This document shows, piece after piece, positions 1-64,000 of a stretch of 64,000 bases of DNA; position 1 is the stretch's first letter; every line of letters begins with the position of its first letter. Both the position numbers and the translations under genes were made by a program. Below the pieces are notes generated by a model that was not told where the DNA came from, ran no database searches, and saw nothing but the letters and a program-made list of their open reading frames with translations. The stretch spans positions 248,001-312,000 of IMG/VR virus record IMGVR_UViG_3300034358_000008. One strand, written 5' to 3'.

Positions 1-1
1 A

Positions 2-622
2 ATGTACTTCGAGAAGCCGCACAACGTGGAGAACCCAGATAAGGGTAATCTGAATAAGGCGCTTAAAGCGGATGACATGAATTGGTCAGCCTTCAACAAA
101 GCAATCGACTTCCTCAACCCACATAAAGCAGTCTTGGATATCAAGCTGTTCTGGCGGGACGGAAGTGAAAGCAACTATCGAATCAATGTTGATCCGACTG
201 ATGATGAAGCCAAACCAACAGTTAATGAATTCAACTGGAAAGACTGTGAACTCTTCAAGGGAACTAAAGATCCATCTTTGCTGATGGGCCACGTGTTCCG
301 TCACATTGTTAATGCAGAGGGCTCTAAGCACCCAGACATCAACGTCTGGTATGAAAAGCTTTTTGATGATTACACGAAGAACCCATCCAACGTGGTTGGG
401 TTAAGTCAGAATGAAATCAACAAGAACGTCCAGCAACTCCGTCGCACTTTGATCGATCCTCGATTGAGTTGGAACGGTTTCCGTCGTGGGTTACATCTGC
501 TCCGCCCAAAAGCAGAAGAGTACACCCTTACCCTTGAATGGGCTGACAACGAACAACTGAAGAAGACTCTCCCGGACACGATCCATCCTGTCTTTGTGGC
601 TGACCCGTACTTTGAGGAATAA
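2..622 (+). CDS. hypothetical protein, may be 5'-truncated by the window edge
   Basis: 206-aa ORF with genome-typical codon usage, followed after 3 nt by the next gene. Confidence 0.8.
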   Translation: MYFEKPHNVENPDKGNLNKALKADDMNWSAFNKAIDFLNPHKAVLDIKLFWRDGSESNYRINVDPTDDEAKPTVNEFNWKDCELFKGTKDPSLLMGHVFRHIVNAEGSKHPDINVWYEKLFDDYTKNPSNVVGLSQNEINKNVQQLRRTLIDPRLSWNGFRRGLHLLRPKAEEYTLTLEWADNEQLKKTLPDTIHPVFVADPYFEE

Positions 623-625
623 CTG

Positions 626-1003
626 ATGTACGTTCTCGATCTTAGCTGTAAACATACCTGCCCACCGCAGTTTCGTTTCGACTTCGAGGACCCTAAGCAG
701 ACTATGACAGGGATAGGCTTCCTGTCATACGAAGGCTTGCGAATGTACCTCATTACCGGGAGCAAATACAAGATGTTCCTCCAAGGCAACTTGGAGTACG
801 CTATACAACAATACAAACCAGACTACGTGTTCATCCCAGATCTTCACGAGCAACTAGAGAATACTCTGAAGTTGGTATTAGCACGTTACCCGTTCCTCAA
901 ATTGAAGTACGGGCGTAACACACAAGTCGTTTGGACTAAGTTCGGTGTCACCCAAGCTGAGCAAGAATGGGTTGAGATCGTACGGAAGGTCCTTGCATCG
1001 TAA
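626..1003 (+). CDS. hypothetical protein
   Basis: 125-aa ORF, operon spacing. Confidence 0.8.
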   Translation: MYVLDLSCKHTCPPQFRFDFEDPKQTMTGIGFLSYEGLRMYLITGSKYKMFLQGNLEYAIQQYKPDYVFIPDLHEQLENTLKLVLARYPFLKLKYGRNTQVVWTKFGVTQAEQEWVEIVRKVLAS

Positions 1004-1050
1004 TAGGTTATCCATTTCGTATAACCTCTTAAACTCAAAAGGTAGTAAAT

Positions 1051-1935
1051 ATGACTAATGTACGTGAACTCGTTAAAACCGAAGTAGCCCTGCAAAAGAA
1101 AGCCATGATCTGGACTAACAAGCAGTTAGTGTTAGAGAAACAGGTTACTATTCAACAACTGGCTTCGGCTCTACGAGTGAGTGTAGCAAAGGCTGAAGAG
1201 GTAATGCACTTTCAGATTTACGGTGTAGGCGACGTTGCTCTGCTCGGGGTTAAATTACAGATCTTTGTGATTGACGGAAAACTCCCAGACTGGCTTCGTA
1301 AATTCCTGAACAAGATTCAGATCGCCTCAGTATTGCGTACCGCCAAGTCGACCACCAGTACATTGATCGAGCGCGATGTGCATCGTAAGGTTCTATCGCA
1401 AGTCTACGGTGATTCATTCAAAGACATTCTGACTGCAAGTTATCGCCGGGCTAGTGACACTCTATTTAATGCCTTAGTGCAGACCAATCTCGTAACTGAA
1501 GCTGCTCCATGTGAACTACATCAGTTTGATCAATTGACTAACCCACGCTGGGCGTTTGATCGCATGACTGGCCGAGCTGGTTTGGCCCACCATGTTCGTA
1601 AAGACGATGGTCTGACAGTACACATCCATTTCGGTAACCAACCTCCTGAAACTCTCGAGGCTATGGATCTTACAGTTAGCCGTCCTATCTCGGTAAACAC
1701 TGAGGCGACAACGTGTTCCCTGACTGCCGAGGAAATAGCTGATAATAAAGCTAAGCTGGAACATATCATCGAAAGCATGCGTCAAGCCGGCTACGCATTA
1801 TTGTCCGTACATAAACTCATCTCGTACCTACCCAAGAAAGGCGAAGCCCATACACGGCTATTGTTTGCTGAGAACACGGATATCGGTCTCACCATTGCAT
1901 TGACTGCACCATGGCAGGGATTGGTGTTTAAGTAA
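1051..1935 (+). CDS. hypothetical protein
   Basis: 294-aa ORF, AAGGT upstream of ATG. Confidence 0.85.
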   Translation: MTNVRELVKTEVALQKKAMIWTNKQLVLEKQVTIQQLASALRVSVAKAEEVMHFQIYGVGDVALLGVKLQIFVIDGKLPDWLRKFLNKIQIASVLRTAKSTTSTLIERDVHRKVLSQVYGDSFKDILTASYRRASDTLFNALVQTNLVTEAAPCELHQFDQLTNPRWAFDRMTGRAGLAHHVRKDDGLTVHIHFGNQPPETLEAMDLTVSRPISVNTEATTCSLTAEEIADNKAKLEHIIESMRQAGYALLSVHKLISYLPKKGEAHTRLLFAENTDIGLTIALTAPWQGLVFK

Positions 1936-1946
1936 CTAAGTAATCT

Positions 1947-1964
1947 GGGGCACTTCGGTGCCCC
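1947..1964 (+). terminator. intrinsic terminator
   Basis: GGGGCAC-TTCG-GTGCCCC followed by T-rich tract. Confidence 0.75.
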
Positions 1965-1996
1965 ATTTTATGTCCTTTCTTTTTTGGGTGAATCCA

Positions 1997-3163
1997 ATGT
2001 TACCATTAACTCTTCCAACCTTTACAGGCTTACCTACTAACCCAGTCGCGATTGTTGATCCCTATACCAGTGCCAACCCTGAGCTTATGACTAAGCTCGC
2101 TTCCAAGGTAACTGCATTCGATTCAGACCTTGGCGGCATTATTGGCAGTGCCACTAAGATGGTCAAGGGTATTGGTGACCAACTCAAAAGTAGTGGTATT
2201 GACTTACCGTCAGCTGTACAGCGTGTTAAAGACGCATTAGGGGGTTCCCGGTCAGCTATCTCAGATCTAGCCGAAGGCGTCGAGCGTAGCATCTTCGGAG
2301 ACCTCACGGGCATTGACGAAGGTACTGGCTACGTTCGTGGTGCTAACACCATGATTGACTCCGTTAAGATGGTGTACGACGGAGCTGTCCGTACATTCAA
2401 AGACGGCAACTTCAAAAACGTTTCCGGTATTGTCGATTTCATCGGTGATCTATCGGGTAACAAACTAATCGGTGTATTCGACCTTGGTGCTCAAGCAGCC
2501 CTCATTAAAGGTATCTTGGGCGAAGTATCTGATTGGGGTATCCCACAACTCGTAGATGAAACCTTTGGGGCTAAATGGAACCAAGAGAAGAACTCTTACG
2601 ATTACACCTATGATGATGAGTTCCGATTCAGTGTAACTAAACGTGCATCGGAGTCGATCTCTCCATCAACCAGCTTAGAAGTAATTGATCGTTTGATGGA
2701 ACATGGCGGTGATGCAGCATTGGTTGCTAATAACCCAAGCTTCCCTCAACAACTGTTGGCAGGTTATGTGTTTCCAGAAGGTTGCATTGCAGGGGGTCCT
2801 TACCCAGTAATGATTCCTAATCCTAGTATCCCAGGCGGTACTATGCCAGACCCTACTGGCGCACAGACTGTACCTAACTACGTAGATGAAGCACGTAAAC
2901 TGGTAATCATTCTCGATCGTTTGATGCCGGGCTGGTTTGAAGTTAACCGTACTGTGTCTACTGGGATTGATAGTAACCCTTGGCGTGTTGATAAGGCTTG
3001 GACCTTTCAATATATCAATACCGCCTCAGACGCCGCCAAGGCCGTTCTAACGACTAATGCGAAATACCGTGACGCTTTCCTTGCTGCACCGTTCTATCGC
3101 ATTGAATCGGGCGTAGCGCTCCTTAAAAACATGTATCCGTACTTCGTTGAGTCCTCCAGATAA
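1997..3163 (+). CDS. putative virion structural protein
   Basis: 388 aa from ATG 1997; TATG (late-promoter motif of phiKZ-like phages) upstream; virion role is inference from context. Confidence 0.55.
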   Translation: MLPLTLPTFTGLPTNPVAIVDPYTSANPELMTKLASKVTAFDSDLGGIIGSATKMVKGIGDQLKSSGIDLPSAVQRVKDALGGSRSAISDLAEGVERSIFGDLTGIDEGTGYVRGANTMIDSVKMVYDGAVRTFKDGNFKNVSGIVDFIGDLSGNKLIGVFDLGAQAALIKGILGEVSDWGIPQLVDETFGAKWNQEKNSYDYTYDDEFRFSVTKRASESISPSTSLEVIDRLMEHGGDAALVANNPSFPQQLLAGYVFPEGCIAGGPYPVMIPNPSIPGGTMPDPTGAQTVPNYVDEARKLVIILDRLMPGWFEVNRTVSTGIDSNPWRVDKAWTFQYINTASDAAKAVLTTNAKYRDAFLAAPFYRIESGVALLKNMYPYFVESSR

Positions 3164-3166
3164 CCT

Positions 3167-3190
3167 AGCCTCCCTTCGGGGAGGCTTTTA
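3167..3190 (+). terminator. intrinsic terminator
   Basis: AGCCTCCC-TTCG-GGGAGGCT + TTT. Confidence 0.85.
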
Positions 3191-3214
3191 TGTTATTAGA
3201 AGCCATTTAAACAC

Positions 3215-3222
3215 TATATTAC
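3215..3222 (+). promoter_or_regulatory. phiKZ-type early (vRNAP) promoter motif TATATTAC
   Basis: Exact TATATTAC directly after a terminator and ahead of a run of small genes; same motif at 45377. Confidence 0.7.
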
Positions 3223-3305
3223 TTCTGTGCATGATGGATAGATTAAGTGTTGTTTACTTAGTCCGAAGTTGTGCTATTGGTACCAATAACCAAGAGGTAA
3301 GTTAG

Positions 3306-3422
3306 ATGAGCACTAAGCAAAAATGGCAAGTTGCTGTAATCATCGCCGCCGGTTGCACTGCTACTGCACTGTCGGTCCTCTACGTAACCCGTGACACCAT
3401 CCTTGGACGGATGGACACGTAA
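3306..3422 (+). CDS. 38-aa membrane microprotein
   Basis: GAGGT 7 nt before ATG; MSTKQKWQVAVIIAAGCTATALSVLYVTRDTILGRMDT has one hydrophobic helix; below ORF-track cutoff. Confidence 0.6.
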   Translation: MSTKQKWQVAVIIAAGCTATALSVLYVTRDTILGRMDT

Positions 3423-3566
3423 CTAGCAGGGAGTTAAGTGGATTTAACTCTGAAGTGCCGTCCTCTGAGTTTGAACCCAGAGACGTTAGGAGATGGCAGG
3501 GGGAAACACAACTAGAGCAGCCACTCCTACATGTTACATACATTCACTAAGAGGAAAAAGATCCAA

Positions 3567-3704
3567 ATGCAGTCTTCAAAAACGGAAGATAAGAAAGACA
3601 ATAGCAAACGCGTACGTCGCATGATGGAAGCGTGTCTAACTGCGGCAGCGTGTACATACTTAGGCATCACAGCCTATAGAAAGCTAACTGAACCAAAAAG
3701 CTGA
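3567..3704 (+). CDS. 45-aa microprotein with C-terminal hydrophobic segment
   Basis: GAGG upstream; MQSSKTEDKKDNSKRVRRMMEACLTAAACTYLGITAYRKLTEPKS. Confidence 0.55.
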   Translation: MQSSKTEDKKDNSKRVRRMMEACLTAAACTYLGITAYRKLTEPKS

Positions 3705-3744
3705 TAGTTGCCTGGCATCTATTGGTTATTGATTTTCGGTTACC

Positions 3745-3767
3745 GGGGGGTGGGGACCCCCCTTTTT
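3745..3767 (+). terminator. intrinsic terminator
   Basis: GGGGGG-TGGGGA-CCCCCC + TTTTT. Confidence 0.65.
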
Positions 3768-3803
3768 CCAACAACTCAATTACGTAAATTCAATAGGTGG
3801 CCC

Positions 3804-4592
3804 ATGGAAAAGATATATGTTGTGCATTACATCATCGATACGTATGGTGAAACAACCAACTACCGAACGGTAAATATGACGGAGGTAATAGACCGTTACG
3901 AGATGTTGACTGACCGCATCAAAAAGGCCATGTTGACCAATGGCATCGAAAACCCAGACGAACTGGTTACCTACTCCTTTCGGATGTTGGGTGATCTGCG
4001 TAATGGTCACTACCAACGGAAAGAACTGGTTGAAGTTAACCTGGAAGCTCTGAAGGAAGACCTCACTGGGTTCCCGTGGGAGAACTGGGATTGGGTAAAA
4101 GCCTTCCAGCCTGTGGTTGATGTCGCTGGCTACTCGATTGTAGAACTTGAAAAAGAACTTCAGTCGTTCGGTCCGTCGATGCATAAGTCTAACGATTACG
4201 TCGCACCGTGCTATCGTATCTACGAAAGCGGGCGGGCGGATTACCGTAAGTCGGAGTTCACTGACAACACCAAGAAGCAACAGCAAACCCCACCTGCCCA
4301 GAAACCGTGGTATGCGCGATTCAAGGATAACTACCTTGTCCCTTTCGGTGATGCACTTACTGAAAATGCGCCAACCATTCTGGCTGTAACTACCACGATC
4401 GCGGCAGTGGCTGTAATGATGCATACTTCTAATGAGTCAGTACATGTGGTCGAGGAGGCCACTCGCAAGAACGAAGAACTGTTGCGACACATCGAAGAAA
4501 CGATCGAGGATGCCGTGGAGTTACCCCAGATCGTTAAGGTTGAACTCGGTGATGACATCGAGGTCATTGCGACAGGTCATCGTACCTGGTAG
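3804..4592 (+). CDS. hypothetical protein with one hydrophobic segment near the C-terminus
   Basis: AGGTGG before ATG 3804; segment APTILAVTTTIAAVAVMM. Confidence 0.8.
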   Translation: MEKIYVVHYIIDTYGETTNYRTVNMTEVIDRYEMLTDRIKKAMLTNGIENPDELVTYSFRMLGDLRNGHYQRKELVEVNLEALKEDLTGFPWENWDWVKAFQPVVDVAGYSIVELEKELQSFGPSMHKSNDYVAPCYRIYESGRADYRKSEFTDNTKKQQQTPPAQKPWYARFKDNYLVPFGDALTENAPTILAVTTTIAAVAVMMHTSNESVHVVEEATRKNEELLRHIEETIEDAVELPQIVKVELGDDIEVIATGHRTW

Positions 4593-4600
4593 CAATACTT

Positions 4601-4627
4601 AGCCCCCTCGTCGGAGGGGGCTTTTTA
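4601..4627 (+). terminator. intrinsic terminator
   Basis: AGCCCCCTC-GTCG-GAGGGGGCT + TTTT. Confidence 0.85.
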
Positions 4628-4651
4628 TAACCTGATGCTGGAGTATTTCAT

Positions 4652-4960
4652 ATGAAGGTTTCCGTAATGGTGGCCAACTACTTTGCTTTAATAAAGGAGT
4701 TGAACCGTCTTGATCGAAAGAAACATGAAATCGTTTTGATGGCTAACCCAGGTGCAGTGCATTCAGTTACATTGCATTTGATTGATGAAGGTGCTCGTGC
4801 TTTCGTCAAGGTAGTAGAAGGTGAGGCCTGTACCGTTACACTCTGGAATGCTCAGGGTGAATACGATACTGGTTTGGAAATCACCGACGGTAACATCAAG
4901 GAGTCAGCTCAGCAGATAGTTGATTATCTACATAACCCAACGAATGCGTTTAAGGAGTAA
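4652..4960 (+). CDS. hypothetical protein, paralog family A
   Basis: GGAG RBS; C-terminal A-x-x-I-x-x-YL-x-NP motif shared with next two genes. Confidence 0.8.
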   Translation: MKVSVMVANYFALIKELNRLDRKKHEIVLMANPGAVHSVTLHLIDEGARAFVKVVEGEACTVTLWNAQGEYDTGLEITDGNIKESAQQIVDYLHNPTNAFKE

Positions 4961-4963
4961 ACG

Positions 4964-5305
4964 ATGCACATTTCCGAAGAACTGAAGAACGGCATTAAAC
5001 TGATGCTGAACTTGCAAGAACTGGATTCCCCTGCCTTTGAGTTGAAGGCTTATATCGAGGAACTCCCGTACCCAGCACTCAAGTGGGTGTATGTGATCAC
5101 ACCTGTGGGTTTGCCACAGATGGCCAAGCTGATCATCGATCCGTTCGATAGCCTCACTGTAGAGCTTTACAGCGAGACCATCATCATGACTGATCGTCTC
5201 ACTGTCCATGACAATGCTGACCTGCACAAGACTGCTGAGATGATTGTATCGTATCTCAAGAACCCATCTGCATTCGACAGGTTTAAAAATGCTGATCGCG
5301 CCTGA
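4964..5305 (+). CDS. hypothetical protein, paralog family A
   Basis: AAGGAG RBS; I-x-x-ELKN start and D-x-ADL...YL end. Confidence 0.85.
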   Translation: MHISEELKNGIKLMLNLQELDSPAFELKAYIEELPYPALKWVYVITPVGLPQMAKLIIDPFDSLTVELYSETIIMTDRLTVHDNADLHKTAEMIVSYLKNPSAFDRFKNADRA

Positions 5306-5609
5306 ACTGAAAAACGCAATGTCATTGATCAATCGTCTGGAGAAGCTTGAAACTAAAAACTTCAAGCTTTTCGTAAGACTGTTGTTCTCTGAGAATGGCT
5401 TCATCATTTCACCCGTTGGGAAGAAACAATGCATTAAGCTGTACGTTGAACAGCACCATCACCTGTTGGCCGTGTACATTAATCACCGTGAGAAATATGA
5501 TACGGAAACGATTATTGCTGACGATGCTGATTTGGATGAACTGGCTAACAAGATCATGCAGTACCTGAAATACATGGAACACGTTGTAGAACACGAACAG
5601 TGTAGTTAA
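5289..5609 (+). CDS. hypothetical protein, paralog family A
   Basis: MLIAPELKN...DDADLDELANKIMQYLK aligns with the previous gene; start moved to ATG 5289. Confidence 0.8.
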   Translation: MLIAPELKNAMSLINRLEKLETKNFKLFVRLLFSENGFIISPVGKKQCIKLYVEQHHHLLAVYINHREKYDTETIIADDADLDELANKIMQYLKYMEHVVEHEQCS

Positions 5610-5639
5610 ACAAACCCTAATCCTTAAAGGAATTTACCC

Positions 5640-5981
5640 GTGCCTAAGACTAAATTGATCCTGCTTGAACAATCCCTCGTCTCCATGCTGGATCATTGCA
5701 TGGGTGAAGCGTGGGTTGAATGTGGTGATAACCTACCCGATGTGGTAGTGCATAACCTCGTCGATGGTCACCTTACCTGGACTGTACATGGTCAGGCAAC
5801 AACTGAACTGCATTATCGCGTTGACTTCATGTTCACCGATGATGACGTCTGCTTCGTTGAATGGGAGCAAGGTGTGGGTATTCAATCCTACGCATTCCCT
5901 AACCCGACCGAAGAACGTTTCTTCATCATGGCTGGAATGGCATTGGCCTTCCAATCTAACGTTCTCCAACAGATCCAGTAA
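5640..5981 (+). CDS. hypothetical protein
   Basis: AAGGA RBS, GTG start. Confidence 0.75.
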   Translation: MPKTKLILLEQSLVSMLDHCMGEAWVECGDNLPDVVVHNLVDGHLTWTVHGQATTELHYRVDFMFTDDDVCFVEWEQGVGIQSYAFPNPTEERFFIMAGMALAFQSNVLQQIQ

Positions 5982-5991
5982 GGAGTTTATC

Positions 5992-6357
5992 ATGGACCTC
6001 GCACACAAGTTGATCCTGTTGCAATTCGATGAAGTCTTCAGGGTCTACAATGAGTGGATCGACCTGGAGGATCACGTTAAGCTTATACCGCGTGACCCTA
6101 ACATCCGTTTCGATGCAGTAGCTGAAAAACGAATGGCTGTACTGAAGTTCGTTGTTAAAGTAAACGAACAAGAAGTCGTCTTCGTATCGAGCTGCATCGG
6201 TGGATCTTTCACCGGTTCACTTATCGACACTGGCGGACGTATTGCTACCTACGGTGAATTGGCAGATATCTTGTCTGATATCACAGCTGAGATCTATTAT
6301 CAGCTGGTTAAGTACGCCGAAGAAAACAACTTCCCCTCTTACAACATCATGCACTAA
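5992..6357 (+). CDS. hypothetical protein
   Basis: AAGGAG RBS before ATG 5992. Confidence 0.8.
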   Translation: MDLAHKLILLQFDEVFRVYNEWIDLEDHVKLIPRDPNIRFDAVAEKRMAVLKFVVKVNEQEVVFVSSCIGGSFTGSLIDTGGRIATYGELADILSDITAEIYYQLVKYAEENNFPSYNIMH

Positions 6358-6377
6358 TCATCCCCAAGGAGTAATAC

Positions 6378-6848
6378 ATGTTCGGTAAACTGACTGACAA
6401 AATCGTCTACAATCAACTTACCCATTACGTTGTTCTGGCCAGTTGTATGGTCCGCGGTATGGAACGCCGCCAAGCCCTGAAAGAACTGATCGATCTGATC
6501 TTTAGTAAACAGGGTGAATCGGTGTTGTTCTTCAACCGTGAAGACTCCCGTTATTTCGTAGCTGAGTTTGATGGCGTTCGCCTGATGACTGTCTACGAAG
6601 ATCGTAACGGCGATATATCGGTTGAAGCCATCGATCGACTGCCTGAATCGGGTGCTTCGATCATCACCGAAATGTTGGCAAAGGCTATACAGATCAAAAC
6701 TCTGGAATGGCACGTCGCCGCGTTGGATCGTATCGCAGGTATGCATCAACGCACTGTTGCTCAATTGGGTAATATCAGTAAACTCCTGACTGTAGGTAAT
6801 AACTTCAGTCAGGCTAACCTGCCTCCTCCAGCTGGTCCGCTTTACTAA
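6378..6848 (+). CDS. hypothetical protein
   Basis: AAGGAG RBS. Confidence 0.8.
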   Translation: MFGKLTDKIVYNQLTHYVVLASCMVRGMERRQALKELIDLIFSKQGESVLFFNREDSRYFVAEFDGVRLMTVYEDRNGDISVEAIDRLPESGASIITEMLAKAIQIKTLEWHVAALDRIAGMHQRTVAQLGNISKLLTVGNNFSQANLPPPAGPLY

Positions 6849-6852
6849 GACG

Positions 6853-6887
6853 ACATAAAGCCAGCTCCTTATGGGAGCTGGCCTATG
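6853..6887. terminator. bidirectional terminator between convergent operons
   Basis: GCCAGCTCC-TTAT-GGGAGCTGGC flanked by CATA/TATG. Confidence 0.8.
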
Positions 6888-6906
6888 CCTTATTTTTTTT
6901 TGTGTC

Positions 6907-7776
6907 TTAACGAAGGTAGTTAGGACGACGAACACCTTTAGCACGATCCCAATCAAGAATCTTGATCAGTTCCGATACATCACGATGCTCAGCAGACTCC
7001 AACCCAAGGCGTGTACGCTTCTGGTTATCATCTTGGATCTTCCACAGTACATCAGGGGTGATCTGACGTTCAGGGATGATCATTGCTTCTTCAGCTGTGA
7101 AGTTTTCCAGAGCAGGAGAAGTATATTTGTTAGCGGTAAAGATACCACCTTCACCTACGAAGTCCCATGTAGAGATTTCACGGGTGTACTTAATGCCACG
7201 GTATTGATCGTCCTGAGTAATAGAACGTACCGAACAGTAAGTGTTAATGCTTGGGTTATCCAGCGAGTCTTTGAAGACTTGAGCAAAAGGACCGTAAGGT
7301 TTAACTTCAGCTACAACCATCTTGACAGGCTTACCCTGCTCATTCGTACCTGGAACAATAGTCAGGTTACGGATGTGTGCACAAACGCGGTTGTCGTCGA
7401 TCTGACGAATCCGCATGAGGTACTCAGCATCAGAGAGTGGCTTACGAACAACCCGACCATCGATCATGAGATCTTGGAATGGTTCAGGGTGTTTGAACTC
7501 CATGAACAAAACGCCTTTCTTAAGACGTCTCATCAAAGAACTCGATGGTTCAAACATCGCTACGCCGGATGCTTCATCATAAAACATACCAGCGGAGTTT
7601 TGTGTACCATAGCTACCAACCACGAGGGTGTAGTAACCGTCAGCATCCGCAGGAAGGATGCCGCGTTTGTTAGTACCAGCCAACATCGCACAACCAACAG
7701 TAACTGCTGATTGCGCCAAGGCAACTTGACCAGATGGGTTAGGGATCGTTCTCCCTCGGATAAGACCTAAGTTCAT
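6907..7776 (-). CDS. prohead (head maturation) serine protease, phiKZ gp175-like / T4 gp21-related
   Basis: EFKHPE (catalytic His) and CSVRS (catalytic Ser) motifs, TWDFVGEGG, and SPALE|NF candidate autocleavage site; position downstream of vRNAP beta. Confidence 0.85.
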   Translation of the reverse strand: MNLGLIRGRTIPNPSGQVALAQSAVTVGCAMLAGTNKRGILPADADGYYTLVVGSYGTQNSAGMFYDEASGVAMFEPSSSLMRRLKKGVLFMEFKHPEPFQDLMIDGRVVRKPLSDAEYLMRIRQIDDNRVCAHIRNLTIVPGTNEQGKPVKMVVAEVKPYGPFAQVFKDSLDNPSINTYCSVRSITQDDQYRGIKYTREISTWDFVGEGGIFTANKYTSPALENFTAEEAMIIPERQITPDVLWKIQDDNQKRTRLGLESAEHRDVSELIKILDWDRAKGVRRPNYLR

Positions 7777-7789
7777 ATACCACTTCCAT

Positions 7790-8509
7790 TTAAGTGCGGA
7801 GCAGTTCTTCGATCATCTCAACCGACTCAGATTGGTTAACCAGAGCAGAGTTGATACCTTCGCTGTAATAAGCACCGTTTAGTTTAGACGTTGTATCGGA
7901 AGTGTTCCAAATAACAGAACGGAAGGGAACCGTAACAGGAGGTTTAGTCCGTAGGTCTTCCGGGCGTGCAAGGATGTGCCGATACAGCCGAGTCATATCA
8001 TTCGGATCTCGAGCAATAGTTGAAATAATCAACTCGATAATCGAACGACCACCAAGGTCAACCCCGGCGTGCTCTTTTGCTGTGTCGAACATATTCGCCA
8101 TGTCGAAGTAATCCATGTACCAAGGAATGTTACCCTTAGCAATGAACTCATCGTACATGTAGTAACTGAGGGTGTCTGTCACAACCAAAGCGGTCGTGTA
8201 GATTAACTTGTCTCCAGCTTCAAACTGGAACTCGATGTAAGGTGTTTCGTTAACTACGATCTTCTGCGTGGAGCTAGGACAGATACGCATCATTGCGATA
8301 GTCTTGTTAACAGCGTATCGGTCTCCCATGATGATCGGGAAGAAACCAAAGACAAAAACCTCACTGCCTAGGACAGCAAGGTTCTTAGCTGTAAAACTTT
8401 CGGGAATCTGTACGGTACACGGAACAGTAGTAACGACACTTCCATCGGATTCTTCTGACAAACGACTGAGTACGTAGTCTGCATCACGAATCAGATTTGG
8501 AGTGTTCAT
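7790..8509 (-). CDS. conserved head-associated protein, phiKZ gp176-like
   Basis: 239 aa, AAGGA RBS, directly upstream of protease; assignment by recalled synteny. Confidence 0.65.
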   Translation of the reverse strand: MNTPNLIRDADYVLSRLSEESDGSVVTTVPCTVQIPESFTAKNLAVLGSEVFVFGFFPIIMGDRYAVNKTIAMMRICPSSTQKIVVNETPYIEFQFEAGDKLIYTTALVVTDTLSYYMYDEFIAKGNIPWYMDYFDMANMFDTAKEHAGVDLGGRSIIELIISTIARDPNDMTRLYRHILARPEDLRTKPPVTVPFRSVIWNTSDTTSKLNGAYYSEGINSALVNQSESVEMIEELLRT

Positions 8510-8519
8510 GGGTTATCCT

Positions 8520-9743
8520 TTAATTTTTAAGCCAAACTTCGTAGGAGCTACCGTCATCTTCACGAATGGTCTTACCACTACGTTTGAATCCAGCCGACTC
8601 GAATAACTTTTGACTCTTAATGTTGTCAGGTTCAATCATAGCTCGACCGGGTTTATCTGCAAAATACTGCGCTACAAATGCCCCAGCTATACCTTGATGT
8701 TGGAATCGTTGAGTAACGAAGATTGCGCCTGTGCGGTATCGACCGTCGCCGTCCTTACGTGGTACAGCAAAACCAACGACCTCGGTCCCCTTAAAGAAAC
8801 CAGTTACGGTCTTAGTTTTACGTCCCCTAACGACATCCCCTAAAAACCTGTCCCCTTCAGACTCATCGATTAACTTAACAATCATTGGGTCATCAACAGA
8901 GATGGATTTAAAAGATACGTCACCGAAAGATTCTTGACCGAGCTTAGTCTTAAGGTCACGATGAAACTTATCAGCAGCTTGACGTTCACTGATTGTTGGT
9001 GGAAGATCCTTAACTACGTTATCAACGTGAGCTTTAAATCGATCACCTTGCGACACAGATGCGTAAGCTGTACGACGTTCACGCTCTTCAAACATCAAAG
9101 GAGAACCTTGATGAATGTCTTGCAGTCTAGCTACACGATCAGGTAAAGGCCAGTTAGGCTCAACACCCATAGCGTCACATTCACTGGTAAGGCGCTTCTC
9201 TTCAGCTTGTAGCACTAATTGAGCAGACTTAGAATTCGCAGCAGCGGCGTAAGCTTCTGCCTTGGTGAAGTAACCTTCTTTGCTGACTGTTTGCTTTGTG
9301 AGTTTACGGATCAACGCATCGTTAACTACGATAGCTAGAATAGTCTGATGACCATCTTGAGCTGCACGTACTACACGGTGATAACCATCTAAGGTAGCAA
9401 AGTTCCCCGGAGAATACTCATGGACTATAACTGGATATTTGAGATCTACTTTAGCAACGCGTTCTGCATCAACTGAAGTAGCGGGTTCAATCATCCATAC
9501 AAGTTTAGAGATAGGGAAGTTAACTGGTGTCATACCCTTAGTGACTTTCAGCAATTCATCTACCAAGTAAACTGAACCTTGGTGGGAGAATAAGCTATCT
9601 GCGCCTTCCTTGTACTCACTACCAACCTTCTGGGATTCCGTCCAAGCGGGATAAGGGAGGCCGTTCCGCCGGGCGTGTAGCCTAGCGAGACGGCGCTCAA
9701 TTTCTCCGGGACCCCAAGCTTCGTTAGAAGGTTGGCTTAGGTC
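8520..9743 (-). CDS. ParB/Srx-like domain + GNAT acetyltransferase; probable -1 frameshift extension of the 9737-11779 protein
   Basis: Frame is open from 9755 to 8520 with no ATG/GTG/TTG until TTG 9566; PVIV...LDGYHR ParB-like motif; TGAIFVTQRFQHQGIA and EPDNIKSQKLFESAGF GNAT motifs. Confidence 0.75.
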   Translation of the reverse strand, partial: DLSQPSNEAWGPGEIERRLARLHARRNGLPYPAWTESQKVGSEYKEGADSLFSHQGSVYLVDELLKVTKGMTPVNFPISKLVWMIEPATSVDAERVAKVDLKYPVIVHEYSPGNFATLDGYHRVVRAAQDGHQTILAIVVNDALIRKLTKQTVSKEGYFTKAEAYAAAANSKSAQLVLQAEEKRLTSECDAMGVEPNWPLPDRVARLQDIHQGSPLMFEERERRTAYASVSQGDRFKAHVDNVVKDLPPTISERQAADKFHRDLKTKLGQESFGDVSFKSISVDDPMIVKLIDESEGDRFLGDVVRGRKTKTVTGFFKGTEVVGFAVPRKDGDGRYRTGAIFVTQRFQHQGIAGAFVAQYFADKPGRAMIEPDNIKSQKLFESAGFKRSGKTIREDDGSSYEVWLKN

Positions 9744-9749
9744 AAAGGG
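9621..9749 (-). promoter_or_regulatory. candidate programmed -1 ribosomal frameshift signal
   Basis: C_CCT_TTG heptamer (9749-9743), 6-nt spacer ACCTAA, then GCCAACCTTCT (9736-9726) pairing with AGAAGGTTGGT (9631-9621). Confidence 0.65.
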
Positions 9750-11779
9750 GTTTCGTCATCTTCTTCAGATTCTTCATCGGTAGTTTCAGTCTCTTCGACT
9801 TCGGCTTCCTCAGATTCTTCTGCGTCAGTTGCTTCAGCGGTAGATTCGGTTTCTTCAGTTGCCTCGGTTTCGGTTTGTTCAACCTCTGTCTCAGCTTCTT
9901 CAGTTTCCTCTACTTCTTCAGCGACTTCCTCTTCGTCACCTTCGTCGGTTTCGAGATCAGCGTACGGATCTGCTTCTTCATCGCTGCCGTCACCTGTAAA
10001 GTCTTCTTCGACGTCTGTTTCCGCTTCACCAGTTTCGGCTACATCGGTTTCACCAGTAGCGTCACCGAGATCGGTATCGTCAGCAGTGCCATCAGTACCC
10101 AGATCACCAGCTGTGTCGTCCAGACCATCCCCAAGATCGGAAGTGTCATCACCCAGACCAACATCAGACAAGCCGTCATCGCCATTAACACCGGCGTCGC
10201 CGACAGTGCCTTCTTCACCGGCAATACCCAGTTCGTCGCCACCCAATCCAGCTTCGCCTTCATCTGTAGCTTCATCATCAGCAATAGCCAATAGACCGGA
10301 ATCATCGATAGGACCAGTAGCAGAACCTTCAGGATCAATCTCAGCTGAGAACATTTCAACCTTGACTTGTTTAGCCTGGAAGATAGCAACCAGAGTAATC
10401 ATCGCTTGCGTAGCCAGTTCACGAACGGTAGCCTTGGTATAAGTCTGACCAAACTGATCGATTGCATCCAGATACTCAAGGTAGGTGGATTCAGGGAAGT
10501 ACACACGGCAAACCAATGCCGAGAACACTTTGTACGGATTGTCGTAATCATCTCGACGAACGTAACGCAGTGCTTCAATCAGACCCTGTTCCATTTCTGG
10601 AGTGTAACGATCTTTCAACAGTTCACTACGACCGATTTCACGGAAAGCAGAGATAACGTTGTTCAGACGTTGACGATCAGAGTAGTCAATTGCAGCCTGT
10701 TGGATCATCGGATAGATTTCGTGCCAACGTTCAATGAACTTGTGAGCAGCAGCATTCAGATACTTAACGTCAGTAACGCCAGTGTTCTCAACAGCAGCAC
10801 CCAAGATAGCTTGAATGTCACCACCACCTACAACCCATGGATCGAATACGTCACCGTTAACAGTAACGATAGCACGACGGGTAGCGATAGGGTTGGTAGC
10901 TTCGTTCTTCAGAATCATTACACCCTGTTCACGCATGTCAGCACGACGCACGTAAGCGCGCATCAGATAGAAGCCGAACATTTCGTGCAACAGTTTCATG
11001 GTGTGTTCCCACTCTTCCAGATCAACGGAGAAGTTAGGGACGACCACTGGGTTGTCGATATAGTGACCGCAGATGAAATAAGCGACCAGCAAATCGTCAA
11101 CGTTGAACGGAGCAGCTTGTGCTGACAGGTAAGGCAAACCAGCAGGCATTACGTGACCAGTAGTGAACAAGGAGTTCCATACCAGTTCCAGTCGTGCACT
11201 ACCAACTTGCAGAGCCCACTCGGTGATCTCTTCTTGCTCAAGGTGTGGGTTGTTGACCGACATCATTTCGATAATCGATTCAGCAGTCTGACCTTCGAGT
11301 TGGAAAGACTTATAAGAGTCTTTAGGACGAACGGTGGTGTAACGAGTGTTGATGTGGTTAACCAACGTGGCACTGTTGTGTGGTGCCAGATAACGCCATG
11401 CCTTAACCGAGTACTCGGGTTGGCAAGAAGCCGATTGCATACCAGCATAAGTCTGGTGCATAGCTTTAATAGCAGGGATAATAACGTTAGTCGTGTTGAA
11501 CTGAACCTTGGCTACAGCTTGACCCAAGTTAGCAACGATCGATTCACGGGAATCATCTTCAGCTGGAGTGGTATCTTGGTTGATCGCATCGAAGTGATCT
11601 TCTACTGCTACCATCTCTTCATCAGGCAATGCAGTGTTGGTTGGTTCGTCGTCAACTTTGTAGGTATCGGCGAATACAGCCAGGGGGAACTCAGGGTTCC
11701 CCACAGTCAGTACTTTACCTTCCCGAGTCAACGTCTGGGCCGCGTCACGGACAGCGTCCATAGTTTCGGATTGGTACAT
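9737..11779 (-). CDS. head protein, phiKZ gp177-like, with ~207-aa acidic C-terminal tail
   Basis: 680 aa, AGGAG RBS; position between vRNAP beta and gp176/protease; assignment by recalled synteny. Confidence 0.7.
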   Translation of the reverse strand: MYQSETMDAVRDAAQTLTREGKVLTVGNPEFPLAVFADTYKVDDEPTNTALPDEEMVAVEDHFDAINQDTTPAEDDSRESIVANLGQAVAKVQFNTTNVIIPAIKAMHQTYAGMQSASCQPEYSVKAWRYLAPHNSATLVNHINTRYTTVRPKDSYKSFQLEGQTAESIIEMMSVNNPHLEQEEITEWALQVGSARLELVWNSLFTTGHVMPAGLPYLSAQAAPFNVDDLLVAYFICGHYIDNPVVVPNFSVDLEEWEHTMKLLHEMFGFYLMRAYVRRADMREQGVMILKNEATNPIATRRAIVTVNGDVFDPWVVGGGDIQAILGAAVENTGVTDVKYLNAAAHKFIERWHEIYPMIQQAAIDYSDRQRLNNVISAFREIGRSELLKDRYTPEMEQGLIEALRYVRRDDYDNPYKVFSALVCRVYFPESTYLEYLDAIDQFGQTYTKATVRELATQAMITLVAIFQAKQVKVEMFSAEIDPEGSATGPIDDSGLLAIADDEATDEGEAGLGGDELGIAGEEGTVGDAGVNGDDGLSDVGLGDDTSDLGDGLDDTAGDLGTDGTADDTDLGDATGETDVAETGEAETDVEEDFTGDGSDEEADPYADLETDEGDEEEVAEEVEETEEAETEVEQTETEATEETESTAEATDAEESEEAEVEETETTDEESEEDDETPLT

Positions 11780-11791
11780 GATAGCTCCTAA

Positions 11792-11989
11792 TTAGCAGTT
11801 CAGATGTTTAAGCATACGACCAACCAATGCGGCTTTAATGTCCGCAGCGGAGAGCGATTCGCCTTCGATGGTGTTGGCAGCCGATTCGGAGCCCAGGGAG
11901 CGCAGAATTGCTTCTGCACCCAGTTCAGCAGCAGCGGTCAGAACGGCAAGGTTCTGTCCGAAGACTACGTTGTTACTTTGCTTTTGCAT
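11792..11989 (-). CDS. small protein in the vRNAP/head operon
   Basis: GAGGA RBS before ATG 11989; 65 aa; overlaps the stop of the vRNAP beta gene. Confidence 0.75.
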   Translation of the reverse strand: MQKQSNNVVFGQNLAVLTAAAELGAEAILRSLGSESAANTIEGESLSAADIKAALVGRMLKHLNC

Positions 11990-14900
11990 GTTTAGTTCCT
12001 CGGTATACACCAGCAATGTGTTTGGAGAGTTGCTTCAAGAGCATGCTAGTGGTTGCGATTAGTTTCGGAGACATTACCATCCGTTCTTCTACAGACGTGT
12101 TGCCGAAGATGATGTCGATTGGAGTGTCGTCTTCAAGCTTGTTGACACCAGTCATCACACGAGAGATTACGGTCTTCATCTGGTTACACAATACAGCCTT
12201 GTCACCAGTACCGAATGGAATATCATGGTCGATGTAAATACGGATAACCATGCTATCCGGTTCCAACACTTGACCTTTAATACGGAAGGAGGAATCTACT
12301 TCACCGGAGTGAGCAGGTCGTCCTCTTTGACGTGCAGATTCAGCACGCCATTCATCAGACTTCTCTGCGAGTTTACGCAGGTTGTCAGACATGTCATCCA
12401 GATCACCGTGATAGAAACATTCGATTCGAGATACCGTACCAACTACCTTAGCGGTAGGTGTGGCAGCCGAGAGTCGCTTGAGCGTCTCAATGGAAGCTTC
12501 ATCAAACAGCGTGTTACCCGCAGTTTCAGGATCTTCAATAATACATAGAATTGAATTCAGGTCGAGGTGCTCGCCCTCTTTGACCAGATCACGGACATGT
12601 TGGTCGAACCTAACAATGACGTTCTTCACGTCAGAAGTCTGTGTGTTCAACTTAATAGCCATGGATTCAGAAACAACAGATCCGTCCTCGAGAGTATCGA
12701 GGTTGTCACTAAATACAACCACGCCAATAACCCCAGGCATCAAAGAAGCTTGAGTTGGGTTGTAGCGATCCTTCTTGAAATACTTCCGGTTGTATGAGAT
12801 TGTGTCACCGCGTTTAAATTTGTCACCTTTCTTAAGATCGGATACCAAAGCGTGCGGATACACTACACCAGCAGCAGAACCATGAATCGTGCCCAAAGGC
12901 ATCGAGTCGAGTTCACCACTTGCATACTTCACAGTTACAGCGTGCTTATCGATGGAGACAACTTCACCATCTTCATCAGCAGAGGTTGCAAAGATACTGG
13001 AAGTACGTTGAGCTACGACTTGTTCATAACCAGTACGGACTGGCGAAAGATCGTAACCATCTGCATACAAACCTTGTTGCTGTTGAATCGACGCAAAGCC
13101 GATACGCTTCATGTCGTCGTGTGCCATACCTACACCCAAGAGTGCAGAGGTAGAGAACAACTTAGACTTGGTATCAATCGATTCATCAAACACACGTGTC
13201 AAACCACGCATCGAGGTGAAGTTAGCATCAGGAGTCATGTAGGCAATGATACCTACGTCACCGGAGTCAACAGTAGACTCAGAGATAATCCCCCGATCGT
13301 TGTCACCATAAACACGAGTACGAGCAACCATCGATACAGCAGCACGACCACCCGACCCACGATAGGTCATTGCTTCTTGTTCACGCAGGTTAGCAATTGG
13401 GTTAGAGTCTTCAATAGTAGCTACAGTCGGATCGTTCAGTTCACGCCATACTTCATGACGATCGAGAACTACCTTCAGTTCAGTACTACCTTCACGACTA
13501 TTATACCGTTTTACAGCCTTAGACAGACTGCTGAAGATCTGGCCTGCAATGCGTTCGTAGCCACGATAGCGCATGTACGCACCGTCTACCTCATTAGGAG
13601 ACCAATCGGTCATGAGGAGTTCTACAGAGCGGTACAGCAACCCTTCGAAGTCAGTTGGCTCACCCATCTCTTCCAACAGACCCTTAGTGATAGGGTCCAA
13701 CCAAGCTTCGAACAGGAAATCGATCTCTTTCAAGAATCGAGCACCCATGTCTTGCTCAGCGAGGATACGGAAGTAAACATCCTTACGGTTAAAGTCATAC
13801 CGGGAATAGTTACGCAGCGACTTGTGATAACGACGTAGACCACCGAGTACCAACATGGCTTTATAGTCAGAGCGTGGGAACACCAAGACTTCATCGTTGA
13901 AAGCCAGTACCCATTCATCTTGCTGAATCACTACGCCTTTGGTACCACGAGGATAAGCCGTGTACTCAACACCGAGTTTCTCCAGCAGGTTATTGAAACC
14001 AAACTGATAACCCAGTACCAAGCCTAGAGGCAAGTCCTTACCACCCACCTTAACATCTACCGATTCCAGTGGAGCTTTGGTCATGTTCAATCCAGCGAGG
14101 TCTACGATAGTCCCCATTGGTTCAAGATCAGTCAAAGACTCTTGGAGATAGAACACACCTTGTTGGTCAACCACAACTGGAGAGTTCTGGTAAGCACCCA
14201 CCAGCACCAACCCATCCCGTTCAACATTAGCTGCTGTGATCCCGTACTTAGACTGGAAATGCTCTTCACGTTGAGGATAGTTGAAGAAGAAGTGAATGTC
14301 TCCGTTATCGAATGCGCTGAACTTAGTAGCCAGAGCAGTGTAGACTCGTGGTAACCCTTGGAATGAGGACAGATCAATTTCAGCGAACTTCGGATTGGAG
14401 ATAATAGCGTTAGACTCATCACGAGCCTTAACATCCAATTGACGAGTCAACCATTTGTCGTAGTTGTTATCAGCACGCTCCGAACGCAATACGAATGTCT
14501 TGTTCGTATAACTGGTCAACGCAACTTTCATTGGGTTAACTTTACGGATTGGAATATCAGCACGCTGAATACGTTGACGGTAAGTAACACCGTTAGACAA
14601 GAACCGACCATCCCGATCAATAACCGGAATAGTGAACTCCAAGTTACTCGATACACCACGAACAGGTTTCACTGTAACTGTGAAGGTTTGAGTGTGGTTC
14701 ATGACATCTTCATTCTCACGAATCTTAATGTCTGTAACCGATACACCTTGACGCTGGATAAACATGATGCCGTTGAGGATATCCTTAGGCAACAGAGTCT
14801 TGATGTATTTACGCATCATCGGTTTGTGAACCGACTTCAACATGGCTTTGTCCATGATAGTAGCTTTATCAGGATACGCATCCACAGGGACCGTGTAATC

Positions 14901-16415
14901 CTCATTAGCATACTGCATGGCTTCCTTAACAGTTAACCCAGAACCGAATGGGTCTGGCATTGTCTCGTAAGACATCGCTTGATCCACAGCTTGTTCAAAG
15001 CTACGTTCAGAAATCATGTTGGTCTTAGCCAAACGATACGCTCGCTTAGCAACACCGTCCAACATGTCATCGCCAGTAGAGAACTCTTCCTGCTTAGGTG
15101 CACCCGGTTTACGCTCTTCTACTTTAAGTGTCTTGGTAGCTGCCTCAGACATCTCATCGGTTTCGATGTGAAGTGTGGTGCTATCCAAATCTAACTCAGG
15201 TGGAGGAGTATAGGTGACTTGCAGAACATCAAGATCGAATGTCTTGTAGACCTTACTGAGAGGTTCAGCAACTTCCGTAACATCAATCTCTTCAACGGGT
15301 TCTTCAACAACAGCCTCTACTTCCGTATCACCGTTATCGTTCTCTTCAAGATCCTCAGTCATATCTGGTTGAGGAGCTTCAATCTCAGCTACGGCTTTCA
15401 ACAGGTTGTTAGCTTGTACGTTAGCATCGTTCTCAACGAGTGCTTGACTACCGTTAGCAAATTCAACCAGTGTGGTTACCAGACTGATGAAACGACGCTG
15501 CAATACTTCAGGTTTGAAATAAGCTTCCAGACCAAAGTCATCGATGTACGATTCAAAGCCCATTGCATAGAGAGATTCTTTGTCGTTATTCTCGAGTGCT
15601 ACCTTCTGAGCAGCCAAAGCCAACACGTCTTCTTCAATTTCTTCCTCGGTCTGTGTACGCCACTCATCGAGCTTACCAAGGTTGATAACAAAGAAGCTAC
15701 CTTGGACACGGATGAAGAAGTTAATCTGCGCTAGCGCTGCCTTAGGCACCTTAGAGATGTAACTAGACTTACGCTCCAAGCCAAGGAACCGATAAACATC
15801 AAACAGATTCAAAAGACTACCCGTATTGAACAGCTCCAAGAGGTGTTGGTTCTGGGAAGTCTCAAGTTGTTTGAACTGAGCGATGGTTGGCATCCGCTCA
15901 GGGATATGCAGTTCCATGAAATGGTTCCAGTGAGGGAACCGGTCTACAGCTTTCGCTACGCCGTCCCAAACTGTTGCAGCATTGTTACTCCAGCGGTAGT
16001 ACGTTGCCTTATAACTGGCAATGTAGCGATACAGCGGGTTGAGCATGTTGTAGTTGAACAACGCGACGTTCTGTTGATTCAAACGTACCGATTCATCACG
16101 ACGCAGTGGTTTGAAGAAACGATGTTGTTTACGGAATTCGTTCATGAGGGTGATAGGTAACACCCCTGTACGCTTAGGACTACCATCAAGGGTTTCCAAC
16201 TGAGTAAAGTGTTCAATGAACACCTTACCTTTCAGCTTAGCGATAATAGGGTCAGCTTGGCTAGGTCCCATTACCGCAGTGTTGTCATCCCAGAAGTGAT
16301 AGACGGTCTCTATCGGGAAATCAAATTTCTTAATGGCGTGCAGACGAGGAGACTGAAGCTCCCCAACCTGACGCAGACCGTAGTCTCTAAGAAACTGTAT
16401 AATTTTTAAGCGCAT
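11973..16415 (-). CDS. virion RNA polymerase beta-like subunit (phiKZ gp178-like)
   Basis: 1480 aa; beta motifs FLSNGVTY, SESTVDSGDVG, GDKAVL-x-NQMK, PIDIIF; long phage-specific N-terminal region. Confidence 0.93.
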   Translation of the reverse strand: MRLKIIQFLRDYGLRQVGELQSPRLHAIKKFDFPIETVYHFWDDNTAVMGPSQADPIIAKLKGKVFIEHFTQLETLDGSPKRTGVLPITLMNEFRKQHRFFKPLRRDESVRLNQQNVALFNYNMLNPLYRYIASYKATYYRWSNNAATVWDGVAKAVDRFPHWNHFMELHIPERMPTIAQFKQLETSQNQHLLELFNTGSLLNLFDVYRFLGLERKSSYISKVPKAALAQINFFIRVQGSFFVINLGKLDEWRTQTEEEIEEDVLALAAQKVALENNDKESLYAMGFESYIDDFGLEAYFKPEVLQRRFISLVTTLVEFANGSQALVENDANVQANNLLKAVAEIEAPQPDMTEDLEENDNGDTEVEAVVEEPVEEIDVTEVAEPLSKVYKTFDLDVLQVTYTPPPELDLDSTTLHIETDEMSEAATKTLKVEERKPGAPKQEEFSTGDDMLDGVAKRAYRLAKTNMISERSFEQAVDQAMSYETMPDPFGSGLTVKEAMQYANEDYTVPVDAYPDKATIMDKAMLKSVHKPMMRKYIKTLLPKDILNGIMFIQRQGVSVTDIKIRENEDVMNHTQTFTVTVKPVRGVSSNLEFTIPVIDRDGRFLSNGVTYRQRIQRADIPIRKVNPMKVALTSYTNKTFVLRSERADNNYDKWLTRQLDVKARDESNAIISNPKFAEIDLSSFQGLPRVYTALATKFSAFDNGDIHFFFNYPQREEHFQSKYGITAANVERDGLVLVGAYQNSPVVVDQQGVFYLQESLTDLEPMGTIVDLAGLNMTKAPLESVDVKVGGKDLPLGLVLGYQFGFNNLLEKLGVEYTAYPRGTKGVVIQQDEWVLAFNDEVLVFPRSDYKAMLVLGGLRRYHKSLRNYSRYDFNRKDVYFRILAEQDMGARFLKEIDFLFEAWLDPITKGLLEEMGEPTDFEGLLYRSVELLMTDWSPNEVDGAYMRYRGYERIAGQIFSSLSKAVKRYNSREGSTELKVVLDRHEVWRELNDPTVATIEDSNPIANLREQEAMTYRGSGGRAAVSMVARTRVYGDNDRGIISESTVDSGDVGIIAYMTPDANFTSMRGLTRVFDESIDTKSKLFSTSALLGVGMAHDDMKRIGFASIQQQQGLYADGYDLSPVRTGYEQVVAQRTSSIFATSADEDGEVVSIDKHAVTVKYASGELDSMPLGTIHGSAAGVVYPHALVSDLKKGDKFKRGDTISYNRKYFKKDRYNPTQASLMPGVIGVVVFSDNLDTLEDGSVVSESMAIKLNTQTSDVKNVIVRFDQHVRDLVKEGEHLDLNSILCIIEDPETAGNTLFDEASIETLKRLSAATPTAKVVGTVSRIECFYHGDLDDMSDNLRKLAEKSDEWRAESARQRGRPAHSGEVDSSFRIKGQVLEPDSMVIRIYIDHDIPFGTGDKAVLCNQMKTVISRVMTGVNKLEDDTPIDIIFGNTSVEERMVMSPKLIATTSMLLKQLSKHIAGVYRGTKHAKAK

Positions 16416-16418
16416 GAA

Positions 16419-18071
16419 TTATTTCCTTGGCTGAGGATCGCCTGTCATGTACCGGAGCGTAAGGTTAAGGGTATGGATGTTCAGAGAGAACGCAATACCA
16501 CCACCGGCTCGGATATAAGCCAAACGGGACTTAAAGAATTTGTTGCATTCAGCAATCGACTCATTCGAATAACATGCAATCCACGAAGTAGTGTCACCAT
16601 CGAAGTCGGCAGTCAGTGGAGCGAGGGTTGCTGGGGGTAGAGAAATAGAGTCGTGCCATTGAGCAGGCTTGTTCAACTCGAACACTGGGAATTCCAGAGC
16701 CAGTGGCAAATCAGGATCACGCTTCCAATCCCAACCAAGTTGGTGACGAAGCTCACCTTTAACGGTGGTCTTGAGATACATACGGCACGGAATAGAACTG
16801 TTATAGTTCTCAATCGGATAACGTGTAACGAATCCAACTGTGGTGTTCCACATAGATAAGCCGCTCAGGTAAACTAGCTCGGCATACGTCAGTGGGAATA
16901 CGAATTCCTTGTTCAAATGCTTAGGCAAAGACGTGATATCACGGAAGATCTTGAAGTTAGAATCTTTGTCTTTGTAGATCAGTGCCAGATAGTGACCTTC
17001 AATCTCAATCGCTCGAGAACGTTGTTCCACTACTTTCAATTCGTTGATCACCTTCTCCAAACCATCTGGAGTAGCCCAACGATCGAGGATGTCTGTACCT
17101 ACGTCAACCCATTCCAGCTTAAGGGTCTTTTTGTTGATGAGTTCTACCCGTTGAGTCAGGGAATCGAATACATCACCGATTACCGAATTACGTAGACCAT
17201 AGATCGTCTTAGGTTTAACCGATACTGCACCTTGATACAACCCGATAGCAACGTCCTTAAACTTAGGACGGTTAGGGAGATCCAAGTCAGCGGCGTTAGT
17301 ATCCAGCGAGGAGATCACGTTTCGTGTACCGTTGAATACTTTACGAGATGCCCAGTTAGACTGAATGAAACCACCCTTACCCGAGAGCAGACGTTCGTAG
17401 TGGTTATAGATCTCCATCACGGTGTTCTGCAAAGCTACTCGTTTACGGTCGTAGATACTCAGATCGTCATTAGGACCGAAGTATTCAGGTACGTCACGAG
17501 ACTGCTGGAGAAGCCGTCTGTAGAGTTCATTCACTTCATCCATAGTGGTGCGGCCATAAGCATCGATCTCGACCTCACGGAACGCAGCAGGAGCTACTAG
17601 GAACTGTTTCAGGATACAATTGTCTTTATACTTCTCAATCAGCTGCAATCGGTTGAGTCGGATACCGGAACCGGTGGATTTGAAGTCGACGTCTTTCCAG
17701 TTGTCGTAGAAGAAGGTGTAGCCAGTCTTTCCATTAAGCTCGTTAGCTGGGACGAAGTCTTTAAGATCTCTGTCAAAGATGGCGAAGGCTTTACCGAGGA
17801 TGATGTCTTCATAGAAACCTTTCAGTTTAAGAATGTTACGGTAGATCACCGGATGGATTACGGGCAAACCTAGTTCTATGTAACCGAAGCGAGATTCACG
17901 TTCATTAGAACTGATTCGACCGAAGATCTCAGTCGAGAACAAACCCTTCTCGTGGAAGTTGCCACCTAAGCCTTCAAAGATCTCATGACTCGTTACTTGA
18001 CCCAAGAAACCAAGCTGTGCTTTGGTTGGAATCAGTAGTGAGATGTTGAAGGGCAACAATGCCTTTTTCAT
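16419..18071 (-). CDS. virion RNA polymerase beta'-like subunit (phiKZ gp180-like)
   Basis: GLFSTEIFG, K-G-IQ motif, catalytic ADFDGD. Confidence 0.93.
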   Translation of the reverse strand: MKKALLPFNISLLIPTKAQLGFLGQVTSHEIFEGLGGNFHEKGLFSTEIFGRISSNERESRFGYIELGLPVIHPVIYRNILKLKGFYEDIILGKAFAIFDRDLKDFVPANELNGKTGYTFFYDNWKDVDFKSTGSGIRLNRLQLIEKYKDNCILKQFLVAPAAFREVEIDAYGRTTMDEVNELYRRLLQQSRDVPEYFGPNDDLSIYDRKRVALQNTVMEIYNHYERLLSGKGGFIQSNWASRKVFNGTRNVISSLDTNAADLDLPNRPKFKDVAIGLYQGAVSVKPKTIYGLRNSVIGDVFDSLTQRVELINKKTLKLEWVDVGTDILDRWATPDGLEKVINELKVVEQRSRAIEIEGHYLALIYKDKDSNFKIFRDITSLPKHLNKEFVFPLTYAELVYLSGLSMWNTTVGFVTRYPIENYNSSIPCRMYLKTTVKGELRHQLGWDWKRDPDLPLALEFPVFELNKPAQWHDSISLPPATLAPLTADFDGDTTSWIACYSNESIAECNKFFKSRLAYIRAGGGIAFSLNIHTLNLTLRYMTGDPQPRK

Positions 18072-18138
18072 TTTATTTCCTCAGTGGGGGATTTACATGG
18101 CAACGATATGATTAATTGATATCGATGGAGTTATCAAC

Positions 18139-21100
18139 ATGGCTAAAAAGACTATTCCTCTCGTCAAACCAAAAGGTACTGACGGCAAGGGGAACATCAA
18201 AGTACCGGGCGGTCCGTTGGTTCTAGACCTGGGCGATTTTGACGATATGTTTGGTCCTCTGGAGAGTGATTCTCCTAAGGGCGGACCTCTCGACGAATTC
18301 TGGTCAGGGATGAAAGAATCATTCAGTGATCGTGTACAGGTTAAAGATGTAGTCAGAAACTTTTTACGCTCGGCTGCTCCTGATGGTATCTCTAACCTGA
18401 TGGGCTTTGCCGATGAGGCATTGAGCGCATCTCGGGATATCAAAGAGTCTCTCGAACGTACTAACGCATCTGACCTACAATACATCGCTAAGCGGGCGCA
18501 AGCTCTCCTACCGAAATTACAAGACTACGCACCTGAAGGTATTTACAACGACATCAGTCAGGGTCTAGAGAATAAGATTGACGAGTACGACTACACGATT
18601 CAATCGGCTCGTGATCAAACTCCTATTCGTCGGGCTGCTCAAGAACGAACTGAAACTAGTGAGATCGAATCGGCACTGGACAACATTGCTCTCTCGAGCA
18701 AGGTTAACCACAACCGCTCAGAACATGGCGCTCAAGTACGACATAACCAAACTCGTGCAGAAGCCAGTGTTCGTGATTTGCTCAAAACTAAACGCTTTGA
18801 CTTCATGGCTAAGTCCATGGGCATGGCGAATGATAGCCTTCAACAAATTAATGGTTACAACCAACAGGTTAACTTTGGCTTCCAGCGTAAAGGCTTGGAA
18901 CTCCAATTCCGTAGCTACATGGGTATCAAGGAACTCATCAAGCTTCAGGAAGCTAACCTTGAATTGAATGCTCGTGCATTTAATGCGATGATTCGTAACA
19001 CCGGCATGACTGACTTCGAGAAGAACGGGAATAAAGACCTGCAATCGATGGGTGGTCAAGGTGGTGGTAAGCGTCAAGGGTTGGTATCGAAAGCTACTAA
19101 CAAAACCCTTTCTCACTTCCTTGGTAATTATGGTGGTGAAGCACAAGGTCGTATCTCAGGCGACATCAGTCAGAAACTCAGCATGGCCGTAATGGCTATG
19201 AAGATGGGTGAAGGTTCTGGCGGTAGCATGTGGAAGAACAAGTACAAGATGGCAGGTAACTTTGCTGGCGATCAAGCTGGCGACTTCATCTTGAATGAAC
19301 TGATTCCAATGTTGGGTCGTGAGGCTCGTCCGGGTCTGACTCGTGCTTCTGACAAACACTTAGGTGGCGCACACAACAAGGTTGGTTATGCGTTGGATAA
19401 CATCCCTGCGTTCTTGCAGGAGTTCGTTAACAACAACCAAAACCAACACGGGATGAAAGGAAAGCTCAGAGGTTTGATCGCTCCATACGTCCCACAGTTC
19501 GGTCTTCAAGATCGCACGAAGAGTTCCAACTATCAAACAATTGATCAACCTGCCCAGTTTAACCAAATGACTCAACGAACTATCGTTGATGCTCTCCCCG
19601 GTTACTTGGCACGTATTCTTCAAACTCTCCGTCAGATTAAGACAGGTAGTGACGATGTTGGTCGTGAGATTTGGGACTTCACCACAGGTAAGTTTACAGT
19701 AGAAGGTTCGGCCCATGATAGCCTCCTAGCTAAGATCGTTCCTAAGAATGCTATCCGTTCTGCATCGACTACTATTAACGACGCACTGAACACGATGGAC
19801 TCCGGGGGCAACCTTAGCCCTAAGGCTCGTCAAGCTTTGTCCGAACGTATGTTGCGTGATGCATCTACTAACCGTCGTTTCGATCCAGAGGCTTATGTCA
19901 AGTCTGGTGGTTATGCTAAAGACATGCCTGCCGATGTTGCTAAAGAGCTGGAAGGCTTCTTTAATAGCAAGTTCGAGATGGATGGTCAAGGCGGGATGGT
20001 CGATAACGCCAAGAACAACAAACTCCGTCAAGAGTTTTCTCAAGCGTTCTTGGATATCCGTAGTATCTCTCGTGATCCAATCAAAGAGATCTCACGGATT
20101 ATCGATTCGGGTCACACTGATGGTCTGCGTGCTATCGGTATCATTATTACTGAGGATGGGATCGATAAGATCAACTACCCTCGTATCTGGGAACTACTGC
20201 GAAGTGGTGTAACGGATGGTAACCCATTCGGTCCAGGTGGTAATGGTGGACATGATCCAAGCCGTGATGATCAATCGGGTAACGCGGGTCATAAAGACTT
20301 CATGGGACCTAAGGCTCCAGGTGATGCCGATTGGGTTAAGGGTAAGCTGAGTCGGTTCCGTACCAAGTATGCTCCTGAAGAACAAGCTGCTCGTGATCAG
20401 ATGGCTAAACACCTGAAGACTATGCGTGGTCGTTTCGGTAGTGCTGCTAACCATGTTCAAGACATGGCTTCCAACTTACCGGGACAGTTCCAAGACCTCC
20501 AAAAACAAGCCGGTGAAGCAGGTGGTTATTCCCAACTGTTGAGCGGTAAGTATAAAGGCCAGATGCAGGGTATGGCCGATACCGGGATGGCTGGTTTCAA
20601 TCAGTTCGTCGGTAAAGCATCTAACGTTGTAAACGACGCCGTCAGCAGTGTTGTTCACCGCTCCGAAGATGTTATCACAGACCTGTATTCCCAGTTCGAT
20701 AAGAACTATCCGGCATTGCGGGCTAAGGATTTCGTTAACGGTAGTCTGATCGATGTTAACACCAAGCAAATTATTACCAAGCTCAGCGACATCACGGGTA
20801 AAGTAATTAACATGGCTGGTGACACCATCCTGACCGCCAACGAAGTAGCTGCTGGGCTGATGAACCCAAATGGCGATATCGTTCTTAAGGTAGATGGGAA
20901 TTCTACCAGTAAGGTTGGCGATGCAATCGATAAGAACCAACCTAAGCTTAACGGTGAAGGTGGGTCGGGTGATCCACAAGATCCTAACTCGGAAGAGAAC
21001 CTCAATTCTCAAGACTGGGCACTTGGTCCCGGAGAGAATATCGTCCTTACTGCCCGTGGATTACTTAACGGTGAGTATCGAGATGAAGCAGGTAAGATCA

Positions 21101-24100
21101 TCAACTCGATTAAGGATATTGCTGGTGACGTCTTTGACAAAACTGGTAACGTAGTCCTGACAGCTAAAGAGTTTGCTGGTGGTCTGTGGGGTCGTCGTTC
21201 TGGTACTCGTTATCGTCCGACTAAGAACTTTGCTCGACTTCTTCGGTTGGGTAAAGCTGCCGGTAGGTTCTCCAGTCAGTCGGCTGGTACTATCGCTTGG
21301 GGCGCTACTAAGTTTATGGCTAAGGCCACACTTGGTATTGCATCTCGTCTGTTCAACATCTTCGTGGATAACCAGAACGCCTATACTGAAGGTGACCCTA
21401 TCCCAGTATTGACTCGTCGCTCTTTGGCTAACGGTGAATACTTTGATGATAAGGGTAAGGTCATTGAGAACTTTGTGGATGTGTATTCCATTATCCACGA
21501 TGCTAAAGGTGAACCGGTAATTCCTGCTGATCAATATAAACTACTCAAGAACTACGATGGTACTCGTCACGTACTGGCGAAGAACAAACGTATCTGGGGT
21601 AAGTTGGTCATGCGTCCTCTTCGGGCCATGCGTAACGCTTACGCTCGTCAAACCAAGAAGTACTACAAATGGCTCGGTAAAACGTCCGTTAAAGTAGGTG
21701 GTTGGGTAGGTAAGAAAACGTTGGGTGGTTTCGCTAAAGCAGGTGGGATGATCTTCAACCGCATGTTTGAGAAGATCCCTGATGAACAGCGTGCTACAGC
21801 GGAAGCGACAGCTGCCGGTGCATCCGTAGCTAACCAGCCTGTTGTCGAGGGCCTTCAAGAAATTCTTCAAGAACTGAAAGATCAGAAGCCTAAAGAAATC
21901 CGTAAGGGTAGCTGGCAAGATAAAGACGGGAAGAAAGAAGAAGGCGAGAAAGAGAAGAAAGGTGACGCGAAAGAAGAGAAGAAAAGTGGCTTCTTAAAAC
22001 GTGGCCTTGCTGGTATTGCCGGTATGTTAGGCCTGGGCGGTAAGAAAAAGAAAGACGATGGTGAGGAAGGGGAAGAAGACGAAGATGGTGGTATCATGGA
22101 CTCCATCAGTGGTGCTGCTGACATCAACTCGCTCTCGGGAGGGAAAGGCGGCAAGATCATGAAGTGGGGTAAGAAACTCATCGGCGGTAAAGCCAGTAAA
22201 ATGCTCGGTAGCATAGCTAGCTCGAAGGTTGGGCAGTTTATCGGTAAAGCTGGCGGCCAAATGCTGATGCGTGGTGCCATGATGGCAGGTACCGCTATTG
22301 CTGGGTTGTTGAGTGGACCTGTACTACTCATCGCTGCGGCAGTTGCCGTAACGGCAGGTGCAGCGTACCTTGGTTGGAACCGATACAAAAATATCTCGGG
22401 TGAATTCCGTGAACTGCGGTTGGCTCAGTACGGTGTTGATAAACCGGTTAGCAAAGGTTTTATCGATTCCATTACATCGATGGATATGTTTAGTCTTGGT
22501 GGCGACAAAATCAAGATTCTCAAGATGGAAGGATTGCTTGATAAATTCACATCCAAAGACGCAGAGAAACCCCAAGTTAACATCAGTGGTGCAGGTGGTC
22601 AAGAACTGCTTGACATCATGGGTATTGACATTGACGACGAAGCTGCTGTAATGGTGTTTGCACGTTGGCTCGAGAAACGTTTTAAACCAGTCTATCTCCA
22701 GTGGATTGGTGGTTTGAACAAGATCGGTCAAGGTACCGTTAATATCAACGACGTCGACGATAAAGTCCCTGAAGAACTGAAAGGTGATTTCCTTGAGACC
22801 ATTCGATTCCCTTACAACAACGAGTCTCCTTACGTTGTAACCGAAAACCCATTCAGCCCAAGCTATCCCCTCCCTAACAACATGGACGTAATCTCTAAGA
22901 TGTTCGATGAACTCAAAGAGAAGTACGGCTTGAAGAAGAAAGAGGCGGAAGAGAAGAAAGCTGCTGAGGCTGGCAAAGACGGTAAACTGGGTACTCCTGC
23001 CGATGTGGCGAAGTCTGCTACTGATGGGATTGCTAAAGATGCTGTTGCTGCAACTGGTGGTGCCGCTGCTGGCGCTGGTGCAATGTCTGCTGCTCAAAAG
23101 CTGGCTAATGAAGCTAGTCAGAAAGATAAGACAGAGCAAGACAAGTTGAAGTCGCCTACTGAAGTTGCCAATGCAGGTGTGTTGTCTGCAAGCCAAGCTG
23201 TGGCTGGTATGAGCGGTGAGATTGCTGACCTTAGCGCGAAGTTGGGTCGTACTCTAACGGCGCTCCAAGCGATCCGTATGCGTGCGTACGGTATGCAGTT
23301 CCTTACCGCCGCTGAAGTTACTGCTGTATTAGCGTTGGAAGCTATCTATGCAAAAGACCTGACTGTATCAGCTACTAGTGTGGACTACGGCGGTGACGCT
23401 GGAGTACTACTTAGTGAAGCTGGACGTCTGTTGGGTAAAGATACTGCTATCGGTGCTGATGATCGATATGCATTGCATGGCTGGCTGACTAACCGTTTCA
23501 CTCCTGTGTTCCGTGCATACTTCGGTGCTGCTCGTAACGTTCAACCTGCGGCTAGTCTGGCTGGTTTGGAATCGAAACTGACCGCCAGTGATAAGGTTAC
23601 AGTGGCTACTGCCATGTTGGGTGCGTTGGATGCATTCAAACGCTCTATTTGGGATGCTCCATCGTTGTTTGAAATTATGGGCGATCCTAAACAGTTGAAG
23701 GCTCTGGCAGATGCTGATCTGGCATCGTTGCAGAAAGACGCTGAGAAAGAAGCCCTTGCGACTCCTACTCAGAAATCATCCGATGCCGTAGCGGGTAAAG
23801 CAGCTGCTGATAAAGGTGGTAGTTTCGCAGATCAAGTCATGTCAGGTATTAAAGATACTTGGGACTCGGCTAAAGAAACTGTTTCGTCTGCATGGAACAA
23901 TGCAACTGATGCCGTTGGTGATACTGTCGCCGGTGCTAAGATTGCATTGGGTATGGGTCCAGAGTTTGGTGGTGGCGGTACAGCCAAAGGTGGTACTGTT
24001 CAGTCCGCTGGTAATACCGGTGCAGTAGTTGCTGGTAACGGTGGTCAGTGGGAAGCTATTCCTATTCCTACGGCTAGTGGGTCTATCAAAGCTGCGCTGC

Positions 24101-25254
24101 CTACACTGAAAGCTGTTTCTGGGATGACCGGTGTTCCACTGGATTGGTTGTTGGCGATCGTTGGTTTGGAATCTGGCTTCCGTTTTGGAGTTAAGGCTTC
24201 GACCTCATCGGCAACTGGGTGGTTCCAGTTCATTAATAGCACTTGGGATATCATGTATGCTAAGTGCGTTAAGAAATATGGGTTGCCGCCAGATCCAGGT
24301 AAGACTCGTGCAGGTCGTACAGATCCACGTATCAACGCCTTGCTGGGTGGTGAGTTCACGAAGGATAACTGGGAAGGTCTGAAGAAAGGTTTAGGTCGTG
24401 ATAACATCACGGATACGGATGTGTACATGGCTCACTTCTTGGGTCTGTATGGTGCATTGAAATTCCTTCGTGCTGATCCGAATGCCTTCGGGTATAAGGT
24501 CTTCAAGGATGCGTACTCTGCGAACATGCCGTTGTTCTTCGTTGATGGGAAACCATCTAAACCTCGAACGATCTCTGAGATGTATCAGATGTTCCAGGCC
24601 AAGATTGCAAAATTCTGGGCCACCACAGGTAAGGGTTATAAGTCGAGTGATGGTGGAGAAGCTTCCACTGTACCTCAAGCACAAACACCGGGTCCAGAGA
24701 AGACCCCTGAGCAAATTGCTGACGAGCAACTTCAGTCTAGTTTAAAAGAAGATGCTAAAGACAAAGATGGACTAGGTAAATCTGGTGATGGCCAAGATCC
24801 TTTGGACGTACCGGGTTCTGATAGTATCCCTACCGTAGCTTCTATAGCGGCGGATACTGCTCCAATGCCGGGTGCTCCTGCAACCGGTGGTGGTTCTAGT
24901 TCACCAAGTTCAAGCGTCAACTCTGAAGGCGCTGATTCGGGTGCTAGCTCAGTAGATACACAACGTCAATCTCAAATGGATACCGCTCAGTCTCAGAACT
25001 CTCGCCGTGAGGCGGAAGTTAGACGTGATCAAGCAACAGCTAGCGAAGTAGGGGACATTCAGACTAAACAACTGAACACACTTTACGAGATTCGTGACCT
25101 GATGAAAGTTGCGTTGGAACAGATCGGTAATAAATTCGGAGGTGGTGCTGGTGGACAACAAGGTTCGAATAGTCAATCGGGTAATAGTATGACCCCGTCT
25201 GGCATACAGAGCCGTCCAGCAGCTCAGCGACCGAGTAGCTTGACGCTGAAGTAA
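18139..25254 (+). CDS. tail-associated lytic transglycosylase / tape-measure-like protein (phiKZ gp181-like)
   Basis: 2371 aa; SLT domain near C-terminus: IVGLESGF (catalytic Glu at 24169), SSATGWFQF, YMAHFLG. Confidence 0.9.
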   Translation: MAKKTIPLVKPKGTDGKGNIKVPGGPLVLDLGDFDDMFGPLESDSPKGGPLDEFWSGMKESFSDRVQVKDVVRNFLRSAAPDGISNLMGFADEALSASRDIKESLERTNASDLQYIAKRAQALLPKLQDYAPEGIYNDISQGLENKIDEYDYTIQSARDQTPIRRAAQERTETSEIESALDNIALSSKVNHNRSEHGAQVRHNQTRAEASVRDLLKTKRFDFMAKSMGMANDSLQQINGYNQQVNFGFQRKGLELQFRSYMGIKELIKLQEANLELNARAFNAMIRNTGMTDFEKNGNKDLQSMGGQGGGKRQGLVSKATNKTLSHFLGNYGGEAQGRISGDISQKLSMAVMAMKMGEGSGGSMWKNKYKMAGNFAGDQAGDFILNELIPMLGREARPGLTRASDKHLGGAHNKVGYALDNIPAFLQEFVNNNQNQHGMKGKLRGLIAPYVPQFGLQDRTKSSNYQTIDQPAQFNQMTQRTIVDALPGYLARILQTLRQIKTGSDDVGREIWDFTTGKFTVEGSAHDSLLAKIVPKNAIRSASTTINDALNTMDSGGNLSPKARQALSERMLRDASTNRRFDPEAYVKSGGYAKDMPADVAKELEGFFNSKFEMDGQGGMVDNAKNNKLRQEFSQAFLDIRSISRDPIKEISRIIDSGHTDGLRAIGIIITEDGIDKINYPRIWELLRSGVTDGNPFGPGGNGGHDPSRDDQSGNAGHKDFMGPKAPGDADWVKGKLSRFRTKYAPEEQAARDQMAKHLKTMRGRFGSAANHVQDMASNLPGQFQDLQKQAGEAGGYSQLLSGKYKGQMQGMADTGMAGFNQFVGKASNVVNDAVSSVVHRSEDVITDLYSQFDKNYPALRAKDFVNGSLIDVNTKQIITKLSDITGKVINMAGDTILTANEVAAGLMNPNGDIVLKVDGNSTSKVGDAIDKNQPKLNGEGGSGDPQDPNSEENLNSQDWALGPGENIVLTARGLLNGEYRDEAGKIINSIKDIAGDVFDKTGNVVLTAKEFAGGLWGRRSGTRYRPTKNFARLLRLGKAAGRFSSQSAGTIAWGATKFMAKATLGIASRLFNIFVDNQNAYTEGDPIPVLTRRSLANGEYFDDKGKVIENFVDVYSIIHDAKGEPVIPADQYKLLKNYDGTRHVLAKNKRIWGKLVMRPLRAMRNAYARQTKKYYKWLGKTSVKVGGWVGKKTLGGFAKAGGMIFNRMFEKIPDEQRATAEATAAGASVANQPVVEGLQEILQELKDQKPKEIRKGSWQDKDGKKEEGEKEKKGDAKEEKKSGFLKRGLAGIAGMLGLGGKKKKDDGEEGEEDEDGGIMDSISGAADINSLSGGKGGKIMKWGKKLIGGKASKMLGSIASSKVGQFIGKAGGQMLMRGAMMAGTAIAGLLSGPVLLIAAAVAVTAGAAYLGWNRYKNISGEFRELRLAQYGVDKPVSKGFIDSITSMDMFSLGGDKIKILKMEGLLDKFTSKDAEKPQVNISGAGGQELLDIMGIDIDDEAAVMVFARWLEKRFKPVYLQWIGGLNKIGQGTVNINDVDDKVPEELKGDFLETIRFPYNNESPYVVTENPFSPSYPLPNNMDVISKMFDELKEKYGLKKKEAEEKKAAEAGKDGKLGTPADVAKSATDGIAKDAVAATGGAAAGAGAMSAAQKLANEASQKDKTEQDKLKSPTEVANAGVLSASQAVAGMSGEIADLSAKLGRTLTALQAIRMRAYGMQFLTAAEVTAVLALEAIYAKDLTVSATSVDYGGDAGVLLSEAGRLLGKDTAIGADDRYALHGWLTNRFTPVFRAYFGAARNVQPAASLAGLESKLTASDKVTVATAMLGALDAFKRSIWDAPSLFEIMGDPKQLKALADADLASLQKDAEKEALATPTQKSSDAVAGKAAADKGGSFADQVMSGIKDTWDSAKETVSSAWNNATDAVGDTVAGAKIALGMGPEFGGGGTAKGGTVQSAGNTGAVVAGNGGQWEAIPIPTASGSIKAALPTLKAVSGMTGVPLDWLLAIVGLESGFRFGVKASTSSATGWFQFINSTWDIMYAKCVKKYGLPPDPGKTRAGRTDPRINALLGGEFTKDNWEGLKKGLGRDNITDTDVYMAHFLGLYGALKFLRADPNAFGYKVFKDAYSANMPLFFVDGKPSKPRTISEMYQMFQAKIAKFWATTGKGYKSSDGGEASTVPQAQTPGPEKTPEQIADEQLQSSLKEDAKDKDGLGKSGDGQDPLDVPGSDSIPTVASIAADTAPMPGAPATGGGSSSPSSSVNSEGADSGASSVDTQRQSQMDTAQSQNSRREAEVRRDQATASEVGDIQTKQLNTLYEIRDLMKVALEQIGNKFGGGAGGQQGSNSQSGNSMTPSGIQSRPAAQRPSSLTLK

Positions 25255-25261
25255 TTCATAG

Positions 25262-25288
25262 GCCGGTCCTTCGGGACTGGCTTTATTT
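25262..25288 (+). terminator. intrinsic terminator
   Basis: GCCGGTCC-TTCG-GGACTGGC + TTTATTT. Confidence 0.8.
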
Positions 25289-25305
25289 CCCTTGAGGTTT
25301 CAATA

Positions 25306-27324
25306 ATGGCCGAAGACTTACAACCCATCTGGCTACGGAAAGCATTTATGCTTCCAGTCAGTTACGAAAAAAGTAGTTATGGTTCTAATACCAAACGCCG
25401 AATGGCTAACTCAGCAGCATTCAAATTTACGAACACCTCTCCGGGTGGCAGCTTCCCCATCAACATGTTACCCCAATACACACGCTACTGTGATATCCGT
25501 CAACCGGGTCGTGGCCGCGCATGGGAAGATCGTTTCCTAGGTATGGGTCGGTATTACTCCGAAGCTCATGACGACACCAAACAAGAACTCCACATGGCCT
25601 TTGGCGTACCACGCTTTAGTAGCTGGGCTGGATTCTTCACAAACTTCTACGACCGTAGTGCAGCATCGATGGCCAACACTGGCTCTGGTACTGGACTGTG
25701 GTATAACTTGGGTAACGCAGCAGGCTTGTTGGTATCTCTTCCAGCACAGCCGTTTATCCTTGGGTTGACTGGTACAATGAACGTACTTAGTTTCTTGACC
25801 AAGTCTCAACCTTCCAAGTGGTTCTACTTTAAACCGACGATGCACACCTACTGGTCTTCGGTAAACACCCTCGCTAACGAATTCGCTATCGGTCTAGGGA
25901 TTACTCCTTGGTTCTGGGCTAACGAATCTCCTGAGGGTACTGACCCAGGGATGAAACGTGTAACTGCTGATACTGATATGCCGGGTGCTCAGGGTACATT
26001 GCAAGACATGAAAGAGCTTCACCGTATTTTCCCATCGTTGTTCCGGGAAGATGGTGGTGTAGACGTAATGGCTCTATGTGGTCGTGCTCAACGTATGGCC
26101 GATACATCGCAACGTGAGTTCAAGGCTATGGCTGAGAAAGCACGTACTGTGGATGAACTACGAGCAGCTACTGAGAAAGCTATGGCTCAAGCTGTAGTCG
26201 ATCCTAACCCAGGTCAAGACGCACGTAAATACTACTTGGACTATCTAAACAAAGATAAGCGAAAGAATAAAGAAGGTAAAGATGAAACGGGGGTAATCGA
26301 CAACGACTTCTTCTCTAGTTGGTCTGACTTGACTCACATGTACAAATACATCGTAGGCGCACAGCACGACGGGCAACAATTCGTTACGTTACGAGCTGAC
26401 TATAACGGTGAGATATCTGAGAGCTTTACTAACTCGACACGAGACGTTGGTGTAATTCAAACGTTGAACACGAAAGTAGGTGAAGGTCGGAACAAGTCGT
26501 TCGAATTCATGGGTGGTAACATCGTAGAAGGTGCAGGTGCTGTTACAGGTATGTTGCTCGACTTTGCGGCTGGCGCATTGGACTCGGTTAACTTGGGCGG
26601 GCTTGCAGTACTTACAGGTTCGGCGTTTGTTGACGTACCTGAATACTGGGATGCGGCAACCGCCAGTCTCCCTACTGCTCAGTACACGATTCCTTTGATC
26701 ACTCCTTACGGTAACGTGATTTCTCGATTCCTTAACATCTATCTACCGCTTGCTATGATCCTCCCAATGGGTCTACCACGCTCTGCTGGTCGATCGGCAT
26801 ACACAGCCCCATTCATCGTACAACTCTTCCATAAAGGTCGCGTACAGCGTCAGCTGGGTATTGTTGACTCTATCCAGATCCGTCGCGGTACAGGTAACGT
26901 TGGTTTCAACTCTAACCACGATATGCTTGGGTGTGAAGTAACGATTGGTATTAAAGACCTTTCGAAGGTCATGCACATTCCTATTAAGGGTGGCTTCGCT
27001 TCTCCTAGTTGGATTGGTACTGGCGCTAAGTGGGCTACAGCAACTGCTTCTGAAGCGGCTACTGGTAGTGCTGCATTGGGTCTGGCACTGACGGATGGCG
27101 CAGTATGGGACGAACAATCGTTGTTTAACGATTACGTAGCTACACTGTGTTCTCAAAGTTGGTCTGACCTTTACTATGCTGGTAAGCGTTTGAACCTTAA
27201 CATCACTCGTTCTGTACAAGCTTTCAAGTCATGGCGTTCTCCATCGAACTTTGCCTCTTGGATCTTGGATGGTGACATTGCTCGTATGTTGTCTGCATTT
27301 GTACAAACCACTGATCGGTTCTAA
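25306..27324 (+). CDS. virion tail/baseplate protein (phiKZ gp182-like)
   Basis: 672 aa, GAGG RBS, directly follows the gp181-like gene; assignment by recalled synteny. Confidence 0.7.
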
Positions 27325-27332
27325 GAAATACT

Positions 27333-27366
27333 GGGGTGTTAGATTCTGTAGAGGATCTAGCATCCC
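27333..27366 (+). terminator. 15-bp hairpin, probable terminator or processing site
   Basis: GGGGTGTTAGATTCT-GTAG-AGGATCTAGCATCCC pairs fully with 3 G-U pairs. Confidence 0.55.
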
Positions 27367-27396
27367 TAACTCTTATTCCCTCTCGTGGAGATTCAC

Positions 27397-27885
27397 ATGA
27401 ATCTGATTCAACGTATCATCGTCTGGTTGGCAACTCGGTTCCTGACCAATGGCTCTGTTGTGGACCTTTTCATTGAAAAGATTCTGGCCAAAGAAGACGC
27501 TACACATACCTTGCGCACGTTGTTCAATCGTCACAACAACACTGTGCCTGGTGATAAGAAGAACCTGAACTTCATCGCCGTGAATCATCTGTACAATATC
27601 TTCGGTACACATGAACTGGCTAAGTTACTGTTCTTCAAATCGATCAAAGAACAACGTGTCCGTTGCGCAGATGCTGCCTGTGATGAAAGTGAGTTGGATG
27701 AACTACTTGTCAAACTGCGTGACAACATTGCAACTAACCCAATGAAACGACTGTCGACCTTTAAGCAGATCCTACGAACTGCTTTGCCCCTGACAGGTGA
27801 AGAGGAGATCGCTATCCTCGCTCAGATCGCCATGTCTACCAGTCACACCCTCGTCGCCAACGCCCAATTCCTGAAAGAGATCTAA
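27397..27885 (+). CDS. hypothetical protein, paralog family B
   Basis: GGAG RBS; LA-x-RFLT and VPG-x-K shared with next gene. Confidence 0.8.
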   Translation: MNLIQRIIVWLATRFLTNGSVVDLFIEKILAKEDATHTLRTLFNRHNNTVPGDKKNLNFIAVNHLYNIFGTHELAKLLFFKSIKEQRVRCADAACDESELDELLVKLRDNIATNPMKRLSTFKQILRTALPLTGEEEIAILAQIAMSTSHTLVANAQFLKEI

Positions 27886-27887
27886 TC

Positions 27888-28415
27888 ATGTCTGCTATTA
27901 AATCCGTTGTAAAGTTCCTCGCTGATCGTTTCCTGACTAAGGACGATCTGCTGCCTGACCTGCTGGCTCAACAAGACATCACTGAACGTGCTAATAGTGC
28001 AATCGGTTTCTTCAAGCGCGAAGCTGCTCTGCTGGTTCCAGGGGGTAAGGTTTACGCTGATGCAGTGAAGGCTGCTGAAGACCTGTTGGTTACTCACTAT
28101 CGTGCTTCCAGCTTCGTACAACTGTGCCGTAGCCAAGTACGTAAGAATGCTAAGCCTGAGTACTACACGATCGCTACTATCGGCCAGATCATCGAAGCTC
28201 ATAAAGCTGATCATCGTGAAGATGACGTTGCTCCAGTGGTTGGTGGTGAAGCTGCTGCTCTGTTGGCTACCATCAATGATGCTCTGGGTGCAGCCAAGTC
28301 TGAGACTAACTTCATCAAGCGTCGTTCGATCGTTCGCAAAGCTATCGTCGCTACTCTGCCTGGCATTAGTAGTGATCGTGCTGCTGCGCTGACCGAGTTG
28401 ACTCTGCTGGTATAA
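27888..28415 (+). CDS. hypothetical protein, paralog family B
   Basis: Highly biased codon usage; aligns with previous gene. Confidence 0.85.
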   Translation: MSAIKSVVKFLADRFLTKDDLLPDLLAQQDITERANSAIGFFKREAALLVPGGKVYADAVKAAEDLLVTHYRASSFVQLCRSQVRKNAKPEYYTIATIGQIIEAHKADHREDDVAPVVGGEAAALLATINDALGAAKSETNFIKRRSIVRKAIVATLPGISSDRAAALTELTLLV

Positions 28416-28422
28416 GAATTCT

Positions 28423-28445
28423 GTCCTCCTTCGGGAGGACTTTAT
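28423..28445 (+). terminator. intrinsic terminator
   Basis: GTCCTCC-TTCG-GGAGGAC + TTT. Confidence 0.8.
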
Positions 28446-28486
28446 TCCCAGTTATGTTATGTAATCCATTAACCAAGGAACTCCCA

Positions 28487-29095
28487 ATGAGTCTTTCTCA
28501 AACTATGGCTTGGGCACATGGCCTCGAGTCTGAATCCGATGGCACTGCTCGTGAAGTAGACGTCAAGACAGTTAAGTCCTCTATCGATATCGACGATGTT
28601 GATTCGACGGACATCAAAGACAGCGATACTGAAACCAAGAATCTCACCGATGGTGGGGATGAAGTTAATGCCGATACCAATCACGACATCGTAGGTTCTA
28701 TCGAAGACCACGAAGCGGGTATTGCATCGGGTGATGCTGGCGGTAAGATCATCGAAGCCTTTGCTATCGATCCTAAATCGAATGCTCCTAAGCGTTTCGT
28801 GATCAGTGGCTTTGATGCCCAGTCTAACGATGCTGCTGAAGCTGGCGACAACCTGAATGCATGTGTGATCTTGCTGCAAAGCGGTCCACTGGGCGAAGTA
28901 GGTGTCAACGGTATCACTGCTGAAGATCTGCTTAAGGTGGTAGAAGAAACTTACGTCTGCTTCCAAGAAGGCCAGTTTGCTTGTGGAGAGAACGAAGAAG
29001 TTCTACAACACATTCGTGCTGCACAAGCTGCTATTGCTAAACGTTTCCAACGGCGTGCTGCTGAAGGTACCGAAGGCACCATGCAAGGTAACTGA
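28487..29095 (+). CDS. tad1: Tad1-family immune-signal sponge domain with acidic N-terminal leader
   Basis: C-terminal LQSGP..E.GVNG.T.EDLL.VV....CFQEGQFACGEN...L.H...A......R...R....EGT matches the Tad1 pattern as recalled; AAGGA RBS before ATG 28487. Confidence 0.8.
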   Translation: MSLSQTMAWAHGLESESDGTAREVDVKTVKSSIDIDDVDSTDIKDSDTETKNLTDGGDEVNADTNHDIVGSIEDHEAGIASGDAGGKIIEAFAIDPKSNAPKRFVISGFDAQSNDAAEAGDNLNACVILLQSGPLGEVGVNGITAEDLLKVVEETYVCFQEGQFACGENEEVLQHIRAAQAAIAKRFQRRAAEGTEGTMQGN

Positions 29096-29100
29096 CATAC

Positions 29101-29123
29101 GGCCTCCCTTCGGGGAGGCTTTA
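29101..29123 (+). terminator. intrinsic terminator
   Basis: GGCCTCCC-TTCG-GGGAGGCT + TT. Confidence 0.8.
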
Positions 29124-29129
29124 TGACGG

Positions 29130-29159
29130 CAATAGAAAAATCTTCAGATTTATATCATA
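29130..29159 (+). promoter_or_regulatory. 30-nt repeated putative early promoter (TATATCAT core)
   Basis: CAATAGAAAAATCTTCAGATTTATATCATA, identical copy at 46594-46623. Confidence 0.7.
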
Positions 29160-29162
29160 GCC

Positions 29163-29522
29163 ATGTATCTGAAACCAATAACAGGTGAAATGATGTCAAG
29201 AGAATTGATTGGTGGATCTGATGGTGCAATGTCGACACTCATCATCGACCCCAGCTATGTAAGTTGTATTGATAAACCTCCTTCATTGGAGTCACATCAA
29301 CGTCGACGTGATGAAGAAGACGAAGCGCATGATGCTCGTCTGAATACACTTCGGGCTGAGATGGCCACGCGTAGTGCTAACGACGCTGTAGAAACATTAC
29401 AGCGCTATGCAGCTGAGTTGGAACCATTCGGTACCCGTACTAAACCTGCGAGCTGGTTCCGTCGTAAGTACATCCGTTGGACTTATAAACTGCACGAGAT
29501 CATCAAGATCATTCGGGAGTAG
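29163..29522 (+). CDS. hypothetical protein
   Basis: ORF up to 119 aa; true start may be a later ATG. Confidence 0.7.
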   Translation: MYLKPITGEMMSRELIGGSDGAMSTLIIDPSYVSCIDKPPSLESHQRRRDEEDEAHDARLNTLRAEMATRSANDAVETLQRYAAELEPFGTRTKPASWFRRKYIRWTYKLHEIIKIIRE

Positions 29523-29524
29523 TA

Positions 29525-29944
29525 ATGGATCAGAATTCGGTAGAATACCAAGAACGTCGAGAAAGTTTCCTCAATGGGCAGGAACGTTTGTTTGATCTGG
29601 TAAATGATCGACAAGGTGGCGTACTCAAGAAAGACCTCGGTGATGAGATCTACAAACTCTATACCACCGAAGGTCTGACAACCGTACAAGTAGCTGAACG
29701 TGTGGACTGTTGGGTTGAAGAAGGTCGTCCGGTAGTTGTACGTACACCAGAAGAGCAAGTAGACGAAGCACTTGACCGCGCGTTCTCTCTATCAGGCTTC
29801 GATGGTTCATGGCATAAAGAATACGCAATCGATCAAATGGTCCGTGCACTCACTGGTCCGAAGTATCGTGAATGGGTTGCCAAGTTCGAAGACGGTGAAG
29901 ACGGCCCACAAACGTACAGCTGGGAAACAGGTACACCGCCATGA
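29525..29944 (+). CDS. hypothetical protein with a recurrent phage C-terminal domain (DG-x-x-HK...IDQMVRAL...GEDGP...W-x-x-G-x-x-P)
   Basis: GGAG RBS; motif recognised from memory as common in phage hypotheticals. Confidence 0.75.
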   Translation: MDQNSVEYQERRESFLNGQERLFDLVNDRQGGVLKKDLGDEIYKLYTTEGLTTVQVAERVDCWVEEGRPVVVRTPEEQVDEALDRAFSLSGFDGSWHKEYAIDQMVRALTGPKYREWVAKFEDGEDGPQTYSWETGTPP

Positions 29945-30126
29945 GTTACTACCATCATCTATTCATAGTTTACGTTGACGCGGTTGTCTCGAGTTGTGAT
30001 ACCTTAGGGTTGTCTAATGACGAATCCCTTAAGCGTTCGCAGTGCTGCTGGGATCTGCAACAACGTATTCGTAAAGGCGGTACTATCGTTCGAATCACGG
30101 TGAATCCAATTGGTCGAATTGTGTAA
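29941..30126 (+). CDS. hypothetical protein
   Basis: ATGA overlap with upstream gene. Confidence 0.5.
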   Translation: MSYYHHLFIVYVDAVVSSCDTLGLSNDESLKRSQCCWDLQQRIRKGGTIVRITVNPIGRIV

Positions 30127-30424
30127 ACGTCCTATCCGTCGTAGTTCAGTGGTTGCCTATAAAGAAGGTGGTCATTTATTCTACGGGCGGGTTATCCGAG
30201 TTTTACCTAACGGTGATATCTTCTGGTTGTGCTGTGGACTTCATTTCCATATCACTCCAGTAGCCGACTTGCATCACTTGTCTTACAAAGGTCGCTACAA
30301 CTGGAAGAAACATTGGATTCCAATGACTAGCCTTAGGAGTCTTAAACTTCAGGCCACGCGGTACCATTATGAGTACGCTCATAACACGCCGCTCGACTAT
30401 CACCACATTCGGAGAAAGCTATGA
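30110..30424 (+). CDS. hypothetical basic protein
   Basis: 104 aa, overlaps both neighbours. Confidence 0.65.
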   Translation: MVELCKRPIRRSSVVAYKEGGHLFYGRVIRVLPNGDIFWLCCGLHFHITPVADLHHLSYKGRYNWKKHWIPMTSLRSLKLQATRYHYEYAHNTPLDYHHIRRKL

Positions 30425-30924
30425 ATATCTGTCCTACTGGTTACTGTGGTTATCCATGCATGTGTGCATCGTCTTACAACCATGTAAATGCCACAGACAC
30501 CAAAGAACTAATTGGTATCTTGAAGAAGCGTCTTACCACAATTGCTGAAGGCGTAGCTAGTAAAGATACCGGCGAAGCGATGGTCGAGTTTGCAACCAAG
30601 ACCGCTGTGATCAAAGTGATCCGTTGTGATAATGCGGTTCATCAAACAAACATCGAGTTGCACAAGTTTACCCCTAACTTGAATCCTGAGGGAATCAATG
30701 CCCTTAGTGGAATGTGTTCGATCCTAAAGGTTGGCGATACATTCAAATCTAAGGAAGGGTACGATCCAGATGCTACAGGTTGGATCAGTTACGAGATCGT
30801 CAACTATAAAGGTGAGATCTCTGTTCAGGTGGTCACTAAGTCTACAGCCTATCCCGATATGACCGCGTACATCGGCTTCGAAGATGGTCTAACCTATTAC
30901 CCAAAGGATGCACTCCCAGCATGA
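30421..30924 (+). CDS. hypothetical protein
   Basis: GGAG RBS, ATGA overlap downstream. Confidence 0.75.
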   Translation: MNICPTGYCGYPCMCASSYNHVNATDTKELIGILKKRLTTIAEGVASKDTGEAMVEFATKTAVIKVIRCDNAVHQTNIELHKFTPNLNPEGINALSGMCSILKVGDTFKSKEGYDPDATGWISYEIVNYKGEISVQVVTKSTAYPDMTAYIGFEDGLTYYPKDALPA

Positions 30925-31586
30925 ACGATATCCAAGAGATTGTAAAAGGCGCCGTTAACAATGCGGTAATGGAAGGTCTGGTTAAGCTGGTACTTAACCC
31001 ATACTTCCTGAAGATCCTCCAAGCCAGTGAGTTCAGCGCGTTGATTGATAACGTGTCGAAAGAATCGCAGGAACGAGAATTGCAATGGTTCCTCGACAAA
31101 GAGAGCGGGCCACGTCAGACAGCCGAAGAACAAGCTGCTGCTTTGCGTAGCCAGTTCGGTGAAGACGGTATGAAAGCTGTAGGTGGTCTACTGACTGGTT
31201 ATCATGAACCAATGATTCCTGAGGCTGTGGTACCGTTTAAGGTCGGCCAGAAAGTTGTGATCGAAGAACCGATTCCTAAGTTCGACCGTTACAACTTCCC
31301 ACTGCGTTCTGCTGGTTATGGTATCTGGGAAATCGGATTGAATAATCCACGGGTACGTGAAGCTGCTAATTTGTCGACTCGTGAGTTCTTCCGGGAGCAG
31401 GGTGCGATCAGTGGCTACGATGTTACTGATACAGTCATGTATTACGTATCGGACTTCGAACCATCGTCTTTTGTACATGTGCACAACGTGAGCCAAGGTA
31501 AGAACTTCCGTCTTGGCACCACCCTCGAGCAGTTCAATCAGTGGTTCAAGGCTACCTCCACTAAACTTGCTATTCTCGCTGACTGA
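30921..31586 (+). CDS. hypothetical protein
   Basis: 221 aa, ATGA overlap. Confidence 0.8.
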   Translation: MNDIQEIVKGAVNNAVMEGLVKLVLNPYFLKILQASEFSALIDNVSKESQERELQWFLDKESGPRQTAEEQAAALRSQFGEDGMKAVGGLLTGYHEPMIPEAVVPFKVGQKVVIEEPIPKFDRYNFPLRSAGYGIWEIGLNNPRVREAANLSTREFFREQGAISGYDVTDTVMYYVSDFEPSSFVHVHNVSQGKNFRLGTTLEQFNQWFKATSTKLAILAD

Positions 31587-31649
31587 TCCGCAATAAGTAA
31601 TACCCACAACTAATTCAAAACATCACTTTACGTAATAGGAAAATGTATC

Positions 31650-32072
31650 ATGGCTAAGACTACCAACACTGAACTGAAATCCCGCTCGTTCGCTACCGAC
31701 AACAACCTGGGTGAACACTACATCCTGAACGAAGCTAACAGTTTCGATGTTGCTGCTGATCTGTACAGCACCGTTGTACTGGAGAAGTGTGGTATCACTC
31801 TGGACCAACTGAAGAAGAAACAAAAGCTGGATGGTGAGTTCGCCAGTGCTTCTGTTCTCCTCGGTGGTGAAGCAGCTGATGCACGCTTCAAAGAAAACGC
31901 TGAGCTGTCTGAGATCTCTCTGAGTATCCCTATGGGTGGTTCGCAAACTCTGTCGGCTGTGTTCACCCGTGGTCAAGCGACTGTGGTTGCAATGAACACC
32001 AAGATCGAAACCGCTGAGATGAAACGCGTACTGGGTCACCTCGATGGTTTGTTCGCTGAAGTAGCGAGCTAA
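31650..32072 (+). CDS. hypothetical protein, probably highly expressed
   Basis: AGGA RBS; strong CTG/GCT/AAC codon bias. Confidence 0.85.
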   Translation: MAKTTNTELKSRSFATDNNLGEHYILNEANSFDVAADLYSTVVLEKCGITLDQLKKKQKLDGEFASASVLLGGEAADARFKENAELSEISLSIPMGGSQTLSAVFTRGQATVVAMNTKIETAEMKRVLGHLDGLFAEVAS

Positions 32073-32377
32073 TGTCTAGCCGCAGCTGTTTTACAAATCG
32101 GGTAAGTGACGCTGTAAAGGATAAGCTTGCTAAAGAAGCTACCCAGATTACAGCTAAACGCATGACCGATTACACAGCTGGCCTTAAGGATGGGGTAGAT
32201 CTCATCCTTAAGCTTACATCCAGTGCCAACTACGAAGACGGGGGCTTTAAGATCTTCCAAGTTGACATGATTCCAGTTGTGCACACCGAACCCGTTCAAA
32301 TGTTTAATCACGACCGTCCGTTAGGTTCACCCTGTGTGACTTTAATGGATGAGTTATGGAATAAGGTGAGTTCATGA
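32072..32377 (+). CDS. hypothetical protein
   Basis: TAATG coupling. Confidence 0.7.
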   Translation: MSSRSCFTNRVSDAVKDKLAKEATQITAKRMTDYTAGLKDGVDLILKLTSSANYEDGGFKIFQVDMIPVVHTEPVQMFNHDRPLGSPCVTLMDELWNKVSS

Positions 32378-32730
32378 TTCCTGCTCCACAAATGTCGGTT
32401 GAAGATCTCCGGCAACGTGTTAAAGAAGCTGCTGACTTGATTAACGAACCAAACTTCAAAGAACAGTTTGATCGTTATATTTTTCTGCGTCGATGGCTTA
32501 TCCGTTTCGCTAAGGATATAAGTCAGGCGGAAGAACATCGTATCGATGCCTTTATGTGTTCCGATGCATTGAAGTTTGCGATGAACGTTACTACCGGTGC
32601 AATGCTGAAGATGGCGAAGATGTTTGAATATAAGGAATCCGCACTATACGGAAAGCCTGTCGCTAATAATCCACCTGTCCGCCATTACTTTGCTCAGAAT
32701 CTCCTGACTTCCGCATGTCGAGTTAATTGA
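32374..32730 (+). CDS. hypothetical protein
   Basis: ATGA coupling. Confidence 0.7.
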   Translation: MIPAPQMSVEDLRQRVKEAADLINEPNFKEQFDRYIFLRRWLIRFAKDISQAEEHRIDAFMCSDALKFAMNVTTGAMLKMAKMFEYKESALYGKPVANNPPVRHYFAQNLLTSACRVN

Positions 32731-32731
32731 C

Positions 32732-33091
32732 ATGGGACTAGACTTAGATTTCTCACGCATTAAAAGAAAGACCGGTGAAGCCCTGTTGGATGAACGTGGT
32801 CAGATTGATTACTACGATGGTTCAGCGGCAGAGGAAGAGTTGCTCTACTACCGTAAGAACTGGTCAGTAATGGAGGCGTTGAATGAGATGTTTGAATATC
32901 CACCTCAGACAACGTATATCCCATTAACCAAATTGCAAGCGCATCATCTGTGGTACATGGTTCAACAGCGACGAGATAAGTCATGTGCTGTGACCAGGAA
33001 GAAGGGAGCTAAGTTCATTCAAGAGTTCGGTAATCTACTGAAAACTTTTGACTGGGATAACTATCTGCTGACTTTCAACTGGATCTCGTGA
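32732..33091 (+). CDS. hypothetical protein
   Basis: MGLDLDF start, L-x-Y-x-RKNW motif typical of a phage hypothetical family. Confidence 0.7.
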   Translation: MGLDLDFSRIKRKTGEALLDERGQIDYYDGSAAEEELLYYRKNWSVMEALNEMFEYPPQTTYIPLTKLQAHHLWYMVQQRRDKSCAVTRKKGAKFIQEFGNLLKTFDWDNYLLTFNWIS

Positions 33092-33179
33092 TTCTTTACT
33101 GATCATTGGTATACTGTAGGAGTTCCACACGGGCTCCTACAGATTACTTTTAATTTTTTGTTATCGATAGGAACTTGCA

Positions 33180-34238
33180 ATGTCGAACAAACGTACTTTC
33201 GTTGTAGTTGATGGTCCAGACTTCTCCGGTAAATCTACCCTCATGAAAGCTTTCCTCGCTCGGATCGAGCAGGAACAAATCCCATTCGTGGCTATCCGTG
33301 AACCGGGTAGTGTTGATGGTGCTCCATCTCTGGCTGAAGAAGTTCGTGCTACCCTGATCGCTAAGCGTGATGAAGTAGTGCATCCTGAAACTGACGTACT
33401 GCTGCATATGGGTTACCGTATCCAGAACGTCAAGAACGTAATCAAGCCTGCTCTGGATGAAGGTAAGTGGGTCGTATCCGATCGCTTCATCTTCTCGACG
33501 TGGTGTCTGAACGTTCAAGCTAACCTGCCAACTCATCCACATCTGGTTGAGATGTTCTACGGTCTGATGCCGTACGTACTGAAAGGTATTCCTGAGCCAC
33601 TGACTTTCATTCTGGATACTCCTCGTGAGATCCGTGATGCTCGTGCAGCCTCTGACGAACGCAAGAAAGACCGTTACGAGTCTCAGGCTAAAGACGTACA
33701 CGATCGCATTGAAGCAGCCTACGATCAACTCCGTAGTGCTCCTAGCTGTGTGTTCCTCGACGGTACCAAGTCTACAGAAGAACTGGTTGAGCAAATGCTC
33801 GTAACCGTTAAGGCTTTCAGTGAAGAACTTCAGGACCAGCTGGAATCTGAACAGGCTCGGACAGAAGTCGTTGAAGAACGTAAGCTGACTGCTGATGAAC
33901 GCATGCAAGAAGTGCGTAATGAACTTGATGCAGACGAATCTTGGGATCTCGATACCAAGTGTCATGAATACGTACGTGATCACATCACAATCGTAGCTGA
34001 CCGTTTGTTCCCAGGTGCTGAAGGTGAAGAACTGGTCAAGTACACCAAGGATGCTGAAGAGTTTTCCTTCAAGGCTGCTAAAGCCGTGTTCTTGAAATCC
34101 GGTGAAGACCGTACCATTTTCCATCCATCCCGGATCGGACAGATTAACCAAAAGGTTCACTCTGTTCTTAACTTCAGCTTCATGAAGGAGCAGTGGAACG
34201 AACTCTTCGATCGCGAAGGGATCAAACCCGCTGAATAA
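33180..34238 (+). CDS. tmk: thymidylate kinase with C-terminal extension
   Basis: VVDGPDFSGKST P-loop, REPG, VVSDRF, FILD. Confidence 0.92.
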   Translation: MSNKRTFVVVDGPDFSGKSTLMKAFLARIEQEQIPFVAIREPGSVDGAPSLAEEVRATLIAKRDEVVHPETDVLLHMGYRIQNVKNVIKPALDEGKWVVSDRFIFSTWCLNVQANLPTHPHLVEMFYGLMPYVLKGIPEPLTFILDTPREIRDARAASDERKKDRYESQAKDVHDRIEAAYDQLRSAPSCVFLDGTKSTEELVEQMLVTVKAFSEELQDQLESEQARTEVVEERKLTADERMQEVRNELDADESWDLDTKCHEYVRDHITIVADRLFPGAEGEELVKYTKDAEEFSFKAAKAVFLKSGEDRTIFHPSRIGQINQKVHSVLNFSFMKEQWNELFDREGIKPAE

Positions 34239-34241
34239 ACA

Positions 34242-34442
34242 ATGCCCGTAGACATTCCAGGACCAGATCTTTGGAAGTACGAGGGTTGTGAATTCCACTC
34301 CGTAGTTGGTGGCATGTTGATGCGTGTAATCTTTAAATGCGCTGATTCGAAGAACGTTACTGTCTGTAACTACTACCACCGAAACAATACTTGCAAGATC
34401 AAACTCAAATCGTTTCTCGAAAGCTTTACTCTAATCAAATAA
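34242..34442 (+). CDS. hypothetical protein
   Basis: 66 aa, operon spacing. Confidence 0.65.
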   Translation: MPVDIPGPDLWKYEGCEFHSVVGGMLMRVIFKCADSKNVTVCNYYHRNNTCKIKLKSFLESFTLIK

Positions 34443-34456
34443 GGAATCTTTGTAGC

Positions 34457-34696
34457 ATGGCCGACATCCTCTCCCTCTCTAGCCCTAAATACATTCGTGC
34501 AAGCGAATTGGCTGACCTCGGGGACTACGTAAACCGTACTTTCATTATTCGTAAGAACGGCGCCGTCAACGCAGTAAAGTTGAATGAAGTAAAGAACAAC
34601 ACTGTGTATTTGGAATACACCACAGAACGTCAGGATAAGTTTAGTGTACCACTGAACAAGTTCCTTAAATTCTACGAACTCCCTCAGAAGGTTTAA
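34457..34696 (+). CDS. hypothetical protein
   Basis: AAGGA RBS, ATG 34457. Confidence 0.7.
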   Translation: MADILSLSSPKYIRASELADLGDYVNRTFIIRKNGAVNAVKLNEVKNNTVYLEYTTERQDKFSVPLNKFLKFYELPQKV

Positions 34697-34699
34697 GCC

Positions 34700-35020
34700 A
34701 TGATTCGTACCGCTGGTAACATCATCGCATTAACGTCGTTGTTGTCTGGTGTACATTGCTACTTCTTGCATCACGAACGTTCTAGCGAAGTTGTAATCAA
34801 AGCTGGTAACATCTTACTGGGCGAAGGCATTCAAATGACTTCGGATCGATGTGCTTACCGCCTGAATGTCTACTTAGAAGTCGATGAACTGGTTGTAAGT
34901 ACATGGCATGACGGTGCAATGATTAATCAACTCCGCATCGTAGGTGACACGGTTGAAGATCGGCGAGACCTGTTGGCTAAGGTTGTCAAGATTCTCATGG
35001 GTGAAACTGTTTTCGAGTAA
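34700..35020 (+). CDS. hypothetical protein
   Basis: 106 aa, followed by terminator. Confidence 0.7.
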   Translation: MIRTAGNIIALTSLLSGVHCYFLHHERSSEVVIKAGNILLGEGIQMTSDRCAYRLNVYLEVDELVVSTWHDGAMINQLRIVGDTVEDRRDLLAKVVKILMGETVFE

Positions 35021-35028
35021 ACATAAAC

Positions 35029-35054
35029 TCCCTACCTTCGGGTAGGGATTTATT
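35029..35054 (+). terminator. intrinsic terminator
   Basis: TCCCTACC-TTCG-GGTAGGGA + TTATTT. Confidence 0.75.
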
Positions 35055-35066
35055 TCGTGAGGTTGT

Positions 35067-35315
35067 ATGATATCTGAAATCAAAGTGTGGATGCCTGAGA
35101 AGGGTTATAAGGATGCAGATCTAGGTGAATGTATCTTTGTGACTGACGACTTCGTCACGTTTGCAACGGACTATCCACCTGCTGCACTCCGATCACAACA
35201 GATGTGGAATAATGGTTGGGAGGTCTACGTTCAACCTGTGCTCTATACTTGGGTATCGGCGAATACGCCAAATAGGGGTTACGTTACCACTTACAAGCGG
35301 AGAACTCTAAAATGA
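35067..35315 (+). CDS. hypothetical protein, paralog family C
   Basis: GAGG RBS; FVT...GWE-x-Y...TTYK shared with next gene. Confidence 0.7.
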   Translation: MISEIKVWMPEKGYKDADLGECIFVTDDFVTFATDYPPAALRSQQMWNNGWEVYVQPVLYTWVSANTPNRGYVTTYKRRTLK

Positions 35316-35530
35316 GTTGGATTTATGAGAATGGCCAGTATCTAGGTAATGATGCTAAAATTGCGAGTATGGCGGATGGATTCGTAACGGTCGATAGTAT
35401 ATTCATTCCCGACGCTATTACGCTAGGCCTGTTCAAGCGTGATGGGTGGGAAATCTATAATGGTACTGTCCATAAAGATGAATCGCACGCAGTATTCAAA
35501 TATCGTACAACTTACAAAAAGGTGATCTGA
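35312..35530 (+). CDS. hypothetical protein, paralog family C
   Basis: ATGA coupling; same motifs. Confidence 0.7.
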   Translation: MSWIYENGQYLGNDAKIASMADGFVTVDSIFIPDAITLGLFKRDGWEIYNGTVHKDESHAVFKYRTTYKKVI

Positions 35531-35531
35531 C

Positions 35532-35930
35532 GTGGCAAGAAGATATGATTGGAAACGTCGCACGGAGTTATTGGTTGAAGCTGCTGGCGAGTATGCTGCT
35601 CACTGGGTGGGTACAGCTGGTACAACACGAGCGAAGATTAGTACCGTTAACCGAGGGGAACGGTTCTATATCGAATGGCGCCGTAATAAGACCAAGCAAT
35701 GGACTGCTGTACGTGTCATGAGTCGACATGGTCGAGATATTTACGTAGAGTTGAAACACGGTATAGTACTAACGGTAGCTGATTGGACGCTTCATAAAGG
35801 TGATTGGAAGAAACTGTACAAGCAACTTGAACGGACTATCTTTAAACATCTAACTACCGAACATGCTTCTCAAATTATGTCTAACGCTGATGACCGCTAC
35901 TACTGGGATTGCACATGTGTAAAGAACTAG
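35532..35930 (+). CDS. hypothetical basic protein
   Basis: GTG start, 132 aa. Confidence 0.7.
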   Translation: MARRYDWKRRTELLVEAAGEYAAHWVGTAGTTRAKISTVNRGERFYIEWRRNKTKQWTAVRVMSRHGRDIYVELKHGIVLTVADWTLHKGDWKKLYKQLERTIFKHLTTEHASQIMSNADDRYYWDCTCVKN

Positions 35931-36139
35931 AACTATACGCCACCGTGGTAAATGCACAATGCATTAGCGTATCGGAAAACTTTGCTACTATGGAAAGTGA
36001 TGTACCGATGACGGCTACTGAATTACAGGAGATGCTAGAACAACAATGGGAATCGATGTACGCCCCTGTTCTAGTGGGTGAAGGTACGACCTCACCCGTT
36101 TTCCATCAAACCTTTAAGAAAATCATTTTCCACGGCTAA
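35909..36139 (+). CDS. hypothetical protein
   Basis: 76 aa, fills operon gap. Confidence 0.55.
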   Translation: MHMCKELELYATVVNAQCISVSENFATMESDVPMTATELQEMLEQQWESMYAPVLVGEGTTSPVFHQTFKKIIFHG

Positions 36140-36150
36140 CAGGATAAGAG

Positions 36151-36843
36151 ATGAAAAAGTTTCATTGGAGTATAGTGTTACTGGTTTTGGTTATAGTGGT
36201 ACTATGCTTGGGACAAGCTAAGGCTGCTCCAATGCAGTACTTCGGTACTCCGATCTGGTACTCGAAGTTCACCCCTAACGAATTCGATTGCGTGTATGCA
36301 AAGGAAGCATCATTCGGATTCTGTGCTGATGCTCGGTACTACGAAGAAGCTACAGTTGGGTACACTCAGAAGAATGATCCTAATAAAGGTGTAGGTGTGC
36401 CCGTTAGGCTGTTTACTGAAGTGGTCTGCTTAGACACGATCTGCGCCACGAACTACGGTGAGCCTTACGGTTCATCAGTTGAACGCGGTGTGACGTACTG
36501 GTACGTTCCTGTGGGCTTCTACATGGACAATAGCACTGGTAAGACCCGTGTATACAAACATGGTACTGGTCCACGTGCAGATTACTTCTTAATGAAGGGT
36601 ATTAAACTGATCCCCGGTTATCAAGATCCACCTGTGGGTAAAGTACAAGTACCAAAAGATACTCTAGACCGTTACGATGTGTACTGCAACCAAGCTGATG
36701 AATGTAGCTATATGGGTCGGATCATGCTGGCCTCTCAACTTAAACAGTACATCCCAAAAGTACTAACTTACAATTGTTCCGGTCGGTTCTGCTATAACCA
36801 AGATAAGACCATTGCCGGACTTAACCCTCGAGACATGAATTAA
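36151..36843 (+). CDS. secreted/periplasmic Cys-rich protein
   Basis: MKK + hydrophobic core + AKA|A signal-peptidase-like site; several Cys in the mature part. Confidence 0.75.
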   Translation: MKKFHWSIVLLVLVIVVLCLGQAKAAPMQYFGTPIWYSKFTPNEFDCVYAKEASFGFCADARYYEEATVGYTQKNDPNKGVGVPVRLFTEVVCLDTICATNYGEPYGSSVERGVTYWYVPVGFYMDNSTGKTRVYKHGTGPRADYFLMKGIKLIPGYQDPPVGKVQVPKDTLDRYDVYCNQADECSYMGRIMLASQLKQYIPKVLTYNCSGRFCYNQDKTIAGLNPRDMN

Positions 36844-37227
36844 ATGGATATTTTAGGCGAACTCCAGAGTTACATTACGATTCAGGCTACATTTGAATTG
36901 TTCTTCCTTCTAATGGTTGGGCATGCACTTGCTGACTACGCACTGCAAAATGATTTTATGGCAGCAGCCAAGAATCATAAGACCGAACTAGGGAAGGTTT
37001 ATTGGAAATGGGTATTGCCCTCACACGGGTTGATCCATGCTGGGTTCGTCTATTTTATTGCTGGGTCATTTGTACTGGCTCTAGCGGAGTTCGTTATCCA
37101 CACGATCACAGACTACCTCAAGTGCGATGGTCGTATTGGATTCCAAACTGACCAATGGATTCATGTGGGTTGTAAGGTACTATGGGTCTTGTTGTTGGCC
37201 TTCGAAATCCCCTTTGTTCTGGAGTAA
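36844..37227 (+). CDS. DUF3307-family membrane protein
   Basis: GH-x-LADY-x-LQ, H-x-x-IH, H-x-x-TD-x-x-K, DQ-x-x-H motifs. Confidence 0.8.
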   Translation: MDILGELQSYITIQATFELFFLLMVGHALADYALQNDFMAAAKNHKTELGKVYWKWVLPSHGLIHAGFVYFIAGSFVLALAEFVIHTITDYLKCDGRIGFQTDQWIHVGCKVLWVLLLAFEIPFVLE

Positions 37228-37230
37228 GTT

Positions 37231-37683
37231 ATGAACCCTATGCAACAGTGTTTCTTTGGTATGACTCGTACAGAGATCGAGTCAGCCTGTAGTGGATGGT
37301 CTATACCTCACGATGTAATGGTAGCCGTTTTTACAGCGGTGTCTCCACAGAAGCATGAAGTCGGTACCGGCACCGGACCAACACTTCAGGACGTAATTGA
37401 TCATTTCATGAATGAGAAGGCATATGGCGAACTACGGTTGTTGCCTGACACGTTGTTGCAACATCAACTCGATAAGGCAATGCAGTACACTGCCTTAGAG
37501 GCTGGCGCATGGAATGATACTACGTGTTTCAAAGTAGCCAGCCTACGTTATCACATGGACCTTTACAACGTCGGTCAGTTTAGCTTCATGAACTCCAGCT
37601 GGTTCCGTAAAGAAGTCCAACCTACTGTTAATTCGGTTAAAGCCAAATTGAAACTTGCACTACCATTTATTAAGGAAATGTAA
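37231..37683 (+). CDS. hypothetical protein, paralog family D
   Basis: GTGPTLQDVIDH motif. Confidence 0.75.
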   Translation: MNPMQQCFFGMTRTEIESACSGWSIPHDVMVAVFTAVSPQKHEVGTGTGPTLQDVIDHFMNEKAYGELRLLPDTLLQHQLDKAMQYTALEAGAWNDTTCFKVASLRYHMDLYNVGQFSFMNSSWFRKEVQPTVNSVKAKLKLALPFIKEM

Positions 37684-37684
37684 C

Positions 37685-38095
37685 ATGGGACTCATGGGTA
37701 CAACTGAAGATCGTTTCTATAACCTTACCAAAGACCAGATGGCAACCCTTGCTCCGTCAGATCTACGTGTCATCATACGTAAAGCTTTTGATAATCCATG
37801 TACAGGTACGGGTCCTGGTCCTACGATGCAGGAGGTCATTGATCATTACTACGATCAACGTAACTATATCCTTTTCCGTAGAATGAACCCTACATCTATA
37901 CCGATGTTGGAAGTGTTGGATCTGTTGTTTACCTTTAACCGAAATGCTACCGCAGGTAGTCTTCCATGGTGTGTACCATCGATCTGTGAAGATAGTGATC
38001 AGGTCCACGGTATTGGCGACTTTGATTTCAAAGCCGCCCGTGAACAACACCCAGAAGTTGACAAGCTTTTGACTGATGCTGGTTGGGTTTCCTAA
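37685..38095 (+). CDS. hypothetical protein, paralog family D
   Basis: GPGPTMQEVIDH motif; AAGGA RBS, ATG 37685. Confidence 0.75.
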   Translation: MGLMGTTEDRFYNLTKDQMATLAPSDLRVIIRKAFDNPCTGTGPGPTMQEVIDHYYDQRNYILFRRMNPTSIPMLEVLDLLFTFNRNATAGSLPWCVPSICEDSDQVHGIGDFDFKAAREQHPEVDKLLTDAGWVS

Positions 38096-38105
38096 CGAAC
38101 ATATC

Positions 38106-38130
38106 GCCAGTCCTTCGGGACTGGCTTTAT
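38106..38130 (+). terminator. intrinsic terminator
   Basis: GCCAGTCC-TTCG-GGACTGGC + TTT; near-identical unit at 53348. Confidence 0.85.
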
Positions 38131-38193
38131 GCCTTTTTCTTTTTTGTGTTCAATGTAATGTATAGATAAGTCCACTCTGACACGGAGGGGGAC

Positions 38194-38676
38194 ATGGTGC
38201 TTACTTACAACACTGTCGACAAAATCGATATACAAGTAACTAATGGCATGTCTATTGGATACTTTGGGACAGAGGATGACCTTGCCGCGATCCCTAAACA
38301 GATTGGGGATTGGCTTCTAAAGACTGTACCGGATGACTATCGCCCAGGCGTTGGTTACATCGTAGCAGTCCCGTCGAATAAACGGACTCGGTTGTTGTAC
38401 AAGCAAGGTCGTCTTCGATGGCTAGAGGTAATTGGGTTTAATCCAAATCAAGCATTTAAATACATGAAGGCTGCTGAACGTGCTTCTCGGCGTTGGGACC
38501 ACCGTGTAGCTAAATTCGTGGTTGATAATTATACCCTTGATCCTTTCGTTATAGATGAGATCCTTAATAGTGCACTCCCACGGAATGTGTGCCTGGCTAA
38601 CGGGATTTACACTACATTAAACCATGGGAAGGTTCTTGCAGCCTGCAATATTCTCAAGAACCTAGCATCATTATAA
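38194..38676 (+). CDS. hypothetical protein
   Basis: GGAGG RBS. Confidence 0.8.
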   Translation: MVLTYNTVDKIDIQVTNGMSIGYFGTEDDLAAIPKQIGDWLLKTVPDDYRPGVGYIVAVPSNKRTRLLYKQGRLRWLEVIGFNPNQAFKYMKAAERASRRWDHRVAKFVVDNYTLDPFVIDEILNSALPRNVCLANGIYTTLNHGKVLAACNILKNLASL

Positions 38677-38744
38677 CTCGGAGGACTACGGTCCTCCATT
38701 TATTTTGCTTATTCATATGAAACTAATAACTTGGAGACGCCATA

Positions 38745-39176
38745 GTGGACTTTTTTGTTGACGCAGAATTTGATGTACCTACTAAGACCCTAATCAGTTT
38801 GGGCATCGTAAGCGCCGACGGTAACCGTGAGTTTTACGAAGTACTCGACTACTCTAATATTCAAGATCCGTGGGTTAAGGCTAACGTCATCCCTATCTTG
38901 GAAAAGGAACCGATCCCGCGCGAAGAATTTCAAGAGCGTCTTAAGCGCTTTGTTGGTCAATTCCCCGGCATGAACATAATCGTTAACCACCCGAACGATG
39001 TGATCTATTTTAGTGAAGCATTGTTATACGGTGACAAAGGCAAGTGGATTAAGATCCAACCTCTTACCTTTGATGTCGATGACGAACTAAGTGGTAAAGG
39101 CTCTAAGTTACTTCATAACGCCCTCCATGACGCAAGAGCTACCAGAGAAGACTGGCTCATGAAGAATGGTTTTTAA
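38745..39176 (+). CDS. DEDDh 3'-5' exonuclease (Rv2179c-like exoribonuclease family)
   Basis: FVDAEF, LISLGIV, HNALHDAR. Confidence 0.8.
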   Translation: MDFFVDAEFDVPTKTLISLGIVSADGNREFYEVLDYSNIQDPWVKANVIPILEKEPIPREEFQERLKRFVGQFPGMNIIVNHPNDVIYFSEALLYGDKGKWIKIQPLTFDVDDELSGKGSKLLHNALHDARATREDWLMKNGF

Positions 39177-39190
39177 ATAAGGAAATAGAA

Positions 39191-39862
39191 ATGTCAGTAT
39201 TTGAACAAATGACCTCTCAACCAAATCGCCGTTGCCGTCCTGAGACGCTCCTGCGGTTGCTGATGTCCACAAGTTATCCTCAGTCTACCTTGAGTGATCT
39301 CACACTTGCAATCGCGGTGCATGGTGGTCAGACTGATTCAGCAGAACTCGAACAAGATGCTTCGGGTATGCGTGAAGTAGAACGATCGTATTCGTTGTTT
39401 GACTTCATTCGTTGCATTGAGATTAAACGTGTAGATGGTGAGATTAAGATCATCACTAAATGTTTGGACATTGATCCAACCATGCGGGCTATTAATGATA
39501 GTGCCGAGACACACGTACAAATGGCTGCTGCTACAGTAAGCCTGATTAACGGTGATTCTCCATTGGCTGAGACAGATGCTTTGGCCATTCGTCTATTAGA
39601 GCTGTTCTACCGCTCTCAGGTTAAGTCTAAGCGTCCTAACGACACGATCGATAAGACTACGTGGCGTTACCGCAATAAGATACAAGACCGCTCCAATCCT
39701 GCTGGGAAGCGTGAGAACGTAGACTCTGATTTGTCCGTTAAAGAAGCTATTGATAAACTGGCTTCGAGTTTGGGTAAGAAGAACTTCCATGTGATCCTTA
39801 CACAGAACGCTATCCTGCTATTGGATCAGAAAGCACGTCTTTACGGTACACGTACGAAATGA
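39191..39862 (+). CDS. hypothetical protein
   Basis: AAGGA RBS, 223 aa. Confidence 0.8.
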   Translation: MSVFEQMTSQPNRRCRPETLLRLLMSTSYPQSTLSDLTLAIAVHGGQTDSAELEQDASGMREVERSYSLFDFIRCIEIKRVDGEIKIITKCLDIDPTMRAINDSAETHVQMAAATVSLINGDSPLAETDALAIRLLELFYRSQVKSKRPNDTIDKTTWRYRNKIQDRSNPAGKRENVDSDLSVKEAIDKLASSLGKKNFHVILTQNAILLLDQKARLYGTRTK

Positions 39863-39897
39863 CATAAAGCCCCTCCCGTTAAAGGAGGGGTCTTATG
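39862..39897. terminator. bidirectional terminator
   Basis: CCCCTCC-CGTTAAA-GGAGGGG flanked by CATA/TATG between convergent genes. Confidence 0.75.
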
Positions 39898-39900
39898 CCG

Positions 39901-41838
39901 TTATGCACCTACAGTCGAGTTGGCACCGATAACCCAATTAGAAGCATTGAGTGTGTTGACGGCCTTACGACCAACGTTGAACAGTACGTCAGCTTTCACT
40001 GGATGGAGTGTCCAGACAATCGGTAAGTCATCCCAGTAATAGACTTGGTTGGTATCTGCAATAATAACTGCATCACCGATAGCGCCTACTGCGGGTTTGT
40101 TCGTATTGAATGATGCGAGGTTTGCATAGATCTGTACACGAACCGGAGTCAGTTCAGAGCTTGCAAATGGTAGACGCATCTTACCCATCACCTTCCACCA
40201 CTGATTGTAAGTGGTAGTACCCAAGCTTTTAGCTGTGGTATAACACTTATCTGCAAATAGCGTTATGTCGCTTTGCACCTCCGCCACAGTTTTACCTGTG
40301 AAGTAAGGGTGTTGAAGGATCTGATTAATAAACGTCGAGATTCCACCACTAGCTTCCCAGTACGGTGTAACGTTAGGGATACTAATAGTAGTTGTCAAGC
40401 TGTATTCAAACGGATCAGTGATCGAGAACTTCAATACCGAACCATTCTTCACTGGCATTGGGTTACCCGAACCGCCGAATGGTAGGTACGCGGTATTACC
40501 TACACCCGCCGTTACGGAAGTCTGGAAGAAGCCAACCAAATTACCATCTACTTGAATCTTACCTCGTAAGGTGCCTTCGAATGCTGGGTCAGGACCGATC
40601 CCATAATCCACGACAGGTTTATAAGTGGTTGACGTAGCCAGTACAGACCGGTTAAAGGAATCACGTACAGTAACAGCAGACGGGTCAATTACAGTAAACA
40701 ACATTGGCTTAGTAATGATAGTACCATCATTCAACTGGACCAATACGTTAACCCGATATTTACCAGCTGTAGTCATGGGGATCACTAGAGCTTGTGTTGG
40801 ATCAACTGCTTCATCGGTATACAACTCAGGCATCACTAGAGATTCAGAAACCCCTGCGTAGATAGATGCTGAATCTGGTAATCCATTTAACAACGGGTGA
40901 GTTTGTGGTGGACCAGGAGCGCCAATTTGACGTTTGATTTCAGATACCAATACAGGACTACGATCAACGTTACCAGAGAAATAACAACCATACTCTTTTG
41001 CCAACAAGATAGCTGCCGCAGCAAATATACTACCACGAGACACAGCATCCTGAAGACTGGTATAGTTGTCACCGCAGTGGTCCGTAATGATAGCAATACC
41101 ATTACCCGCTGATCGATACGCTGCAAGTTCTTTTGCAAACCGATCTGTTACCCGTAAACTTGCCATATCGGCATAGTCTTTCAAACCGAAGAACACTACT
41201 GCTGCGTATTGATCTAAGTAGTTGAAGTCAAAGTCGATCTTAGTGCTCGCGTTAGGTGGCTCGTAATAAGTTGCCGTCCAGTTACCCGCTTGGACGATAC
41301 CAGTTAGAGTATCCTTAAACCCTAATGGGCCATCTGGACTAGATTGGCCAGCAGTAGGATTGTAATGTGAGTCGGTCAGTACAAAGGTTTCACCCTTAAT
41401 ACAGTCACCAATAAACAGTACCTTACGGTTACCTGCCGCAACCTTACGTGGGTTAGCAATAAAGTTCAATCCGTTATACAGGTACTTTTGTGCTGGAGTT
41501 AAAGTGGCAAACGTATTGGGTAGTGTTGCAGGATACGTCCCACCATTATTAGCTGCAAGCTGGTTATTGTAGAACTTAGGGAAACCCCCATCGTAGATAA
41601 CGTTACCACGTCCATCTTGAGTAACGGCTAGGAAAGGGCGATCGATAGTAGGTCCCGGATTAGGACCCGGTGGAACTGGCGTGATAGGACCACGGTCATA
41701 TGCCAAGATCTCAGTCAGGACTGGATTTCGTTCAGTACGTGTAACAATAGCCCGACGAGAGTTCGCCGGGAACGTTACGGTAAGTGTTTGACCCGTTGTG
41801 TAATAACCGGGTTCTAGAGAAGAGATGATCTCAGCCAT
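39901..41838 (-). CDS. putative virion structural (tail-fibre/baseplate-associated) protein
   Basis: 645 aa, Gly/Thr/Pro-rich beta-type composition, GNVIYDGGFPKFYN motif; role inferred. Confidence 0.55.
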   Translation of the reverse strand: MAEIISSLEPGYYTTGQTLTVTFPANSRRAIVTRTERNPVLTEILAYDRGPITPVPPGPNPGPTIDRPFLAVTQDGRGNVIYDGGFPKFYNNQLAANNGGTYPATLPNTFATLTPAQKYLYNGLNFIANPRKVAAGNRKVLFIGDCIKGETFVLTDSHYNPTAGQSSPDGPLGFKDTLTGIVQAGNWTATYYEPPNASTKIDFDFNYLDQYAAVVFFGLKDYADMASLRVTDRFAKELAAYRSAGNGIAIITDHCGDNYTSLQDAVSRGSIFAAAAILLAKEYGCYFSGNVDRSPVLVSEIKRQIGAPGPPQTHPLLNGLPDSASIYAGVSESLVMPELYTDEAVDPTQALVIPMTTAGKYRVNVLVQLNDGTIITKPMLFTVIDPSAVTVRDSFNRSVLATSTTYKPVVDYGIGPDPAFEGTLRGKIQVDGNLVGFFQTSVTAGVGNTAYLPFGGSGNPMPVKNGSVLKFSITDPFEYSLTTTISIPNVTPYWEASGGISTFINQILQHPYFTGKTVAEVQSDITLFADKCYTTAKSLGTTTYNQWWKVMGKMRLPFASSELTPVRVQIYANLASFNTNKPAVGAIGDAVIIADTNQVYYWDDLPIVWTLHPVKADVLFNVGRKAVNTLNASNWVIGANSTVGA

Positions 41839-41847
41839 GGGTCACAC

Positions 41848-42213
41848 CTATTTCTTAACCGGCATGGTAACACGAATGTGGTAAGTTACCACACCATTAT
41901 AGTTGTTCTTGATTACGACCTTACCATCAGCTTGGATTTCATACCGCAATACACTCAATGCATCAACGATTGGCGGAGTGGTTGGAATAGTCGGATCAAC
42001 CATACTCAGTTGGATACCGATAGAACCAGCGTAATACAGAGCGATGTCGAAACCCAGTTCAGTTGGTGCATCGTAGATGGTCTGACCATTGGCTGGAACA
42101 GTACCTGTCTTATAACGGAACGAAGCAGCCCCGCCGCTGGTAATAGCAGCCTTCACTTTAGCGAAGTATGCTTGCATTTGTTGGATCATGTAAGCTTTGC
42201 CTGTAGCGCTCAT
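41848..42213 (-). CDS. putative small virion protein
   Basis: AAGGT before ATG 42213 (MSATGKAY...); the longer ORF-track start overlaps the divergent endonuclease gene. Confidence 0.65.
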   Translation of the reverse strand: MSATGKAYMIQQMQAYFAKVKAAITSGGAASFRYKTGTVPANGQTIYDAPTELGFDIALYYAGSIGIQLSMVDPTIPTTPPIVDALSVLRYEIQADGKVVIKNNYNGVVTYHIRVTMPVKK

Positions 42214-42249
42214 GTCTTTTACCTTTAATGTTAGAACAATTTTAACAAC

Positions 42250-42257
42250 TATATCAT
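42250..42257 (+). promoter_or_regulatory. TATATCAT early-type promoter for the homing endonuclease
   Basis: Motif ~20 nt upstream of ATG 42277, with GGAGG RBS between. Confidence 0.55.
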
Positions 42258-42276
42258 TCACGTGGAGGAAAGCACT

Positions 42277-43050
42277 ATGCGTGAAAATATAACTTTGAAG
42301 TATCCAGATACGCCCGCCTTCTATAAGCTGACACTTAAGAGCGGACATTATTATGTTGGATCAACTAAACGTTTATCGAAACGGTTAAGAGATCACAGAC
42401 ATTATTTAGAAACTGGTACACACCACAACGAGAAGTTCCTCAGTCATTTTACCGAATGGTCTGAAGTCACTGTTGAGTTTAATGAGTATCAATTTCTGGA
42501 ATTAGCGAGGGCGCACGAACAGGCGCATCTCGATGAATATTATCTAGTGCCAGAACTATGTAACGTGGCTACTAACGTAGATAGTCTTTGGGGTGGACAA
42601 CATGGAATGCCTCAGGAGGTAAGGGATAAAATTGCTGCTGGGCATCGTGGTAAAACACATGGTCAAGCATTTAGAGATAAATGCCGAGAACGTATGTTAG
42701 GTTCAGTTATGTCTGATGAACATAAGCTAAAAATATCTGAAACCTTGAAAGGACGTGAAGTTAGTGTTGAACATCGTGCTAATCTCAGTAGGGCTTTGAA
42801 GGGTAAAGGCATCGGACGTAAGGCTTCTCCCAGTGCTATCGAGAATATGCGTAAAGCGCAACAAGGTAAAACAATGCCGGAAGAAGCTAAACGAAAAATT
42901 GCAGAAGCTAACTACAAACGTGTATCGGTGTATGATGTAGAATATGAATCACTCCAAGCCTGCGCGGTAGTTTATGATGTAAGTCACTCAACTGTTACTA
43001 ATAGGGCTAAATCGGATAAACCGAAATGGCATGGTTGGCGACTACTATGA
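42277..43050 (+). mobile_element. free-standing GIY-YIG homing endonuclease with NUMOD3-like repeats
   Basis: FYKL...YYVGST..L..R...H; repeated E-x-R/K-x-KIS/A...KG units; ~38% GC over 42301-42420; opposite strand to neighbours. Confidence 0.85.
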
Positions 43051-43054
43051 AAAT

Positions 43055-43080
43055 AATGAGTGGGCATCAGCCCACTCATT
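43055..43080. terminator. bidirectional terminator
   Basis: AATGAGTGGGC-ATCA-GCCCACTCATT. Confidence 0.8.
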
Positions 43081-43094
43081 TATAGTTTCTTTTT

Positions 43095-45224
43095 TTATCT
43101 CATCCAAGATGGTAGCAATGGCTTAGATTCTTGCTTGTACGTAAATTGATTGAAATCAATTTTGATATCATACATTTCAAAAGCCTTCGTCAATGTTTGA
43201 TACATTATTTTGTTATCATCAAACTGACCTTCCTTTATTGCTTCCATAGCTGCTTGTTCAAATACGTCACCTTCGACAAATGGTGACGATATTCCCATTA
43301 TGAGCGAAACTTGTTCAGTAGACCATGCCAAGATATCGGCAGAGCGAGTGGAAATGTTTGGGATCTCTCCAGTGTCAAGGATACATTGATAAACGTAAGT
43401 CTGAGAGTCTTGCCCTAAACGATAGATACGGGAAATCGCCTGTTCCAGAATGTAAGCACGGAAAGGAGAGTTCAACAGGATCATCGTGTCTGCCATGGTG
43501 AGTCGTACACCAGTAGACAGCGAGGCATATGTAGCCAACAACGGGTTCAGTTTGTCATCTGTTTCGAAACGCTTAACCATAGCTGGGAGATCGTTAGACG
43601 TCTTCCCGTATACAACCAATGGCTTCATACCCAGTCGAGTAGTAAACACGTCAGCGGCGTCTACAGCCTCGATGAAGCTGGTAAACATGATGGTCTTCTT
43701 CTGAGTAGACTCAACAATGCCAACCCAGTCGATATGTGGGATCATAGCCACGTTTGCTTCGATACGCATACCACCTACGATCCGGCCCAATACTTCACCT
43801 TGGATCTTAAGGTTAACGTATTTGATTACAGACTTAACGTCACGGAATCGTGGGATCATCTCACGGGGTAAGAGTTTCTCAAAGACATGCTTCTCAAATG
43901 AGTTAGCCGCCTTCATCTCATCACCCAAGAACCTAGGGTCTGGTGTACGAGAAATCAAGTGTACCTTATACAGATACTCATCGAACTCTACCAGTTCTTG
44001 TTTCTTGATGATCTTAGATCGGGCAAGCTTAACGCATTGATCCCAGAACTTAAGATCATCAGGGCGGCGGTCTTTATAGTAGGTTGCTCGTTCTTTGATG
44101 AAAGCTTCCATGACCTTACGAATAGCAGGTAGGGTAAACCGCTCACCATCTGGAATACGGATTGGGTAACTACGCATGATCGGTGGTAACAGCTCAGCGT
44201 CAATCTCACCCTTCTCTACTTTATACGACACCAAACCCAATCGGTGACGAATAATGTCCAACCCTTTCGAAGCTTCCTTACCGTACATCTTCTTGAAGGC
44301 AAGTTCTACACGTGGAGTGAACAGTGGATCTACTACGCGGAGCAGAGTAATGATCTCAGCACCCAGTGCTTTAACTGGTGTACCGGAGCCTTGGATGTTA
44401 TCACGTGAACCAAACTTCTTAACCAGTTCTTGATACAGCATACTACGTGCGGAAGTAGGATCGTTCATGTTGTGCGATTCATCTAGAATCGTAACGATCT
44501 TCTTACCAGCGAAAGACTTAGGGTTCTCAAAGATCTCGTTGAGTTTATGCATTGCGTCGTAGTGACACAGTACCCAACGTTGCCCAGTGTATTCCATCGG
44601 TGTGCCGGAATGCCAGATCGTCTGAGGTGTCTTAAACATCTCATTAATCGATTCGAGCCATACTGACTCTAGAACGATTTTAGGACAGAAGACTATGACG
44701 AGGTCAGCGTTCAACATTTCGGCTAGTGCAGAGGCCATGTAGGTCTTCCCAGAACCTGCTGCGGCTGCCATCAAGTCACCCAGTAAGTTATACTGGTCCA
44801 GACGGTAGCTATAGTTCTCGAAGTACTCCATTTGATACGGCTTAGCTGTATAAGTGAGGTTACTCAGCTTACGGAAGTCTAGTCGTCCAGGGACAGTGGC
44901 TTTATCTACCGGTTTGGTATTAGCTAGATACGTATTCGTCATCATCGCTTCAATGATACCATTGATAGCTTTAATGCTAGTCCAACGGTTTCGATAGAAC
45001 TTGATGTTCTCCAGAATGTACATGATCTCTGGAGCCCAGAACTTATCAAAGCTAAAGGAACCACTACTTACGGTGTTGAAGATGTTTTGGGAAATGCGAG
45101 TTGTCTTCCAGAACTTATCCATGTCTCGGATAATGTCCTTAGCTCTGATACCAGAGACGACGATCTCAGCATTAGTCTCCTTTACGGTTACATTACCGAA
45201 TAAGGATCTGAATGAGTCGATCAT
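43095..45224 (-). CDS. SF2 (SNF2-like) helicase
   Basis: AAAGSGKT, LDESH, GSGTP, STGVRL, QAISRIYRLGQ. Confidence 0.9.
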   Translation of the reverse strand: MIDSFRSLFGNVTVKETNAEIVVSGIRAKDIIRDMDKFWKTTRISQNIFNTVSSGSFSFDKFWAPEIMYILENIKFYRNRWTSIKAINGIIEAMMTNTYLANTKPVDKATVPGRLDFRKLSNLTYTAKPYQMEYFENYSYRLDQYNLLGDLMAAAAGSGKTYMASALAEMLNADLVIVFCPKIVLESVWLESINEMFKTPQTIWHSGTPMEYTGQRWVLCHYDAMHKLNEIFENPKSFAGKKIVTILDESHNMNDPTSARSMLYQELVKKFGSRDNIQGSGTPVKALGAEIITLLRVVDPLFTPRVELAFKKMYGKEASKGLDIIRHRLGLVSYKVEKGEIDAELLPPIMRSYPIRIPDGERFTLPAIRKVMEAFIKERATYYKDRRPDDLKFWDQCVKLARSKIIKKQELVEFDEYLYKVHLISRTPDPRFLGDEMKAANSFEKHVFEKLLPREMIPRFRDVKSVIKYVNLKIQGEVLGRIVGGMRIEANVAMIPHIDWVGIVESTQKKTIMFTSFIEAVDAADVFTTRLGMKPLVVYGKTSNDLPAMVKRFETDDKLNPLLATYASLSTGVRLTMADTMILLNSPFRAYILEQAISRIYRLGQDSQTYVYQCILDTGEIPNISTRSADILAWSTEQVSLIMGISSPFVEGDVFEQAAMEAIKEGQFDDNKIMYQTLTKAFEMYDIKIDFNQFTYKQESKPLLPSWMR

Positions 45225-45376
45225 TAGATGTTCCCTTGGGTTGGTATGATTAAAGATTCATAAAATGAGTAGACAAGTACTTGGTTGAGGTATGTAATGG
45301 AGAGGGGAGATTTGAATTCAAAAGTATATAAAAGCTATTACGGAGTAATAAGCATTATTGAAAGCTCTTATAGACC

Positions 45377-45384
45377 TATATTAC
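45377..45384 (+). promoter_or_regulatory. early promoter motif TATATTAC
   Basis: Second exact copy, in AT-rich intergenic region at the head of a + strand operon. Confidence 0.7.
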
Positions 45385-45419
45385 TCTTGTGAATCTACTA
45401 CCATTAAAGGAATTTAAAG

Positions 45420-45656
45420 ATGTCTATGAAAACAGATAAGTCGAAATACGAAGCTGAATGGAAAATGCGTGGCTGGGGACCTAAGTTCACTTGCCCTAGT
45501 CATTACGCCAAAGTCTATTTCGATACTCCAGAGGAAATGGAGGATTGGGTTAAGCATAACAACGAGCTACCTACTAATCACAGGTGGGCTAAGTATTTTG
45601 AAGTTAGGGATCTTGAGACGGATAGGATTGTCCATCGTAATCATTACCCTTACTAA
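45420..45656 (+). CDS. hypothetical early protein
   Basis: AAGGA RBS; own promoter and terminator (45662-45681). Confidence 0.8.
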   Translation: MSMKTDKSKYEAEWKMRGWGPKFTCPSHYAKVYFDTPEEMEDWVKHNNELPTNHRWAKYFEVRDLETDRIVHRNHYPY

Positions 45657-45732
45657 TAATAGCCCTACCTCACGGTAGGGCGCTATACCTTTTCTTTTTT
45701 GTTTAAAAGAATACTTCAGCATACATGGTATA

Positions 45733-45855
45733 GTCAAGAAGCAGTCCGTGCAATTACGCACTGCGTTCAAGGGGGTGATCCAGCCATAGGTGACCTGGTA
45801 CGTTAAGAATACTAGCGGGAGCTAGCATCAGTACCTAACTACGTGCTTCTTCGAC
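45733..45855 (+). ncRNA. candidate structured non-coding RNA
   Basis: Ends pair (AAGAAGCA/TGCTTCTT); inner hairpins incl. CTAGC-GGGA-GCTAG; no ORF; lies between two terminators. Confidence 0.5.
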
Positions 45856-45888
45856 TTTCATTAGGCTTATCTAATCTAATGGGTATCT

Positions 45889-45915
45889 AGCCTTCCCTTA
45901 GCGGGAAGGCTTTAT
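45889..45915 (+). terminator. intrinsic terminator
   Basis: AGCCTTCCC-TTAGC-GGGAAGGCT + TT. Confidence 0.8.
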
Positions 45916-45942
45916 GCCGTCACTAACAATTGAGGATTGTTT

Positions 45943-46122
45943 ATGAAGGTCGATTATAACAACGTGGATGGTCGAGAATGTGCTGTGAAACCTAATTACA
46001 AGTTTTTTGTCGAAGAAGCTCTCAAGCGTGTAGGCGAAGGGTTTCGAGCAGCTACTGAGAGAGACCCATGTACCGCTAGAGATAACGGTGAACCTAACGT
46101 TAATGAGAGAAGATACAGATGA
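45943..46122 (+). CDS. small charged hypothetical protein
   Basis: GAGG RBS, ATG 45943. Confidence 0.65.
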   Translation: MKVDYNNVDGRECAVKPNYKFFVEEALKRVGEGFRAATERDPCTARDNGEPNVNERRYR

Positions 46123-46361
46123 GTAGAAATGCAGACAAGACTTCAGCAGCGGGGTCGATAGCAGAATCTAGAGATAAGAAGACTGACTATCGAATGTTTC
46201 AACAACGGGGTAAGAGTGATCAGACCTGGAGTTCCACTGAGGGTGCGCGGATTGAAAATGAACAAGATATGGATAACATCCATGACAGTAAGACTGATCT
46301 ATACAGACTGAGTTGGAAGACCGACGTACAACGTGGTTTGATTGACGATAAGTGGTGGTGA
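46119..46361 (+). CDS. small charged hypothetical protein
   Basis: ATGA coupling. Confidence 0.65.
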   Translation: MSRNADKTSAAGSIAESRDKKTDYRMFQQRGKSDQTWSSTEGARIENEQDMDNIHDSKTDLYRLSWKTDVQRGLIDDKWW

Positions 46362-46362
46362 T

Positions 46363-46599
46363 ATGAGTAGATACGACCAAGACAAGGGAACAATTGTAGA
46401 GTTAGTGGGTTATCCCGGTCGCGGAGAACTTAAACCATCCTTCACCCCTGATCGATTCCACAACACAGATGCTGAATCCGTTGCACATTCAATGGATCGA
46501 ATCATCGAGCGTGCAGATGAGGACGATCGACTCGAGATGACGGAACGACAACAGACATGGGCCTTCTATAGTCGCCAGCCATTTGATACTAGTCAATAG
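46363..46599 (+). CDS. small charged hypothetical protein
   Basis: ATG 46363, 1 nt after the previous stop. Confidence 0.65.
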   Translation: MSRYDQDKGTIVELVGYPGRGELKPSFTPDRFHNTDAESVAHSMDRIIERADEDDRLEMTERQQTWAFYSRQPFDTSQ

Positions 46600-46623
46600 A
46601 AAAATCTTCAGATTTATATCATA
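46594..46623 (+). promoter_or_regulatory. 30-nt repeated putative early promoter
   Basis: Identical to 29130-29159. Confidence 0.7.
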
Positions 46624-46656
46624 CACGGGCAATACTTACCCCAAGAGGATTAAATC

Positions 46657-46854
46657 ATGTCCCGTAAACAAGTGCATTTGATCGTTAATGCCGAACACGC
46701 TCTTCTCCGTACTCCATCGTTAGATAACCGTATCTGGTTTTCAGCACAACGTTTGGTTAATCGTTGTCGTCGTGGTTTGGTAAAACAGATTAGCGTTACT
46801 GATCGTGAACCGAGTATGAAGTTTGATGCTCCGCTCATTGGACGTGTGTTCTAA
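46657..46854 (+). CDS. hypothetical basic protein
   Basis: GAGGA RBS. Confidence 0.7.
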   Translation: MSRKQVHLIVNAEHALLRTPSLDNRIWFSAQRLVNRCRRGLVKQISVTDREPSMKFDAPLIGRVF

Positions 46855-47234
46855 TGGACATGACTACAACCCAACGTGGGTTTGGTCTCCATGAGTTTGA
46901 GGACCGGTACGGTTCGAAGTGTTCGCTACAAGAGTCATCGGCCAGTGGTGATGAAGACACTGGTGCATTCATTTGGTTCGGTGTTGATAAACCTGAAGTA
47001 AAAGTATTCCGTCCAAATGAATCAGGTTGGCAGAATGTACCGTTGCCAGAAGATGTGATGATCACTGGTCGCATGCATCTGTCACAGGTAGAAGTAACTC
47101 GGTTGCTGCCTTCCCTCCAATACTTCGCGCATAGTGGTTATCTCCCTAATACGGAAGAACATGCTAAGTTCGTTGAGCACATTAAACCGGCTAACGATCT
47201 CGTTGCCTCCTATTTTGAAGAAGTGAGTAGCTAA
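46854..47234 (+). CDS. widespread phage hypothetical protein
   Basis: T-x-RGF...F-x-D-x-YG..CSLQ-x-SS...IW-x-G...RMHL pattern recognised from memory. Confidence 0.75.
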   Translation: MDMTTTQRGFGLHEFEDRYGSKCSLQESSASGDEDTGAFIWFGVDKPEVKVFRPNESGWQNVPLPEDVMITGRMHLSQVEVTRLLPSLQYFAHSGYLPNTEEHAKFVEHIKPANDLVASYFEEVSS

Positions 47235-47235
47235 T

Positions 47236-47601
47236 ATGCTGCGTAAGATCGACCCAAAGACCAAACTCGGACGTCGCCTGTTGACTATCGGCACGTACTA
47301 CCAGAATGAATCCAGTAGCAAATCGGGTCGGGTTAGTAAGTTGATCCGTTCTGATAACACCTTCTTCAAGATCGGTGTTACAGCGAATGGTACTTTCAGC
47401 CTGAACTATAGCGGCTTACTCAATGACAAACATACTGTCATCGAATTGCTGTACGGTAACTTAACGGTAGAACAGTACATCGGGGATGTGCTGCGTTATG
47501 TCACTGACGCTGATGCAATCAAGTTGTTGGACCGGTTGTTGAAAGCTGAGTTCAAACATGTACCGTCCAAAGTCACGCGTGCTGACACTATTCACATCTA
47601 A
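47236..47601 (+). CDS. hypothetical protein
   Basis: 121 aa, 1-nt spacing. Confidence 0.75.
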   Translation: MLRKIDPKTKLGRRLLTIGTYYQNESSSKSGRVSKLIRSDNTFFKIGVTANGTFSLNYSGLLNDKHTVIELLYGNLTVEQYIGDVLRYVTDADAIKLLDRLLKAEFKHVPSKVTRADTIHI

Positions 47602-47611
47602 GGGGTTTACA

Positions 47612-48511
47612 ATGGGCTGCGACGTTCATCCGTCTTTTCAACGTAAGACAATCGATGTAGAAACCGGCAAAGAAAGCTGGGAATATATCCTGGATCACAA
47701 ATACGAAGGCAACCGTCACTACTTCCTATTTGGATGGTTGGCTAACGTTCGTAATGGCCTTGGCTTTGCTGGTTGCGATACTGGTGATGCTATCCGACCT
47801 TTGGCTGCTCCTCGTGGACTACCTGAAGATCTGGTAAAGCTTACTTCACCAGAACACGAGTATGAATACGAAGATCCGGCTTGGCGTCAGTTCTACCACA
47901 ATGGTGGTGGTGATTTCGGTGATCACTCGCAAAGCTGGTTGACTAGTACTGAGATCATTGAAGGTGCTAAGAACTTCAACGCTGTGCACCGTCGTGGCGT
48001 AATCAGCATGTCCGAATATCTCGCTTGGGATAAGAAGACTGCACTCGAATCGTGGTCCGGCGGTATCTGGGGTAAAGGACATTCCACGGTTGATCAAGCC
48101 GATGTTACCCCGGAACAAATCAGATCGCAAGCTTACGCTAGTGAACTCAGTCGACTGATCGAGGCTGAACAGGCCAAGAACCGTTGGGTTGTTAAGACTG
48201 TCAAAGCTCTGGTCTTTGAGGATGACAAATATAATAACATCGGTTGGCTGTTCCAGTCGCGCCCATCGTTCCACGAGCCGAAGGTTGAGAAGCTTGTCCG
48301 CAAACGTGTTCTGGTACGTAAGACAGCTAAGCAGAAGCATCTGGCTAAGTTGAATCGCTACGCTCGTCGTATCGGTACTATCAGTGTTCGCGTGCAGTGG
48401 ACGCTTGACAATGAGGCTATCTACAAAGAGTTCGCTTATTTCATCGATGAAGTGAAACGACTGCATGAACTGTACGGTGAAGTCCGTATGGTGTTCGGTT
48501 TCGATTCTTAA
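47612..48511 (+). CDS. widespread phage hypothetical protein (MGCDVH...RMVFGFDS family)
   Basis: MGCD-x-H, R-x-Y-x-LF-x-x-LA-x-VRN, PRGLP, H-S-x-SWL, VFGFD. Confidence 0.8.
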   Translation: MGCDVHPSFQRKTIDVETGKESWEYILDHKYEGNRHYFLFGWLANVRNGLGFAGCDTGDAIRPLAAPRGLPEDLVKLTSPEHEYEYEDPAWRQFYHNGGGDFGDHSQSWLTSTEIIEGAKNFNAVHRRGVISMSEYLAWDKKTALESWSGGIWGKGHSTVDQADVTPEQIRSQAYASELSRLIEAEQAKNRWVVKTVKALVFEDDKYNNIGWLFQSRPSFHEPKVEKLVRKRVLVRKTAKQKHLAKLNRYARRIGTISVRVQWTLDNEAIYKEFAYFIDEVKRLHELYGEVRMVFGFDS

Positions 48512-48520
48512 GAGGTTAGC

Positions 48521-49102
48521 ATGCACACACTGGAACAATATTTCGGTATCATCAGTTTTGACGGTGGTGTCAAATACATCAATAAAAAGGACATCTTGAC
48601 GACTGATGCTTCGGAGGCTAAGCAGTTCTCCTCTATGGCAGAAGCTAAAACCTTCATGGTTGAATGGTTTAACCGTAAATCGGTCTTCCGCGATGAACAA
48701 GACACCTACTCGGTAGTCCCACTAGTTGGCCATGAAGTCAAACCGCATCCAGAGTTGCCATCATTACCACCACCTGACTTTTATGAGGTAGGTACACCGA
48801 CAACCGCTGAGTACATCATCAGCGTTTTATCGAATGACAACTTTGCAGCTAGCTTTATACCGGTAGACAACATTAATGGTTCAAGTCAGATGCAAGCGGG
48901 TGTTAGTACTGACCCGCATGACGATCGTGCTGTAGCTCGTTCGGCTAAGTTCAGTTTCCCTGGCTGGATGGAGCAGGACGAAATTGTTAAGTTGCGTGAA
49001 TCAGCTACACGTCATGGTCAGTGGAAGAACCTACGGATCGTCAATCGCGGTAATGGGTTTGCCAAGTGGTTCATTGTAATCCTTAGTCAGGATCTTCGTT
49101 AA
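48521..49102 (+). CDS. hypothetical protein
   Basis: GAGG RBS. Confidence 0.8.
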   Translation: MHTLEQYFGIISFDGGVKYINKKDILTTDASEAKQFSSMAEAKTFMVEWFNRKSVFRDEQDTYSVVPLVGHEVKPHPELPSLPPPDFYEVGTPTTAEYIISVLSNDNFAASFIPVDNINGSSQMQAGVSTDPHDDRAVARSAKFSFPGWMEQDEIVKLRESATRHGQWKNLRIVNRGNGFAKWFIVILSQDLR

Positions 49103-49335
49103 TGCGTAAGGGTGAACCTTTCAACCATGAACGTAAGAATCTAACTAGACCTGATCGCGATATAACTGTACCGCATAAACAGGCCATGGGTATGCGAACC
49201 GGAGAACGGACTTTAGGCAATTCGGTACGAAAAGGAATCTATGTTCCAGATCGATTCCGCGATACCGAGAGTGAGCCTAACGACGATACAGTGATTGATC
49301 GACCAGATCCAGCTTGTGACGATTTCGCAATGTGA
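49102..49335 (+). CDS. small Arg/Asp-rich hypothetical protein
   Basis: TAATG coupling. Confidence 0.65.
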   Translation: MRKGEPFNHERKNLTRPDRDITVPHKQAMGMRTGERTLGNSVRKGIYVPDRFRDTESEPNDDTVIDRPDPACDDFAM

Positions 49336-49343
49336 GGTGTTAG

Positions 49344-49595
49344 GTGCGCGGAGATGTTTTGCATGACCCCAGTGACGATTACTCTTGGTGTGAGGAAGCG
49401 GTTCACGATGCACGGTACGGCTCCCATAAACCAGAACCGGAATGGGAAAGTTATCCAGACTATCTTCGCGGCCTTACCGATTGTAGTTGGGTATTCCGAC
49501 GTGACAATGAGAATGATGATGAAGATCGTTTTGATCTAGATAAAGACTGTTTAGATCCACGATTAGAAAAGAGAGATGACGAATGCGTTTTTTGA
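49344..49595 (+). CDS. small acidic hypothetical protein
   Basis: GAGG/AGGT RBS, GTG start. Confidence 0.6.
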   Translation: MRGDVLHDPSDDYSWCEEAVHDARYGSHKPEPEWESYPDYLRGLTDCSWVFRRDNENDDEDRFDLDKDCLDPRLEKRDDECVF

Positions 49596-49873
49596 AATCT
49601 GAATTCGGGCAACGTAGTAAAGAAGCTGCTTCCGGTTGTCGTGAAGATGACGTCATGTACCCAGAACAGCTTTGTGATCACGACATTCTAATCTGGCGCC
49701 GAGACGAGCATTCCTATTTTAACTATCGACGCGATGGCGATAAACACAGTTGGGCTGGCGAGGGCATAGACTTAGTTCGTGATAATGATGCACCTGGACT
49801 GTCTCGCGATATCCATACCAAATCCAAAGACATGTTCAACTTATCATCCATGATTCTTCGTACTAGCCTCTAG
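49583..49873 (+). CDS. small Arg/Asp-rich hypothetical protein
   Basis: Overlaps upstream stop; alternative ATG 49655. Confidence 0.6.
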   Translation: MRFLKSEFGQRSKEAASGCREDDVMYPEQLCDHDILIWRRDEHSYFNYRRDGDKHSWAGEGIDLVRDNDAPGLSRDIHTKSKDMFNLSSMILRTSL

Positions 49874-49881
49874 GAGGTTTA

Positions 49882-50121
49882 ATGCGCCGTGATGAACCGG
49901 GTAACTGGGGTAGGAAAGTTCCCGTGCATGGTGATAACAGTAACCCTACACGTGCCGCCGTAGCTATGTTCAGTAGTAGTCGGAATGGTAATGGTGAAGG
50001 TTATCGTGCGAAACAACTAGACCTTAGCAACACAAAATTTGGTCGTAAGGGTCACCCAGATATCCGTACCCGTGAATTAGTGCATATTGACGATGCAATA
50101 TGCGAACGTTTGATTTACTGA
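49882..50121 (+). CDS. small Arg-rich hypothetical protein
   Basis: AGGAGG RBS. Confidence 0.75.
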   Translation: MRRDEPGNWGRKVPVHGDNSNPTRAAVAMFSSSRNGNGEGYRAKQLDLSNTKFGRKGHPDIRTRELVHIDDAICERLIY

Positions 50122-50147
50122 ATCCAATTTAAACAAAGGAAAACGCA

Positions 50148-51281
50148 ATGAACTTTATCGAAAAGCAAGAAGCCGCTAACAAAGCTGAGTTTGATGGTAT
50201 CACTCCAGAACTGCGTACCCGTCTGGAAGAATTCAACTCCAAACTGGAATTGCTTCGTGGTGATAACATCTACGACGTAGTGCGCTTGTACTTCTCCACC
50301 CAAGGTCAACATTCGGAACAACATGAACTGTTGGTTGACATTCCTCATGGCGGCACTAAAGAAGAATCGGCTAACGAAGTTACTCGTGTTGTAAGTGAAG
50401 ACATTCTGGCTAAAGTGGGTCTGCGTATGATCCGTTGTGTAATGGGCCGAGTGATCGTTTCCGATACCCACATCATCGGTGCTTTCGTTAACCCGTCGGT
50501 TACTGCTACCAAGTCGACTTACGATGTACTTGGTCTGCCAGTGTTCTGCGAATGGTTCAAAGCTGAGTTCGCTAAACACCTGCAAGCTAACCCTACACGC
50601 TACCTGACCCGTATCCGTGTGGATGGTCAAGGTAACCTGTGTACCGTTATGGAAACCATTCAAGGTGTCCGTGACGTTAAAGATATTACTAAGTTCTATC
50701 CGTACTTCGATTTCACTCCAACCAAGTTCTACGAGGAGTTCTCCAAATCGAACTCTAACGTATCCCTGATCTACGGTGTACCGGGTACTGGTAAATCGAA
50801 CTGGATGATGGAAGTTATCAACGCACGTGGTTGGGATGATAAGATCTATCTGGCTGACCGTATGGACGTATTGGGCCACCCTGGCTTCCCAGACTTCATT
50901 CGTGAACTGCCAGCTGGTTCGATCGTACTGACTGAAGATGCTGACATTCTGGTTAAGAAGCGTACCGAAGGTAACGTTTCGATGTCGGCACTGCTCAACG
51001 CTACTGCTGGTATTGTATCTCGTGACGTGAAGATTATCATCTGCACTAACTTGCCATCTACCCGTGATATCGATGAAGCTCTGATGCGTCCAGGCCGTTG
51101 CTTCCGTGTATTGAAGTTCCTGAACCTGACTGGCGAACAAGCTAACGATATCCGTGCCATGATGGAAATCGATGCTTTCGACTTCAAAGAAGGTCGTACT
51201 GACATCACTCTCGCTGAGGCTATCAACGCTCACGAGATCAGTGAAGGTCACGCCAAACAAGGTATGGGCTTCGGCGGTTAA
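50148..51281 (+). CDS. AAA+ ATPase (BCS1-like)
   Basis: YGVPGTGKS, VLTEDAD, ICTN, DEALMRPGRCF. Confidence 0.88.
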   Translation: MNFIEKQEAANKAEFDGITPELRTRLEEFNSKLELLRGDNIYDVVRLYFSTQGQHSEQHELLVDIPHGGTKEESANEVTRVVSEDILAKVGLRMIRCVMGRVIVSDTHIIGAFVNPSVTATKSTYDVLGLPVFCEWFKAEFAKHLQANPTRYLTRIRVDGQGNLCTVMETIQGVRDVKDITKFYPYFDFTPTKFYEEFSKSNSNVSLIYGVPGTGKSNWMMEVINARGWDDKIYLADRMDVLGHPGFPDFIRELPAGSIVLTEDADILVKKRTEGNVSMSALLNATAGIVSRDVKIIICTNLPSTRDIDEALMRPGRCFRVLKFLNLTGEQANDIRAMMEIDAFDFKEGRTDITLAEAINAHEISEGHAKQGMGFGG

Positions 51282-51287
51282 TTGACT

Positions 51288-51312
51288 GGGGAGCTTCGGC
51301 TCCCCTTTCATC
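51288..51312 (+). terminator. intrinsic terminator
   Basis: GGGGAGC-TTCG-GCTCCCC + TTT. Confidence 0.85.
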
Positions 51313-51331
51313 TTTTCTTTTTGGAGTAGTT

Positions 51332-52111
51332 ATGTCGGTTCCTTTGGTATTGTTTTCTGGCGGTATGGATTCCACCTACCTCGTTTCTTATATGCTGTCC
51401 GAAGATGGCCCCGTTGATATTCTGTATGTTAATGGTGGACAATCTCGGGAGAAGATGCGCTTAGAGTTAGAGGCACGGGATCGTTTGATTGAATTCATGA
51501 ACCGTGAATACCCTAACAAGATCCAACGCCAGTATGAGATTCTTCAACCAGTCTACATTCATGATGGCTGCAATAAGAAATGGATACAACCGAACGCGTG
51601 GATGCAAGGGGCATTCCGGGTATTGGATGCTAGTCGACATAGCTGTGTCCGAATAGCGTACGTCAATAGTGATGGTGCTTATTTCGGTAGCCATCTCTCG
51701 GATATCAAAGCTCAATGGAAAAGCATGCTCAAGGTGGGTTTCAAAGGCGATCACATTCCACTAGAGTTCGCTATCCTACACATGGACAAACTGGAAGTGT
51801 TGGAAGCAATCGATAAACGTTTGCTCCCGATGGTTTGGGTATGTGAAATGCCGAGCGATGGCAAAGCTTGCCAAAAATGCTCCCCTTGTAAACTAGCTAA
51901 CGCTACACTACATGCGTACAAACAGAGGCATGGTGAAACTGTATGGCGGGCTGTGGCGCGAGCTAAGCGTAAAGACCCTTACGGTACCCCATTGGAAGAA
52001 CAGCGTGAAGAACAACGAGTAGGTGACTTGGCCTATGTGAAGATAAGCTATCCAAGCTACGATCACTATCGTTGTCCCCCGGAGTTTAATAATGAAACGA
52101 TCATGCTGTAA
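51332..52111 (+). CDS. QueC-like PP-loop ATPase
   Basis: LFSGGMDST PP-loop and C-x7-C-x2-C-x2-C Zn cluster (CEMPSDGKACQKCSPC). Confidence 0.85.
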   Translation: MSVPLVLFSGGMDSTYLVSYMLSEDGPVDILYVNGGQSREKMRLELEARDRLIEFMNREYPNKIQRQYEILQPVYIHDGCNKKWIQPNAWMQGAFRVLDASRHSCVRIAYVNSDGAYFGSHLSDIKAQWKSMLKVGFKGDHIPLEFAILHMDKLEVLEAIDKRLLPMVWVCEMPSDGKACQKCSPCKLANATLHAYKQRHGETVWRAVARAKRKDPYGTPLEEQREEQRVGDLAYVKISYPSYDHYRCPPEFNNETIML

Positions 52112-52325
52112 AGGTGAGACATTTGTATCGGGTAAGCGTCGTGAAGCCGACAGTGATGGTTACATCCTTCTAAATGAAGAGGTCGGTATGAAGGAGCATC
52201 TCCGGGATGCCGAACCTATAAAAACCGCACTACGTAGTATTCAGTTCCCATTGGCTAGACTGATGCTGGTCGATGTACGCAATGCTCACGAACAACCGGG
52301 TCGGATAGGTGAGTATGGCCAATGA
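52092..52325 (+). CDS. small hypothetical protein
   Basis: GGAG RBS, overlaps neighbours. Confidence 0.6.
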   Translation: MKRSCCKGETFVSGKRREADSDGYILLNEEVGMKEHLRDAEPIKTALRSIQFPLARLMLVDVRNAHEQPGRIGEYGQ

Positions 52326-52635
52326 CAAAAAACGCGAACGATATTACAAAGCCAAAGCTCATCCCGCCATGGGGCGAGGTATGGACGGGGAAGTTGATAT
52401 CCTAGCGTACATGAATGGGCCACTACATTTAATAGCGCTTGACTGGCAGATTGATCGTGACCGACGCGATCCAGAAGATGAACTCAGTATGGATTGTTGT
52501 TCTTACACTCGTGAATTCTATGAGTTGGATAAGAGCCTTGATGAACTCTGGTCACCAGATATGAATCGTGAGAATCGAGCGTTGTTAGTTTATCCTCACC
52601 ACCTCAATTCTGATCAGAGTAGAGAGAATGGCTAA
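52315..52635 (+). CDS. small Arg/Asp-rich hypothetical protein
   Basis: AGGT RBS, ATG 52315. Confidence 0.7.
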   Translation: MANDKKRERYYKAKAHPAMGRGMDGEVDILAYMNGPLHLIALDWQIDRDRRDPEDELSMDCCSYTREFYELDKSLDELWSPDMNRENRALLVYPHHLNSDQSRENG

Positions 52636-52928
52636 TGGGTAGAAAGTTTGGAGGCAAATGCTTTTTCTACAGTGCTCGAGAAGTACCTGACGCACCTGTG
52701 ACTAATGTTGAACTTGGTGGACTAGATGGTTTTGGCTTAGAAACGAGTAGTACAGTTCTGCGTGATGACGAACCTAACCGTCTAATGCGTAATCGACGTG
52801 AAGGTGGTTGGCGCGACGAATTCAGAGTGGGTGAAACCAATGCTAACCGATCCACAGTTACTTTTAGGCAAGCGGGTAACAGTGAATGGTTACACAGTCG
52901 GCGCCTGAACGATGACCAGCGTACCTGA
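52635..52928 (+). CDS. small Arg/Gly-rich hypothetical protein
   Basis: TAATG coupling. Confidence 0.65.
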   Translation: MGRKFGGKCFFYSAREVPDAPVTNVELGGLDGFGLETSSTVLRDDEPNRLMRNRREGGWRDEFRVGETNANRSTVTFRQAGNSEWLHSRRLNDDQRT

Positions 52929-52964
52929 TTCTATGTGACCCATTAATTATAACAGAGGTGCTAC

Positions 52965-53333
52965 ATGGCAATCCCAACACCCGACAGCTTGATTGCTGTT
53001 GTTAAACCTGTACTCGATACAACAGCTGGTTTCATTTCAAAGCTCAGTGCTTTGATGGCGGATGCTGGTACTGTAAACGACGCTTATCGCGGCGCAGGTC
53101 AGTTCAGCTTCTATGTACCGGGTTACATCAACCCGACGGTGGAAATTGAAGTAAGTAAAGCATTGGTTACAGCAGGTTATGTGGTACATGCCTTCAAGCA
53201 ACAAGTTGGTTATATGCCAGCAGCCCACATGGTCGATATTGAAGCAGCCGATTACACCAACGAAGGTGTAACTGGTAATAGTCAATTCCTCTGGGTACAA
53301 GTTACCATTTCGAAAAAGAAAGTGGTGGAATAA
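52965..53333 (+). CDS. hypothetical protein
   Basis: GAGGT RBS. Confidence 0.8.
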   Translation: MAIPTPDSLIAVVKPVLDTTAGFISKLSALMADAGTVNDAYRGAGQFSFYVPGYINPTVEIEVSKALVTAGYVVHAFKQQVGYMPAAHMVDIEAADYTNEGVTGNSQFLWVQVTISKKKVVE

Positions 53334-53347
53334 AGTAACGACATATC

Positions 53348-53372
53348 GCCAGTCCTCCGGGACTGGCTTTAT
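53348..53372 (+). terminator. intrinsic terminator
   Basis: GCCAGTCC-TCCG-GGACTGGC + TTT. Confidence 0.8.
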
Positions 53373-53406
53373 TACCTTTTTTCTTTTTGCCAATTCAATA
53401 AATTTG

Positions 53407-53419
53407 AGATTTATATCAT
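53407..53419 (+). promoter_or_regulatory. AGATTTATATCAT putative early promoter
   Basis: 13-nt core shared with 29130 and 46594 repeats. Confidence 0.65.
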
Positions 53420-53456
53420 GCATTTGATCCTAAACCAACATGATGGTTAATACAAA

Positions 53457-53921
53457 ATGACTAACACTGTACCTGAACAACTTTACGGCACTGACGATTA
53501 CATCAAGTATGATTTCCACCGTACGGATGTAACTCCAGACATGTGTGAATCAGCTGTAGCATTCGCTGAGAACAATCCCGACACTGACGAACATAGCTAC
53601 AACCAGTTCCGTGACCTACGTACATTGGTTGAAGAGAACTTCAATAACCCGTACGACCTCGAACGTATCACTGATGAAATCGGTGAAGGTTATGAGATCG
53701 CTATCGGTTACCGCACGTCTCCAACTGACGAAGCTTGGGGTCTTCTGGATCGTTACTTCAAACTGAATGGTTGGTTGAAGTTCACATATTCCTCATTTGG
53801 TTGCTATAAATGGCATACCCGTCACAAAGATGTAATCACCGATTCTTCGTCGGGCATTAACTACCGTATTAAAGTCTACCACAAACTACTGGAGCAAACA
53901 GATGCCTTGGCCAGCGCGTGA
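53457..53921 (+). CDS. hypothetical protein
   Basis: 154 aa directly after promoter motif. Confidence 0.8.
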   Translation: MTNTVPEQLYGTDDYIKYDFHRTDVTPDMCESAVAFAENNPDTDEHSYNQFRDLRTLVEENFNNPYDLERITDEIGEGYEIAIGYRTSPTDEAWGLLDRYFKLNGWLKFTYSSFGCYKWHTRHKDVITDSSSGINYRIKVYHKLLEQTDALASA

Positions 53922-54408
53922 TTCAGGTTTCCAAGTAAAAGAAACACCGGGTGTATATAGCTGGAACAAACCAAATCTGGCTAAAAGGATGTGGTATCGT
54001 CTTACGGGTCAAGCAGATATGAAACGGCTTGAATTGATGGCGCGCCAAACTCTTGAACGCTATATGTTTCAATGCTGGATTCAAGATGATGCAGATGGTT
54101 TCACTGGGTGGCGTTGGGACAAGTACAAGGTAGACTTCGTAATCGTTAGTGCAGCTAACCGTTATAAAGATATCGTCGTAATGGGACCACGGCATTACAG
54201 TAACTTGATGATGGCACACATCGAAGCTTATGGTGGCGTTGACCTACTCAGGAAATATGCTGGGGATGATCTCGAACAAGGTTTCGTAGATCAGTACGGT
54301 ACTTTCTATGACCGAGTGACGGCTAAGAAGATTGCAATCAAACGTGGTCAATTACGTTACCCTCAAAACTGCCCCGGTTCAGATCTGTTCTCCGAAGGAA
54401 TCTGCTAA
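53902..54408 (+). CDS. hypothetical protein with recurrent phage domain (G-x-RH...QGF-x-D-x-x-G-x-F-x-x-R...LFSE)
   Basis: Motif recognised from memory; overlap coupling. Confidence 0.75.
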   Translation: MPWPARDSGFQVKETPGVYSWNKPNLAKRMWYRLTGQADMKRLELMARQTLERYMFQCWIQDDADGFTGWRWDKYKVDFVIVSAANRYKDIVVMGPRHYSNLMMAHIEAYGGVDLLRKYAGDDLEQGFVDQYGTFYDRVTAKKIAIKRGQLRYPQNCPGSDLFSEGIC

Positions 54409-54836
54409 TGAAGAAGTCTAAAGCTCGAATCGTAACCTCAATGGAATTCGTGGGCACTACCTTGAAGTTCGAGGATGTCCTCTACAAAGCTATTCCCCAA
54501 GTAGGCGATGCATTACCTTTCCTACGGATAGATAAAGTTGGTGATAAGGTGCGTATCCTGAAAACCGAAGGGTTCTTAGGTGACTTTGGGGACAACCATC
54601 GTTTCGACTTTAAGATCCATCGGGAAGTTAGTGGTGAAGATCCACACGAACTACACACGGGTTCCGGTGATACCCACAAGGTGACTGTATACACGGGTAT
54701 CAAAGACGCTGAGTTCTTATATGCCATCGAAGGTATGGAAGATGGTGATATTCGCATTACCCATTCAGTTGATTTCCTAAAAGAGTGGAGGCATCTGGAT
54801 GTTGCAGGTTACCTGTTCACGAGAGTGGTTAGCTAA
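54408..54836 (+). CDS. hypothetical protein
   Basis: TAATG coupling. Confidence 0.75.
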   Translation: MKKSKARIVTSMEFVGTTLKFEDVLYKAIPQVGDALPFLRIDKVGDKVRILKTEGFLGDFGDNHRFDFKIHREVSGEDPHELHTGSGDTHKVTVYTGIKDAEFLYAIEGMEDGDIRITHSVDFLKEWRHLDVAGYLFTRVVS

Positions 54837-54997
54837 TGACCCCACTGCAATGGGAACTCAATTGGATTGACCAAAACGCGCACCGTTATGATTCCATCGA
54901 TCATACCACGTTGGTTAAGTTCAACATTACTAAGCGTTATCAACGTAACGCTTTACTCAAGCAACTTCAATCACTACGCCCAAGGATACTTAAATGA
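54836..54997 (+). CDS. 53-aa hypothetical protein
   Basis: MTPLQWELNW...RPRILK; TAATG and ATGA coupling on both sides; below ORF-track cutoff. Confidence 0.7.
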   Translation: MTPLQWELNWIDQNAHRYDSIDHTTLVKFNITKRYQRNALLKQLQSLRPRILK

Positions 54998-55467
54998 ATC
55001 ACCTAGATATCATCCGTTCCTTTAGCCGCTCCATGAAACTGGAACTAAGTTATGGTGGGAATAACAACAGTAAGATCAACATGATGGAACGTTGCATTGG
55101 TGGTGATCTTCTGGAAGTCCACCTGTCGCCGGAAGAAGACGAGTTCGCTGATGCACAGGACTTCGGTTGGAAGCTTTTGGTGGATGTCATGGTTAAACGT
55201 GCTCCTTACGACTTCGAAGATCGCTTGTGGCGTTGGGAACCAAAAGAGATAGCCCATGGTAAGATCGCTTTCCATCACTGGGATCATGCGGAGCTGCTTA
55301 AGCGTGGCGCAGAATGGTTGCTTGAACACGAAGACCACAAAACTGGATTAGTTCCAGCTTGGGATGCTAACCGTAAAGATGTTGGTCCCGTAGTACGCAC
55401 TGTTAAATGTGGTGCAATAGGTAGGCTAAAACACTACACCACTGTAAAAGGGTTTGAAGATGCTTGA
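54994..55467 (+). CDS. hypothetical protein
   Basis: AAGGA RBS. Confidence 0.75.
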   Translation: MNHLDIIRSFSRSMKLELSYGGNNNSKINMMERCIGGDLLEVHLSPEEDEFADAQDFGWKLLVDVMVKRAPYDFEDRLWRWEPKEIAHGKIAFHHWDHAELLKRGAEWLLEHEDHKTGLVPAWDANRKDVGPVVRTVKCGAIGRLKHYTTVKGFEDA

Positions 55468-55516
55468 GTATTTACCTCCGTACCAGATGATGTACTACCT
55501 GTGATCGGAGGTAACC

Positions 55517-56167
55517 ATGGAACAAGAATACGTTGCAATTGTAGGCTCACGTGAAGCGAGTCTTGATGATCTCGAACTACTGATTCGTATAGGTCGTACT
55601 TATACGGATCTAGGGATCGCTGTTAGTTCAGGGGATGCTTTCGGAGCGGATCGTGCTGGTTGGTATGGCGCTAAACAATCCCGGAAGTATTCAGAAGTAG
55701 GTGCTCGAATCTATTTGGTGGAATCCAAAGCTTCTCGTAAGCGTGTAACACAGCAACCATTTTTCATGGTCGCTCAAGACTTCGCAGAGAACTGGGACTT
55801 AGCTCGAGCAATCGCTCAGACCGCAAGAGGTTCATTCAGGGGACTGGATGATTACGGTGAAGCTCTGCATACCCGTAACGTGTTCCAGATTCTTGGACAT
55901 GATCTTAAGTCTCATGTAAGAGCTATAATCTATTCGGCACCTACTAAGGGTGATGTTAAACGCGAGGTGATAACCGGTGGAACCGCAACCGCCTTGCATA
56001 TCGCCATTGAAGCAGGTGTACCCATTCGAAAGAATCTGTTTACAGAAGAGGGTACCAAGTGGGCAATTGAGTTCCTTAAGCGTTATGAACAAGATTACCC
56101 ATATGAAGAAATTGATTGGCGTCAAATCCTGAGGCCAACTGATCCACGATTAGAACATCTTTGCTGA
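55517..56167 (+). CDS. DprA/Smf-like (SLOG-fold) nucleotide-binding protein
   Basis: AIVGSR, SSGDAFGAD, RN, GGTATA. Confidence 0.8.
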   Translation: MEQEYVAIVGSREASLDDLELLIRIGRTYTDLGIAVSSGDAFGADRAGWYGAKQSRKYSEVGARIYLVESKASRKRVTQQPFFMVAQDFAENWDLARAIAQTARGSFRGLDDYGEALHTRNVFQILGHDLKSHVRAIIYSAPTKGDVKREVITGGTATALHIAIEAGVPIRKNLFTEEGTKWAIEFLKRYEQDYPYEEIDWRQILRPTDPRLEHLC

Positions 56168-56174
56168 GGCATGT

Positions 56175-56540
56175 ATGACAACTCCTAACCTAGTTCAGAC
56201 TGAAGTCGCTGATCTGATCAAGCGAACATTTGAACTACAGATCCCATTGCTGTGGAAACAATGCTTCATTGCACCAATGGCTTTCCATGGTGATTACACT
56301 AACATCAAGTTACCTTCACGTAGTATGCCTGGGCTTGAGCTGCACATGTGGAAGAACCGTTTAGAATGTCACTACTTAGGGCAGATCTATTCGGTAGACT
56401 GGTCAGTAGGTCGTCCATGGCATGTTAAGGGGGATTTCGTTCTGAGTCCTAATTGGCGCAGTGCCAAAGGTATCTTCGTCCACACACTCAGTACGCTTAC
56501 ACACCATGCACTGAAGATGGCTGAACACATCATCCTCTAA
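56175..56540 (+). CDS. hypothetical protein
   Basis: GAGG RBS. Confidence 0.75.
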   Translation: MTTPNLVQTEVADLIKRTFELQIPLLWKQCFIAPMAFHGDYTNIKLPSRSMPGLELHMWKNRLECHYLGQIYSVDWSVGRPWHVKGDFVLSPNWRSAKGIFVHTLSTLTHHALKMAEHIIL

Positions 56541-56549
56541 GGACTAGTC

Positions 56550-56909
56550 ATGAGTTTTGAAACAACCCATAGAGGTAACCTCTGGACGCATAGTGCATCT
56601 ATTAAAGGTGGACGTAGAGAGCAAGTCAAGAAAGGTGTGTTTGTAATTGACCATCGTAACTCCGGTAGATTCATTATCGGGACTTCTCAAGACGTGTCCA
56701 AGGAAGTTGATAAGCAGATGGCCTTACTCGCTAAGGGTAAGTTCCCAATCAAGCATCTGCAACGGCAATACGATTTCGAACAGCAACGCGAAGATCGTCA
56801 ACCAGCATTCGTTATCATCGAGTATCCATTGAAGTCGGATAAAGACATCAAAAAGACTCTTAAGGAGATTCGTGAAACTAACACGGCTCCTTACTGCTTA
56901 CTTAACTGA
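56550..56909 (+). CDS. degenerate GIY-YIG-fold protein
   Basis: GVFVI...FIIGTS in place of GIY..YIG; catalytic Arg position not evident. Confidence 0.55.
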   Translation: MSFETTHRGNLWTHSASIKGGRREQVKKGVFVIDHRNSGRFIIGTSQDVSKEVDKQMALLAKGKFPIKHLQRQYDFEQQREDRQPAFVIIEYPLKSDKDIKKTLKEIRETNTAPYCLLN

Positions 56910-56917
56910 GGCAACCC

Positions 56918-57553
56918 ATGAAAATGCAACGTAACCATAATGAACAACAGATCGTAATGTCAGTCGAACATTACAATCAACTAATCGGTATGTCTTGTAG
57001 TGGTATGGAATATGACCCACAACGCATCCAACGACATGTCCGCAAGTTCAACCCTTTCCTCCAAGCCCCACATCAAGAACGCGTGAAGACGTTCGAAAGC
57101 AAACGTTCTAAACGTATTCGTGAAGTGCGTGATTTGGTAGAGAAGCATCACGGTGAAGTTCTGTACGGCATTACAGACGTACGTCAATATGCCAATGAAG
57201 AACAAGGACCGGTTTACACTCCTGTGCGTGTACGACGCATCAATAAAGAAAAACGTTGGTTGGTAGATACGTACAAACCAGAAGAAACGAAATTCGGTTA
57301 TTACACTAAGACTTCGGTTACAGCTGATACCTTATTCGTAGATGTACCTGAAGGCTACATCCAACTTTTAGGTCCAGGCGTATACCGTAACTTGTTCGTT
57401 AAAGAATGGTCTGGTATACATTTCTACCACCTGCAAGAACAGGCTGAACGAGAAAACTGGGAACGGGAAGAGTACTTGGAAAAACAACGTATGAAAGCTT
57501 ACCGTGAAAGTAACCCACGAGTTGAACTTGTCAGTGCCATCGGCGAACGATAA
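56918..57553 (+). CDS. hypothetical protein
   Basis: GAGG RBS. Confidence 0.8.
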   Translation: MKMQRNHNEQQIVMSVEHYNQLIGMSCSGMEYDPQRIQRHVRKFNPFLQAPHQERVKTFESKRSKRIREVRDLVEKHHGEVLYGITDVRQYANEEQGPVYTPVRVRRINKEKRWLVDTYKPEETKFGYYTKTSVTADTLFVDVPEGYIQLLGPGVYRNLFVKEWSGIHFYHLQEQAERENWEREEYLEKQRMKAYRESNPRVELVSAIGER

Positions 57554-57723
57554 TGGCTAAACATAACCGTCATTGGTTTAAGACAAAGTTAAAACACCGC
57601 CTTAAACTAAACGATAAGTACAATCCCAATCGCTGGGTACGGGTATCGTTCAGAGAAACCATTAGTAGTCCTTTCGGGGACTTTCTTAAACGTTGGGCAG
57701 AATACGTAATGAAGGATGACTAA
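57553..57723 (+). CDS. 56-aa basic hypothetical protein
   Basis: MAKHNRHWFK...VMKDD; TAATG coupling at both ends; below ORF-track cutoff. Confidence 0.7.
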   Translation: MAKHNRHWFKTKLKHRLKLNDKYNPNRWVRVSFRETISSPFGDFLKRWAEYVMKDD

Positions 57724-58406
57724 TGCGCAATCAACCACCAAGAGAATTCACTGTTGTAGATATGGCTCGGGCCTTCTGTATTGCTGCTCACGCAGGCGTT
57801 GGACAGAAACGTAAGTACACGGGTGAGGATTACCACCACCATCCTGAGGAAGCCTTACAGATCCTCCTGACTTACTGTGATCCATGCCATGCACAACAAG
57901 CAGCAATCCTGCTACACGACGTCGTTGAAGATACCTCGGTAACACGACAACATATCGCCCAAGTATTCGGTCAAACTGTGTCTACTCTGGTTTGGGGTAT
58001 AACTGACGTATCCCGTAAAGAAGATGGTAACCGGGTCGTCCGTAAACGTCTAGACCGTGAACACATCCTGCGTGGGTGCGATAAGGTTCTGGAGATGAAA
58101 CTTGCCGATTTGATCTCCAACACCCGTTCGATTGCTAAACATGATAAGAAGTTTGCACGGGTGTATCTAGCAGAGAAGATTCTGATCCTATCTGACATGG
58201 TAGATCGGATGGGAGGCACACTGATTTACGAAGAAGCCTGTGAAGTTGCAGCTGCGGCAGGTAAAGAAGTATTTGAAACCCCACTGGAACACTTCACTAT
58301 TTGGGACGAACTTTTCAAAGGACGTGCTGACTATAATGATTTCATGAAAGAAGTTTACCCGGAGATTACCAATGAAGTCCAGAGTGATGACAGCGTCCCA
58401 ACTTAG
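57723..58406 (+). CDS. HD-domain hydrolase, RelA/SpoT small alarmone hydrolase (Mesh1-like)
   Basis: AHAG..QKRK.TGE.Y..HP, LLHDVVEDT, K.AD.ISN. Confidence 0.85.
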   Translation: MRNQPPREFTVVDMARAFCIAAHAGVGQKRKYTGEDYHHHPEEALQILLTYCDPCHAQQAAILLHDVVEDTSVTRQHIAQVFGQTVSTLVWGITDVSRKEDGNRVVRKRLDREHILRGCDKVLEMKLADLISNTRSIAKHDKKFARVYLAEKILILSDMVDRMGGTLIYEEACEVAAAAGKEVFETPLEHFTIWDELFKGRADYNDFMKEVYPEITNEVQSDDSVPT

Positions 58407-58782
58407 TGCTATCAACCCGAAGTTTGATAACGGGATTGTGTACCACTACGGGGTAGAAGAAAAAGTCCAAGAGGTCATCAAGATCGTGGACAAATACAAT
58501 CGCGTACTTGATTATGGGATGCCTATCTCCGGTACGGCTTTCATTCGACTCAACACGACTGTTAAGCGTGATAAGAATTCTGCACCATGGTCTATGTCTG
58601 GTGGTGCAATGGTGCGTGAAACGATTGGTGCTGAAGTAGAGCATTCGATCGCAAACGTACTTGAACTTAATCCGGGTTACGTAGTAGCTAAACAGCTGCT
58701 GACTTTAAACATCGTCAACGAGTGGGATCGATATGTGGTAGTATTCGAACTCTACCTTGATCTCGAACAGAAGGATGTATAA
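58372..58782 (+). CDS. hypothetical protein
   Basis: 136 aa, overlap coupling. Confidence 0.7.
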   Translation: MKSRVMTASQLSAINPKFDNGIVYHYGVEEKVQEVIKIVDKYNRVLDYGMPISGTAFIRLNTTVKRDKNSAPWSMSGGAMVRETIGAEVEHSIANVLELNPGYVVAKQLLTLNIVNEWDRYVVVFELYLDLEQKDV

Positions 58783-59220
58783 ATGTCTCTAACATTACCC
58801 AATGAATGGAAAGAAGCTATCGAAGCTGAATGGCCTAATCATAGAGAAGTTCTCGGTGTATGGTTACCGAAGTCAAAGGTATTAATTTATAACGCCCGCG
58901 ACGATTCACAGCTTAATGTTCTTTTGTCGCGTATCCCAAAAGAATGGAGTGAGGCAGCAGTACTACCGTTCAGTGATTGGTTCAAACTAACTGATCATAA
59001 GAAAGAACAATACATCGACAAACATTTGATCCTAACCCGGTACATACCCCGTGAAGGAATATGTCATGTTCCCGGTTACTTGTTTTTCTTACCTTACAGC
59101 GTTATAGCTGAAGAACAAGGTAGGTTCACTGACATACGTGATCAGTCAGGTTGGAAGTGGGGTAGTCATGAACGTCGAATCTTATCCAGAGAAGTTTTGA
59201 ACGGAGAAGTTGTATTGTGA
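58783..59220 (+). CDS. hypothetical protein
   Basis: AAGGA RBS. Confidence 0.75.
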   Translation: MSLTLPNEWKEAIEAEWPNHREVLGVWLPKSKVLIYNARDDSQLNVLLSRIPKEWSEAAVLPFSDWFKLTDHKKEQYIDKHLILTRYIPREGICHVPGYLFFLPYSVIAEEQGRFTDIRDQSGWKWGSHERRILSREVLNGEVVL

Positions 59221-59366
59221 AGGTCGGTAACTCCAAATTGTTTCGTAAGTTACATCTGAACCGTAAATCAACTCGCATTCACGATCTGTTTGCGAACAAA
59301 CCTAAGTGCGAAATACCTCCGGTCGAGAACTGGTGGAAGGCACGTAACGTAAAGGACACCGTATGA
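59217..59366 (+). CDS. 49-aa basic hypothetical protein
   Basis: GTGA and ATGA coupling; below ORF-track cutoff. Confidence 0.65.
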   Translation: MKVGNSKLFRKLHLNRKSTRIHDLFANKPKCEIPPVENWWKARNVKDTV

Positions 59367-59644
59367 GTCAACACACTTTAGAGTCAATGGTTCAAACGAT
59401 CTATAACCTTAACTGGAAAGGACGTAACGCAAAGGATACAGTCGACTGGGTTAAACACCAGATCGATCACCGATCCGTTGTCGTGTTCCCAACGGCTATC
59501 GATTACAGTCCGTTTGAAAGTGAACAGGTATATCAAGTCAAATGGGAAATCCATAATGACCGTGTAGCTAATCTCTGGATCGCACATGACGTTCATCGTC
59601 CAATCGTAGAAGCTGTCCTCAAGGCTTATCTGGGGTACAACTAA
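59363..59644 (+). CDS. hypothetical protein
   Basis: AAGGA RBS. Confidence 0.75.
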   Translation: MSQHTLESMVQTIYNLNWKGRNAKDTVDWVKHQIDHRSVVVFPTAIDYSPFESEQVYQVKWEIHNDRVANLWIAHDVHRPIVEAVLKAYLGYN

Positions 59645-60084
59645 TGATTGATAAATCTAAGCCGTGGTTTCCAAGTGACTTCCCGCTGGATGAAGTGCTT
59701 GCAGCAATTGAAGATCTTCCTTTCGCTAACGATGCTGAGAACCTCGCTCGTCGGCAGCAGATCGCTGACCAATACGAAACCCGTTTGATTGGACCAGCTA
59801 AGATTTTCTTTGATCTTCGTCAAGACCTAATTAAAGAGATGGATGCTGAATTCCGTATTCATCCTGAGAAGGTGACGATGCATGTGGGTACAGCACTCAT
59901 TAAGTTGATGGGTAGCTCTATTCCACAGACCCTGTTCACTGTGAACGAGTATGCGGTCCCGGTGGTCTGCCGAGATGTACCGACTACACTACTGGAAGAA
60001 GTCCGTCCAGTTAAAACGAACGCTGTGCAAGTGTACTGGGATATGGTAGCTGAAGACAGTGCTGTGCAAGAACCTACTGCCTAG
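59644..60084 (+). CDS. hypothetical protein
   Basis: TAATG coupling. Confidence 0.75.
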   Translation: MIDKSKPWFPSDFPLDEVLAAIEDLPFANDAENLARRQQIADQYETRLIGPAKIFFDLRQDLIKEMDAEFRIHPEKVTMHVGTALIKLMGSSIPQTLFTVNEYAVPVVCRDVPTTLLEEVRPVKTNAVQVYWDMVAEDSAVQEPTA

Positions 60085-60125
60085 CATTATACTGTACGAA
60101 GATCAATATCTCTAAGGTAAATTCA

Positions 60126-60713
60126 ATGTCTATTCTCGCTGACTGGCAAATCCGGGACTTGTGCACTGGCGACAAGCCAATGATCAGTCCGTTCTACGCT
60201 GACAAAATGCGTTACATCGAAGAGGACATTCGTGTTCCCTCGTATGGTCTGTCCAGCTATGGTTATGATATCCGTCTCTCGGATGTTGGACTGAAGCTGT
60301 TCACTGACGTACACTGTATCGAAGTTGATCCACGCAACATCGATCCAAAGATCTACATCGAACCCGTAATCAAATACGCTGACGATGGCGCACCTTACGT
60401 ATCGTTGCCACCTAACGGTTTCCTGTTGGGTCATACACCTGAATGGTTCGACATGCCTAACAACGTGTTGGGTAACTGCTTGGGTAAGTCTACCTATGCA
60501 CGTGGAGCAGTGTCGGTAATCGTTACTCCACTGGAACCAGACTGGAAAGGTAATCTCGTAGTGGAAGTAGTGAACAACTGCAACCTGCCTGTACGGGTTT
60601 ATCTGAACTGTGGTATCGCTCAGGTATTGTTCTTGCAGGGCGAACCATGTGAGTCTGGTTATGGTGATGGTAAATACCAGGGTCAGAAAGGTACACAGGA
60701 CGCTTTGGCGTAA
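60126..60713 (+). CDS. dcd: dCTP deaminase
   Basis: SYGLSSYGYDIRL, GKSTYAR, TPLEPDWKG, GIAQ-x-LF, KYQGQ. Confidence 0.95.
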   Translation: MSILADWQIRDLCTGDKPMISPFYADKMRYIEEDIRVPSYGLSSYGYDIRLSDVGLKLFTDVHCIEVDPRNIDPKIYIEPVIKYADDGAPYVSLPPNGFLLGHTPEWFDMPNNVLGNCLGKSTYARGAVSVIVTPLEPDWKGNLVVEVVNNCNLPVRVYLNCGIAQVLFLQGEPCESGYGDGKYQGQKGTQDALA

Positions 60714-60730
60714 CTGTACAGTATAAAACG

Positions 60731-60757
60731 GAGTCCCTTCGGGGACTCTTTTTATTT
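60731..60757 (+). terminator. intrinsic terminator
   Basis: GAGTCCC-TTCG-GGGACTC + TTTTT. Confidence 0.85.
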
Positions 60758-60772
60758 TTGTCTGAGGCTATT

Positions 60773-61384
60773 ATGCATTTTTACGTATTCACCGACGGTA
60801 AGCCGTTAGAAGTCCATAAGTTCCCGAATATCACTCCTGGATCAGAACAGTTTGAAGTCTGGACACCACCCGTACGGGAGAAACCTTACTTGTGGGAAGG
60901 GGAACACTTCTACGGAATCATGTTCCTAGTCGATAAAGCTCAAGGGTCTGATAAACCTTCAGCTCAGCGTAAGATGCTGAAGATGGTATTGGATCTTGCA
61001 TTCAATAAACCTGAAGATAACTACCCAAGAATGGTACGTGATCTGATCCCACTCTTCCCTGACTACTTTATTGTTATTACTGATCGCGGCATTCGAAGTC
61101 GACACTCAGTAATACTGTCAGGCTGTGGACTAAAGAGGGATTCCGTTCTAACTGTACAATCTCAGGCTGTGGCAACTCAATGCTTCATGAACATCGTTCA
61201 CAAGAACCTGACCAAGAAAGATCTGACTACACAAGAGGCGTTCCAAAATGCATTCAACACCGGGATCTTCGACGAAAGCGAATACTACTATGCTCAAGTA
61301 CCTAAGTGGTATACCTTCGCGCAAGAACATTACGGACCGTCAGACGATGCAACAGTTACACGAGCTAGGCTCGAGTTTGACTAA
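60773..61384 (+). CDS. hypothetical protein
   Basis: GAGG RBS before ATG 60773. Confidence 0.75.
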   Translation: MHFYVFTDGKPLEVHKFPNITPGSEQFEVWTPPVREKPYLWEGEHFYGIMFLVDKAQGSDKPSAQRKMLKMVLDLAFNKPEDNYPRMVRDLIPLFPDYFIVITDRGIRSRHSVILSGCGLKRDSVLTVQSQAVATQCFMNIVHKNLTKKDLTTQEAFQNAFNTGIFDESEYYYAQVPKWYTFAQEHYGPSDDATVTRARLEFD

Positions 61385-62303
61385 CTACGATCTGATGTAT
61401 CACATCTTCAAAGAACCTGTTATCGCCGATGTGCTCTATGATTTAATGAAACGTGATTACGAAAGGATGTGCAGAGAATACCCTGGGGTAGCTAACTCCA
61501 TTCCTAGGGCGCGAAGTATTAGAGATCAGATGTTAACTAACGGTAAAAGCACCAAGCATGATTTCCCAATGTTACCACTGCGGGAAGTCCATGATGTATC
61601 TGGTGTGAAACGTTGGTTTGAAATGTTTGATGCAAAAGACATCGTGGTTGAACCCTCACTAGTAGGTGTTGAAGTTGAGTTGGTATATGTAGGTGGCACA
61701 CTGCATAAAGCTGTTAACCGTGGAGACAGTCTAGAAGGTCTAGACATTACCATGAACATGTACCTCGTTAACGGTGTCCCGCAACAGATCCCTGAAACCG
61801 AACGTGTGAATATCCATGGTAAGGTAGTCATCTCACGAATGGACCATATGGAAACTATGGGTTGGGAACATTGTTCTCCTCAGATGGTGGTGGCACACCA
61901 TTTGATGAATCAACCCGCCCATGGCACTACCGCGGTAAGACCCGAGTGTTTAGAGTTCATTCCTCACACCGTCAACATCCCAGGGTGTACGTTTGATCTG
62001 ATGGAATTGAGAATGGTTCTGATGGCATGGGACTTTGCGCTTACTCCAACAATCGTATTAAACGGTAAGTGCCGTGAAGTAGGTTCCATCGAAGAATACA
62101 TAGAAGCCTTTGAAGAGATACACATCAAAGACTACATCTATCCGATTGAGGGTCTAACTTTCCGAGTGAATGAAACACAACGTCGTTTGGAATTAGGTTA
62201 CACATCTCGATACCCCGAGTGGGCATTCAAATACATCAAAGGGAAATCCAATGAAGGATCTAGCACCAGCGGTAGTACAGGCACTGAGAGTGGGTTACGC
62301 TGA
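61347..62303 (+). CDS. NAD-dependent ligase adenylation-domain paralog lacking the catalytic lysine
   Basis: EPSLVG replaces E-x-KLDG; LVY..G.L..AV.RGD, YPIEGLTF.V, PEWA retained; ends at the end of the adenylation domain. Confidence 0.8.
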   Translation: MQQLHELGSSLTNYDLMYHIFKEPVIADVLYDLMKRDYERMCREYPGVANSIPRARSIRDQMLTNGKSTKHDFPMLPLREVHDVSGVKRWFEMFDAKDIVVEPSLVGVEVELVYVGGTLHKAVNRGDSLEGLDITMNMYLVNGVPQQIPETERVNIHGKVVISRMDHMETMGWEHCSPQMVVAHHLMNQPAHGTTAVRPECLEFIPHTVNIPGCTFDLMELRMVLMAWDFALTPTIVLNGKCREVGSIEEYIEAFEEIHIKDYIYPIEGLTFRVNETQRRLELGYTSRYPEWAFKYIKGKSNEGSSTSGSTGTESGLR

Positions 62304-64000
62304 AGCCTGCTCAGAACTGAACGAGTTGAACTACCAGTATCACGTTAACGACGTTTCGGTTATCCCTGATCCAGAATACGATCTGAAGTTCCGTCAGTTA
62401 GTTGATATAGAAAAGCAATACCCATGGTTAATCGTTCCAGCTTCTCCAACTCAAACCGTTGGTCACGCTATTACGTCGGGCCACTTCCAACCATTGAAGC
62501 ATCGGTTGTCGATGTTGAGTCTGGGTAACACGTTCACTGCTTATGAAGCTGTGGATTGGAGTATTGACATTTCTGGTGATCCTGAAACCCAAGGACTAGA
62601 AGTTCGAGGTGAATGGAAATTAGATGGCTTGAGTCTGAGTCTGGTTTACCGTAAAGGTCGACTGCTATATGCCGTTACTCGTGGTGATGGTGAGACAGGT
62701 GAGAACGTAACGATCAATGCCTTGCAAATCCAAGGTATCCCTAAGGTACTCAAACATTGGACCTCGGTGTACACTTCGATCCGTGGTGAAGTCGTTGTTA
62801 ATCTAGCCGACTACAATGCTATTAATGACGCTTTGCTTGAAGCGGGTAAGAAACCATTCGCTAACCCACGTAACTATGCCGCTGGTAGTTTGCGTCAGAA
62901 AGACCCAGCTATTACAGCTGAGCGTAAATTGATATTTGTGGGTTACTCGATAGATCATGAAGATGATGATACTGACCGTGATTGGTATAATGATCAGGAA
63001 ACTCTAATCAAGAATGGTTTTGAGACAGCAGCTATTCCAGATAAGTTGAATCATAGCCTCGAGGGTATTATTCAAGGGTGGCCAGAGTTCATTGAGAAGA
63101 TGCAAACGTTGCGTAGTGCCCAGCCCTATGAAGTCGATGGTATCGTCTTTAAAGTGGTTAAGCATGCTCACCGTAAATTCCTCGGTATGACTTCTCGTGC
63201 ACCTAAGTGGGCAACGGCATTTAAGTTCCCTGCCTCTGAAGGCGTAACGCCCCTTAAAGATGTCGAGTACCAAGTTGGTCGTACTGGTCGACTGACCCCA
63301 GTTGCACGTGTAGAACCCGTTCACGTTCATGGCACCATGATTTCTAACGTGTCATTGCATAACCGCAACGAGGTTGCTCGTCTCCAGCTCTATAAAGGCT
63401 GTAGCGTACAAATCAAACGAGCAGGGGATGTCATCCCTTACGTAATGGGTACGACTGTCGCACACACTGATCAAGAGCTTTATGAACCGTTGACACATTG
63501 TCCAGTCTGTAACACTAAGACTTCTATTGTCCTCAGTAAGGATGGTAAAGAAACTGACAATTGCGATAATCGAGACTGCTATGGTCGCCAGATTGCACAT
63601 CTTGAATATTGCATGGATCGTGATGTCTTCAACATTAAAGGACTGGGGCCAGCTGTTATTAAGCTGCTCCATCAAGTTGGGCATATCACTGCGTATCAAC
63701 CAGTAAAGATCTTTGATGTAACATTCATGCAACTAATCGGCGTTGGGTTGTCTGAGCTGGAAGCAGAGAAACTGTTGCGTGCAATTGCAGTCGCTGCCGG
63801 CGATCTGGATATGACTCGGATGGTAAGGTCTTTTGGTATTGATGGTATTGCTAAGAACTCCTCTGAGAAACTAGCCATCCACTTCATGAACCTTGAGGCA
63901 CTATCTACTGCAACAGTAGATGATCTGATACATGTAGAAGACATCGGTAAGATTGGTGCTGCTTCTATCTTCGAATACTTTGATGAGGATCGTTCTAAAC
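62251..64000 (+). CDS. ligA: NAD-dependent DNA ligase (3'-truncated by window)
   Basis: D.EYD, EWKLDG (Lys at 62617), TRGDG, RGEV, NPRN-x-AAGSLRQ, DGIVFK, VGRTG, RAGDVIP, CPVC zinc finger; missing from ORF track because no stop in window. Confidence 0.95.
   Translation, partial: MKDLAPAVVQALRVGYAEACSELNELNYQYHVNDVSVIPDPEYDLKFRQLVDIEKQYPWLIVPASPTQTVGHAITSGHFQPLKHRLSMLSLGNTFTAYEAVDWSIDISGDPETQGLEVRGEWKLDGLSLSLVYRKGRLLYAVTRGDGETGENVTINALQIQGIPKVLKHWTSVYTSIRGEVVVNLADYNAINDALLEAGKKPFANPRNYAAGSLRQKDPAITAERKLIFVGYSIDHEDDDTDRDWYNDQETLIKNGFETAAIPDKLNHSLEGIIQGWPEFIEKMQTLRSAQPYEVDGIVFKVVKHAHRKFLGMTSRAPKWATAFKFPASEGVTPLKDVEYQVGRTGRLTPVARVEPVHVHGTMISNVSLHNRNEVARLQLYKGCSVQIKRAGDVIPYVMGTTVAHTDQELYEPLTHCPVCNTKTSIVLSKDGKETDNCDNRDCYGRQIAHLEYCMDRDVFNIKGLGPAVIKLLHQVGHITAYQPVKIFDVTFMQLIGVGLSELEAEKLLRAIAVAAGDLDMTRMVRSFGIDGIAKNSSEKLAIHFMNLEALSTATVDDLIHVEDIGKIGAASIFEYFDEDRSK

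What the first reader, a model, noticed from the sequence alone, without database searches (positions are those of the whole stretch)
61347..62303. Catalytically dead NAD-ligase adenylation domain encoded next to the intact ligase
Seen: the 318-aa protein aligns motif by motif with the downstream ligase (VEPSLVGVEVELVYVGGTLHKAVNRGD versus GEWKLDGLSLSLVYRKGRLLYAVTRGD; YPIEGLTFRV versus YEVDGIVFKV; PEWA versus PKWA). The adenylated Lys is Ser (codon 61656) and the motif I Asp is Val. The N-terminal Ia subdomain (YH…P-x-I-x-D-x-x-YD) is kept. There is no OB, zinc-finger, HhH or BRCT region. The frame is intact despite high divergence. Established: Ia binds the NMN part of NAD+; without the Lys no ligase-AMP forms. 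Inference: a maintained pseudo-enzyme, e.g. NAD+/NMN binder or sensor, decoy for a ligase-targeting defence, or partner that localises the ligase.
Basis: partly seen in the sequence, partly recalled or inferred. Interest (0 to 1): 0.6.

Follow-up and report, generated by a model that had tools for sequence, protein, structure and literature searches.

The report
Dead ligase copy beside phage ligase
A jumbo phage of the nucleus-forming group carries, directly in front of its working NAD-dependent DNA ligase gene, a conserved half-length copy that has lost every catalytic residue yet is kept by selection, so it probably does a non-enzymatic job that is still unknown.

Summary
Window 61347-62303 (+) encodes a 318-aa protein with only the Ia and nucleotidyltransferase domains of NAD-dependent ligase (Pfam PF01653 E 3e-23; AlphaFold pLDDT 86; Foldseek E 1e-23 to LigA adenylation domains). 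The motif I lysine is Ser104 (codon 61656) and the aspartate is Val106. An intact 707-aa ligase starts 53 nt before its stop codon.

It is a small family, not a one-off. I found 23 members, about six clusters at 50% identity among 1.84 billion representatives. All come from relatives of Pseudomonas phages 201phi2-1 (gp332), Phabio and Viktualia. In 18 aligned members the equivalents of K115, D117, E173, R208 and K314 are never kept; 20 full-length ligases keep them. One Phabio-like member outside that set has Lys at the motif I position but lacks the other catalytic residues.

dN/dS is 0.09-0.15, like the real ligase, and 37 positions are newly constrained. In 16 of 16 loci the short gene overlaps the ligase start, and the ligase's ribosome-binding site lies inside it.

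It is a maintained pseudo-ligase from one ancient duplication, probably a non-catalytic accessory factor. NMN or NAD binding cannot be the family-wide role, because the Ia signature is lost in one still-selected clade. Partner and function are untested. The closest precedent is poxvirus A20.

The parts
61347..62303 (+). Short LigA-like ORF (318 aa, P0001), the pseudo-ligase. Alternative starts are 61248 (longest ORF, 351 aa) and 61395 (302 aa, a database gene call).
   Evidence: The AF2 model has pLDDT 85.9. Foldseek top hits are LigA adenylation domains at E about 1e-23.
61347..61541 (+). Ia-like helical subdomain (residues about 1-65). It carries Y18, H19, D28, Y31 and D32, the equivalents of the LigA NMN-binding residues. 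The family-specific F21-K22 and the 'ARSIxxQ' linker that replaces LigA's SPTQ also lie here.
   Evidence: Helices 2-19, 28-44 and 46-51 are seen in the model.
61650..61667 (+). Remnant of motif I. E102-P-S104-L-V106-G107 stands in place of E-x-K-x-D-G. The adenylated Lys is Ser (codon 61656) and the Asp is Val.
61542..62246 (+). Nucleotidyltransferase-like domain (residues about 66-300) with degenerate motifs. Motif III IHGKV replaces IRGEV. The R200/R208 loop is lost. Motif IV EGLTFRV replaces DGIVFKV. In motif V the Lys is Ile297.
62247..62303 (+). Low-complexity, predicted-disordered C-terminal tail (residues 301-318) and the stop codon. This stretch overlaps the start of the ligase gene in another frame.
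   Evidence: pLDDT is below 50 for residues 301-318. Tail length varies between orthologues. The overlap is tabulated.
62238..62246 (+). Purine-rich Shine-Dalgarno-like element (AAAGGGAAA) for the ligase gene, embedded in the 3' end of the short ORF. Most of the other 15 loci have an AGGA/AGGG/GAGG-type purine-rich element at the same distance; it is weak or absent in L027.
62251..64000 (+). Intact NAD-dependent DNA ligase. It is 707 aa in the full record and ends at window-equivalent 64374, beyond the window. It has KxDG (K123) and all catalytic motifs, plus OB, a Cys4 zinc finger, HhH and BRCT.
60758..61384 (+). Upstream ORF of 208 aa with no known family. It overlaps the start of the short ORF and is conserved at this position in most phages that carry the pseudo-ligase. 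It probably belongs to the same transcription unit.
   Evidence: The AF2 model is poor (pLDDT 58).
60730..60749 (+). Terminator-like hairpin with a T-run, just after the dCTP deaminase gene (60126-60713). It marks the probable upstream boundary of the unit made of the 208-aa ORF, the pseudo-ligase and the ligase.
   Evidence: No terminator-like site lies between 60750 and 64000 on the + strand.

Best explanation
The ORF encodes a catalytically dead paralogue of the phage's own NAD-dependent DNA ligase, a 'pseudo-ligase'. One ancient tandem duplication of the ligase's N-terminal Ia and nucleotidyltransferase module produced it, in an ancestor of the 201phi2-1/Phabio-like nucleus-forming jumbo phages. 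The copy lost the lysine nucleophile and the other nucleotidyl-transfer, adenosine-binding and nick-contact residues. It acquired a new set of constrained residues and has since been kept under purifying selection.

It is made together with the real ligase. The two genes lie on one strand with no terminator between them. The short gene's stop lies 4-53 nt inside the ligase gene, and the ligase's ribosome-binding site is embedded in the short gene. Translation of the two is therefore probably coupled.

Most likely it acts without catalysis, as an accessory, regulatory or scaffolding factor of phage DNA joining or replication that binds a partner through its family-specific surface. The partner could be the ligase or another replication protein.

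Shown here: homology, fold, loss of catalytic residues, selection, single origin, and strict gene linkage. Inferred: non-enzymatic action, translational coupling, and the identity of the partner. The confidence given (0.5) is for the whole statement including the accessory role; for the shown part alone (dead, selected, ligase-linked paralogue) I would say about 0.9.
For: Homology and fold:
- PF01653 E 2.9e-23 with no other ligase domain.
- A family profile matches solved LigA adenylation domains from residue about 5 to 301, E 1e-30.
- AF2 pLDDT 85.9; Foldseek E about 1e-23 to LigA Ia+NTase structures.

Loss of chemistry: in 18 aligned short proteins the equivalents of K115, D117, E173, R208 and K314 are kept 0 times. 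All 20 full-length ligases keep K115, D117, E173 and K314, and 19 of 20 keep R208. R136, Y225, D285 and K290 are variable in the short proteins.

Selection:
- NG86 dN/dS is 0.085 (dS 1.03) and 0.15 (dS 0.48) for the short gene, against 0.109 and 0.052 for the ligase in the same phage pairs.
- 59 columns are conserved only in full-length ligases and 37 only in the short family.
- No member has a broken frame.

Single origin: the short clade is monophyletic at 100/100 on a long stem. It nests inside the ligases of Pseudomonas/Ralstonia-type chimalliviruses at 99/96.

Linkage: in 16 of 16 loci the short gene lies directly upstream of a 678-710-aa ligase on the same strand. The overlap is 4-53 nt, and most loci have a purine-rich element 5-13 nt before the ligase ATG. 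No terminator lies between the two genes in the window.

Precedent: poxvirus A20/OPG148, a replication processivity factor, is an inactivated NAD-ligase derivative (bioRxiv 10.1101/2022.11.22.517515). The ligase of the related phage PhiPA3 localises inside the phage nucleus (PMC10643120).
Against: There is no direct evidence for any partner or any phenotype. The only complex prediction (short protein plus ligase residues 1-600) gave no verdict, so it neither supports nor refutes binding.

Related phages such as PhiPA3, PS119XW, Psa21, RP12, Goslar and Moabite manage with the ligase alone. The factor is therefore not generally required for chimallivirus ligase function.

Retention of the NMN-binding signature in most members hints at a small-molecule function instead. 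The 37 newly constrained positions include polar and charged residues (R56, D72, H120, K121, R153, E249, E250, E291) that could equally form a new active site.

No expression data exist for this uncultured phage.
Confidence: 0.5

Rival explanations
1. NMN or NAD+ binder or sensor. The retained Ia subdomain binds the nicotinamide nucleotide, and the protein reports or buffers NAD+/NMN levels. It might, for example, protect or tune the NAD-dependent ligase when the host depletes NAD+.
For: - The window protein keeps all five Ia residues (Y18, H19, D28, Y31, D32). Across 18 members they are kept in 13, 11 (plus 2 Tyr), 13 (plus 4 Glu), 17 and 13.
- In LigA these residues serve only the reaction with NAD+ (my own knowledge of Sriskanda and Shuman's mutagenesis).
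- Solved structures include LigA adenylation domains with NAD+ or NMN, and a genetically encoded sensor built on a bacterial ligase (entry titles for 1ta8/1tae and 8jyd).
- The phage also encodes a NAMPT-like enzyme and a PRPP-synthetase-like enzyme about 9 kb downstream.
Against: - The 201phi2-1/Viktualia/L014 clade and P0017/P0020 have lost most of the Ia signature, yet are still conserved (201phi2-1 versus Viktualia: pN 0.18, pS 0.79).
- Adenosine-pocket residues are replaced and variable, so canonical NAD+ binding is unlikely. At most NMN could bind.
- NAMPT occurs equally in phages without the short gene.
- Stoichiometric buffering of a millimolar metabolite by a protein is implausible (inference).
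Confidence: 0.2
2. Neo-enzyme. The LigA scaffold has acquired a different active site and catalyses another reaction on a nucleotide or nucleic acid, without a lysyl-AMP intermediate.
For: 37 positions are constrained only in the short family. Many are polar or charged: R56, Q61, D72, H120, K121, D133, Y139, Q146, R153, E249, E250, E282, T286, E291. dN/dS is as low as for the true enzyme. One Phabio-like member (P0024) has Lys, and Phabio has Arg, at the motif I position.
Against: No known nucleotidyltransferase of this superfamily works without the motif I lysine (established knowledge). No similarity to any other enzyme family was found.
Confidence: 0.1
3. Decoy or inhibitor. The dead domain mimics the ligase. 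It could absorb a host factor or defence system that recognises or inhibits the phage ligase, or it could interfere with the host LigA.
For: It keeps the overall shape of the ligase N-terminal half and would be produced alongside the ligase. Its distribution is patchy and clade-restricted, as is typical of accessory or counter-defence genes.
Against: At 21-25% identity to its own ligase, with a largely different set of conserved positions, it is a poor mimic. I know of no defence system triggered by or aimed at NAD-ligase, and none turned up in the papers read. The gene sits in a replication and nucleotide-metabolism block, not among early anti-defence genes.
Confidence: 0.08
4. Not a separate functional protein. 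It could be a decaying duplicate, or the first part of a frameshift or read-through fusion with the ligase.
For: The two ORFs overlap, and the ligase is in the +1 frame relative to the short ORF in 15 of 16 loci.
Against: All 23 members have intact frames of about 280-343 aa and low dN/dS. The overlap varies from 4 to 53 nt with no conserved slippery sequence, and one locus has a plain ATGA overlap in the other frame. The ligase has its own ATG, ribosome-binding site and complete Ia domain.
Confidence: 0.03

Closest known systems
Bacterial and phage NAD+-dependent DNA ligase LigA, adenylation module (Ia + nucleotidyltransferase; Pfam PF22745 + PF01653; e.g. PDB 2owo, 1tae, 3jsl)
   Same: It has the same two-subdomain fold, and sequence homology is detectable. 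Shared structural residues include H71, P74, L76, G107, Y114, A122, G126, G131, T135, G158, G269, V274, L283-G284, S287 and P290. The Ia Y-H...D..Y-D signature is kept in the window protein.
   Different: There is no motif I Lys or Asp, no motif III Glu, no R200/R208 loop and no motif V Lys, and motif IV is degenerate. OB, Zn, HhH and BRCT domains are absent. It cannot form ligase-AMP by the known mechanism.
Split (heterodimeric) NAD+ ligase of T5-like phages, subunit A (PHROG 3359; PDB 9hu3/9i5i 'PR1 phage heterodimeric DNA ligase')
   Same: It is a stand-alone protein of about 300-340 aa made of Ia + NTase only, encoded next to a gene carrying the remaining ligase domains. It matches PHROG 3359 at E 1.6e-30 and 9hu3_A by fold.
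   Different: In the split ligase the short subunit is the catalytic half and the partner lacks an NTase domain (my own knowledge plus the PDB entry title). Here the neighbour is a complete ligase and the short protein has no catalytic residues.
Poxvirus A20 (OPG148), DNA polymerase processivity and scaffold factor
   Same: It is a viral protein derived from bacterial-type NAD-dependent ligase with a disrupted active site, exapted for a non-enzymatic role in replication (bioRxiv 10.1101/2022.11.22.517515). The host virus is also a large DNA virus that replicates in a dedicated compartment.
   Different: A20 has diverged beyond sequence recognition and is not encoded next to an active NAD-ligase. 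Its partners (D4, E9) are known. Here homology is still obvious, the gene is coupled to the active paralogue, and no partner is known. The two have independent origins.
Paralogous 'prozyme' pseudoenzymes (for example trypanosomatid AdoMetDC prozyme)
   Same: This is a catalytically dead paralogue retained by selection alongside the active enzyme (my own knowledge). It is the model for the proposed accessory role.
   Different: Heteromer formation and activation are demonstrated for prozymes. Nothing of the kind is shown here (one search gave no verdict).

Membership tests
NAD+-dependent DNA ligase (LigA, EC 6.5.1.2), functional enzyme | Ia + nucleotidyltransferase fold (PF22745/PF01653) | tested here: met
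   PF01653 scores 83 bits against a cut-off of 27. Nlig-Ia is below its cut-off (13 bits). Profile-to-PDB alignment covers residues 5-301. AF2 plus Foldseek gives E about 1e-23.
NAD+-dependent DNA ligase (LigA, EC 6.5.1.2), functional enzyme | Motif I KxDG with the lysine that becomes adenylylated | tested here: not met
   The window protein reads S104-L-V106-G. Among 18 aligned family members 0 have Lys and 0 have Asp, against 20 of 20 full-length ligases. One extra member, P0024, has K-V-T-G but lacks the other motifs.
NAD+-dependent DNA ligase (LigA, EC 6.5.1.2), functional enzyme | Motifs III, IV and V and the nick-contact arginines (E173, R200, R208, D285, K290, K314 equivalents) | tested here: not met
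   The window protein has K159, Q179, M187, E268, R273 and I297 at these positions. Family-wide, E173, R208 and K314 equivalents are kept 0 of 18 times.
NAD+-dependent DNA ligase (LigA, EC 6.5.1.2), functional enzyme | OB fold, Cys4 zinc finger, HhH (and usually BRCT) domains that clamp nicked DNA | tested here: not met
   There are no Pfam hits beyond PF01653 and Nlig-Ia. The protein ends about 20 residues after the motif V position.
Split heterodimeric NAD+ ligase of T5-like phages (subunit A) | The short Ia+NTase subunit carries the catalytic motifs, and the partner gene supplies OB/Zn/HhH without its own NTase | tested here: not met
   The short protein lacks the catalytic motifs. The neighbouring gene is a complete ligase with its own Ia and NTase domains. 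I did not inspect the motif content of 9hu3_A itself.
Virus-encoded inactivated NAD-ligase derivatives (poxvirus A20-like exaptation) | Ligase fold with a disrupted active site, retained by selection | tested here: met
Virus-encoded inactivated NAD-ligase derivatives (poxvirus A20-like exaptation) | Physical role in the replisome (binding to the polymerase or other replication proteins) | not testable with these tools
   Only one complex prediction was allowed. It tested the ligase, not the polymerase, and gave no verdict.
NMN/NAD+-binding LigA Ia domain | Y22, H23, D32, Y35 and D36 equivalents present | tested here: inconclusive
   All five are present in the window protein. They are kept in 11-17 of 18 members depending on the position. 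Most are lost in the 201phi2-1 clade and P0017. Binding itself was not testable.

The most novel reading that the evidence does not exclude
The pseudo-ligase may be a dedicated non-catalytic subunit of the chimallivirus DNA-joining or replication machinery, convergent with poxvirus A20. It would be made in fixed ratio with the ligase by translational coupling. In most lineages it would still read NMN or NAD+ through its Ia domain, so that nick sealing inside the phage nucleus is tuned to the NAD+ supply. This would be the first ligase-derived regulatory subunit described in a bacteriophage.
Probability: 0.15. Interest if true: 0.75.

Novelty: new variant of a known kind. Interest (0 to 1): 0.5.

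Why it matters
Public records label the orthologues (201phi2-1 gp332, Phabio gp331, a Viktualia CDS) 'NAD-dependent DNA ligase'. That is a functional misannotation, because these proteins cannot be ligases by the known chemistry.

Dead paralogues kept next to their active enzyme often turn out to be regulators or scaffolds. Here one sits in the replication gene block of nucleus-forming jumbo phages, whose replication machinery is only now being worked out.

Two members come from cultivable phages with genetic tools (201phi2-1 and Phabio on Pseudomonas), so the question can be tested directly. A positive result would give a second, independent case of a large DNA virus recycling an NAD-ligase for a non-enzymatic role, after poxvirus A20.

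The family is small and clade-restricted, so the general impact is moderate.

Tried and rejected
- Complex prediction of the short protein (residues 1-300) with ligase residues 1-600, using my own alignments: score 0.00, 'no answer'. I do not use it as evidence either way.
- AlphaFold model of the upstream 208-aa ORF: pLDDT 58, too poor for a fold search. Pfam and PHROGs found nothing for it.
- Megablast of window 60000-64000 against the phage collection: no match. Relatives were found only at the protein level.
- Literature: no paper in the held library mentions gp332 of 201phi2-1. The 201phi2-1 transcriptome paper has no usable ligase text and no held supplements. The AVAST type 5 paper, the RNase H-clamp preprint and the core-genome preprint say nothing about a second ligase-like gene. 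A search for the T5-like heterodimeric ligase paper found nothing relevant.
- Co-occurrence with NAD+ salvage genes: the phage has a NAMPT-like and a PRPP-synthetase-like gene and no PF01467 NMNAT. NAMPT is also present in chimalliviruses without the short gene. I found no link.
- Net charge and pI of the short proteins do not differ from the ligase N-terminal halves, so there is no sign of a DNA mimic or a strongly basic DNA binder.
- Expression: the only runs holding this DNA are DNA runs, and the best is a peat metagenome that may be the source. No RNA evidence exists, and I did not lay reads.
- The sigma-70 promoter scan was below shuffled expectation and is uninformative for these phages.
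- Frameshift fusion and decaying duplicate were considered and rejected (see rival explanations).
- dN/dS for most pairs could not be used because dS is saturated. Only the two or three closest pairs are quoted.
Full report
**1. What is in the sequence**

The + strand has an ORF from 61248 to 62303. Read from the ATG at 61347 it gives 318 aa (P0001). A second ORF starts at 62251, 53 nt before the first one stops, and runs out of the window.

The window is bases 248001-312000 of a 324,912-bp virus record judged complete. In that record the second ORF is 707 aa long. Pfam finds in it the full set of NAD-ligase domains: Nlig-Ia, adenylation, OB and HhH. A Cys4 zinc finger and a C-terminal region that I take for the BRCT domain are visible in the full translation; Pfam hits BRCT in the orthologous ligases.

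The short protein matches only the adenylation domain (PF01653, E 2.9e-23, residues 67-296), plus the Ia domain weakly. It also matches PHROG 3869, 'NAD-dependent DNA ligase', at E 6e-39.

Codons 61644-61673 read VVEPSLVGVE. Codon 61656 is therefore Ser104 where the ligase has its adenylated Lys, and Val106 replaces the Asp.

**2. Fold**

I built an AlphaFold2 model on an alignment of 19 relatives. Its mean pLDDT is 85.9. Only residues 192-194 and the tail 301-318 are poorly predicted.

Foldseek against the PDB puts LigA adenylation-domain structures first, at E about 1e-23 and covering about 320 columns. ATP-dependent ligases follow far behind. A profile of the family aligns with solved LigA fragments from the first Ia helix to the end of the NTase domain.

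**3. It is a family, and a narrow one**

tblastn against phage genomes hit only ligase genes, mostly of nucleus-forming jumbo phages. Three of these phages have the same two-gene arrangement:
- 201phi2-1: gp332 (308 aa) and gp333
- Viktualia: two adjacent CDS
- Phabio: gp331 and gp332

In all three the block follows the dCTP deaminase gene, as in the window. PhiPA3, PS119XW, Psa21, RP12, Goslar, Moabite and a Vibrio phage have the full-length ligase only.

Three further searches sized the family:
- The word-index protein search found 12 metagenomic orthologues at 45-76% identity, all 281-343 aa with PF01653 only.
- A scan of IMG/VR found two further loci besides 201phi2-1 and Phabio.
- The exhaustive profile search of 1.84 billion cluster representatives returned six representatives of 300-339 aa, at 232-481 bits. 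The score then drops sharply to 161 bits, where ordinary 580-700-aa ligases begin.

The family is therefore about six clusters at 50% identity. I saw 23 sequences in all. The source of the window is probably a peat metagenome.

**4. Loss of the chemistry is complete and ancestral**

I aligned 18 short proteins with 20 full-length ligases. These were the 11 paired ligases, 7 solo ligases from other jumbo phages, and 2 ligases from smaller phages. The table gives the counts. E. coli LigA numbering is from my own knowledge of Shuman's mutagenesis work; the counts are from the tool.

| LigA position | Short proteins (18) | Full-length ligases (20) |
|---|---|---|
| K115 (motif I Lys) | 0 kept (Y/A/S/N/R) | 20 kept |
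| D117 | 0 kept | 20 kept |
| E173 (motif III) | 0 kept | 20 kept |
| R208 | 0 kept | 19 kept |
| K314 (motif V) | 0 kept | 20 kept |
| R136 | 8 kept | 20 kept |
| Y225 (stacks on adenine) | 1 kept (mostly His) | 20 kept |
| D285 | 9 kept | 20 kept |
| K290 | 2 kept | 20 kept |

Five more divergent representatives from the big search show the same pattern. One of them, the Phabio-like P0024, has Lys at the motif I position (K-V-T-G). It lacks the R136, E173, D285, K290 and K314 equivalents.

By the established three-step mechanism of this superfamily, none of these proteins can form ligase-AMP.

**5. It is kept by selection and has new constraints**

Nei-Gojobori estimates on codon alignments are usable only for the closest pairs, because dS is saturated elsewhere.

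| Phage pair | Gene | dN/dS | dS |
|---|---|---|---|
| L005-L006 | short | 0.085 | 1.03 |
| L005-L006 | ligase | 0.109 | 0.84 |
| L007-L008 | short | 0.150 | 0.48 |
| L007-L008 | ligase | 0.052 | 0.18 |

For 201phi2-1 against Viktualia, the short gene has pN 0.18 and pS 0.79.

No member has a stop or frameshift.

Column by column, 59 positions are conserved at 85% or more only in the full-length ligases. These include the catalytic and contact residues. 23 positions are conserved with the same residue in both groups and form the structural core. 37 positions are conserved only in the short family. Examples are F21-K22 in Ia, the linker A55-R56-x-I58-x-x-Q61 that replaces SPTQ, D72-F73, P103, E111, H120-K121, D133, Y139, Q146, R153, P212-G213, W228, E249-E250, E282, Y285-T286 and E291.

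This is the pattern of a protein that changed function, not of one that is decaying.

**6. Origin**

I built a maximum-likelihood tree of 38 adenylation modules (LG+C20+F+G4). The short proteins form one clade at 100/100 on a stem of 1.63 changes per site. That clade nests inside the ligases of the Pseudomonas/Ralstonia-type chimalliviruses at 99/96.

The nominal sister is the PhiPA3 ligase (97/86). The program flags long-branch effects, so I take only two points as shown: a single origin, and descent from a chimallivirus ligase. The exact donor and the order of later losses are not resolved.

**7. Linkage to the real ligase**

Context is known for 16 loci: the window, L005-L010, L013, L014, L026-L029, 201phi2-1, Viktualia and Phabio. 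In all 16 the short gene lies directly upstream of a 678-710-aa ligase gene on the same strand, and its stop falls 4-53 nt inside the ligase gene.

The 25 nt before the ligase ATG hold a purine-rich element in most loci: AAAGGGAAA in the window at 62238-62246, and AGAGGAA or AAAGGA elsewhere. It is weak or absent in L027. Where present, the ligase's ribosome-binding site lies within the short ORF.

In the window a strong terminator-like hairpin follows the dCTP deaminase gene (60730-60749), and none occurs between there and the window end. The 208-aa ORF at 60758-61384, the pseudo-ligase and the ligase therefore probably form one transcription unit, with coupled translation. This last step is inferred.

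**8. What it probably does**

The shown facts are a dead active site, selection, new constraints and obligatory co-expression with the active paralogue. They fit the general behaviour of pseudoenzyme paralogues, which act as partners, regulators or scaffolds.

The nearest precedent within this very fold is poxvirus A20, a replication processivity and scaffold factor recently recognised as an inactivated bacterial-type NAD-ligase (bioRxiv 10.1101/2022.11.22.517515). The ligase of the related phage PhiPA3 works inside the phage nucleus (PMC10643120).

I therefore rank a non-catalytic accessory role in DNA joining or replication first. I could not identify the partner. The one complex prediction allowed, against the ligase, returned no verdict.

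**9. The NAD/NMN idea**

The window protein keeps all five Ia residues that LigA uses for the NMN half of NAD+, and most members do too. Ia alone can hold NMN in LigA (my own knowledge of the E. faecalis structures; entry titles).

Two facts argue against this as the family's core function. First, the 201phi2-1/Viktualia/L014 clade has R-D in place of Y-H and N or Q in place of the last Asp, and P0017/P0020 have lost most of the five as well, yet these proteins remain conserved. Second, the adenosine side of the pocket is not conserved in any lineage.

NMN binding may be an additional property in the window's lineage. It cannot be what the whole family is selected for.

The phage encodes a NAMPT-like enzyme and a PRPP-synthetase-like enzyme about 9 kb further on. 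Phages without the short gene do so too.

**10. Comparison with what is known, and novelty**

The protein belongs evolutionarily to PF01653, but it fails every functional criterion of a ligase.

It has the domain make-up of subunit A of the split T5-type ligase (PHROG 3359, PDB 9hu3). There, however, the short subunit is the catalytic one and the partner has no NTase domain.

Public records call the orthologues 'NAD-dependent DNA ligase'. I found no paper that discusses them.

I rate it a new variant of a known kind: a virus-encoded inactivated enzyme paralogue, here the first ligase-derived one I can find in a bacteriophage. Interest is moderate, because the family is small and the function is still inferred.

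**11. Limits**

- The E. coli residue numbers and the roles of individual LigA residues come from my own knowledge, not from a tool.
- The start codon (61347 versus 61395 or 61248) is chosen on conservation only.
- dN/dS rests on two or three pairs.

Noticed in passing
window 60758-61384 (+): A 208-aa ORF of unknown family overlaps the start of the pseudo-ligase gene by 38 nt. Recognisable homologues (28-43% identity) occupy the same slot in the metagenomic relatives and Phabio. It is absent from 201phi2-1. The ORFs at that slot in PhiPA3, Psa21 and PS119XW do not align convincingly. It may be a third member of the module.
   Followed up: partly
window 60730-60749 (+): A strong terminator-like hairpin (8-bp stem, 5 G-C pairs, then a T-run) lies directly after the dCTP deaminase gene. 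It suggests a transcription-unit boundary just before the block of the 208-aa ORF, the pseudo-ligase and the ligase.
   Followed up: no
own genome G000:C1 about 319042-321673 (outside the window; L025 30-914 and 925-2661): A PRPP-synthetase-like gene and a 578-aa NAMPT-like gene (PF04095) lie about 9 kb downstream of the ligase. No PF01467-type NMN adenylyltransferase was found in the genome. NAMPT homologues are widespread in related jumbo phages, with or without the pseudo-ligase.
   Followed up: partly
L007 6001-6933 versus L008 683-1558: Two metagenomic relatives have ligases that are 98% identical, but their pseudo-ligases are only 88% identical. The differences are concentrated in the last third of the protein. 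This looks like a recombination mosaic within the short gene.
   Followed up: no
L006 1078-2022: In one relative a 314-aa ORF with a weak HNH_3 hit is inserted between the dCTP deaminase gene and the 211-aa ORF. It is probably a homing endonuclease.
   Followed up: no
P0024 (L028 4001-4990) and Phabio gp331 (L003 3956-4954): The Phabio-like branch has Lys (P0024, K-V-T-G) or Arg (Phabio, R-H-T-G) at the motif I nucleophile position, although the other catalytic motifs are gone. This is either a remnant of the ancestral state or a reversion.
   Followed up: partly
window 61395 versus 61347: The gene call held in the protein database starts the pseudo-ligase at Met17 (302 aa), which cuts off the first Ia helix. 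Orthologues conserve the upstream residues, so the longer form is more likely. RefSeq and GenBank name the orthologues 'NAD-dependent DNA ligase', which overstates their function.
   Followed up: partly
window 57723-58406 (+) and L005 1-958: The block upstream holds an HD_4-type metal-dependent phosphohydrolase. In a close relative it also holds Thg1-like and weak DprA-like ORFs. Together these form a conserved nucleotide and nucleic-acid metabolism cluster that leads up to the ligase pair.
   Followed up: no
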